Part shown: piece after piece, positions 1 to 13,867 of the stretch
Numbering within the stretch: the first letter of the stretch is position 1
Layout of the letters: each line of letters begins with the position of its first letter
Source of the DNA: a virus
Taxonomy: Duplodnaviria > Heunggongvirae > Uroviricota > Caudoviricetes
Length of the DNA: 13,867 nt
IMG/VR virus record: IMGVR_UViG_2713896778_000031
Strand: one strand, 5' to 3'
Notes under the pieces: generated by a model
The model's input: the letters and a program-made list of their open reading frames with translations, nothing else
Told to the model about the DNA's origin: nothing
Database searches by the model: none
Translations under genes and position numbers: made by a program

Positions 1-279
1 TAGTCATCCTGTTTACCTCTTTCTCAGGGAGTTTAGTCTCCAGGATTTCCGGGGCGGTTCAGTTTGCGAAAGAATGGGGCTGCGTTAATTAATTTTGTGG
101 ATGGTCGAGTGACAGACGGATTTATCTTGCGCGAAGGTGAGTTTGTCACTTCATTACAGGCACTGAAAGAGATCGGAATAAAAGCAGGCTTTTCAGCTTT
201 TGCAGAAGAATAAACTCATCTACAATCTTGCGCGGGGCTGAACTCCCGCTGAGTAACACCGTGCCACCGGAGAAAACCG

Positions 280-558
280 ATGGCACGCAACGTAAAATAT
301 TACAATTCTGATAATTCGCCCGTTCTTGTCTGCACGCACGAGCGGTATTCTCACGCATTCAAGTCTGAATGGTTCCAACACCCTCCATGCACTGAAGAGC
401 AGGCTGAATGGATAATTCAGTGTTACCGCAGGCGCGGATACGAGGTTAAGAAAGCCCTTAGTCTCGACTACCGTCACTGGATAATCTCAGTCAGATTGCC
501 TTACTCCGAACGCCCACCGCGTCCGTCCCGTACATTCCAGCAACGCATCTGGAGGTAA
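280..558 (+). CDS. Hypothetical small prophage protein (92 aa), immediately upstream of the DUF968 gene
   Basis: ATG ORF with GGAG about 9 nt upstream; stop TAA at 556-558 sits 1 nt before the GTG start of the next gene (operon-like packing). No recognisable motif; function not inferred. Confidence 0.45.
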   Translation: MARNVKYYNSDNSPVLVCTHERYSHAFKSEWFQHPPCTEEQAEWIIQCYRRRGYEVKKALSLDYRHWIISVRLPYSERPPRPSRTFQQRIWR

Positions 559-559
559 C

Positions 560-1553
560 GTGCGGGTATTACTTCGACCTGTTCTGGTACCGGAACTCGG
601 GCTGGTGGTCGTTAAGCCGGGCCGTGAATCCATGCCGGTATTCCACAATACCCGGGTACTGGTGGAGCCGGAACCGAAAAGCATGCGTAATCTGCCGTCC
701 GGGGTCGTTCCTGCCGTTCGCCAGCCGCTGGTGGAAGACAAAACATTGCTGCCGTTTTTCAGTAACGCACGGGTAATTCGTGCTGCTGGTGGTGCTGGTG
801 CATTGTCTGACTGGCTGTTGCGCCATATTAAATCCTGCCAGTGGCCACACGGCGATTATCATCACAGCGAAACCGTTATTCACCGATATGGTACCGGCGC
901 AATGGTGTTGTGCTGGCACTGCGACAACCAGCTGCGTGACCAGACATCNNNNNNNNNNNNNNNNNNNNNNNNNNNNNNNNNNNNNNNNNNNNNNNNNNTT
1001 ATCCTGGTGGGCGGTCCGCAATCAGGTGGCGGACGCGCTACCGGAAGCGGTATTACGTCGCTCGCTGGGATTACCAGCGGAAAAAAACTGCTCGGTGTAC
1101 CGCGAAAGCGACATCGTACCGGGAGAGCAGACCGCCACCAGCATATTGAAACAGCGCACAAAAAATCTTGCACCGTTGCCTCACGCCCACCAGCAACAAA
1201 ACCCATCACAGGAAAAGACGGTGGTAAGCATCACCGTTGATCCAGAGTCTCCGGAATCTTTCATGAAGCTGCCTAAACGTCACCGTTGGGTTAAGGAGAA
1301 ATACACACGCTGGGTTAAGACACAGCCGTGTGCTTGCTGCGGTATGCCAGCCGACGATCCGCATCATCTGATTGGTCACGGGCAGGGCGGAATGGGAACC
1401 AAAGCACATGATCTCTTTGTGTTGCCTTTGTGCAGAAAGCATCACGACGAGCTGCATGCGAATACCGTGGCATTTGAAGAGAAGTATGGCTCCCAGCTGG
1501 AGCTGATATTTCGTTTTATCGATCGTGCGCTGGCAATAGGCGTACTGGCGTAA
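560..1553 (+). CDS. DUF968-family prophage protein (YdfU-like), interrupted by an N-run; reading frame differs on the two sides of the gap
   Basis: GTG start at 560 preceded by GGAGG. The C-terminal part (999-1553) carries a Cys/His cluster (CACCG...HH...H...C...HH...H) that I recall as typical of DUF968 proteins found upstream of Q in Qin-like prophages. The protein-like frame is frame 2 before the N-run and frame 0 after it. Confidence 0.55.
949..998. other. Run of 50 N (masked bases or assembly gap) inside the DUF968 gene
   Basis: Directly visible in the sequence; the flanking coding frames are not compatible with an exactly 50-nt in-frame segment. Confidence 0.95.
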
Positions 1554-1566
1554 GTGGAGAACGAGC

Positions 1567-2301
1567 ATGAACCTTGAAGCTTTACCAAAATATTACTCCC
1601 CAAAATCTCCAAAATTGAGTGATGACGCACCGGCGACAGGCTCGGGTGGTTTAACAATAACAGATGTGATGGCTGCGCAGGGGATGGTGCAGTCGAAAGC
1701 TCCGCTTGGTTTTGCCTTATTCCTGGCAAAAGTTGGTGTTCAGGATCCTCAGTTTGCGATTGAAGGTCTGCTCAATTANNNNNNNNNNNNNNNNNNNNNN
1801 NNNNNNNNNNNNNNNNNNNNNNNNNNNNACCTTGTGAATTTTGCCTTTGCTGATTATTCCAGGTCTGCGGCAAGTAAGGCTCGCTGTGAGTATTGTGCTG
1901 GTACTGGATTTCATAATGTATTGCGCGAAGTGGTGAAACACTCCAGAAGTGGGGAATCTGTTATCAAGGAAGAGTGGGTGAAGGAACTATGTCAGCATTG
2001 CCATGGTAAGGGAGAAGTCAGCACAGCGTGCAGAGGGTGTAAGGGGAAAGGTATTGTCCTGGATGAAAAAAGAACCCGGCTTCATAGCACGCCTGTTTAT
2101 AAGGTTTGTGGGCGTTGCAATGGAAACCGGTTTAGTCGTTTATCAACGACACTGGCGCGGTGTCATGTCCAGAAGCTGGTACCAGACCTGACGGATTATC
2201 AGTGGTACAAAGGATATGCAGATGTCATTGATAAACTGGTTACAAAGTGCTGGCAGGAAGAAGCATATGCTGAGGTGCAATTAAGAAAAGTGACGAGATA
2301 A
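1567..2301 (+). CDS. Late-gene antiterminator Q (phage 82/21-type, QuuQ-like), 244 aa with an internal N-run
   Basis: Position between the DUF968 gene and the lysis cassette; several CxxC pairs (CEYCAGTG, CQHCHGKG, CRGCKGKG, CGRCNG) consistent with a zinc-binding Q protein; size matches Qin QuuQ (about 250 aa). Frame is preserved across the N-run. Confidence 0.7.
   Translation: MNLEALPKYYSPKSPKLSDDAPATGSGGLTITDVMAAQGMVQSKAPLGFALFLAKVGVQDPQFAIEGLLNXXXXXXXXXXXXXXXXXXLVNFAFADYSRSAASKARCEYCAGTGFHNVLREVVKHSRSGESVIKEEWVKELCQHCHGKGEVSTACRGCKGKGIVLDEKRTRLHSTPVYKVCGRCNGNRFSRLSTTLARCHVQKLVPDLTDYQWYKGYADVIDKLVTKCWQEEAYAEVQLRKVTR
1779..1828. other. Run of 50 N (masked bases or assembly gap) inside the Q gene
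   Basis: Directly visible; the coding frame continues unchanged across it. Confidence 0.95.
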
Positions 2302-2440
2302 ATGATTTTCACCGAACGATGGCGACATAACGATTGTATTTTCTAAGGAAACGTGCAAAGAGTTTTCCAATGATGAGCCTTATATGCATACCTGTGGAAA
2401 ATATCAATAAGCCGCGCAGAGTGGTTTTTTTGTGGACATA
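2302..2440 (+). promoter_or_regulatory. Putative late-promoter/qut-like region immediately downstream of Q
   Basis: Lambdoid phages place the late promoter and Q-utilisation site directly after Q (established). A homologous copy of this segment recurs at about 3996-4131 ending in a clean terminator. The exact -35/-10 elements could not be assigned. Confidence 0.3.
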
Positions 2441-2551
2441 AACTTTGTGCAGAACGGTAACCATTATGGTTGCCGTGAATGCAGTTTTTTTACATTGCTG
2501 GCTTTTTTAGATTTGTGTTAGTTATTGATATTAACAAGAAGGGGAAAAGAC

Positions 2552-2653
2552 ATGCTAAAACGGCAGGATATGAAGGAAACGGTTATGCGTGAATGTTCCA
2601 GTGTGATTAACCATATCATCTGGAGAAGCCATCCTGATGCAGGGAAGAGGTAA
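2552..2653 (+). CDS. Small ORF (33 aa), candidate small protein
   Basis: ATG preceded by AAGGGGAAAAG; no recognisable motif; too short to support by composition. Confidence 0.2.
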   Translation: MLKRQDMKETVMRECSSVINHIIWRSHPDAGKR

Positions 2654-3062
2654 CAGTAACGCGCATCAATCAGGCTGCAAATAAATGGCTTACGCCGGAA
2701 ATCTGGCTATCGATGTATTACCGGTTTGTTACCCATGAAGAAAATTAAGGTGATAACGAAACTGATTTTATAGGTGTCTTGTCAGAGTGTTGCGATGAAA
2801 CTTGTGTTGGCAGTGCAGGGAAAACAGTAGGATGAAAATTATAAATTGCTTTAAATGAGCTTGATTTTCCTCATGTTATGAGATATTTGTCTTATATTGC
2901 TGGTTAATTATGAAAGTTTTTGTAAATCTACAGCAATAAAATCCATATTAATTAAAGCACTAGATGCGTTTCTGATTTGTGCATGAAACATACATATCAT
3001 AATGATTAATTGCATCTATAATTACAGATACAGCATTGTGCTGTTAAAAAACTGGAGTCCCC

Positions 3063-3170
3063 ATGAATACATTATATGTAAGTGATTCAAATGAAAAATC
3101 TCATGACAGGAATAAAAACAATGAGGATAGTAAGGGTAAGGATAATAAAAAAGACAACCGGAAAGAGTAA
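3063..3170 (+). CDS. Small ORF (35 aa) encoding a very hydrophilic K/N/D-rich peptide
   Basis: GGAG 5 nt upstream of the ATG; lies in an AT-rich segment; a strong + strand terminator follows at 3377-3405. Overlaps an antisense ORF, so coding status is uncertain. Confidence 0.25.
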   Translation: MNTLYVSDSNEKSHDRNKNNEDSKGKDNKKDNRKE

Positions 3171-3205
3171 ATAATCTTTCCTGCATAAAAATACTAGGGT
3201 GGAAT

Positions 3206-3325
3206 ATGTCAGAACATCCAGATTTTGATGACCGTAAGCCTGATGATGAGCCCGTTGAGCGTCCTGATGAGGGGCAACCATTGAACCCTTTTTCACCGGA
3301 TGATAAAAGAGATCCTATTATTTAG
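3206..3325 (+). CDS. Small ORF (39 aa) encoding an acidic, proline-rich peptide (MSEHPDFDDRKPDDEPVERPDEGQPLNPFSPDDKRDPII)
   Basis: GGGTGG upstream of the ATG; a + strand intrinsic terminator about 50 nt downstream; tandem with the previous small ORF. Confidence 0.3.
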   Translation: MSEHPDFDDRKPDDEPVERPDEGQPLNPFSPDDKRDPII

Positions 3326-3376
3326 ATATAGCAGAATATAGCCGTTTAAAGTAGGTTGTGTTTTGTTGCTATCCTT

Positions 3377-3405
3377 AAACCACCTCCACAGGAGGTGGTT
3401 TTTTA
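3377..3405 (+). terminator. Rho-independent terminator
   Basis: 11-bp perfect stem (AAACCACCTCC / GGAGGTGGTTT) with a 3-nt loop, followed by a T-run. Confidence 0.7.
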
Positions 3406-3461
3406 CTAATGGAACATTAATTGGCAGATGTGATTGTGTACGACTTATGGGAGGCTTAAGA

Positions 3462-3647
3462 TTATTTTCTGCCAATAATAAAACCAAGCGTTAACCCTAT
3501 GCTTAGAGCAACCACCACGCTAGTCAGTGGATAATTTCTAAATTTATCTTTAACGTTTTCTTTGCCTCCCTGCAAAGCATCGTCAGCACATGATGCATAT
3601 TTTTTGACAGTATTAACTATTTCGTTTTCAGATTGATTTGAAGTCAT
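3462..3647 (-). CDS. Small membrane-anchored protein (61 aa) with a DUF883 (ElaB/YqjD)-like C-terminal anchor
   Basis: ATG at 3647 with AGGAC 7 nt upstream; the longer 94-aa form in the ORF track starts at a TTG. The C-terminus NYPLTSVVVALSIGLTLGFIIGRK matches the pattern I recall for ElaB/YqjD tail anchors (hydrophobic helix ending in basic residues). Confidence 0.4.
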   Translation of the reverse strand: MTSNQSENEIVNTVKKYASCADDALQGGKENVKDKFRNYPLTSVVVALSIGLTLGFIIGRK

Positions 3648-3831
3648 GTTTGAAGTCCTGATGTTAAGTGGCTTTTTAATTATAGCAGATATGCTTTCAA
3701 TGATAGGGCGGAGAGTTGTTATTGAGGTGATACTATGACCACTCAATCAACATTACATAAAATGACGTTTACTCCTGTTTGGCACAGTAGCAGAATTTTG
3801 CTTCTGCTACTGAAGTCGCTTTAGCACTAGA

Positions 3832-3995
3832 ATATGCAGATGGATAAAGCAGTTCAGCGTATGTACTGCGTCATGCATATCGGTCTTGCAGATATGACGA
3901 GAAGGGGAGACAAGGTGTGTGTAATGTAGAAGTCTTTAAAGTGCTGTCTGGGATAACTCTATGCTGAAGTGCAATTGATAAAAGTAACACGATAA
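3832..3995 (+). pseudogene. Diverged remnant of a second Q-gene 3-prime end
   Basis: Nucleotide similarity to the end of the intact Q gene (ATATGCAGATG..., AAAGTGCTG..., ATGCTGAAGTGCAATTGATAAAAGTAACACGATAA versus ATGCTGAGGTGCAATTAAGAAAAGTGACGAGATAA). Translates to ...YAEVQLIKVTR-stop, matching the Q C-terminus YAEVQLRKVTR, but has an in-frame stop just upstream. Confidence 0.5.
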
Positions 3996-4101
3996 AGGTT
4001 TTTCAATGAAGATGGTAACGTGATGCTTGCATTTTTCAAAAAAATATGGATAAAGTTTTTTCAACGATGGGCTTTGTATACCCGACGTTAAGAAAAAGTA
4101 G

Positions 4102-4131
4102 AAAACCCGCTGATGAGCGGGTTTTGTGCTT
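4102..4131. terminator. Rho-independent terminator (tR-prime-like), possibly bidirectional
   Basis: 9-bp stem AAAACCCGC / GCGGGTTTT with loop TGATGA, followed by TTTTGTGCTTT; an A-run on the other side gives a T-run on the minus strand. Sits about 110 nt after the Q-remnant stop, where lambdoid tR-prime would be expected. Confidence 0.6.
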
Positions 4132-4417
4132 TAAATGGGGCAATGGTAATGTTGAATCTCATCCCGGGACTCATGTCTGTTAACTTATTATTTAGCTGGT
4201 GACTTGGTTATTTGCCTGATGTTTAAAATGTTTTCTTCCAGTACAATGTCCCTAAACACAATGAGTCTGCTTATTATATTATTAGCAGAGCTATTACGGC
4301 CAAAGTACAGCATAAGCTTTTAAAGCCAATCAACCAGTCATCAAGACAGACGGGGTTATTCATAAAAACTCTCCATGTGTGATCCGATGGGGCCTGAAAT
4401 TAAAGCTTTAATATAGC

Positions 4418-4630
4418 TCATGAAAGGTAAACATTGGCAGCTGAAGGGCCACGCAGACCATTTATCCGGCAAAATTCCACGCGTAATCCGGTGGTAATTT
4501 CTTCTGCATCGCGGAGATTGAGCGCTGAAACATGAAGCTGGACATCGATACGACCATCGGATGGGGTGATAAGACCCTTGCCGCTTTTGCCGTCAAAGGT
4601 TTTGACAATTCCTGTCATTTTACGGGACAA
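4418..4630 (-). CDS. cspF: Cold-shock-domain protein, CspF/CspH-type (70 aa)
   Basis: [13 protein letters not shown]...[16 protein letters not shown] is a CspA-family fold with the TFD variant typical of CspF/CspH; divergent from cspB as in the Qin prophage. Confidence 0.8.
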
Positions 4631-4884
4631 AAAAATTCCTTAACACTGATAACTTGGCGCACTATACACACGTTCCTGAAGAAAGCTATAGTGTTTTGAT
4701 GGGGTTGAAGATGGCTGGATGTCTAAAATAAACATTGCTTCATATGTTCAACTATGCGTTAATGATTGCGTCGGTTTGAAGAACAGACGATATACGAAGT
4801 AGTTTACTAAAGCAGTTCTCATTTCAGGTGTTATTCACTTATTCCTTCTTTGAGTCTCTCCAATTAAGTACGAAGTCGTTTCTG

Positions 4885-4930
4885 TTATGCAAACCATTTA
4901 TGCCGAAAGGCTCAAGTTAAGGAATGTAGA
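4885..4930 (+). promoter_or_regulatory. Conserved csp-type 5-prime UTR element upstream of cspB
   Basis: GCCGAAAGGCTCAAGTTAAGGAATGTAGA directly before the ATG closely resembles the conserved cspA-family leader/RBS region as I recall it. Confidence 0.5.
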
Positions 4931-5146
4931 ATGTCAAATAAAATGACTGGTTTAGTAAAATGGTTTAACGCTGATAAAGGTTTCGGCTTTATTTCTCCTG
5001 TTGATGGTAGTAAAGATGTGTTTGTGCATTTTTCTGCGATTCAGAATGATAATTATCGAACCTTATTTGAAGGTCAAAAGGTTACCTTCTCTATAGAGAG
5101 TGGTGCTAAAGGTCCTGCAGCAGTAAATGTCATCATTACTGATTAA
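4931..5146 (+). CDS. cspB: Cold shock protein CspB-type (71 aa)
   Basis: [21 protein letters not shown]...VFVHFSAIQ carries the RNP1/RNP2 motifs of CspA-family proteins; paired divergently with cspF and located beside the lysis cassette as in Qin. Confidence 0.8.
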
Positions 5147-5257
5147 AATTCATCGCTCGTCTGTATACGATAACGAAGAAGGCTGATGCCTGAGTAGAGA
5201 TACGGACAGAGTAGTGAATATTGGATCTCTTTAATAAAAAGTAAGGAGGTCCAATAC

Positions 5258-5293
5258 ATGAAACAATGGCCAGCATATTTGGCAAAATCTTAA
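5258..5293 (+). CDS. Tiny ORF (11 aa, MKQWPAYLAKS) with a near-perfect Shine-Dalgarno sequence
   Basis: TAAGGAGGT followed by a 7-nt spacer and ATG; could equally be a leader peptide or a truncated gene start. Very short, so low confidence. Confidence 0.2.
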   Translation: MKQWPAYLAKS

Positions 5294-5427
5294 TCAGGAA
5301 AAGTATGCTAACCATTGGGGTGAAGTGCAGGTTTGCTGCATGAATAGTTTCACAACAGAAGCTAACTGCTGGCATCGCAAAACAAAGTGCGTAAGTGGAT
5401 GACTCCCACAAAAAGCACCACAATCTC

Positions 5428-5451
5428 AAACCCGCTCAGGCGGGTTTTTTA
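5428..5451 (+). terminator. Rho-independent terminator
   Basis: 8-bp stem AAACCCGC / GCGGGTTT with loop TCAG, followed by TTTTTT. Confidence 0.7.
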
Positions 5452-5509
5452 TTATCTGCTTTAAATATATTATTAAAATATAAAAAATACTTGTTACTAA
5501 TAAAATCAA

Positions 5510-5680
5510 TCAGGCTACAGCTTTAAGATTTGTCTGGAATACTTTGTTGCAATGAGGGCAGATCAAAAGGGCACCTTTTTGTACTCTTGAAAAACTGTGT
5601 TCTGACTCTTGGGTGCAGTTTGGGCAGGAACATTTAACGAGATAATTACGGCGTGATTTTGAGTCTTTACGTTCTGACAT
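5510..5680 (-). CDS. Small zinc-ribbon protein (56 aa; CxCPxC ... CPHC), possibly YnfU-type
   Basis: ATG at 5680 with AGGA 7 nt upstream (the 73-aa track ORF uses an upstream alternative start). Two Cys pairs about 20 residues apart. The link to Qin YnfU is from memory of size and context only. Confidence 0.45.
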   Translation of the reverse strand: MSERKDSKSRRNYLVKCSCPNCTQESEHSFSRVQKGALLICPHCNKVFQTNLKAVA

Positions 5681-5899
5681 AGGCTTTTCCTGTATAAATG
5701 GCCGTATACAGTACACTAAATATGAAAACATTTCTCGTATTATTATTTTATATATGACTTTCTTTCAAAATAATTACCCACATTTTTAATGTGTATGTTT
5801 TTTTAGCGCCGTTGAGAACAACGTGTGCTGTCAAAACTACCCCGTAGACTCCGATCTTTTCAAACATATTGCACCATCCGTGTACATCGGGGTGAGGAT

Positions 5900-6115
5900 A
5901 TGAAATCAATGGATAAGTTAACAACAGGTGTTGCCTATGGCACATCGGCGGGTAATGCTGGTTTCTGGGCATTGCCGTTACTCGATAAAGTAACTCCGTC
6001 ACAGTGGGCTGCAATCGGTGTGCTGGGTAGCCTGGTTTTTGGCCTGCTGACGTATCTGACAAATCTTTATTTCAAGATTAAAGAAGACAGGCGTAAGGCT
6101 GCGAGAGGAGAGTAA
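5900..6115 (+). CDS. Class II holin/pinholin of the phage 21 S type (EssQ-like), with the dual start MKSM
   Basis: [23 protein letters not shown]...[38 protein letters not shown] closely matches the S21 holin as I recall it: two transmembrane segments, charged C-terminus, two in-frame starts (5900 and 5909). The upstream 5825 start in the track is unlikely. Confidence 0.8.
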
Positions 6116-6119
6116 TCCA

Positions 6120-6308
6120 ATGACTCAAGACTATGAACTGGTTGTGAAAGGAGTCCGTAATTTTGAGAATAAAGTTACGGTAACTGTAGCCTTACAGGAC
6201 AAAGAACGCTTTGACGGTGAAATTTTTGACCTGGATGTCGCCATGGACCGTGTTGAAGGAGCTGCGCTGGAGTTTTATGAGGCAGCAGCCAGAAGGAGCG
6301 TCCGGTAA
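6120..6308 (+). CDS. Small protein between holin and endolysin (62 aa, YdfR-like by position)
   Basis: Tightly packed between the holin stop (6115) and the endolysin, at the position YdfR occupies in Qin; no motif recognised. Confidence 0.45.
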   Translation: MTQDYELVVKGVRNFENKVTVTVALQDKERFDGEIFDLDVAMDRVEGAALEFYEAAARRSVR

Positions 6309-6427
6309 GTCTTCCTGGAAGTAGCAGAAAAATTGTCAGAAAAAGTTGAGTCTTATCTGCAGCATCAGTACTCCTTTAAGATTGAAAATCCTGCCAATAA
6401 GCACGAGCGTCCTCATCATAAATATCT

Positions 6428-7455
<1,028 letters not shown>

Positions 7456-7816
7456 GGTAATATTAAATCGGAACATTTACATCGCGGAATGTAAAATTTA
7501 AATAAAAAGGACTCTTCCATGAGCCAAAATTCCTGAAATCTTAAGGGTAAGAAAAGGTCTTAATCAGAATGACACGTTTTATTAATAAATAAAGCTATTC
7601 TTTCATTGCTGTGTTTTTCTTTACAAAAGTAATCCTTGCTATGGGTGGTTAATCATGCGTTAATGGTGTTCTGGTTTGTTACAAATTTATCTGAAGCAGT
7701 CATTGTTATAATTTTATTATTTGTACCTCTTGGGATTTCCTTGTTGGTTTTTCTCTCTGATATTTTTTTTTCGGACCATTCTGCCCAAGGGCTAATTTCT
7801 TCAAAAGGTAATAATT

Positions 7817-8029
7817 ATGTCTAACAAAATGACTGGTTTAGTGAAATGGTTTAACCCTGAAAAAGGTTTTGGTTTCATCACGCCGAAAGATGGCAGCAAA
7901 GATGTGTTTGTCCATTTCTCAGCAATTCAGAGCAACGATTTCAAAACATTAACTGAGAATCAGGAAGTTGAATTTGGTATTGAGAACGGACCTAAAGGTC
8001 CTGCCGCTGTTCATGTAGTGGCGCTTTGA
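7817..8029 (+). CDS. cspI: Cold shock protein CspI-type (70 aa)
   Basis: [38 protein letters not shown]...; third CspA-family paralogue, located downstream of the lysis cassette as in Qin. Confidence 0.8.
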
Positions 8030-8057
8030 GGTAGACAATATTACAAACCATATTCAC

Positions 8058-8228
8058 TTTAGATGCCCGTGTTGTCATGGTTCCCAGTATAGAACATCAT
8101 CTTTTGATGTTTCTGACATGAATCCTTTCGGGGCAAAATGTATCTTTTGTAAATCAATGATGATTACATTTGATAATATTTCACAATACTTAAATGCCAG
8201 CCGTCTGTCGTTGGATTTAAAAAAGTGA
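8058..8228 (+). pseudogene. Small zinc-ribbon ORF (FRCPCCHG ... CIFCKS) lacking a canonical start codon upstream of the first Cys pair
   Basis: Frame is open from 8019 to the TGA at 8226-8228 and encodes two Cys pairs about 20 residues apart, but the only in-frame ATG (8118) lies after the first pair. No terminator separates it from cspI; a strong terminator follows it. Confidence 0.3.
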
Positions 8229-8233
8229 AAATG

Positions 8234-8258
8234 AAGGCTCCTTCGGGAGCTTTTTTGC
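8234..8258 (+). terminator. Rho-independent terminator
   Basis: Stem AAGGCTCC / GGAGCTTT around a TTCG tetraloop, followed by a T-run. Confidence 0.7.
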
Positions 8259-8300
8259 TTGGTGTCTATTCGATGGATACTCACATACTACGGTAACATC

Positions 8301-8531
8301 ATGAAAAAAATCATAGTTTTTTTTAACTCTGAACCAGCAGTGGTAGTGCCAGCGATGACTGGAGTTAACACCATCATGCGTGAATATCCAAATGGCGAAA
8401 AAACACACCTTACTGTAATGGCCGCAGGGTTTCCATCTCTGACCGGAGATCATAAAGTCATTTATGTAGCCGCGGATCGACATGTTACTTCAGAAGAAAT
8501 TCTGGAAGCAGCAATAAGGCTCTTGAGTTGA
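8301..8531 (+). CDS. Hypothetical prophage accessory protein (76 aa)
   Basis: ATG at 8301 (MKKIIVFF...); the track start at 8259 is a TTG inside the preceding terminator. No motif recognised. Confidence 0.4.
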   Translation: MKKIIVFFNSEPAVVVPAMTGVNTIMREYPNGEKTHLTVMAAGFPSLTGDHKVIYVAADRHVTSEEILEAAIRLLS

Positions 8532-8699
8532 TTTGATGCTATTGCATTGATAATTCAGGAAAATTCTCTTTGTCTGTTTGTGTAAAATTTAGACTATCGT
8601 ATGTTGATTATTGCGATGTTTCATCTTATCTTTTACACGTTTGCACCATATAATCGACTTACTGTGTAACTGGAAAGTCATAACAGACTAAAAGAGGAA

Positions 8700-8876
8700 A
8701 TGATGAATATTGAAGACTTAAAAACAAAAACAGAAGCAGATATTTCTGAATATATAACAAAAAAAATTATTGAACTTAAGAAAAAGACCGGGAAAGAAGT
8801 TACCAGTATTCAGTTTACCGCACGGGAAAAAATGACGGGTCTTGAAAGCTATGATGTCAAGATTAATTTAATCTGA
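8700..8876 (+). CDS. gnsB: GnsB-type small protein (58 aa; GnsA/GnsB family)
   Basis: Not in the ORF track (under 60 aa). MMNIEDLKTKTEADISEYITKKIIELKKKTGKEVTSIQFTAREKMTGLESYDVKINLI matches the GnsA/GnsB family as I recall it; AAGAGGAAA RBS; terminator at 8903-8928. Confidence 0.75.
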   Translation: MMNIEDLKTKTEADISEYITKKIIELKKKTGKEVTSIQFTAREKMTGLESYDVKINLI

Positions 8877-8902
8877 TGTATTCAATAATAAAATTTATCC
8901 AT

Positions 8903-8928
8903 AAACCCCGTTTTTACGGGGTTTTGTT
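8903..8928. terminator. Rho-independent terminator between convergent gnsB and ydfO
   Basis: Stem AAACCCCG / CGGGGTTT with loop TTTTTA, followed by TTTTGTT. Confidence 0.65.
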
Positions 8929-9027
8929 ATATTTGAATGGTTCCGAATATCTAAATCACAATTGTTGATGGTTTTTATTAAACCAATGCAGTCCGGCTCA
9001 GGAGTGAGAGAAGCCGGACGTTATGGT

Positions 9028-9438
9028 TTAGCGTGGTAAGATCTGTGTAGTTTTCTGGATGCTTTCAGTAAATAGTAATGAGTTATCAAAGGCATAGTAA
9101 TATCTTTGGTGTTCCTGGATATTTGTAACCCATCGGAAAACTCCTGCTTTAGCAAGATTTTCCCTGTATTGTTGAAATGTGATTTCTTTTGATTTCAACT
9201 TATTATAGGAGGTCTCTATAAGATGTTTGTTTCTGGAGAATTTAACATTTACAACCTTTTTGAGTCCTTTTACTAACACTATGTTGTCGTTTTCTAACAC
9301 AATGTGAATATTATCTGTGGCTAAATAGTAAATATAAAGTGAGACATTGTGACGTTTTAGCTCAGAATAAAATAATTCACAGTTTAAATCTTTACGCACT
9401 TGATCGAATATTTCTTTAAAAATGGCAGCCTGAGCCAT
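9028..9438 (-). CDS. ydfO: DUF1398-family prophage protein (YdfO-like), about 136 aa
   Basis: Sequence and context match Qin YdfO as I recall it. The start at the second ATG (9438, [11 protein letters not shown]...) has GAAGG 7 nt upstream; the track start at 9453 lacks an RBS. Confidence 0.65.
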
Positions 9439-9738
9439 TGGTAAACCTTCCATGTGATACGATGGCGCGTAGTTTGCATTATCGTGTTTATTGTTTCAAT
9501 CTGGTCTGACCTCTTTGTGTTTTGTTGATGATTTATGTCAAATATTAAGCCTGTTTTTAATGAATAGTGTTGATTGCGTAACAAAGTTGAGCCTTGCTGG
9601 CATCCAGGAGGGATATGCAACCGACAGATGTATGTAAGGTCGATGTACTCAAACTTTCATACTTTTCCTCTTTTATGCAGAAAGATTTGAAGTAATATTT
9701 TAACCGCTAGATGACGAGCAAACGCATGGAGCGACAAA

Positions 9739-9945
9739 ATGAATAAAGAACAATCTGCTGATGAACTCTCGTTGGATCTGATTCGTGTAAAAAATATGCT
9801 TAATAGCACCATTTCTATGAGTTACCCGGATGTTGTAATTGCATGTATAGAACATCAGGTGTCTCTGGAAGCATTCAGGGCAATTGAGGCAGCGTTGGTG
9901 AAGCACGATAAGAATTCGAAGGATTATTCCCTGGTGGTTGACTGA
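9739..9945 (+). CDS. Hypothetical small protein (68 aa)
   Basis: GGAG 7 nt upstream of the ATG; the overlapping antisense ORF 9700-9906 lacks comparable signals. No motif recognised. Confidence 0.4.
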
Positions 9946-9965
9946 GCACCATAACTGCTAATCAT

Positions 9966-10133
9966 TCAAACTATTTCACCTGTGACAGAGTCAATATCGC
10001 ATTCTGTCACTGTCAGGCTAATACAGAGCTGCAATTCAACTACTGCAATGTCCTCGTAATTAGGTGAATTTACAATATCGTCCTGTTCGGATGCCGGCTG
10101 CATTGCTGAAGATGAGGCATTTATGGTTCGCAT
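9966..10133 (-). CDS. Hypothetical small acidic ORF (55 aa), not in the ORF track
   Basis: ATG at 10133 with GAGGGG upstream; translated by hand (MRTINASSSAMQPASEQDDIVNSPNYEDIAVVELQLCISLTVTECDIDSVTGEIV). Weak support. Confidence 0.2.
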   Translation of the reverse strand: MRTINASSSAMQPASEQDDIVNSPNYEDIAVVELQLCISLTVTECDIDSVTGEIV

Positions 10134-10310
10134 ATTTTCCCCTCATGCTCGTCAGTCCTGTGCGTAGGAAGAAACAGGACACTCACACTAATTTGTGTGG
10201 GCATGCTGTGATGTCCTTCTGAATTATTCCTATGCCATTATGTAAAGCGCTGTATCAGATGCTCGTCACGGCTGTCAGGCTGTCGGGTCCTCCCGGTGGG
10301 GGCCCCTGCC

Positions 10311-10330
10311 ACGGGGCGGGAGCGTCGCGG
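10311..10330. other. cosN-like cohesive-end site upstream of the small terminase gene
   Basis: ACGGGGCGGGAGCGTCGCGG resembles lambda cosN (ACG / GGGCGGCGACCT / CGCGGG as I recall it): identical flanks and 8 of 12 positions in the overhang region. It lies about 180 nt upstream of the Nu1-like gene, with a GGGGCCCC palindrome just before it. Confidence 0.4.
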
Positions 10331-10509
10331 AAAAAGGCTAGTTTTTGCATTTCCATGGCGGCGGCAGCATGTTTGGTAATTTATTGATAATTAAAAGTTA
10401 TTTCTCTTTTTACCTGTACAATATTTTTTTCCCCCTGTCATTAGACCAGTTTACAATTAATTGAAATATATAAATAAACATGATTTTCACCTGCCAGATG
10501 GAGTTGCTT

Positions 10510-11037
10510 ATGTCAAATGTGAGCGGGATCGGTGATGCTTATTACTGGAGTGTTTTTAAAATCGCTGAGGCCTTTGGGCTTCACCGGGACACAGTAAAAA
10601 AACGGCTTCTCGCGGCCAACACTCCTGTGGCTGCGACTGTCAGGGGGAACCCCGTTTACGCCCTGCAGCATGTCGGGCCAGCCCTGTTTAGTGTGAAGCA
10701 TGAGGCAGCAGACTCTGTTCATGATCCATCCCGTATGGAGCCGAAAGAGAGAAAGGACTGGTACCAGTCTGAAAATGAAAGGATCAAGCTGGAAAAGGAG
10801 CAGCGAAAACTCATCCCCGTTGATGAAGTAGTCATCGTCTATTCGTCCATGAGAAAGGCTGTCGTCCAGGTTCTGGAGACAATTCCGGATGTTCTTGAAC
10901 GCGATTGCGCCCTGACTCCTCAGGCCGTCGGCGTTGTACAGCAGGCAATTGATGACCTGCGATACACTCTTCAGGAAAAATCCTACGAGGCTTGTGCTGC
11001 TGAATTAATTCCTGATGAGGAAGGAGAGAGTCTCTAG
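10510..11037 (+). CDS. Terminase small subunit, Nu1-like (NohA/NohQ-type)
   Basis: Immediately precedes the large-subunit gene and follows the cos-like site; similar in size to lambda Nu1 (181 aa) with an N-terminal helix-turn-helix-like segment; GGAG 6 nt upstream of the ATG at 10510. Confidence 0.6.
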   Translation: MSNVSGIGDAYYWSVFKIAEAFGLHRDTVKKRLLAANTPVAATVRGNPVYALQHVGPALFSVKHEAADSVHDPSRMEPKERKDWYQSENERIKLEKEQRKLIPVDEVVIVYSSMRKAVVQVLETIPDVLERDCALTPQAVGVVQQAIDDLRYTLQEKSYEACAAELIPDEEGESL

Positions 11038-11045
11038 GAGGAATA

Positions 11046-12083
11046 ATGGGTTTTTCATCAGCCCGAAATTTGGGAAGGGACATATCGGCAGGATTTTCCC
11101 CACCACGTCGCATGCCGATTTCGGAGGCTGTTAAAAAATTCATGCGTGTTCCCAAGGGGGCTGGTAACTCGGTGCCATGGGATCCTGAACTGACACCCTA
11201 CATCATTGAGCCCATGAACTGCCTGGCATCGCGTGAATACGATGCGGTGATTTTTGTTGGTCCTGCGCGAACAGGGAAGACCATTGGTCTGATCGATGGA
11301 TGGATTGTCTATACCATCGTTTGCGATCCTTCGGACATGCTCGTTGTGCAGATGACCGAAGATAAGGCCCGCGAGCATTCTAAAAAGCGCCTCGACAGAA
11401 CGTTCAGAAGCAGTGCGGCGGTAAAGAAAAGAATGAGTCCACGTCGTAACGACAATAATGTCCATGATAAGACGTTCAGGGATGGCTCGTTCCTTAAAAT
11501 TGGTTGGCCCTCGGTCAACATTATGTCGTCGTCGGATTACCGGTTTGTCGCCTTAACCGATTACGACCGTTTTCCGGAGAATATCGACAGCGAGGGTGAT
11601 GGTTTCTCCCTGGCCTCAAAACGTACCACCACATTTATGTCCGCCGGGATGACTCTGGTGGAGAGCTCGCCGGGACGTGACATCTGCGACAGCAAATGGC
11701 GACGTAAGTCGCCTCATGAAGCGCCACCGACGACTGGTATTCTTTCCCTTTACAATCGTGGTGACCGCCGCCGCTGGTACTGGTCATGTCCGCACTGCGG
11801 TGAATATTTTCAGCCAGCCATGGATGCCATGACCGGCTACCGTAATGAACCGGATCCCTTTAAAGCCAGTGAGGCGGCGTATCTACTTTGCCCGCACTGC
11901 AGCGGCATTATCACTGCGGAGAAAAAGCGTGAGCTCAATAGTGCAGGAGTCTGGTTGCGTGAAGGTCAGGTCATTGATCGTAACGGCAACGTTTCCGGTG
12001 AACCGCGCCGCTCCCGTATCGCCAGTTTCTTGGATGTAGGGTACATTTCTTACCTGTTTGTATGTTCTGGTGTCGTTTCATAG
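11046..12083 (+). pseudogene. Terminase large subunit (lambda gpA-like), N-terminal ATPase portion only; truncated at about 12042
   Basis: AGGAGG RBS; Walker A-like VGPARTGKT; CPHCGEYFQ matches lambda gpA CPHCGEEQY; GVWLREG aligns to gpA GIWTRDG. About 330 gpA-like residues are followed by 14 unrelated residues and a stop, against 641 aa for gpA, so the C-terminal nuclease half is missing. Confidence 0.75.
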
Positions 12084-12200
12084 TCTTTTCAATGAGTTGT
12101 GATTTTATGAGTTTCCTCTCTTTGCTTGATAATGAGTTAGTTTATCGCTTGTTATTGGCTTGAATGGACTACATGACGGACTAAAAAATGAGGGCGATAG

Positions 12201-13439
12201 ATGTCGGTAAAGCCATTAACCGTGACTGAAGTTAAGGGGATGAAACCACGTGAAAAGGACTATGCCGTTTATGATGGGTTCGGTTTATTGCTGAATGTGA
12301 GTAAAGCCGGTGGGAAAGTGTGGCGTTTCCGTTATAGCCATCCGATAACGAAGAAACGGCAGACATACACGATAGGACGTTTTCCTGAATTCTCACTCGC
12401 GGAAGCACGGGAAGTACGTGATGAACTTCGGCGAATGATTGCACGTGGAGTTGATCCAGTGACGGAGAAGAAAAATCGTAAAATTGAGATGTCACTAAAA
12501 AATCTACAGACATTTGAAGCTGTTGCTAATGCATGGTTCGCTTTTAAAAAGGGATCTGAATTGCGGAAACCTACGCTGTATAATATCGAATATGAAGTAT
12601 ACAAATATCTTGTTCCTTTCTTTGGTAAGTACAGTATAGAAAAAATTACAGCACCAGTAGCTATTAATGCTCTGGATGCCGTATCCGATAAGAATGCGTT
12701 GCAAAAAAAATTAATATCAAGATTAAATGAAATTATGAATTATGCTGTAAATTGTGGAGCATTGAAAGCAAATCCATTACTTAAGATAAAGACTGCATTC
12801 ACAGGAAAGAAAAATAAATCATTAGCAGCACTACCTGTTGAAAGATTGCCTGAATTTCTGAGCTGGTGGGATAGTGTGCCTCATACCTATCAAATAGCTC
12901 ATAATGCACTTTTATTCCAGATATTGACAATGGTCAGGCCAGGTGAGGCGATTAAAGCAGAGTGGTCAGAGATTGATTTTGATTCTGGCTTGTGGATTAT
13001 CCCCGCGCATAAAATGAAATGCCATCGTGAACATGTTGTTCCCTTGTCATCACAGGCTATTAGTATCCTCAGAACAATGCAGGAAATAAAAAGAGGGCGT
13101 TATGTGTTTTTTTCCTCCAGAACAAAAGATGCGCCTATGGGGAGGAATACTATCAAGACCCCAATTGCTGCCAGTAAGTTCAAAGGGATTGTAACGTTAC
13201 ATGGTTTTCGTTCAATGTGGAGTACGCTTTTAAATGAGGAGGGATTTAACCCCGATGTAATCGAGGCTGCATTGGCGCATAAAAGTGGTGATAAAATAAG
13301 AGATATTTATAATAGAACTATTTATCTAGAACAGCGTAAGATCATGATGCAATGGGTCGGTGATTTTTTTGATGATGCGAGAAAAGGGGTAATTAATAGA
13401 TCCGGTGGTATGAAAGGTTTAAGAGTAGTAAATGGTTGA
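12201..13439 (+). CDS. Tyrosine recombinase, P4-type integrase (412 aa)
   Basis: N-terminal DUF4102-like arm domain (LTVTEVKGMKPREKDYAVYDGFGLLLNV...WRFRY) and a C-terminal catalytic region with HGFRS, LAH and a tyrosine near the end (IYNRTIY), typical of P4-family integrases; GAGGG RBS. Confidence 0.9.
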   Translation: MSVKPLTVTEVKGMKPREKDYAVYDGFGLLLNVSKAGGKVWRFRYSHPITKKRQTYTIGRFPEFSLAEAREVRDELRRMIARGVDPVTEKKNRKIEMSLKNLQTFEAVANAWFAFKKGSELRKPTLYNIEYEVYKYLVPFFGKYSIEKITAPVAINALDAVSDKNALQKKLISRLNEIMNYAVNCGALKANPLLKIKTAFTGKKNKSLAALPVERLPEFLSWWDSVPHTYQIAHNALLFQILTMVRPGEAIKAEWSEIDFDSGLWIIPAHKMKCHREHVVPLSSQAISILRTMQEIKRGRYVFFSSRTKDAPMGRNTIKTPIAASKFKGIVTLHGFRSMWSTLLNEEGFNPDVIEAALAHKSGDKIRDIYNRTIYLEQRKIMMQWVGDFFDDARKGVINRSGGMKGLRVVNG

Positions 13440-13452
13440 GGAGGTTCAGCAA

Positions 13453-13656
13453 ATGAATACCAATGAAGATATTTTATTTACTAAAGACGTAATGAAAATC
13501 TTGCGATATGGAGCAATGAGTGCATTCATCAATTTCTGGAAAGATGAGAATAATGGTTTTCCTCAGCCGTTCAGAATTGGACGACGACATACCTGGCACC
13601 GTAGAGATGTAGAAGCATGGTTAGATAAACAACGAGAACAGGCCAATCCCCACTAA
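13453..13656 (+). CDS. AlpA-family transcriptional regulator/excisionase-like protein (67 aa)
   Basis: GGAGG 8 nt upstream of the ATG at 13453; small HTH protein ending in the AlpA-like motif ...HRRDVEAWL; sits directly downstream of the integrase. Confidence 0.7.
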   Translation: MNTNEDILFTKDVMKILRYGAMSAFINFWKDENNGFPQPFRIGRRHTWHRRDVEAWLDKQREQANPH

Positions 13657-13669
13657 TAATATCTTTCAT

Positions 13670-13696
13670 ACCCCGCGTGCAATGCGGGGTTTTTTG
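13670..13696 (+). terminator. Rho-independent terminator after the AlpA-like gene
   Basis: Stem ACCCCGC / GCGGGGT with a 7-nt loop, followed by TTTTTT. Confidence 0.65.
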
Positions 13697-13715
13697 TATG
13701 TGAGGTAAAAAAGAA

Positions 13716-13867
13716 ATGAATAAAAATATTGCCGTGACGGGCAAGGGTGACGCACGTCATGTAAAAAAATTCTGTGATTTTCGTGATCTGGTCGTTCTGC
13801 GCTTTGATAGTGTGAACGTTCGCGTGGTGTATCTGAACGGCGATCCGTGGTTTGTTGCAAAGGATGT
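13716..13867 (+). CDS. Bro-N domain protein (antirepressor-like), N-terminal part; runs off the window end
   Basis: GAGGT RBS; MNKNIAVTGKGDARHVKKFCDFRDLVVLRFDSVNVRVVYLNGDPWFVAKDV carries the Bro-N signature (R-V...-G-x-PWFVAKDV). Confidence 0.55.
   Translation, partial: MNKNIAVTGKGDARHVKKFCDFRDLVVLRFDSVNVRVVYLNGDPWFVAKD

Follow-up and report, generated by a model that had tools for sequence, protein, structure and literature searches.

The window, by which we mean the whole 13,867 nt of the virus record IMGVR_UViG_2713896778_000031, contains at 1567-2301 on the plus strand an intact antiterminator gene Q of the ydfT/quuQ type. A run of N at 1779-1828 interrupts the gene, with 50 N standing in for 68 real bases; the real protein is 250 aa long and 100% identical to the copy in E. 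coli O121 RM8352, which is annotated there as ydfT. It belongs to the lambda Q family, as seen from the Pfam profile PF03589 (Antiterm, E 1.3e-52) and from a BLASTP match to lambda Q over the full length (33% identity, E 5e-38). It also matches PDB 7UBM, the lambda Q entry (E 2.9e-34), and apart from PF03589 Pfam returned a DnaJ-type zinc finger and nothing else. Relative to lambda Q, the zinc-ribbon arm of the protein is longer by an insertion of 48 aa, which brings two additional CxxC pairs. The same Pfam search placed it outside the Q families of phage 82 (PF06323) and phage 21 (PF06530), as defined in PMC9388147. Because this Q is of the lambda family, the phage 82 and phage 21 modules, which had been proposed as the yardstick for the region in a preliminary description of the sequence, are the wrong comparison. 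In phage 82 the pause lies at +25, and its element combines an extended -10 with a subsequent GCC at +15 to +17 (PMC5001585), whereas the leader here has AACGATGGG at +1.

The end of the Q gene is found a second time further downstream. Alignment of the two places gave one collinear direct repeat, 2244-2432 versus 3938-4128, with 132 identities in 192 columns (69%), 4 gaps and a BLAST E of 9e-24; within it, a gap-free 73-nt core reaches 77% identity. The two places align locally with a score of 64, while 1000 dinucleotide-preserving shuffles reached 10.9 +/- 1.5 and at most 17, so that the likeness is not a matter of chance in AT-rich DNA. Copy 1 (2244-2432, plus strand) starts within Q, of which it takes in the final 58 nt; after a spacer of 32 nt come a late-promoter module that has decayed and a hairpin that is weak. 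Copy 2 opens a segment which from 3938 onwards aligns with K-12 Qin over 863 nt at 96.6% identity, the alignment beginning within the 3' end of ydfT. The repeat that the preliminary description had reported is thus confirmed, but its extent has to be corrected: not about 160 nt of Q recur, but only the last 58 nt, beginning at 2244. The block ATATGCAGATG at 2211-2224 and 3829-3842, which had been taken as an anchor of the repeat, drops out. It is not collinear with the remainder, lying 20 nt upstream of the repeat start in copy 1 and 95 nt upstream in copy 2, its score was reached by 21 of the 1000 shuffles and is hence marginal (BLAST E 0.21), and its second occurrence sits inside a rha pseudogene.

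Copy 2 begins with a relic, Q*, on the plus strand (3938-4026). It holds the last 19 codons of Q (3938-3995) with the stop codon at 3993-3995, followed by a diverged spacer (3996-4026). Its translation is KCCLG*LYAEVQLIKVTR, compared with KCWQEEAYAEVQLRKVTR in Q, and the internal in-frame TAA at 3954-3956, which had been noticed earlier as a stop just upstream of a Q C-terminus, shows that this is not a gene. Codons read directly reveal that the differences between Q* and K-12 Q in the last 12 codons are mostly synonymous. Relative to K-12 Qin, we counted 25 differences in 3938-4027 (28%) versus 4 in 4028-4800 (0.5%; Fisher p 2e-22). The columns that are invariant in 7 relatives give the same picture from the other side. 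Of 45 such columns at the Q end, copy 1 has none altered and copy 2 has 9; of 34 in the promoter core, copy 1 has 11 altered and copy 2 has 1. The contrast between the copies has a Fisher p of 0.003 for the Q end and likewise 0.003 for the promoter core, and inside copy 1 the Q end differs from the promoter core with p 3e-5. The best reading of these comparisons seems to be that the two copies kept complementary halves, the upstream one an intact Q and the downstream one the late-promoter module.

This downstream module starts with a late promoter, PR' copy 2, at 4027-4071 on the plus strand, which is collinear with lambda PR' and with the promoters of all relatives. A -35 element TTGCAT (4027-4032) and a -10 element TAAAGT (4051-4056) are separated by an 18-nt spacer, which is the family consensus plus one extra A and presumably holds the Q-binding element. 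TTGCAT-N18-TAAAGT has the form of a sigma-70 promoter in the sense of a -35 element, a spacing of 17 +/- 1 nt and TAnnnT. The predicted start of transcription lies close to 4063, and at 4063-4071 the sigma-dependent pause element, AACGAT GGG, is identical to that of lambda. Shortly downstream follows the terminator tR' (4095-4132, plus strand), recognized by its fold energy and inverted repeat, with a core hairpin at 4102-4125 and then a U tract. The hairpin folds with -23.9 kcal/mol (z -8.3) and none of 200 shuffles was equally stable, in agreement with the clean terminator first described at 4102-4131; the whole leader has -30.5 kcal/mol (z -6.6) and is identical to that of K-12 Qin. A terminated RNA from this promoter would be about 65-70 nt long. 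Over 4027-4131, K-12 Qin differs from the window at 2 positions.

The arrangement TTGCAT-N17-TA(A/G)(A/G)AT-N6-AA(C/T)GATGGG followed by a strong terminator, collinear with lambda PR', is common to nine module sequences, namely 2H10, K-12 Qin, Tritos, SfV, Ayreon, two Salmonella phages and two IMG/VR variants. The late promoter of the relatives accordingly reads TTGCAT-N17-TAAAAT/TAAGAT-N6-AACGATGGG with a strong terminator next. The module pattern is found at exactly one site per locus, and within the window copy 2 alone has it, at 4027. PhiR63_1 and the IMG/VR loci of about 99.6-99.9% identity have N17 and TAAAAT in copy 2, PhiR63_1 being fully canonical, and the variants at about 97% show TAAGAT or TAAAAT as -10. 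Judged by consensus and conservation, which is how we assessed promoter strength throughout, the 18-nt spacer and the TAAAGT of the window are expected to weaken its copy 2 promoter, and both copies may fall short of full activity in this defective prophage.

At the collinear position of copy 1, the family alignments locate a relic, PR'*, at 2334-2377 on the plus strand. TTGTAT (2334-2339) stands at the -35 position and, after N17, AAAGAG (2357-2362) at the -10 position, with AATGATGAG in the place of the pause element (2369-2377). The -10 hexamer has only 2 of 6 matches, having lost its T both at -12 and at -7, so TTGTAT-N17-AAAGAG does not qualify as a sigma-70 promoter collinear with lambda PR'. 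The family promoter pattern gave no match when run on copy 1, while every relative gives exactly one site. Additionally, the copy 1 promoter is 31-37% diverged from those of SfV, 2H10, Ayreon and Sal118970, compared to 0-10% for the adjoining Q. Its pause position reads AATGAT GAG. The GAG instead of GGG is unique to copy 1; AATGAT is the pause element in copy 2 of two other carriers, L013 and L026. The terminator relic tR'* (2409-2434, plus strand) has a 7-bp stem with G-U pairs and then a U7 run, at a position homologous to the annotated terminator in SfV and Ayreon. Its hairpin (2409-2427) is listed as a weak terminator-like site, and with -8.5 kcal/mol (z -1.0; 35 of 200 shuffles equally stable) it is no more stable than shuffled sequence. 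Indeed, it had already been called degenerate. Since copy 1 keeps the -10-like AATGAT and the U7-tailed hairpin, weak activity or partial termination is conceivable, and we believe that it contributes a weak hairpin at most.

Between the copies, scraps of lambdoid genes form a patchwork around about 0.9 kb of cargo. Directly after copy 1 lie late-leader scraps of the SfV/mEp460 type (2435-2653, plus strand), identified with BLAST against SfV and Ayreon and by phage database matches; 2435-2582 resembles the region before SfV orf47 and 2585-2653 a fragment of orf48, a methylase-like gene. Next comes the 3' two-thirds of a ren pseudogene (2635-2821, plus strand) with a frameshift and stops; with the ren gene of E. 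coli GN04592 it shares 76% identity along 125 nt (E 1e-20), and tblastn aligned it in two frames with stops (E 2e-8). The block-specific cargo (2822-3722) is found in E. coli only. It has an AT-rich leader (28-30% GC), ORFs of 35 aa (3063-3170) and 39 aa (3206-3325) on the plus strand, a hairpin terminator at 3377-3406 (-17.3 kcal/mol, z -3.1) and, on the minus strand, a gene for a 61-aa tail-anchored protein (3462-3647). This gene appears to have a promoter of its own, as TGcTATAAT can be read from the sequence ahead of it (3687-3679, minus strand). The 61-aa protein has relatives in E. coli only and matches phrog_11629, a family of unknown function. It had been called DUF883-like, a label that does not hold: in Pfam, DUF883_C reaches E 0.14 and 12.3 bits versus a cut-off of 27, over residues 40-61 only, and we rejected membership in the DUF883 / ElaB-YqjD group, the resemblance being limited to the C-terminal glycine-zipper tail. 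A rha pseudogene, codons 1-61 with in-frame stops (3723-3917, plus strand), follows the cargo. Along 197 nt, BLAST found it 79% identical to the rha genes of PhiR26_1 and E. coli GN04592 (E about 1e-40), and the tblastn alignment reads MTTQSTLHKMTFTPVWH..*H*NMQMDKAVQR. This pseudogene contains the ATATGCAGATG block, whose bases encode ..EYADDKAVQR.. in rha of PhiR26_1 and GN04592.

The extra 1.7-kb block with the duplicated joint is present in 40 of 5426 E. coli genomes. Two complete phage genomes, PhiR63_1 and HannyBb, show the same double arrangement at 99.5% identity. From their deposition as complete phage genomes with a named host we assume that both are plaque-forming; our literature search found no paper on either phage. 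The full cargo occurs only in these 40 genomes and 2 phages having the whole arrangement, and the same is true of the copy 1 sequence type at at least 99% identity, while no copy 1 type between 80% and 99% was found in the same searches. In the fetched IMG/VR loci that span both sites, copy 1 and Q* markers co-occur. In L013 and L026 the block 2302-4026 is 98-99% conserved (about 1-2% different), except for a deletion of about 32 nt at about 2677-2699 in L013; the flanks of these carriers show 8-9% differences in the Q genes and about 14% in the copy 2 modules. We conclude that this block is conserved and portable. As a patchwork it extends from the decayed promoter-terminator through the late-leader scraps, the 3' part of ren, the cargo and the 5' part of rha to the 3' end of Q. 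At its two borders, near 2302 and near 4027, divergence changes sharply, and this can be read in two ways, as import of a diverged allele, or as decay in place together with exchange of the flanks. In 2H10, PhiR42_1, Tritos and K-12 Qin, Q is followed immediately by a single promoter-terminator module, behind which lie cspF/cspB. Thus, of the earlier idea of an accessory module inserted or exchanged at the Q/late-promoter joint, the extra DNA relative to the relatives and its sharp borders stand, but not the simple module. Rather than a cleanly inserted gene cassette, the interval resembles a collapsed junction between two phage segments.

Taken together, the sequence comparisons make it quite likely that the region is a recombination scar in which the Q/late-promoter joint was duplicated, and that copy 2 is the working Q site. 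The late-gene switch of a Qin-like E. coli prophage would here be doubled, since phage DNA scraps amounting to 1.7 kb lie between Q and the promoter. Which copy is functional had been left undecided before; the match of copy 2 to the family consensus and to lambda PR', together with the loss in copy 1 of the -10 hexamer and of one third of the invariant core positions, gives a provisional answer. RNA polymerase would start at copy 2 near 4063 and pause at about +16/17, held by sigma-70 on AACGAT/GGG, and Q from the gene 1.76 kb upstream would be loaded at this pause. The Q-modified polymerase could then pass tR' into cspB, essQ, ydfR, rrrQ and rzpQ, while without Q only the short RNA of the length given above would be made, stopping at tR'. 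As the likeliest origin we propose that the late-leader region of one lambdoid genome was joined to the ren-to-Q (nin) region of another, with deletions afterwards; we infer this order of events. Such a join would make the cargo part of the early-right transcription unit and place it upstream of the working late promoter.

Both copies could instead be active as tandem Q-responsive promoters, with polymerase from copy 1 reading the cargo and the downstream DNA and copy 2 serving as a second loading site. We consider this unlikely. Although copy 1 keeps TTG at -35, N17, the U7-tailed hairpin and at its pause position AATGAT, an accepted variant in other carriers, its AAAGAG with 2 of 6 matches and without T at -12 and -7 is set against this, together with the 11 of 34 altered invariant positions and a spacer, where lambda Q binds, about half of which differs from the family as read from the alignment. 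Copy 1 is nearly invariant among carriers, with 1 difference in 101 nt, but the neighbouring pseudogenes vary to the same degree (0.5-2%), so that no special constraint is shown. The poor -10 also speaks against a copy 1 that never decayed, since AAAGAG would be poor for sigma-70 under any Q specificity. On this explanation copy 1 would have come in with the block from a divergent lambdoid phage as yet unsampled, as the promoter matched to the different specificity of the Q* allele, and would be orphaned here. The sharp borders at about 2302 and 4027 would fit, and the mostly synonymous changes in Q* suggest divergence while functional. However, among the phages, E. coli genomes and IMG/VR contigs searched, none has the copy 1 promoter type alone or an intact Q ending in ...QLIKVTR, and even the Salmonella relatives keep the canonical core; we therefore rate the orphaned promoter as rather improbable.

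A chance resemblance in AT-rich intergenic DNA, with no true second copy, hardly deserves belief. The region does have 35-42% GC and the ATATGCAGATG block is indeed a coincidence, but the E value of the repeat, its score relative to the best shuffle and the 863 nt aligned with K-12 Qin from inside the ydfT 3' end rule it out. One may further speculate that the block is a 1.7-kb portable cassette with the decayed promoter-terminator and Q-tail sequences as homology arms, by which a small cargo from the ren-rha defence hotspot moves between lambdoid phages into the Q-PR' gap for early rather than late expression, and additionally that the promoter-weakening changes private to O121 reflect selection silencing the Q-driven lysis genes in a domesticated prophage. 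As a joint proposal this seems doubtful to us. The duplicated joint with a working copy 2 is our preferred reading.

With this reading, the late promoter and the Q site should be annotated at about 4027-4131, and not directly after Q, in Qin-like prophages, PhiR63_1 and HannyBb. The small ORFs called in some phage records over 2300-2650 and 3735-4180 would fall in pseudogene remnants or in regulatory DNA. The region illustrates clearly how the two copies of a duplicated regulatory joint can decay in a complementary way, and suggests that accessory DNA can separate Q from its site of action, here at a distance of 1.76 kb. Nothing in this implies a new mechanism; the scar is one of ordinary recombination.

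The late control module of lambda comprises Q, PR', the Q-binding element, the sigma-70-dependent pause, tR' and the 6S RNA. Compared with lambda, the copy 2 module is collinear with PR' (TTGACT-N17-TAAATT-N6-AACGATGGG). Shared features are the CAACGATGGG of the start site, which is identical, a TAAAnT-type -10, the 17-18 nt spacing and a strong intrinsic terminator after the promoter. The terminated PR' RNA of lambda measures 194 nt, far more than that predicted for copy 2. Q and its module lie about 45 nt apart in lambda, whereas here a decayed duplicate fills the normal position. Lambda Q reportedly acts preferentially in cis, which makes the long gap between gene and site unusual and is a point against a working copy 2; the separation bears modestly on this old observation. 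In lambda PR', GGG occupies +7 to +9 and the sigma-70-dependent pause occurs at +16/17 (PMC5001585).

Another close system is K-12 Qin, from which the window differs at 4 of 773 positions in 4028-4800 and with which it shares, downstream, ynfS, cspF, cspB, ynfU, essQ, ydfR, rrrQ, rzpQ and cspI in the same order. K-12 Qin, 2H10, PhiR42_1 and Tritos have a single Q/PR' joint, while the window has the duplicated joint and the 1.7-kb block. The short RNA recalls StxS, a regulatory small RNA made from the PR' transcript of Stx phages and ending at tR' (PMC7547250). Copy 2 is likewise predicted to yield a short terminated PR' RNA constitutively in lysogens, with an A-rich (A-R-N-like) stretch followed by the terminator and a U tail. 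An Rfam search of the region gave no family match, and a regulatory role of this RNA is speculation.

Finally, the block resembles the mosaic joints and "moron" cargo of lambdoid phages, being present or absent among similar phages, with sharp borders of homology, and carrying AT-rich cargo with a promoter read from the sequence for the 61-aa gene and the hairpin terminator at 3377-3406. The variable pR' region of Stx phages is an example of such a joint (PMC6266700). The cargo sits between ren and rha remnants, a spot that holds defence genes in other phages; PhiR26_1 and GN04592 carry PD-lambda-1/DUF4041 in this accessory hotspot. Classical morons and stx belong to the late operon and are found downstream of tR', whereas the cargo here lies upstream of the putatively functional PR'. 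Unlike classical morons, it is flanked by relics of the Q/promoter joint itself.

The Q/late-promoter joint is indeed duplicated in the window. Positions 2244-2432 (copy 1) are collinear with 3938-4128 (copy 2) over 192 columns at 69% identity (E 9e-24), including an ungapped core of 73 nt that is 77% identical. Chance similarity of AT-rich DNA does not account for the match, the local score being 64 compared with 10.9 +/- 1.5 (maximum 17) in 1000 dinucleotide-preserving shuffles. The relic of Q in copy 2 (3938-3995) translates as KCCLG*LYAEVQLIKVTR, compared with KCWQEEAYAEVQLRKVTR in Q itself (1567-2301, plus strand), and its in-frame stop at 3954-3956 lies just upstream of the Q C-terminus, as the preliminary description had stated. 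The contrast it drew between the two hairpins also stands: the copy 2 terminator tR′ (4102-4131) folds at -23.9 kcal/mol (z -8.3), whereas the degenerate hairpin of copy 1 (2409-2434) reaches -8.5 kcal/mol (z -1.0) and is no different from shuffled sequence. The extent of the repeat had been overestimated, however. On the Q side it takes in just the final 58 nt of the gene, not about 160 nt, and the ATATGCAGATG block at 3829-3842, which had been counted as part of the repeat, is non-collinear and scores only marginally above shuffled sequence (21/1000 shuffles); it lies within a rha pseudogene, where it encodes EYAD... A second likeness is found inside each copy (repeat family D1; 2276-2373 and 3970-4067), where the Q 3′ end and stop region resembles the promoter region 58 nt downstream at 60-78% over 40 nt. 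It is seen across the whole phage family and could stem from an ancient tandem duplication or from base composition.

The comparison with relatives uses an alignment of 2H10, K-12 Qin, Tritos, SfV, Ayreon and two Salmonella phages that covers the Q 3′ end and roughly 170 nt beyond it; lambda was added later. The family shares a strongly conserved module, TTGCAT-N17-TAAAAT/TAAGAT-N6-AACGATGGG-CTTTGTAT, behind which lie a strong hairpin and its U tract. A search pattern built for the module hits exactly once per relative, and its only hit in the window is copy 2, at 4027. We left a generic promoter scan out of the evidence because its site count was no higher than in shuffled sequence; it missed PR′ owing to the weak -35 hexamer. 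RNAalifold gave no support for conservation of a hairpin within the 28 nt that open the PR′ transcript, the changes being one-sided with zero compensatory pairs. Neither copy was matched by any Rfam family, be it in the whole window at gathering thresholds or in 2200-4450 at E up to 1. Apart from one chance snoRNA match, Rfam returned only cspA thermoregulator elements outside the region, namely the 5′ leaders at 4770-5193 and 7670-8056 (158.9 and 112.2 bits) before the prophage cold-shock genes cspB and cspI. In the relatives, the stretch from the Q stop codon to the -35 hexamer also contains a short inverted repeat (TCGCC-GAAGAT-GGCGA; 718-736 in the fetched locus L029), which is damaged in both window copies (2309-2326 and 4003-4019).

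Measured against this module, the two copies have decayed in a complementary manner. Among the columns invariant in seven relatives, the 45 of the Q 3′ end are changed 0 times in copy 1 and 9 times in copy 2, while the 34 of the promoter core, from -35 to GGG, are changed 11 times in copy 1 and once in copy 2 (Fisher p 0.003 per between-copy comparison, 3e-5 within copy 1). The copy 1 promoter PR′* (2334-2377) reads TTGTAT-N17-AAAGAG-N6-AATGATGAG; its -10 hexamer has no T at either -12 or -7, roughly half of its spacer departs from the family sequence and the stem of its hairpin has eroded. Copy 2 (PR′, 4027-4071) reads TTGCAT-N18-TAAAGT-N6-AACGATGGG, with leader and terminator identical to those of K-12 Qin. 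It varies from carrier to carrier like normal module alleles (TAAAAT or TAAGAT, AACGAT or AATGAT) and is fully canonical in the complete phage genomes. Copy 1 remains frozen along with the surrounding block. A search of phages, 5426 E. coli genomes and IMG/VR yielded neither the copy 1 type as sole late promoter nor an intact Q ending ...QLIKVTR.

Judged by sequence, the functional late promoter, Q site and terminator are very probably those of copy 2. Beyond the consensus itself, this assignment is supported by the way copy 2 tracks allelic variation, by its canonical form in phages and by the fact that the copy 1 type never stands alone. Copy 1 is most likely a relic with at most weak termination, and its loss of family-invariant promoter positions looks like relaxed constraint. 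The cargo of the block would then sit upstream of the late promoter, within the early-right transcription unit, and the terminated transcript of copy 2, about 65-70 nt long, should be constitutive. The predicted PR′ transcript (4063-4131) contains an A-rich, A-R-N-like stretch (AAGAAAAAGUAGAAAAC) and then the strong terminator with its U tail; K-12 Qin has the identical transcript region, at a position without an annotated RNA gene.

The 1.4 kb between the copies had been described as looking like an accessory module inserted, or exchanged by recombination, at the joint. The general idea of recombination at this joint holds, but the interval between the Q stop codon and the copy 2 -35 hexamer (2302-4026) is not a clean module; it is rather a scrapyard of phage gene fragments. 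After the spacer with the decayed promoter and terminator (2302-2434) come SfV/mEp460-type leader-like DNA, as found before orf47 (2435-2582), a scrap of the SfV orf48/Ayreon methylase-like gene (2585-2653), the 3′ two-thirds of ren, frameshifted and interrupted by stops (2635-2821), the cargo (2822-3722), codons 1-61 of rha, also broken by stops (3723-3917) and the Q tail (3938-3995). Between their ren and rha genes, PhiR26_1 and E. coli GN04592 have an accessory gene on the minus strand (annotated PD-lambda-1 or DUF4041), so the cargo sits where the nin region is known to carry accessory genes. The full cargo occurs only together with the double arrangement. It comprises an AT-rich leader (28-30% GC), two very hydrophilic short ORFs of 35 and 39 aa (3063-3170 and 3206-3325), which like the other small ORFs gave zero matches in Pfam and PHROGs, a hairpin terminator (3377-3406) and, on the minus strand, a gene for a 61-aa tail-anchored protein (3462-3647). 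This protein has relatives in E. coli only and matches phrog_11629 (function unknown), the match to DUF883_C reaching only E 0.14. A TGcTATAAT extended -10 (3687-3679) and an AGGA, read directly from the sequence, precede the gene, which appears to have its own promoter. In the phage records (PhiR63_1 3470-3753 and 4896-5343), several 'hypothetical protein' CDSs are placed on the decayed promoter-terminator, the rha pseudogene and the functional PR′-tR′ module; these are probably not genes. Correct annotation is the main use of recognizing the duplicated joint.

Of 5426 complete E. coli genomes, 40 have the full 1840-4700 arrangement, as do, at 99.5-99.6% identity, the complete genomes of the two phages PhiR63_1 and HannyBb; a marker sequence from copy 1 lies on 16 IMG/VR contig stretches. 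A literature search on PhiR63_1, HannyBb and the Qin late promoter gave nothing relevant. Comparison of the window with K-12 Qin gave 25 differences in 3938-4027 (28%) and 4 in 4028-4800 (0.5%; p 2e-22). At the other end, Q diverges from SfV, 2H10, Ayreon and a Salmonella phage by 0-10% up to its stop codon; past it the spacer diverges by 12-22%, the promoter core by 31-37% and the terminator region by 40-49%. Two further carriers of the double arrangement, L013 and L026, differ from the window by 8-9% in their Q alleles and about 14% in their copy 2 modules, but by only about 1-2% across 2302-4026, excluding a roughly 32-nt deletion in L013 at about 2677-2699. Given this low divergence within diverged flanks and the sharp boundaries, the stretch from the Q stop to the copy 2 -35 acts as one discrete block, whose canonical flanks are exchangeable.

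The most likely origin of the block is a join of the late-region start of one lambdoid genome to ren-to-Q of another, which would leave late-leader scraps, ren, cargo, rha and Q tail in the order observed. Such a join could have arisen through unequal or illegitimate recombination, with co-resident or tandem genomes as partners; a subsequent deletion would have run from rha into Q, and after that homologous exchange in Q and around PR′/cspF would disperse the block or renew its flanks. The relic ends, 28-45% diverged, may have diverged in place or been brought by a diverged donor. Over its last 12 codons the Q relic differs from K-12 Q mostly at synonymous positions, which suggests that the donor's Q allele, though diverged, was functional. 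That 2H10 arose from the window arrangement by deletion was also considered and rejected, since its spacer has family-consensus bases where both window copies differ. Overall, the duplicated joint is the sort of outcome that lambdoid mosaicism ordinarily produces.

A defective Qin-like prophage in E. coli O121 str. RM8352 matches the window at 100% identity. The gene order (rem′, ydfU, Q (ydfT), the duplicated joint, ynfS, cspF, cspB, ynfU, essQ, ydfR, rrrQ, rzpQ, cspI) is that of K-12 Qin. Inside Q, the 50 N at 1779-1828 stand for 68 real bases, so that Q actually has 250 aa, the ORF looks 6 codons short and coordinates 5′ of the run are off by 18 relative to the source genome; another masked N-run lies at about 960-1010. 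The large terminase gene (11046-13656 region) ends prematurely at about 12083, directly followed by genes for a P4-type tyrosine integrase (12201-13439) and an AlpA-like regulator (13432-13656), which suggests that another integrative element inserted into, or replaced, packaging genes. Copy 2 of the window has an extra A that lengthens the spacer from 17 to 18 nt and TAAAGT for TAAAAT (4038-4056). Among the carriers compared, both changes occur only in the window-identical O121-type allele; PhiR63_1 and near-identical IMG/VR carriers have neither. The carrier L012 differs from the window at 3 positions over 2001 nt, 2 of them within the 30-nt promoter (chance about 7e-4). The two changes may have down-tuned late transcription, and such weakening fits a prophage already defective through IS elements, the truncated terminase and an internal stop in ydfR (annotated in the identical O121 genome).

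The comparisons proposed for the Q to late-promoter region had included phages 82 and 21. Three unrelated Q families exist, lambda PF03589, 82 PF06323 and 21 PF06530 (PMC9388147), and the window Q matches only PF03589 (E 1.3e-52) plus a DnaJ-type zinc finger in Pfam. Lambda is therefore the proper comparison, and we dropped phage 82, whose pause layout does not fit either. Lambda Q aligns with the window Q from end to end (33% identity, E 5e-38), the window Q differing by a 48-aa insertion in the zinc-ribbon arm; solved lambda Q chains match it too. The predicted copy 2 RNA resembles StxS (PMC7547250) and similar Hfq-binding small RNAs in outline only. Lambda PR′ (TTGACT-N17-TAAATT-N6-AACGATGGG) is collinear with the family module, and lambda has an inverted repeat at the equivalent place, with different arms (TTGCCA-CGGA-TGGCAA). 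Its GGG lies at +7 to +9, with a sigma-70-dependent pause at +16/17 (PMC5001585), which sets AACGAT of the module at +1 to +6.

Follow-up and report, generated by a model that had tools for sequence, protein, structure and literature searches.

A question raised by the strongly AT-rich segment between positions 3040 and 3405 of the DNA analysed here (13,867 nucleotides, below called the window) is whether it encodes small proteins or only looks as if it did. The original prediction drew attention to two consecutive short reading frames, each preceded by a ribosome binding site and together followed by a terminator on the same strand, and it added that a hydrophobic frame on the opposite strand called type I toxin loci to mind. 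The reading which we favour, tentatively and at slightly less than even chances, is that the segment would be a small self-contained plus-strand transcription unit in an accessory slot, moron-like, which may make small peptides.

The window is a Qin-like lambdoid prophage with 100% identity to E. coli O121 RM8352. Both frames (ORF1 and ORF2) are carried by a 1.6-kb insert. Among 5426 complete E. coli genomes 40 have this insert, as do the records of two phages, Escherichia phages HannyBb and PhiR63_1, and its context is always the same. A comparison at the same position showed the insert to be absent from K-12 Qin and from strain 631, where Q runs directly into the pR'2/ynfS/cspF region; the horizontally acquired look that had been noted is thus that of an accessory insertion. 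The AT-richness is also borne out, the GC content being 0.28-0.40 in 2700-3750 compared to 0.47-0.57 in upstream and flanking phage genes. A search of metagenomes with the terminator pattern gave 11 loci, and in five of these the island is present with an identity above 99.6%. The insert is flanked by two copies of the Q 3' end, and there are fragments of ren and rha inside it. The genes and remnants next to the unit are:

2702..2821, plus strand: ren fragment, the 3' part of the gene, 73-75% identical to what is annotated as "protein ren"; on the left of the decayed nin-type segment
3462..3647, minus strand: g61, the convergent neighbour, a 61-aa tail-anchored protein (phrog_11629, weak DUF883_C)
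3679..3687, minus strand: candidate extended -10 promoter TGcTATAAT for g61, read from the sequence
3723..3917, plus strand: rha fragment, the 5' part of the gene, with 79% identity to the start of the PhiR26_1 Rha gene
3735-3824, plus strand: truncated 29-aa ORF within the rha fragment
3938..4010, plus strand: remnant of the second Q 3' end, a direct repeat (73 nt, 77%) of 2244-2316

Since the ren and rha fragments lie between two Q 3' ends, the insert is, judged by these remnants, a decayed second nin-type (ren ... rha ... Q) segment placed downstream of the Q gene and ahead of the K-12-type late promoter; the K-12-type pR'/tR' follows the Q 3' remnant. Of the two late-promoter copies, copy 1 lies at about 2334-2362 and copy 2 at about 4028-4056, and it would depend on which is active whether Q-modified polymerase crosses the island. 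The only island gene annotated by RefSeq is g61, which is probably expressed in the lysogen from its own candidate promoter. It should be noted that hok-type loci (PF01848) occur elsewhere, upstream, in prophages of this family.

The main rival to a coding unit follows from this setting. It states that the segment is a non-coding relic, what is left of the nin region of a second lambdoid phage, that the ORFs are chance products of a purine-rich and AT-rich sequence, and that the two hairpins at its end (the first called HP1, see below) are a tR2-like early-operon terminator/insulator kept as a shield for g61. We regard this as possible, but as the lesser chance. In its favour the unit has a ren 3' fragment on one side and an rha 5' fragment, followed by the Q 3' remnant, on the other, in a region that may be degenerating, and the coding density of the interval from Q to the holin gene, as annotated by RefSeq, is low anyway. 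Lambda carries tR2-tR4 at the matching position of its nin region, from ren to Q. Like these terminators, the one found here is intrinsic, lies on the early right strand and stands among small ORFs between ren and Q homologues, but the ren, rha and Q flanks are only fragments, the unit is downstream and not upstream of an intact Q, and the island has no sequence similarity to the lambda nin genes.

The reading frames and their start signals are:

3054..3057, plus strand: Shine-Dalgarno sequence GGAG of ORF1, 5 nt upstream of the ATG
3063-3170, plus strand: ORF1, 35 aa, MNTLYVSDSNEKSHDRNKNNEDSKGKDNKKDNRKE, rich in Lys/Asn/Asp, GRAVY -2.5, pI 8.1
3196..3203, plus strand: Shine-Dalgarno-like sequence AGGGUGGA of ORF2, a partial match
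3206-3325, plus strand: ORF2, 39 aa, MSEHPDFDDRKPDDEPVERPDEGQPLNPFSPDDKRDPII, acidic (charge -8, pI 4.1), with 8 prolines

The tandem arrangement of ribosome binding sites and ORFs ahead of a same-strand terminator is real and above the expectation from shuffled sequences. With 1500 dinucleotide-shuffled versions of the 1.5-kb island, the expected number of ATG ORFs that have an SD and reach 35 aa was 0.36, the probability of two or more was 0.067, and the probability of a same-strand tandem SD-ORF pair within 60 nt was 0.004, the thresholds of the test having been chosen post hoc. A pair that occurs in just 0.4% of the shuffles speaks against a relic, whereas the relic gains from the fact that SD-preceded short ORFs are common here: 1.5 kb contain five with a length of 29 aa or more, and in a sub-clade one of these is disrupted.

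The two ORFs differ in how much they look like genes. The predicted duplex with the anti-SD sequence is -5.9 kcal/mol for ORF1 and -7.3 kcal/mol for ORF2, which places them among the best 10% and the best 3%, respectively, of all 585 ATGs in the window. The codon-usage log-odds of ORF2 is +0.28 per codon; this exceeds all 247 out-of-frame spurious ORFs and corresponds to the 86th percentile of real gene chunks, a clearly gene-like value which argues against the relic. The codon score of ORF1 is -0.45, worse than 96% of the same spurious ORFs, and such a very poor score is what a relic would give; its RNA is 71% purine, with in-frame runs of A-R-N triplets. The coding status of ORF1 is therefore doubtful, and ORF2 is plausibly the better small-protein candidate of the two and the most gene-like element of the unit. 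Single-sequence AlphaFold models gave no secondary structure for ORF1 (pTM 0.16) and coil for ORF2 (pTM 0.13), which agrees with disorder but is uninformative. The composition of the predicted peptides suggests partner binding rather than enzymes or membrane insertion; the DFDD and NPF of ORF2 resemble an SSB tail and an NPF motif, a resemblance on which we base no claim. The idea that ORF2 is the C-terminal remainder of a longer gene was also considered and rejected, there being no in-frame start upstream and no homologue. The "extended" database entries of 73 and 46 aa are a frameshift variant and an ATA>ATG variant at 3187.

Relatives of the peptides were sought in several ways. A word-indexed search of 5.8 billion clusters, with both queries padded to 40 aa, gave nothing but variants of 97% identity or more. 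With ORF2 as query, exhaustive HMMER searching of 1.84 billion representatives brought back only ORF2 itself, and tblastn of the peptides against phages gave only HannyBb and PhiR63_1. ORF1 and ORF2 had zero matches in Pfam, PHROGs, NCBIfam and PADLOC, as had ORF2, the only one searched there, in the PDB. In the GTDB species genomes the protein search found nothing, and the terminator-pattern search found one unrelated Alkalimonas hairpin. Diverged copies were detected neither by distant blastn of E. coli genomes, phages and plasmids nor by an IMG/VR search anchored on the g61 protein, and a literature search with either peptide sequence found no paper. All copies found are at least 96% identical (96-97.7% for the most divergent), so that conservation and dN/dS are uninformative on the coding of ORF1 and ORF2, and with no diverged homologue purifying selection on the frames cannot be claimed.

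The variation that does exist can be read both ways. The relic is favoured by the lack of a homologue, of a synonymous bias and of a clear promoter: the three polymorphisms within the ORFs of the 35 aligned copies are all missense (S13T, S23G and D36E). The same 35 copies have three synonymous and two missense polymorphisms in g61. Against the relic, both ORFs are intact in 35 of the 35 copies and the diversity is below that of the flanks, with 5 segregating sites per 410 bp in 3001-3410 versus 25 per 701 bp upstream (Fisher p = 0.02). A few assemblies have frameshifted variants of the ORFs. The idea that these are undescribed small proteins holds in so far as they are orphans without a family, but not for the databases, since both have been deposited as "hypothetical protein" in GenBank records of E. 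coli and phages. Gene finders call ORF1 and ORF2 in ~2000 assemblies; the NCBI RefSeq pipeline (PGAP) leaves out both.

The 3' end of the unit is formed by two hairpins:

3325-3343 / 3354-3373, plus strand: HP1, a hairpin of 19 bp, six of them G-U, with a loop of 10 nt, from RNA folding
3377..3404, plus strand: intrinsic terminator, with an 11-bp stem (3377-3387 / 3391-3401), the loop ACA and T6 at 3399-3404

HP1 was not part of the original prediction; its first base is also the last one of the ORF2 stop codon. On the plus strand it folds with -19.4 kcal/mol (z -6.1), compared to -4.3 kcal/mol (z -0.7) on the minus strand, and this G-U-rich hairpin argues independently for a functional plus-strand RNA end. 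The predicted 11-bp-stem terminator on the strand of the ORFs was confirmed (-17.3 kcal/mol, z -5.5). On the minus strand the same hairpin is followed only by UUUAAGG and no U-tract; the U6 is found on the plus strand alone, which makes the terminator directional to that strand. An automated terminator scan missed it because three of its Ts were counted in the stem. It is located 58 nt beyond the stop of the convergent g61. Folded together (3318-3409), HP1 and the terminator reach -36.7 kcal/mol (z -6.7) and are among the four most structured elements within 2300-4200. Two further roles for the hairpins were tried and rejected: lambda sib-like retroregulation was dropped since the read-through stem (3358-3372 with 3403-3417, -26.4 kcal/mol) is far less stable than the -36.7 kcal/mol of HP1 plus terminator, and leader-peptide attenuation fails as there is no plus-strand gene 3' of the terminator.

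The putative signals for transcription into the unit are:

3017..3022, plus strand: candidate -10 hexamer TATAAT, read from the sequence, with a poor -35
3030..3044, plus strand: small 5' hairpin ACAGCA-UUG-UGCUGU, from the fold of 3030-3412, where the transcript is predicted to begin
3103..3131, plus strand: alternative promoter-like ATGACA-17-GATAGT within ORF1 (9/12 in the scan), which would give a monocistronic ORF2 mRNA
3292-3321, plus strand: promoter-like TTCACC-18-TATTAT from the promoter scan, scoring no better than background

The start predicted from the TATAAT, at ~3030, would be the first base of the 5' hairpin; the hexamer itself is below the reporting score of the promoter scan (9/12). 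The scan gave no convincing promoter for the unit, promoter-like sites being no commoner than in shuffles.

A second rival, which we consider rather unlikely, makes a regulatory RNA the functional product and the ORFs incidental. The RNA would be an ~80-nt species of HP1 plus terminator, originating at the promoter-like site at 3292-3321 or by processing, or else an mRNA leader in which the A-R-N-rich ORF1 binds Hfq. In EHEC, by the account in PMC4104026, Hfq binds A-R-N repeats and the prophages encode many sRNAs. The very stable, strand-specific double hairpin with its U6 tail fits this proposal, as does the promoter-like site just upstream, although that site is no better than background. 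HP1 (3325-3373) has zero polymorphism in the 35 copies and the only polymorphism of the terminator, 3379 A>G, keeps the pairing (A-U to G-U); with near-identical copies and this single variable stem position, however, covariation is unmeasurable. Another, unrelated E. coli island has a 47-nt module, U-rich plus hairpin, in common with this one (91.5%). On the other side, Rfam searches of 2400-4200 gave no credible family, whether at the gathering threshold or with E relaxed to 10, and the U-rich stretch 3361-3368 is paired within HP1, which leaves no obvious single-stranded seed.

The weakest rival concerns the opposite strand:

3087..3296, minus strand: antisense ORF with a hydrophobic tail, 69 aa long if started at a GTG and 64 aa if started at the ATG at 3281

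A frame with a hydrophobic tail had been predicted at this position and is present, with 69 aa. In a type I toxin-antitoxin locus it would be a membrane toxin and the plus-strand transcript its antisense antitoxin, which we consider very improbable. The 27 C-terminal residues are hydrophobic, the plus-strand transcript would overlap the ORF fully, hok-type loci exist in this prophage family, and in hok/sok, ldr/rdl, ibs/sib and tisB/istR a short hydrophobic ORF likewise lies opposite a transcript with a strong terminator. Unlike these loci the island has no usable toxin initiation region and no toxin homology: no SD precedes the GTG (-3.6 kcal/mol), the one before the internal ATG is weak (-4.5), and Pfam, NCBIfam, PHROGs and PADLOC gave no match to Hok/Gef, Ldr, Ibs, TisB, ShoB or any other toxin family, the sole Pfam match being DUF6637 at E = 0.1. 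The putative antitoxin RNA would have the plus-strand terminator and HP1, but its promoter is uncertain. The codon score, -0.23, is below 83% of the spurious ORFs, HP1 does not fold on the minus strand, and minus-strand transcription has no evident promoter and meets the 11-bp hairpin first. Most type I toxins are also shorter than 64-69 aa. The hydrophobic tail is the reverse complement of the AAN/GAN codons of ORF1 (AAA/AAT/GAT-type), in agreement with the reservation, made from the start, that it may simply be the complement of Lys/Asn codons. We judge the antisense ORF, from its sequence, to be a mirror-image artefact and not a toxin gene, and the likeness to type I loci is not supported.

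The favoured reading, a moron-like transcription unit, may be compared with known systems. A moron is a promoter-gene-terminator cassette between conserved lambdoid phage genes (the Hendrix/Juhala concept). As with morons, the island is present in only some otherwise collinear prophages, at the same position; it has a distinct base composition, is compact, has its own strong terminator and occupies a slot known for accessory genes: in PhiR26_1 the PD-lambda-1 defence gene is found at the corresponding place upstream of rha. As for differences, no convincing promoter was found for it, the two ORFs that it carries (35 and 39 aa) have no homologues, and it is placed within a decayed duplicated early-region remnant rather than between two intact genes. 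A second comparison is with the late region of K-12 Qin, which encodes the validated small proteins YnfS (29 aa), YnfU (56 aa), YnfQ and YnfR (10.1101/511675, PMC6001520). YnfS and YnfU lie in the part of K-12 Qin that is homologous to the region studied here. The likeness is in the prophage family, the interval from Q to the lysis genes, the very short length, the lineage restriction and the failure of standard annotation to include them. The difference is that the sequences are unrelated and that YnfS is hydrophobic and YnfU zinc-binding, whereas the candidate peptides of ORF1 and ORF2 are highly charged and predicted to be unstructured; a Pfam scan found no match to the YnfS and YnfU families (PF23697, PF23499) in ORF1 or ORF2, and neighbouring genes match them instead.

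As a moron-like unit the island would work as follows. The plus strand would be transcribed from a weak local promoter (TATAAT at 3017-3022 or ATGACA-17-GATAGT at 3103-3131) or, alternatively, by antiterminated polymerase in lytic growth. ORF2, and less probably ORF1, would be translated into a short, highly charged and disordered peptide. HP1 and the terminator would set and stabilise the 3' end of the mRNA and would halt unmodified polymerase before it collides with the convergent g61. A more specific proposal, which we regard as unlikely, is that ORF2, possibly with ORF1, is a lineage-restricted phage small protein that binds a host or phage partner (an acidic mimic, an anti-defence protein or a stress modulator), or that the double hairpin is a new prophage sRNA.

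If the region is non-coding, it calls for caution with callers of the Prodigal or PHANOTATE type, whose calls for these two frames in thousands of assemblies have no evolutionary support. Should ORF2 or ORF1 be translated, two orphan hydrophilic peptides would join the growing set of small proteins encoded by prophages; the validated small proteins of E. coli are for the most part hydrophobic. The carrier prophage is found in pathogenic lineages, O121 and O103 strains included. The duplicated Q-end/pR' module around a decayed ren ... rha ... Q segment records how recombination put together the late-region leader in phages of the Qin type, and this wider prophage context may interest phage genomicists more than ORF1 and ORF2 do.

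The window spans the Q-to-terminase part of an E. coli Qin-like lambdoid prophage. In the stretches that were compared, its sequence matches that of E. coli O121 RM8352 at 100% identity. The genes run in the order ydfU, ydfT, cspF, cspB, ynfU, essQ, ydfR, rrrQ, rzpQ, cspI, ynfQ, ynfR, ynfN, gnsB, terminase. No tRNA was found in the window and the only Rfam matches are two cspA-type thermoregulator leaders. A sub-threshold match to isrK (4061-4127, + strand, 16.6 bits, E = 1.1) covers the short pR'2-to-tR'2 transcript and may stem from the overall shape common to the short late-promoter RNAs of lambdoid phages. The features are as follows:

1549-2301, ydfT, antiterminator Q
2702-2821, 3' fragment of ren, inside the 1.6-kb insert
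3017-3022, + strand, candidate promoter, TATAAT (perfect -10, poor -35); transcription would begin near 3030, at the foot of a small 5' hairpin (3030-3044)
3063-3170, + strand, ORF1, 35 aa
3103-3131, + strand, candidate promoter, ATGACA-17-GATAGT
3206-3325, + strand, ORF2, 39 aa
3292-3321, + strand, candidate promoter, TTCACC-18-TATTAT
3325-3373, + strand, hairpin HP1
3377-3404, + strand, terminator
3647-3462, minus strand, g61, encoding a 61-aa tail-anchored protein; the only RefSeq-annotated gene of the island
3687-3679, minus strand, predicted g61 promoter, extended -10 TGcTATAAT
3723-3917, 5' fragment of rha, inside the 1.6-kb insert, with a truncated 29-aa ORF (3735-3824) preceded by a strong Shine-Dalgarno sequence (SD)
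4770-5193 and 7670-8056, + strand, full-length cspA-type leaders (RF01766, 159 and 112 bits), preceding cspB and cspI

In K-12 Qin and in strain 631, Q runs straight into the sequence which begins at window position 3938. In the window the final 58 nt of Q occur twice, as does the sequence beyond them (2244-2316 and 3938-4010, 73 nt, 77%); copy 2 leads into a K-12-type pR'/tR' (TTGCAT-17-TAAAGT, terminator 4095-4132, module extending to 4135), and the -10 hexamer of the copy 1 late promoter looks degenerate (AAAGAG, 2357-2362). Since the 1.6-kb insert holds the ren and rha fragments and a second Q end, we infer that it is a decayed ren...rha...Q segment of a second lambdoid phage, i.e., a second early-right (nin-type) segment, the accessory slot of which is occupied by the ORF1/ORF2 unit and the convergent g61. 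The slot upstream of rha in PhiR26_1 carries a PD-lambda-1 defence gene on the opposite strand. The original prediction of a horizontally acquired AT-rich island was thus essentially right, the origin being more specific than proposed. The GC content at ORF1/ORF2 is 0.28-0.40. Of 5426 complete E. coli genomes, only 40 carry the 900 bp around the two ORFs, with at least 99% identity in each; the phage records HannyBb and PhiR63_1 have them too.

Upstream in the insert a 33-aa ORF (2552-2653, + strand) has a strong SD (-7.9 kcal/mol) and lies in a segment 77% similar to sequences of the mEp460, cdtI and Stx2c phages. In an IMG/VR sub-clade this ORF is cut short by a premature stop (2622 G>T), and a 32-bp deletion (2673-2704) follows just downstream in three of the four copies, so that its conservation as a gene is improbable. 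A strongly structured element (2436-2500, + strand, z about -5), which includes the hairpin ACGGTAACC-ATTAT-GGTTGCCGT, closely follows the first tR'-like terminator (2409-2427).

The reading we tentatively put forward is a compact moron-like + strand unit in which ORF2 is credible but ORF1 doubtful, and the 3' end is purpose-built, with a strand-specific hairpin followed by a directional terminator. The two consecutive ORFs are arranged as first described, each with an SD: GGAG, 5 nt before the ATG, for ORF1 (duplex with the 16S 3' end -5.9 kcal/mol, best 10% among 585 window ATGs) and AGGGUGGA for ORF2 (-7.3 kcal/mol, best 3%). A tandem same-strand pair of SD-preceded ATG ORFs, each of at least 35 aa, arose in 0.4% of 1500 dinucleotide shuffles of the island, with thresholds chosen post hoc. 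A weak 7-bp hairpin (GGAAAGA...TCTTTCC, 3160-3181, three G-C pairs) spans the ORF1 stop codon and is flagged as terminator-like on the minus strand.

At the 3' end of the unit the perfect terminator reported earlier is present (11-bp stem 3377-3387/3391-3401, ACA loop, T6 at 3399-3404; -17.3 kcal/mol, z -5.5), and its polymorphism among 35 aligned copies, 3379 A>G, keeps the pairing. Read on the minus strand the hairpin is followed only by UUUAAGG, so that efficient termination is expected for + strand transcripts only. HP1, which had been overlooked, lies directly 3' of the ORF2 stop codon and comprises 19 bp (3325-3343/3354-3373), six of them G-U pairs, with one bulge and a loop of 10 nt. 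It folds at -19.4 kcal/mol on the + strand (z -6.1, equalled in 0 of 200 shuffles) but is absent from the minus strand (-4.3 kcal/mol, z -0.7); together the two hairpins reach -36.7 kcal/mol (z -6.7). HP1 is one of the four elements with the strongest structure in a sliding-window scan of both strands (2300-4200); terminator regions make up the other three. A G-U pair is an A-C mismatch on the opposite strand, and the richness of HP1 in such pairs is evidence, at the level of sequence, for the + strand RNA as the relevant molecule. Another 15 E. coli genomes have the 47-nt U-rich stretch with the terminator hairpin (3361-3407) at 91.5% identity (in ECOR29 at 3001-3047 of locus L006). There it follows an N6-DNA-methylase gene, with nucleotidyltransferase, ThiF and MPN genes alongside, and it seems to be a terminator module shared with an unrelated island.

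Homology says nothing about whether ORF1 and ORF2 are genes. Neither matches Pfam, PHROG, NCBIfam or PADLOC, and ORF2 has no match in PDB. A search of 5.8 billion protein clusters yielded only variants with 97% identity or more, HMMER with ORF2 against 1.84 billion representatives gave nothing beyond the locus itself, and tblastn against 50,697 phage records found only HannyBb and PhiR63_1. This orphan status does not discriminate, because the accepted neighbour g61 is equally orphan, without homologues below about 97% identity. Along its whole length g61 matches phrog_11629 (E = 5e-47), with a further, weak match to the DUF883 C-terminal glycine zipper; its polymorphisms are three synonymous and two missense. 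It looks like a real orphan gene and is probably expressed in the lysogen. Databases already list ORF1 and ORF2 as 'hypothetical protein'; they are called in about 2170 collection blocks, and their context is the same each time.

Codon usage separates the two ORFs. Log-odds were trained on 112 long ORFs of the fetched prophage loci, normalised to the base composition of each ORF, and compared with 247 spurious out-of-frame ORFs of 30-70 aa and with real gene chunks. ORF2 scores +0.28 per codon, which puts it above all 247 spurious ORFs and, among the real gene chunks, at the 86th percentile, whereas ORF1 (-0.45) falls below 96% of the spurious ORFs. AlphaFold single-sequence models predict coil for both peptides (pTM 0.13-0.16), which agrees with their composition (GRAVY -2.5 for ORF1 and -1.7 for ORF2; ORF2 has a net charge of -8 and 8 prolines).

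The island was aligned in 35 copies from RefSeq, phages, IMG/VR, NCBI/ENA assemblies and metagenomes, the most divergent 96-97.7% identical. Across 3001-3410 the alignment is free of indels, and no copy has a disrupted ORF1 or ORF2. This segment has only 5 segregating sites in its 410 bp; the 701 bp upstream have 25 (Fisher p = 0.02), and the two flanks together have 38 in 1228 bp (p = 0.05). All three polymorphic sites within the ORFs are missense (S13T, S23G, D36E); with a neutral synonymous fraction of 16-20%, none of three is expected about half the time under neutrality and, by our estimate, about 7% of the time under strong purifying selection. Weakly, and not robustly, this disfavours strong constraint on the amino-acid sequences and favours constraint at the nucleotide level.

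The main rival, a serious if doubtful possibility, holds that the ORFs are chance and that what matters is the terminator module alone, acting before g61 as an insulator or a stop like tR2. g61 and the ORF1/ORF2 unit converge on the same terminator. No strong + strand promoter was found for the two ORFs, and sites of the quality of the three candidates are not more frequent than in shuffles. By analogy with lambda biology, antiterminated polymerase from upstream should cross the region during lytic growth.

A regulatory RNA is unlikely: the double hairpin and the A-R-N-rich ORF1 segment speak for it, but it is without Rfam support. The ORF1 RNA (3094-3167, + strand) is 71% purine with in-frame runs of A-R-N triplets (AGG AAU AAA AAC AAU; AAU AAA AAA), the motif bound by the Hfq distal face, and from its sequence could be an Hfq-binding leader of ORF2 instead of a coding sequence. 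The type I toxin locus once suggested for the antisense ORF (3087-3296, minus strand) is very improbable, since it starts with GTG without an SD (-3.6), the SD of its internal ATG (3281) is weak (-4.5), no toxin family in Pfam, PHROG, NCBIfam or PADLOC matches, its codon score is poor (-0.23), HP1 is missing on its strand, and its hydrophobic tail is, as also suspected, the reverse complement of lysine and asparagine codons, here the AAA/AAT/GAT codons of ORF1.

The closest kinds to the ORF1/ORF2 locus, without homology, are the phage morons and the small proteins YnfS and YnfU, which have been validated in the late region of K-12 Qin (PMC6001520). The locus would be a new, unproven example among the phage morons and prophage small proteins.

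Follow-up and report, generated by a model that had tools for sequence, protein, structure and literature searches.

The locus downstream of cspI raises the question of how a frame with two cysteine pairs and no ordinary start codon ahead of them can be a gene and, if it is one, where its translation begins. In the window (the whole stretch of DNA analyzed, 13,867 nucleotides), the cspI CDS was located at 7817..8029 on the + strand from the ORF list and the RefSeq entry 'cold shock protein CspI' (70 aa, stop codon TGA at 8027-8029). In the translation of 8016-8231 the frame that follows is open from 8019, a TAG at 8016-8018 standing just before it, and it stops at a TGA at 8226-8228. A sequence-only reading of this DNA had described the frame as lacking ATG, GTG and TTG ahead of its first Cys, and the ORF list agreed, the first Cys being encoded from 8064. 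The earliest canonical start is ATG 8118, and its use would lose the CPCC knuckle and thus half of the putative metal site, as that reading had also stated. The Cys pattern was found as described (CPCC, then CIFC), with 21 residues between the pairs where about 20 had been given, and the distance from the opening of the frame to the first Cys, given as 40 nt, was corrected to 45 nt. The best overall explanation of the locus, which we hold with high confidence, is that of the known gene ynfQ in a Qin-like lambdoid prophage, started at ATT, probably coupled to csp translation and encoding a probable Cys4 metal-binding protein.

The frame is ynfQ (b4724), a gene that is already known and annotated; the finding rediscovers it and leaves the catalogue unchanged. 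The ynfQ CDS (8040..8228, +, 62 aa, a small protein of the YmcF-like family) was assigned using PF23641, homologues, codon-position entropy and annotation. In the K-12 RefSeq record (NC_000913.3), ynfQ lies at 1638256..1638444, and as these coordinates coincide with window 8040-8228, the annotated start codon is ATT. The CDS of the PGAP-annotated MG1655 assembly maps to the same 8040-8228 (62 aa), and the PGAP product name, 'cold shock small protein YmcF' (WP_071524604.1), was present in every RefSeq E. coli genome inspected. Pfam PF23641 'YmcF-like' matched at 109.9 bits (cutoff 27, E=6.9e-32), with residues 1-62 on model positions 1-62 of 62. The only NCBIfam hit of YnfQ, ECs_2282_CxxC, was below threshold (17.8 bits vs. 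cutoff 37). The sequence-only reading did not name the frame as the annotated gene ynfQ. YnfQ is listed among the uncharacterized genes of the y-ome (PMC11551758). The 37-aa 'YnfQ' of VanOrsdel et al. 2018 (PMC6001520) was considered and set aside as a different gene, now named ynfT.

To describe the distribution of the locus, positions 7780-8320 were compared by megablast with 5426 complete E. coli genomes. The locus was found in 2145/5426, and at 95-100% identity in 2132/5426; the features under the matches were, in order, cspI, ymcF/ynfQ, ynfR and ynfN. The window does not come from K-12 itself: only window 3938-9516 aligned with K-12 (97.7%), although the ynfQ segment was identical. The window carries a Qin-like lambdoid prophage, and the viable lambdoid phages Tritos and 2H10 have the intact cassette of lysis genes, cspI, ynfQ, ynfN and gnsB. 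The gene is missed by ordinary gene callers and is left unannotated in several lambdoid phage records, so that a conserved, cold-shock-linked Cys4 mini-protein is under-counted.

Conservation was analyzed across 84 loci from about 20 genera, consisting of the best 80 of 277 matching genome loci (one genome per species) and four more distant loci. A protein search returned 131 homologue clusters, mostly of 62 aa, in Enterobacteriaceae and Dickeya. The same frame was conserved in the 84 loci, which rules out a chance ORF whose Cys-containing frame is unconserved in homologous loci. For the ynfQ-family CDS of the orthologous loci, nucleotide entropy at codon positions 1/2/3 was 0.36/0.22/1.21 bits, the third position being roughly 3-5 times as variable as either of the first two, a pattern that indicates purifying selection on a protein. 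The comparison of codon positions demonstrates strong purifying selection on the 62-aa product of ynfQ. In the protein alignment an almost invariant core was observed, IHFRCPxCHGSQYRTS...NPxGAKCIFCK, and F7, C9, P10, C12, G14, Q16, R18, C37 and K38 were invariant in both alignments A1 and A2. Conservation begins at the column of window position 8040, and residues upstream of the ATT column are unconserved.

The ATT start codon of ynfQ (8040..8042, +) is the CDS start in NC_000913.3 and in the PGAP annotation, position 1 of PF23641 maps to it, and it forms an aligned column among the loci. In the 84 loci this column holds ATT in 60, ATC in 4, ATG in 19 and TAC in 1, the last being one Enterobacter locus in which TAC is followed by ATG; the A and T of the start codon were 99% conserved in orthologous loci. 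The alignment of homologous loci for an intact start, proposed in the sequence-only reading, thus returned 19 orthologous loci with ATG at the 8040 column. As these ATG codons stand at exactly this column, the N-terminus of the family is fixed there, and residues encoded upstream lie outside the protein. By reading of the sequence, the Shine-Dalgarno GAGG of ynfQ (8028..8031, +) overlaps the cspI stop (TGA+GG) and lies 8 nt before the start codon. Its AGG core, at -11..-9, was 93-99% conserved in 75 unique orthologous loci, and the spacer at -8..-1 was variable (entropy 1.0-1.9 bits). The AGG core is usually the csp stop plus GG (TAA GG or TGA GG), i.e., a Shine-Dalgarno built on the stop codon, and many lineages have no in-frame canonical start ahead of the first Cys pair.

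That translation of ynfQ begins at ATT 8040 is well supported by these alignments. One suggestion for this frame had been a protein initiated at an uncommon codon, for example ATT, and it agrees with the RefSeq CDS from ATT 8040, the start of the Pfam model, the ATG of orthologues in the same column and the conserved Shine-Dalgarno. The sequence features of an AUU-started gene were all found in ynfQ: a Shine-Dalgarno, an 8-nt spacer, no canonical alternative within 8019-8064, and interchange of AUU, AUC and AUG. According to papers from 2016-2017, only infC and pcnB start at AUU in E. coli (bioRxiv 10.1101/063800; PMC5499595). If confirmed, ynfQ and ymcF would be two more natural AUU-initiated E. 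coli genes beyond these.

A shorter product could instead be started at ATT 8052 or at ATG 8118 (36 aa), in which case the annotated N-terminus would be wrong. No canonical start precedes ATG 8118 in frame, and the papers that could be searched contained no direct mapping of the N-terminus (Ribo-RET, Onc112, N-terminal MS) of either YnfQ or YmcF; what they offered on the start site and function of ynfQ was limited to expression lists, an entry in the y-ome and a single remark on AF3 modelling. The ATG 8118 column is, however, occupied by K, R, Q, S, G or N in orthologues, and a start at this codon would drop the invariant F-R-C-P-x-C-H-G-S-Q-Y-R block, where conservation across the family is highest. 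For ATT 8052, the conserved AGG core that stands 8 nt before 8040 is hence 20 nt away. With the ATG of 19 orthologues aligned with 8040, we consider a shorter product very unlikely.

The frame had also been proposed to be fed by recoding. In our version of this idea, ribosomes finishing cspI would shift +1 at CUU UGA G (8024-8030) and produce a CspI-YnfQ fusion, for which no start codon is needed. The end of cspI reads GCG CTT TGA GGT, the ynfQ frame is open across it (from 8019), and one Citrobacter sedlakii locus (L016) has a natural in-frame csp-ymcF fusion ORF. The +1 frameshift site of prfB is CUU UGA C, and frameshifting there requires a Shine-Dalgarno 3 nt upstream of the CUU; the end of cspI has none at that distance. 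Orthologues also vary in the final csp codon and stop (CTC TAA, CGC TAA, GTA TAA, CGT TGA). The csp stop and the start are separated by 9, 10 or 11 nt, which changes the frame relation, the csp stop of Kosakonia being in frame with ymcF. Moreover, 19 loci without an intact csp begin at ATG in the same column, and the residues upstream of the ATT column are unconserved. A fixed-frame mechanism is therefore unconserved, whereas every locus is compatible with initiation at the ATT column; recoding need not be invoked, and we regard it as very improbable. That the frame is a recent, decayed pseudogene or a chance ORF in a cryptic prophage, with its start codon lost, would suit a defective prophage such as Qin and a frame without a canonical start, but it is refuted by purifying selection across the family (third positions varying about 3-5 times as much as the others) and, with the ATT-started frame in both E. 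coli paralogues, in 60/84 loci and in phages Tritos and 2H10, and the locus at 95-100% identity in 2132/5426 complete E. coli genomes, its probability is negligible.

Initiation at ATT 8040 was then considered together with the transcript on which ynfQ lies. A cspA-type cold-shock mRNA element (long 5' UTR thermoregulator plus cspI coding region) was identified at 7670..8056 (+) with Rfam RF01766, the cspA thermoregulator (112 bits, gathering 78, E=1.4e-29, model 1-428 of 428), and this match makes a transcript start near 7670 likely. The absence of a terminator between cspI and the frame, noted from the letters alone, was borne out: the cspI stop and the annotated ynfQ start are only 10 nt apart (8030-8039), which leaves no room for one. 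Just past the ynfQ stop, folding of 8222-8266 gave a terminator-like hairpin, AAGGCUCC-UUCG-GGAGCUUU, at 8234-8253 (+) with a T-run (T6) at 8251-8256; the 45-nt stretch 8222-8266, hairpin included, had a folding energy of -14.9 kcal/mol (z=-2.57). The terminator consensus scan called the hairpin on the minus strand only. In RefSeq, ynfR (21 aa, 8231..8296, +) starts 2 nt past the ynfQ stop. Because ynfR reads through the hairpin, and ynfN beyond it is co-induced with cspI and ynfQ, the hairpin is probably a partial, leaky terminator. The description of the frame as ending at a strong terminator was accordingly right about the hairpin and its T-run and probably wrong about the strength. Published expression data are available for these genes: YnfR-SPA is strongly up after cold shock (PMC6001520), cspI, ynfQ and ynfN are induced together (6.5, 5.9 and 5.8-fold), and their SspA dependence matches as well, at 38, 42 and 51, respectively (PMC11228462).

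Start codons were then compared with the state of the upstream csp, which was defined as intact at ≥63 aa with CSD motifs and an end 9-11 nt upstream. All 49 loci with such a csp start at ATT or ATC (ATG 0, other 0), and the 35 loci with no intact csp have ATT or ATC in 15, ATG in 19 and another codon in 1 (TAC, then ATG), a pattern that derives from few events in related lineages that are not independent. The intact-csp loci belong to Escherichia (both paralogues), Shigella, Citrobacter, Salmonella, Trabulsiella, Intestinirhabdus, Scandinavium, Kosakonia, Yokenella, Siccibacter, Pluralibacter and Dickeya; single loci from Pseudescherichia and from a metagenome-assembled Enterobacter genome complete the group. 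Most loci have 10 nt between csp stop and start, Kosakonia has 9 nt (csp stop in frame) and Dickeya 11 nt. ATG was observed only where csp is lost or broken (19 loci). In the Klebsiella and Raoultella ATG loci the upstream csp is visibly decayed, those of Enterobacter, Leclercia and Kluyvera have no csp on that strand, and in the Citrobacter sedlakii ATG locus a truncated csp is joined in frame to ymcF as the natural fusion ORF. On a neighbor-joining tree of the CDS, the ATG loci form four separate clades amid an ATT background.

The 15 loci that retain ATT without an intact csp count against strict dependence on csp. Among the Pseudescherichia-type loci of this kind, 7/8 have a mini-uORF, MKKG(Y/H)YYY, with its stop overlapping the ATT; in Atlantibacter the codon after the ATT is ATG, and one Citrobacter copy has a 10-codon uORF that ends at the usual stop position. 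The remaining loci are one Citrobacter with a frameshifted csp, Shimwellia, and one locus at a contig edge.

The mechanism that we consider most likely is a weak initiation at AUU, coupled to the translation of csp. The geometry is that of a coupled pair, with a 10-nt gap and a Shine-Dalgarno overlapping the cspI stop in the window, and a gap of 9-11 nt in 49 loci. A local hairpin was predicted in the window at 7985-8085 (-30 kcal/mol, z=-2.8). RNAalifold on 24 orthologous initiation regions returned no consensus pair and thus revealed no conserved structure that would enforce coupling, and conserved RNA structure around the Shine-Dalgarno and ATT was dropped as a candidate.

As a proposed mechanism, ynfQ would be co-transcribed with cspI from the cold-shock promoter and its 5' UTR, as supported by the RF01766 match, the joint induction of cspI, ynfQ and ynfN, and the cold induction of YnfR. 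Ribosomes terminating at the cspI stop may then re-initiate 10 nt downstream at the ynfQ AUU; alternatively, 30S subunits recruited to the stop-embedded Shine-Dalgarno may start ynfQ. IF3 discriminates against and represses AUU initiation (PMC3592434, PMC5499595), and in reporter constructs initiation at AUU is roughly 1-2% of that at AUG (bioRxiv 10.1101/063800; PMC5499595). A weak AUU, disfavored by IF3, would limit YnfQ to a small, fixed fraction of the abundant Csp mRNA output. In vitro, AUU mRNAs are poorer competitors at low temperature (PMC5499595), which argues against the simple idea that AUU favors translation in the cold.

The AUU would on this proposal be actively maintained: no locus with an intact csp has ATG, and at least four lineages with a lost or broken csp have replaced the AUU. 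This suggests that the weak start may be kept since ynfQ is carried by a csp mRNA that is very highly expressed and to whose translation it is coupled. The stronger claim, that AUU is a selected, context-dependent control element, with coupling to csp forbidding AUG (0/49) and loss of csp leading to AUG in at least four independent clades, is one that we put forward tentatively and rate at somewhat below an even chance. If true, csp-ymcF would be a natural example of a near-cognate start codon that keeps output at a fixed, low level on a hyper-expressed cold-shock mRNA, and the output of YnfQ might also be gated by IF3 fidelity or by temperature. The comparison of csp context with start codon would offer a clean natural experiment on start-codon strength tuned to operon context.

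For the protein product, the ligand set is most likely C9, C12, C34 and C37, as judged from the alignments. The first putative metal knuckle, C9-P-C-C12, is encoded at 8064..8075 (+), with C9 and C12 the conserved pair in A1 and A2; C11 is replaced in some orthologues, with CPRC and CPHC variants (in L054 and L048). The second putative knuckle, C34-I-F-C37, is encoded at 8139..8150 (+), with C37 invariant and C34 in at least 90% of sequences in A1 and A2. An AF2 model of YnfQ was built from a 32-sequence alignment (mean pLDDT 75, pTM 0.55) and contained strands at 7-8, 17-19, 32-34 and 40-43, which form beta-hairpins at the two knuckles, followed by a helix (44-58). The most likely picture of YnfQ is a protein with a single bound metal ion, probably Zn, held in a zinc-ribbon/rubredoxin-like knuckle fold with a C-terminal helix. 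The top Foldseek hits in the PDB for this model (pLDDT 75) were zinc ribbons (TFIIE finger, eL43) at E≥0.8 and TM about 0.37, and none of the PDB matches was significant (best E=0.83). Searching PDB sequences with a profile likewise produced no significant hit, just a Rieske loop (best E=0.04) and UvrA. As there is no significant Foldseek match, the zinc-ribbon label, which had been given to the frame from its letters, rests on the motifs and a medium-confidence model; the motifs and the topology of the model fit, and a significant structural match did not emerge. An AF3 model of YnfQ was called rubredoxin-like in a 2026 review (PMC13348028).

One of the closest known systems is ymcF (b4723), the chromosomal K-12 paralogue downstream of cspG, which encodes 62 aa, is 63% identical to YnfQ and also belongs to PF23641. 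Like ynfQ, it has an annotated ATT start 10 nt after the stop of its csp gene (cspG), with TAA+GG as the Shine-Dalgarno, and a gnsA/gnsB-type gene follows. The two differ in setting, ymcF being part of the chromosomal cspH-cspG-ymcF-ymcE-gnsA cluster and ynfQ lying in a prophage lysis-cassette neighborhood, and in their downstream neighbors, which are ymcE for ymcF and ynfR and ynfN for ynfQ.

A second parallel is infC (IF3), where the AUU likewise stands a few nt past the preceding stop (thrS UAA GGU AUU), AUU or AUC is conserved across species, and initiation is weak and IF3-sensitive (PMC3592434, PMC5499595). About half of the initiation at infC is re-initiation (PMC3592434), and the gene has been described as cold-stress inducible (PMC3592434, PMC5499595). 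Unlike that of ynfQ, the AUU of infC serves autoregulation by its own product, and for YnfQ a feedback role is neither known nor likely; the AUU of ynfQ, in contrast, correlates with the presence of an upstream csp.

Within Qin, YnfU (b4776, PF23499 / NF038384) resembles YnfQ as a small Cys4 protein of about 56 aa that adjoins a csp gene (cspB); its start, however, is a regular ATG, and it is encoded on the other strand (window 5510-5680). No homology between YnfQ and YnfU was detected (hhalign probability 0.15). In Shimwellia, a ynfU gene is found beside a ymcF-like gene. At the level of fold, YnfQ shares with zinc-ribbon/rubredoxin-like proteins (TFIIE-alpha finger, eL43, rubredoxin) two CxxC knuckles about 21 residues apart at beta-hairpins, and differs from them in its extra C-terminal helix. 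Finally, the end of cspI is like the prfB site in having CUU UGA at the stop with the +1 frame open downstream, and unlike it in that the next base is G, no stimulatory Shine-Dalgarno lies upstream, and the geometry of motif and frame is unconserved in orthologues.

In locus L016 of the ortholog comparison (Citrobacter sedlakii), the C-terminal codons of csp have been lost together with its stop, so that the reading frame continues into ymcF at about 1270-1700 of the locus (…QGPRGPHFKVTVMTPHIHFRCPCC…). The result is a natural Csp-YmcF fusion ORF, in which the alignment column of the ymcF start codon holds ATG. In the loci of Klebsiella and Raoultella (L023, L033, L036, L051-L056, L059, L061 and L081), ymcF is preceded at a distance of ~300 nt by a decayed csp remnant, broken into pieces in three frames and recognizable only by its C-terminal …PAVVNVVA…; ATG is the ymcF start throughout this clade. 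No csp lies upstream of ymcF in the Pseudescherichia-type loci (L022, L024, L026, L027, L029, L030 and L054), which carry a mini-uORF, ATG-MKKG(Y/H)YYY-TAA, at -19..+7 relative to the ATT, overlapping this start codon and placing its own stop at +5..+7. The mini-uORF, which is absent from L048, might stand in for csp in a termination-reinitiation arrangement. Two further loci came from metagenome-assembled genomes labelled Veillonella parvula (L003) and Mucilaginibacter sp. (L046), and their cspI-ynfQ or cspG-ymcF sequence matched the E. coli copies: the tblastn hit in L003 was 100% identical to the YnfQ frame of the window, and the YmcF frame of L046 was identical to that of the E. coli locus L047. 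Both contigs are likely E. coli contamination of the metagenome bins.

Homologs of ynfQ with 95-100% protein identity were present in phages 2H10 (LR595862.1/NC_049950.1) and mEp460_ev081 (LR597641.1) and in records PV340562.1 and PV340573.1. The gene is unannotated in all of these, presumably because gene callers reject ATT starts, and is annotated only in phage Tritos. The window itself was collinear with the Qin prophage of K-12 within 3938-9516 only, and not at 1-3937 or 9517-13867; its 5' part (1-3937) showed 89-94% identity, and its 3' part (9517-13867) had no match within the K-12 region examined. The source of the window is another E. coli-type genome carrying a Qin-like prophage.

A second small Cys4 protein of the window, YnfU (5510-5680, minus strand; 56 aa from MSERKD...; NF038384, E = 8e-23), is encoded in the prophage lysis-gene/csp region. 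Annotations of K-12 and strain 504239 place its gene between cspB and the holin gene, and in Shimwellia blattae (L084) a ynfU gene directly adjoins the ymcF-like gene and a CSD gene. The csp genes are seen in the company of two unrelated Cys4 mini-proteins.

On the 3' side of ynfQ, ynfR (8231-8296, plus strand; 21 aa), which is cold-induced (PMC6001520), starts 2 nt past the ynfQ stop. A terminator-like hairpin at 8234-8256 (plus strand) lies inside its coding sequence and is traversed by it in the window; read-through is therefore required for expression of ynfR and the downstream ynfN, and the hairpin may attenuate transcription instead of ending it completely. Csp proteins are known to have antiterminator activity. 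Annotations disagree on the start of ynfN: PGAP and phage 2H10 give 76 aa from the ATG at 8301 (8301-8531, plus strand), versus 51 aa (156 nt) for K-12 b1551, whose start would be the internal ATG at 8376 in a reading of the sequence. One PGAP assembly marks ynfN as frameshifted.

The 3' end of cspI reads CTT TGA G (8024-8030, plus strand) and resembles the +1 frameshift heptamer of prfB, CUU UGA C; the +1 frame leads from here into ynfQ without meeting a stop. The likeness is probably coincidental, since CTT TGA G was not conserved among the orthologs; a low-level CspI-YnfQ fusion might still be made, though improbably, in this particular prophage.

Follow-up and report, generated by a model that had tools for sequence, protein, structure and literature searches.

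A PICI-type satellite that probably inserted itself into the terminase gene of a lambdoid prophage in Escherichia coli O121:H19

The window, by which we mean the whole 13,867-nt stretch of DNA that was analysed, is DNA from E. coli O121:H19. A locus in a complete genome (L001) gives the flanking sequence; L001 coordinates are window coordinates plus 9001. The prophage in the window (the host prophage) is lambdoid and Qin-like, and its terminase gene (terL) is interrupted by the left end of another element (Table 1). According to the annotation, the host prophage has a truncated integrase gene, an exonuclease gene that is cut by IS3, and a further interruption by IS66, and it lacks repressor and replication genes. 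The DUF1441 gene next to terL has a homologue in the Sakai prophage Sp15 that is annotated as the terminase small subunit. The cos-like region of the host prophage contains CACGGGGCGGGAGCGTCGCGGAAAAAGG, which we take to resemble cosN of lambda. There are no tRNA or tmRNA genes anywhere in the window.

Table 1. Features at the junction of the host prophage and the satellite (window coordinates unless L001 is given)
Feature	Position	Strand	Evidence or remark
cos-like region, host (Qin-like) prophage	10284..10359	+	about 150 nt upstream of the DUF1441 gene; contains CACGGGGCGGGAGCGTCGCGGAAAAAGG
DUF1441 protein gene, small-terminase-subunit position (Nu1 analogue), host prophage	10510..11037	+	RefSeq annotation
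terL ORF, truncated	11046-12083	+	ORF translation
terL 5′ part, gpA-type, residues 1-328, ATPase domain	11046..12029	+	Pfam GpA_ATPase, E 8e-81; same sequence (100%) as in the intact gene of strain 2015C-3107
Left end of the satellite, 1.8 kb of a 10,430-nt element	12030..13867	+	full element, L001 21031-31460
attL core: extra T + TGGATG (terL W329-M330 codons)	12030..12036	+	attL/attR/empty-site comparison, six loci
Out-of-frame tail of truncated terL; satellite DNA, not functional coding	12037..12083	+	translation
Doubled T-rich motif GTTTATCGCTTGTTATTGGC, candidate arm-type integrase binding site	12140..12159	+	k-mer analysis, reconstructed attP
Tyrosine integrase gene (int), 412 aa, P4/CP4-57-like architecture	12201..13439	+	Pfam Arm-DNA-bind_3, Phage_int_M, Phage_integrase
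AlpA/Vis-like small HTH protein, 67 aa, presumed excisionase and activator	13453..13656	+	HTH_17, E 0.004
Predicted intrinsic terminator between the alpA-like and Bro-N genes	13670..13696	+	9-bp stem (13670-13690), 6 G-C pairs, T-run
5′ end of the Bro-N domain gene (full product 193 aa), which opens the "Bro zone"	13716..13867	+	Pfam Bro-N, E 1e-18 (full protein)
attR TGGATG repeat	L001 31461-31466 (outside the window)		attL/attR/empty-site comparison

The GpA_ATPase domain of Pfam matches residues 40-303 of the terL fragment, and Pfam finds no nuclease domain in the truncated ORF. Genuine terminase sequence stops at 12029 (or at 12036 if the core is included), and 17 out-of-frame codons (LDVGYISYLFVCSGVVS*) then close the ORF; in other copies of the element, the terL fragment ends with FWM* right at the core. 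The first-pass annotation, which was made from the window alone, had noticed that terL is cut off; the cut is real, but it lies at 12030-12036 and not at 12042. The 3′ half of terL, whose whereabouts that annotation had left to be checked, is present in the complete genome 10,430 nt downstream (L001 31461-32585; Pfam GpA_nuclease, E 2e-81). The insertion is exact: it falls at terL codons F328-W329-M330, between the ATPase and nuclease domains.

The spacer between the core and int is 165 nt long (37% G+C). The earlier estimate of about 160 nt, given from the end of the truncated ORF, holds only if one counts from the core; from the stop of that ORF to the start codon of int, the distance is 117 nt. 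No terminator is predicted between the terL fragment and int. Against the NCBIfam model PRK09692, the integrase scores 325 bits, which is under the cutoff of 434. Pfam and terminator prediction bear out the first-pass reading of a complete P4-family integrase gene, a terminator, and a Bro-N gene, all co-oriented and continuing past the window. For the AlpA-like regulator in between, the gene is there and is found right after int in all of the relatives that we examined, and its product has the motif GFPxP..IG...W...V.AW in common with the AlpA-like protein of the published satellite 11capE, but the profiles back the label weakly (the HTH_17 match is under the Pfam cutoff, and there is no match in NCBIfam). 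The full Bro-N protein, taken from L001, matches the PHROG anti-repressor family (E 1e-85).

Over its full length, the element encodes the integrase, the AlpA-like HTH protein, the Bro-N protein, an Icd-like protein, a DUF4222 protein, a primase of the D5 type, an SSB, and a protease-capsid fusion that is 52% identical to the helper's, and it includes cos-like sites. Iteron-like repeats follow the primase-helicase gene. The int, alpA-like, Bro-N, primase, SSB, and capsid genes are all on the + strand, as are terL and the late operon. This is the organisation of a phage-inducible chromosomal island (PICI): int, AlpA/HTH_17 (weak by profile), a Bro zone, a replication zone with primase and SSB, and a late zone. 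All of the major satellite genes are intact, and one small ORF (L001 24795-24994) carries a frameshift, by annotation, in every copy. Defence cargo had been suggested, and we dropped this idea for the O121 copy as a PADLOC scan of ten small island proteins gave no match. A search of the whole island against Rfam found nothing at an E value of 0.1 or better, and no immunity RNA of the C4 or isrK type could be assigned.

The element is flanked by an imperfect direct repeat, TGGATG. A repeat of 10-25 bp had been anticipated at the junction, and this shorter one is what we found; it is identical in five copies of the element that have different flanks. The attB sequence is cgccagtttcTGGATGgagggg and the attP sequence is acttcttc[T]TGGATGtagggtac. 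As attP does not supply a substitute for the 3′ part of terL, the gene stays interrupted for as long as the satellite is in place. The attL in the window has one extra T relative to the empty site, and strand exchange to the right of this T would leave a frameshift in terL on excision. We considered that the extra T might be a mutation and rejected this, since the copies in O45:H2 and O157:H7 place the T on the attR side, as a variant attP.

In the reconstructed attP, TTTATCGCTT occurs again on the opposite arm, 98 nt ahead of the core. Each arm has a doubled T-rich motif, TTTTTTGC-TT-TTTATCGC at about -109/-98 and TTTATCGC-TTG-TTATTGGC at about +110 from the core start, in the same orientation. 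These are candidate arm-type sites, by their likeness to the doubled motif of helper-embedded PICIs (HE-PICIs), which also have one such motif per attP arm. The sequences and spacings differ: the element has TTTATCGC/TTATTGGC at about -98 and +110 from the core start, whereas the arm motif described in the literature, TGTATTGC, lies at -81 and +132 relative to the centre of attP. The exact published doubled motif, tgTGTATTGCantgTGTATTGCa at these two distances, does not occur in the element's attP.

Two stretches of the island (L001 28046-28120 and 30581-30643) match the cos-like region of the host prophage at 79%. They are 2.5 kb apart and in the same orientation, which is awkward for unit-length packaging unless one copy alone is active. 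The core of copy 2 is identical to the helper cos region in another locus (L005) and has one indel relative to the cos region of the O157 Stx1a prophage; the cos of the host prophage differs from the satellite's.

A near-isogenic strain, 2015C-3107, has the same prophage with an uninterrupted terminase gene of 702 codons. The flanks of this empty site are 100% (left, 12,030 nt) and 99.98% (right, 11,408 nt) identical to those of the occupied site, and the terL junction that we reconstructed is 100% identical to the intact terL of 2015C-3107. This uninterrupted gene in a related genome, together with the nuclease half 10.4 kb away in the O121:H19 genome, refutes the idea that the terminase in the window is naturally short. 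The intact terL of 2015C-3107 is a chimera in which the 5′ half A is joined to the 3′ half B, with the breakpoint within TGGATGga, as expected from recombination at the att core. By these comparisons, loss of the satellite appears to restore a complete terL gene, and a satellite-free O121-like strain with a restored, chimeric terL argues for recent site-specific excision. 2015C-3107 has an occupied site as well (flanks C′ and D), with a copy that is 95.8% identical over the first 2.5 kb. Hopping of the element between two prophages within this clone was considered and set aside, as an intact C′+D terL was not found at above 88% identity.

A copy of the island that is 99.99% identical (one base position differs) lies in the terL of the Stx1a prophage in four O157:H7 genomes. 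The stretch from stx1A to int is contiguous in these 4 genomes, and the left flank of the island is only 72.8% identical to the window's. The same Stx1a prophage, 100% identical up to the core, has an empty site in at least 56 genomes listed, including Sakai and EDL933; among these, intact terL was checked directly in Sakai only, whose prophage Sp15 has been described with an intact terminase (PMC2669165). Genome comparison shows that the same element is present in some O157:H7 Stx1a prophages and absent from others. Among complete E. coli genomes, 84 match a terL-plus-int query over at least 80% of its length, versus 88 with a full-length match to int, and int directly follows the terL fragment in all 84. 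The element is absent from deposited phage genomes, in which we found only a match of about 200 nt to the cos region of Stx phages and a match to the primase; in a tblastn search against phages, the best identity to the integrase was 39%.

The arrangement matches that of the HE-PICIs, whose founder is Eco567.11capE of E. coli NRG857c (Tommasini, Mageeney and Williams 2023, PMC10111431). Like them, the element is about 10-11 kb long with the same four zones (int/alpA, Bro, replication, late), sits inside a late gene of a lambdoid prophage and is co-oriented with it, has an attP without replacement sequence, and carries a homologue of a helper head gene and a cos-like site in the late zone; its primase is 82% identical to that of 11capE. 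It differs in its target, which is a gpA-type terminase at the boundary of the Pfam domains GpA_ATPase and GpA_nuclease, whereas the A-gene site names encountered in that paper and its supplements belong to the Terminase_1 family only (132, 245/246), and a text search of the supplements (with the main table covered in part) for "gpa" and for the element's att sequences gave no match. It also has no Rfam match to the C4 and isrK immunity RNAs that are reported in some PICI Bro zones.

Other systems share some of these traits. Classical Gram-negative PICIs such as EcCICFT073 have the int-alpA-primase backbone, a size of about 10 kb, a capsid-related gene in the late zone, and a reliance on a lambdoid cos-type helper, but they occupy sites in chromosomal housekeeping genes apart from the helper and interact with it only in trans, while the element described here is embedded in the helper's packaging gene. 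P4/CP4-57-type islands have the same integrase architecture (Arm-DNA-bind_3 plus catalytic domain) and an Icd-like gene, but they use tRNA or ssrA genes as targets; unlike P4, this element has no capsid-size or late-control genes, and its helper is lambdoid and not P2-like. The element also recalls active lysogeny and other switches of regulated gene integrity, in which an integrative element interrupts a gene that becomes whole again once the element excises precisely, but the interrupted gene here is that of another mobile element (the helper phage). The presumed beneficiary of the terL switch is the satellite and not the cell, in line with the view in PMC10111431.

HE-PICIs have been published as one integrase clade with an attraction to prophage late genes, present in about 5% of E. 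coli genomes, and inclusion in that clade was defined by at least 400 bits to the integrase of 11capE (PMC10111431). Our integrase is 25% identical to that protein (86 bits) and so falls outside the clade, and its closest 120 relatives all score 105 bits or less against the 11capE integrase. In Salmonella, Klebsiella, and other E. coli, related integrases are found at the equivalent point in terL, and the TGGATG core is used in different prophages and species. Sampled relatives of 44-77% identity adjoin terminase, capsid, or tail genes. The contexts seen so far among members 44-99% identical are two different gpA-type terL sites, a truncated major capsid gene, the position after a Terminase_2 small subunit gene, and tail and baseplate gene clusters. 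Proteins that are about 40-45% identical include integrases whose source names are CP4-57 or IntA. A scan of species-representative genomes with the integrase found only relatives of 40% identity or less, in marine and Pasteurellaceae genomes, and says little here because the E. coli representative lacks the element. The sites of the sampled relatives look like those of a second late-gene-seeking clade. We lean, by a small margin, towards the joint reading that a second, unrelated clade of integrases (related to CP4-57/IntA, with members 44-99% identical) evolved or acquired helper-embedding and seeks phage late genes, with gating of Stx1 and crossover between prophage arms as possible consequences.

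The absence of a tRNA or tmRNA gene at the junction, which had made the target look unusual, stands, but a late-gene target is already known and indeed defines the HE-PICI class (PMC10111431). The helper-embedded arrangement itself is likewise published; relative to what turned up in the text and supplements of that paper, the site and the unrelated integrase lineage are new. A literature search for a terminase-embedded satellite in STEC or O157 yielded only the HE-PICI paper and its citations.

We conclude with good confidence that positions 12030-13867 are the left end of a 10,430-nt Gram-negative PICI-type satellite that inserted itself, by its own integrase, into a lambdoid terL and in the orientation of that gene, which makes it a helper-embedded PICI. 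Its inferred life cycle would be as follows. When the helper is induced, Q-antiterminated transcripts that start at the prophage late promoter would cross the lysis genes and terS and continue from the terL fragment into int and on through the alpA-like gene; the Q-modified polymerase would then read through the terminator downstream of alpA. The integrase and the AlpA-like protein would then excise the satellite, so that terL would be repaired only late in infection; 11capE does excise late, after the composite of helper and satellite has replicated, as was seen by qPCR and sequencing (PMC10111431). The circular satellite would replicate via its own primase-helicase, iteron-like repeats, and SSB and would be packaged from its own cos by the helper's terminase, into heads that are perhaps built with, or altered by, the satellite's protease-capsid fusion. 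Since the host prophage lacks an integrase and an early region and its cos is unlike the satellite's, the O121 copy probably relies on a different lambdoid prophage of the same cell.

Insertion of an int-alpA satellite into the prophage terL was the leading proposal of the first-pass annotation, and it is upheld by the 3′ half downstream, the TGGATG repeat, and the near-isogenic empty site. The alternative offered there was that a deletion or rearrangement joined a terminase-truncated prophage to a separate integrase island from a tRNA site, with no insertion event. The window by itself shows only the left junction, and the prophage carries other IS-mediated scars, which would suit such a history. 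We regard it as practically untenable: terL resumes with its 3′ half exactly where the island ends and an isogenic empty site exists, which together refute it, and furthermore insertions in other prophages and species use this same core, all 84 matching E. coli genomes have int directly after the terL fragment, and there is no tRNA gene. Assembly artefacts are an unlikely source of the downstream terL half and the empty site, which recur across many complete genomes assembled independently. It is also very unlikely that the element is a P4-like satellite or a capsid-forming PICI (cf-PICI) instead of a classical or helper-embedded PICI. The P4-type integrase architecture, the Icd-like gene, the D5-type primase, and a protease-major capsid fusion of its own would fit this. 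Against it, Pfam and PHROGs detect no homologues of sid, psu, delta, or epsilon in the island ORFs (very divergent ones could escape such general profiles), and the primase is that of a published HE-PICI at 82% identity. Furthermore, the protease-major capsid fusion is the only head gene within the 10.4-kb element; with no portal, head-tail connector, HNH, or terminase genes of its own, it cannot build a complete head or package alone. The initial comparison to PICIs and P4 was therefore right about the PICI type but not about a P4-type hijacking module.

A less remote alternative, though one we think doubtful, is that the satellite and its defective host prophage are an immobile relic, decaying without excision or transfer, and either neutral or retained because the broken terminase keeps a cryptic prophage harmless. 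The missing int and early region, the IS66 and IS3 interruptions, the helper cos that is unlike the satellite's, and the extra T at attL all point that way, and many HE-PICI helpers look truncated, as if for "abandoned" HE-PICIs (PMC10111431). It had been suggested that the insertion inactivates packaging of the prophage, but IS elements and deletions had crippled this prophage beforehand, so that the insertion is not what inactivated it. However, the major satellite genes are all intact, a single base position separates the element from the copy in the O157:H7 Stx1a prophage, and an O121-like strain has the same prophage with no satellite and a restored, chimeric terL. The many lambdoid prophages of EHEC genomes could also supply functions in trans, as reported for Sakai (PMC2669165).

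If a second, unrelated clade does target late genes, this would suggest that selection, and not a peculiarity of a single enzyme family, lies behind the attraction. The satellite would gain expression that is late and driven by the helper, and a hold on how the helper packages its DNA, and the published census of about 5% of E. coli would be an underestimate. In some O157:H7 strains the terminase that the satellite interrupts is that of the Stx1a prophage, and in O121, O45, O145, and O111 it is that of related prophages, so the production of Stx phage and the efficiency of its transfer could be affected; the member in the Stx1a prophage could gate or reduce the production of Stx1 phage. The att sites or the 10-kb satellite may also be portable crossover points that join left and right arms of different lambdoid prophages, which, if true, would create chimeric terminase genes and hybrid prophages. 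The occupied and empty sites in EHEC are a natural pair for experiments, and the chimeric terL with its breakpoint in the core hints that satellites help to reshuffle prophage arms.

The first-pass annotation listed a truncated terminase ORF, an integrase, an HTH gene, a terminator and a Bro-N gene, with no tRNA or tmRNA gene at the junction, and all of this holds; the whole window is free of such genes. It favoured a true insertion into the large terminase gene (terL), and it pointed to the missing 3' half and to an uninterrupted relative as the evidence to look for; we found both. Window positions 11000-13867 are 100% identical to the chromosome of E. coli O121:H19 strain FWSEC0006, and the remainder of the window is the same chromosome, except for two 50-N runs. 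(In L001, a 42.9-kb stretch of this chromosome that holds the whole satellite, the coordinate is the window coordinate plus 9001, valid from window position 1829 on.) The terminase nuclease domain restarts 10,430 nt past the break (GpA_nuclease, E = 2e-81), and joining the two halves in silico gives a protein of 702 aa, with the junction reading ...RIASFWMEGPAAAF....

To represent the empty site, we assembled a 443-nt query from both flanks. It matched one genome, 2015C-3107, at 100%, and the match lies in an unbroken terL. The prophage in 2015C-3107 shares protein accessions and an IS3 scar with the window prophage, and the two are 100% identical to the left of the site (12,030 nt) and 99.98% identical to the right (11,408 nt). 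The downstream 3' half of terL and the matching empty site rule out both a deletion that joined two separate elements and a naturally short terminase. By these comparisons, the insertion is true and exact; the first-pass finding is real and its interpretation is correct.

Coordinates of features in the window, in L001 and in related loci elsewhere (other L-numbers)
Feature	Sequence	Coordinates	Basis
gpA-type terminase ORF, ATPase domain only	window	11046-12083	Pfam
Tyrosine integrase, complete, 412 aa	window	12201-13439	Pfam
HTH gene, 67 aa	window	13453-13656	
Intrinsic terminator	window	13670-13696	prediction
Bro-N gene start	window	13716 onward	Pfam
50-N run in ydfU (DUF968)	window	949-998	
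50-N run in ydfT (antiterminator)	window	1779-1828	
Host prophage, left part	window	1-12029 (L001 8928-21030)	
Terminase nuclease domain restart	L001	31461	
Cos-like sequences (beyond window)	L001	28019-28130, 30556-30667	
Small ORF annotated "frameshifted"	L001	24795-24994	
Same ORF	L005	17740-17939	
Same ORF	L102	16750-16949	
Same ORF	L006	16692-16891	
Extra T, attL side	window	12030	
Extra T, attR side, O45:H2 copy	L101	21508	
Extra T, attR side, O157:H7 copy	L102	23416	
O157:H7 ECP19-198 island	L102	12987-23415 (L102 as a whole: NZ_CP066759.1 1739463-1766858)	
Chimera switch, 2015C-3107	L002	12211	
Corresponding site, Sakai Sp15	L105	14506	
Corresponding site, NRG857c	L003	20205-20216	
Lelliottia amnigena insertion	L100 (GCA_016770995.1)	9318-9905, 21026 onward	

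To map the attachment site, we aligned the left and right satellite ends (attL and attR) of five copies against three empty sites. The common core is TGGATG, which encodes the W-M of an F-W-M motif (terL residues 328-330) precisely where the ATPase domain gives way to the nuclease domain. Other copies have a cut terL ending in FWM*, with a stop codon that is derived from the satellite. In the window, attL has one extra T before the core and the ORF continues for 17 junk codons. The O45:H2 and O157:H7 copies carry this T at attR, which suggests that it is part of a variant attP (the site on the circular satellite); a third variant (the L007 copy) has a C in place of the T beside the core. From one integration event to another, the strand-exchange register seems to shift by 1 nt, and an exchange that is reversed exactly would still restore terL despite the extra T. 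In the reconstructed attP, TTTATCGCTT is present 98 nt before the core start and again 110 nt after it, and both occurrences belong to doubled T-rich motifs. This arrangement resembles the two-arm attP of helper-embedded PICIs (HE-PICIs), but the sequence and spacing differ.

Intact terL genes can be described by their 5' and 3' halves. NRG857c has the natural Qin-type gene, A + A' (A' and B are 74% identical); Sakai Sp15 has C + B; and the empty gene of 2015C-3107 is A + B. The A + B gene, with a Qin-type 5' half and an Sp15-type 3' half, is the sole intact terL that matches the window flanks, and 2015C-3107 was the one genome to match the 443-nt query end to end at 100%. In this gene the A/C difference closest to the core lies 1 nt before it and the closest B/A' difference lies 3 nt after it, with the switch within TGGATGga. 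Because the switch is exactly at the core, we take the 2015C-3107 gene to have arisen by precise excision: recombination of attL(A) with attR(B) would be expected to leave such a chimera. The gene could also be the ancestral unoccupied state. A search for an intact terL that combines C' and D, the two flanks of the occupied site in 2015C-3107, found none above 88% identity. The chimera suggests that prophage arms are exchanged through the satellite's att sites or through the satellite as a whole.

The host prophage, which continues upstream in L001, is Qin-like and cryptic (cspF/cspB/cspI, essQ, rrrQ, rzpQ, and gnsB). Its early side is heavily degraded (int and rem are truncated, the exonuclease gene is cut by IS3, and IS66 copies adjoin), and the early region is missing. 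Right of the satellite, the late region resembles that of Sp15. Since this prophage is defective, any satellite activity would need another prophage in the cell. Where the window has its two runs of exactly 50 N, the complete genome has 106 and 68 nt; by this comparison they are assembly gaps or masking and have no biological meaning.

From left to right, the satellite encodes int, the AlpA-like HTH gene and the terminator; Bro-N, with a YlcI/YnfO gene antisense; and an Icd-like gene, several small ORFs with translational coupling, and DUF4222. The primase-helicase (D5_N/DUF5906/Pox_D5) has inverted and direct repeats after it, then a small ORF, SSB, the first cos-like sequence and another small ORF. 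The right end holds a fusion of ClpP protease and major capsid, which is 52% identical to its host prophage counterpart, then the other cos-like sequence and an ORF of 93 aa. Judged by gene order, this is the four-zone layout of a Gram-negative PICI; the first-pass annotation had likened the int-alpA order to such PICIs and to P4-like satellites. The defence cargo that it described as frequent in these elements did not appear: a defence scan of ten small satellite proteins gave no match. An Rfam search of the satellite gave no match either, and portal, connector, terminase, tail, and lysis genes are absent from its 10.4 kb. All examined copies, a divergent one among them, have the same small ORF annotated as "frameshifted"; this may be a conserved feature (a programmed frameshift or a mis-annotation) rather than decay.

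The cos-like sequences are co-oriented and flank the capsid gene, 2.5 kb apart. In the L007 copy, a captured DUF1441 (terS-like) gene follows the second of them, which may therefore be left over from late-gene capture. This second cos-like sequence shares its core exactly with the helper cos region in L005 (a further copy of the satellite). Compared with the cos region of the Stx1a prophage in O157 it shows one indel, and it matches that of deposited Stx phages at 86%; the O121 host prophage has a different cos.

Among 5,426 complete E. coli genomes, 96 have int, and in 84 of these 96 at least 80% of a terL-fragment plus int query was covered. The island of O157:H7 ECP19-198 is 99.99% identical over its whole length and sits in terL of a Stx1a prophage, as in three other genomes; stx1A to int is contiguous in 4 genomes. 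Relative to the window, terL of ECP19-198 is 72.8% identical in the 5' half and 100% identical in the 3' half. At least 56 listed genomes, including Sakai (Sp15) and EDL933, have the same prophage at 100% up to the core, where the match ends (the stx1A-to-int query covered at least 80% in 115 genomes, and Sakai is the one whose intact terL was directly confirmed). The comparison shows that the spread among EHEC prophages was recent. In both ECP19-198 and Sakai, IS1203/IS629 interrupts the protease/capsid gene of the prophage itself; the satellite's protease-capsid fusion, unlike that gene, is intact.

HE-PICIs were described by Tommasini, Mageeney and Williams in 2023 (PMC10111431). By the definition in that paper, they lie inside, and are co-oriented with, a prophage late gene, which describes the present element; 491 were mapped to 14 sites, and late excision was demonstrated for the founder, 11capE. 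The kind is already published, so the element is not categorically new. Its primase is 82% identical to that of 11capE. Its integrase is only 25% identical to 11capE Int (86 bits, as compared to the collection threshold of at least 400 bits), and each of its 120 closest relatives scores at most 105 bits to 11capE Int. The terminase sites encountered in the paper and its supplements are Terminase_1-family genes, while the gene here is gpA-type. Neither "gpa" nor the present core or end sequences match the supplement text or the portion of the main table covered, and within these sources the terL site is apparently not previously reported. What makes the new variant useful is this site together with its unrelated integrase clade, the polymorphism in the Stx1a prophage, and the chimera located at the core.

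Our alignments show that terL is split by an exact insertion, one that is site-specific and reversible. Going by the anatomy and the 11capE precedent, helper late transcription would read into int and alpA, and late excision would repair terL. The excised satellite would then replicate from its own origin and be packaged by the helper terminase via the satellite cos, in heads that possibly contain the satellite capsid protein.

A protein search with the integrase gave a graded series of relatives, whose genomic contexts we sampled.

Sampled relatives of the integrase (both flanks were checked for the gpA cases; other sites are given by upstream context alone)
Relative	Identity	Context
Salmonella P0004	76%	upstream DUF1441 and 333-aa GpA_ATPase fragment; same site
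E. coli TUM9812	65% (DNA level)	lambda-type terL cut at homologous codons, core CACATCTGGAC
Lelliottia P0011	61%	gpA cut after ~195 residues, remainder 11 kb downstream; second site
K. quasipneumoniae P0019	55%	upstream Nu1 and 334-aa fragment; same site
Raoultella P0044	52%	upstream truncated major capsid gene
E. coli P0043	50%	upstream Mu-F/Pa193-type head module
E. coli P0035	49%	upstream Terminase_2 small subunit gene, then uncalled gap
Enterobacter P0049	49%	upstream sheath-initiator (baseplate) gene
Providencia P0057	44%	upstream tail genes

The TUM9812 satellite has lambda-type E/D capsid genes aboard. In Lelliottia amnigena, the insertion falls inside the gpA ATPase domain, and the head genes on the satellite are lambda-type E, D, and C, the last an S49 protease. 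The sampled relatives cluster in a quick neighbour-joining tree, for which 11capE Int was chosen as the outgroup, beside proteins named in their sources as CP4-57/IntA integrases. Could this be a second integrase clade that seeks late genes? Sakai Sp7, a lambdoid/P4-like chimera with P4-like Int, Vis, and an alpha-like gene (PMC2669165), might be a decayed helper-embedded satellite.
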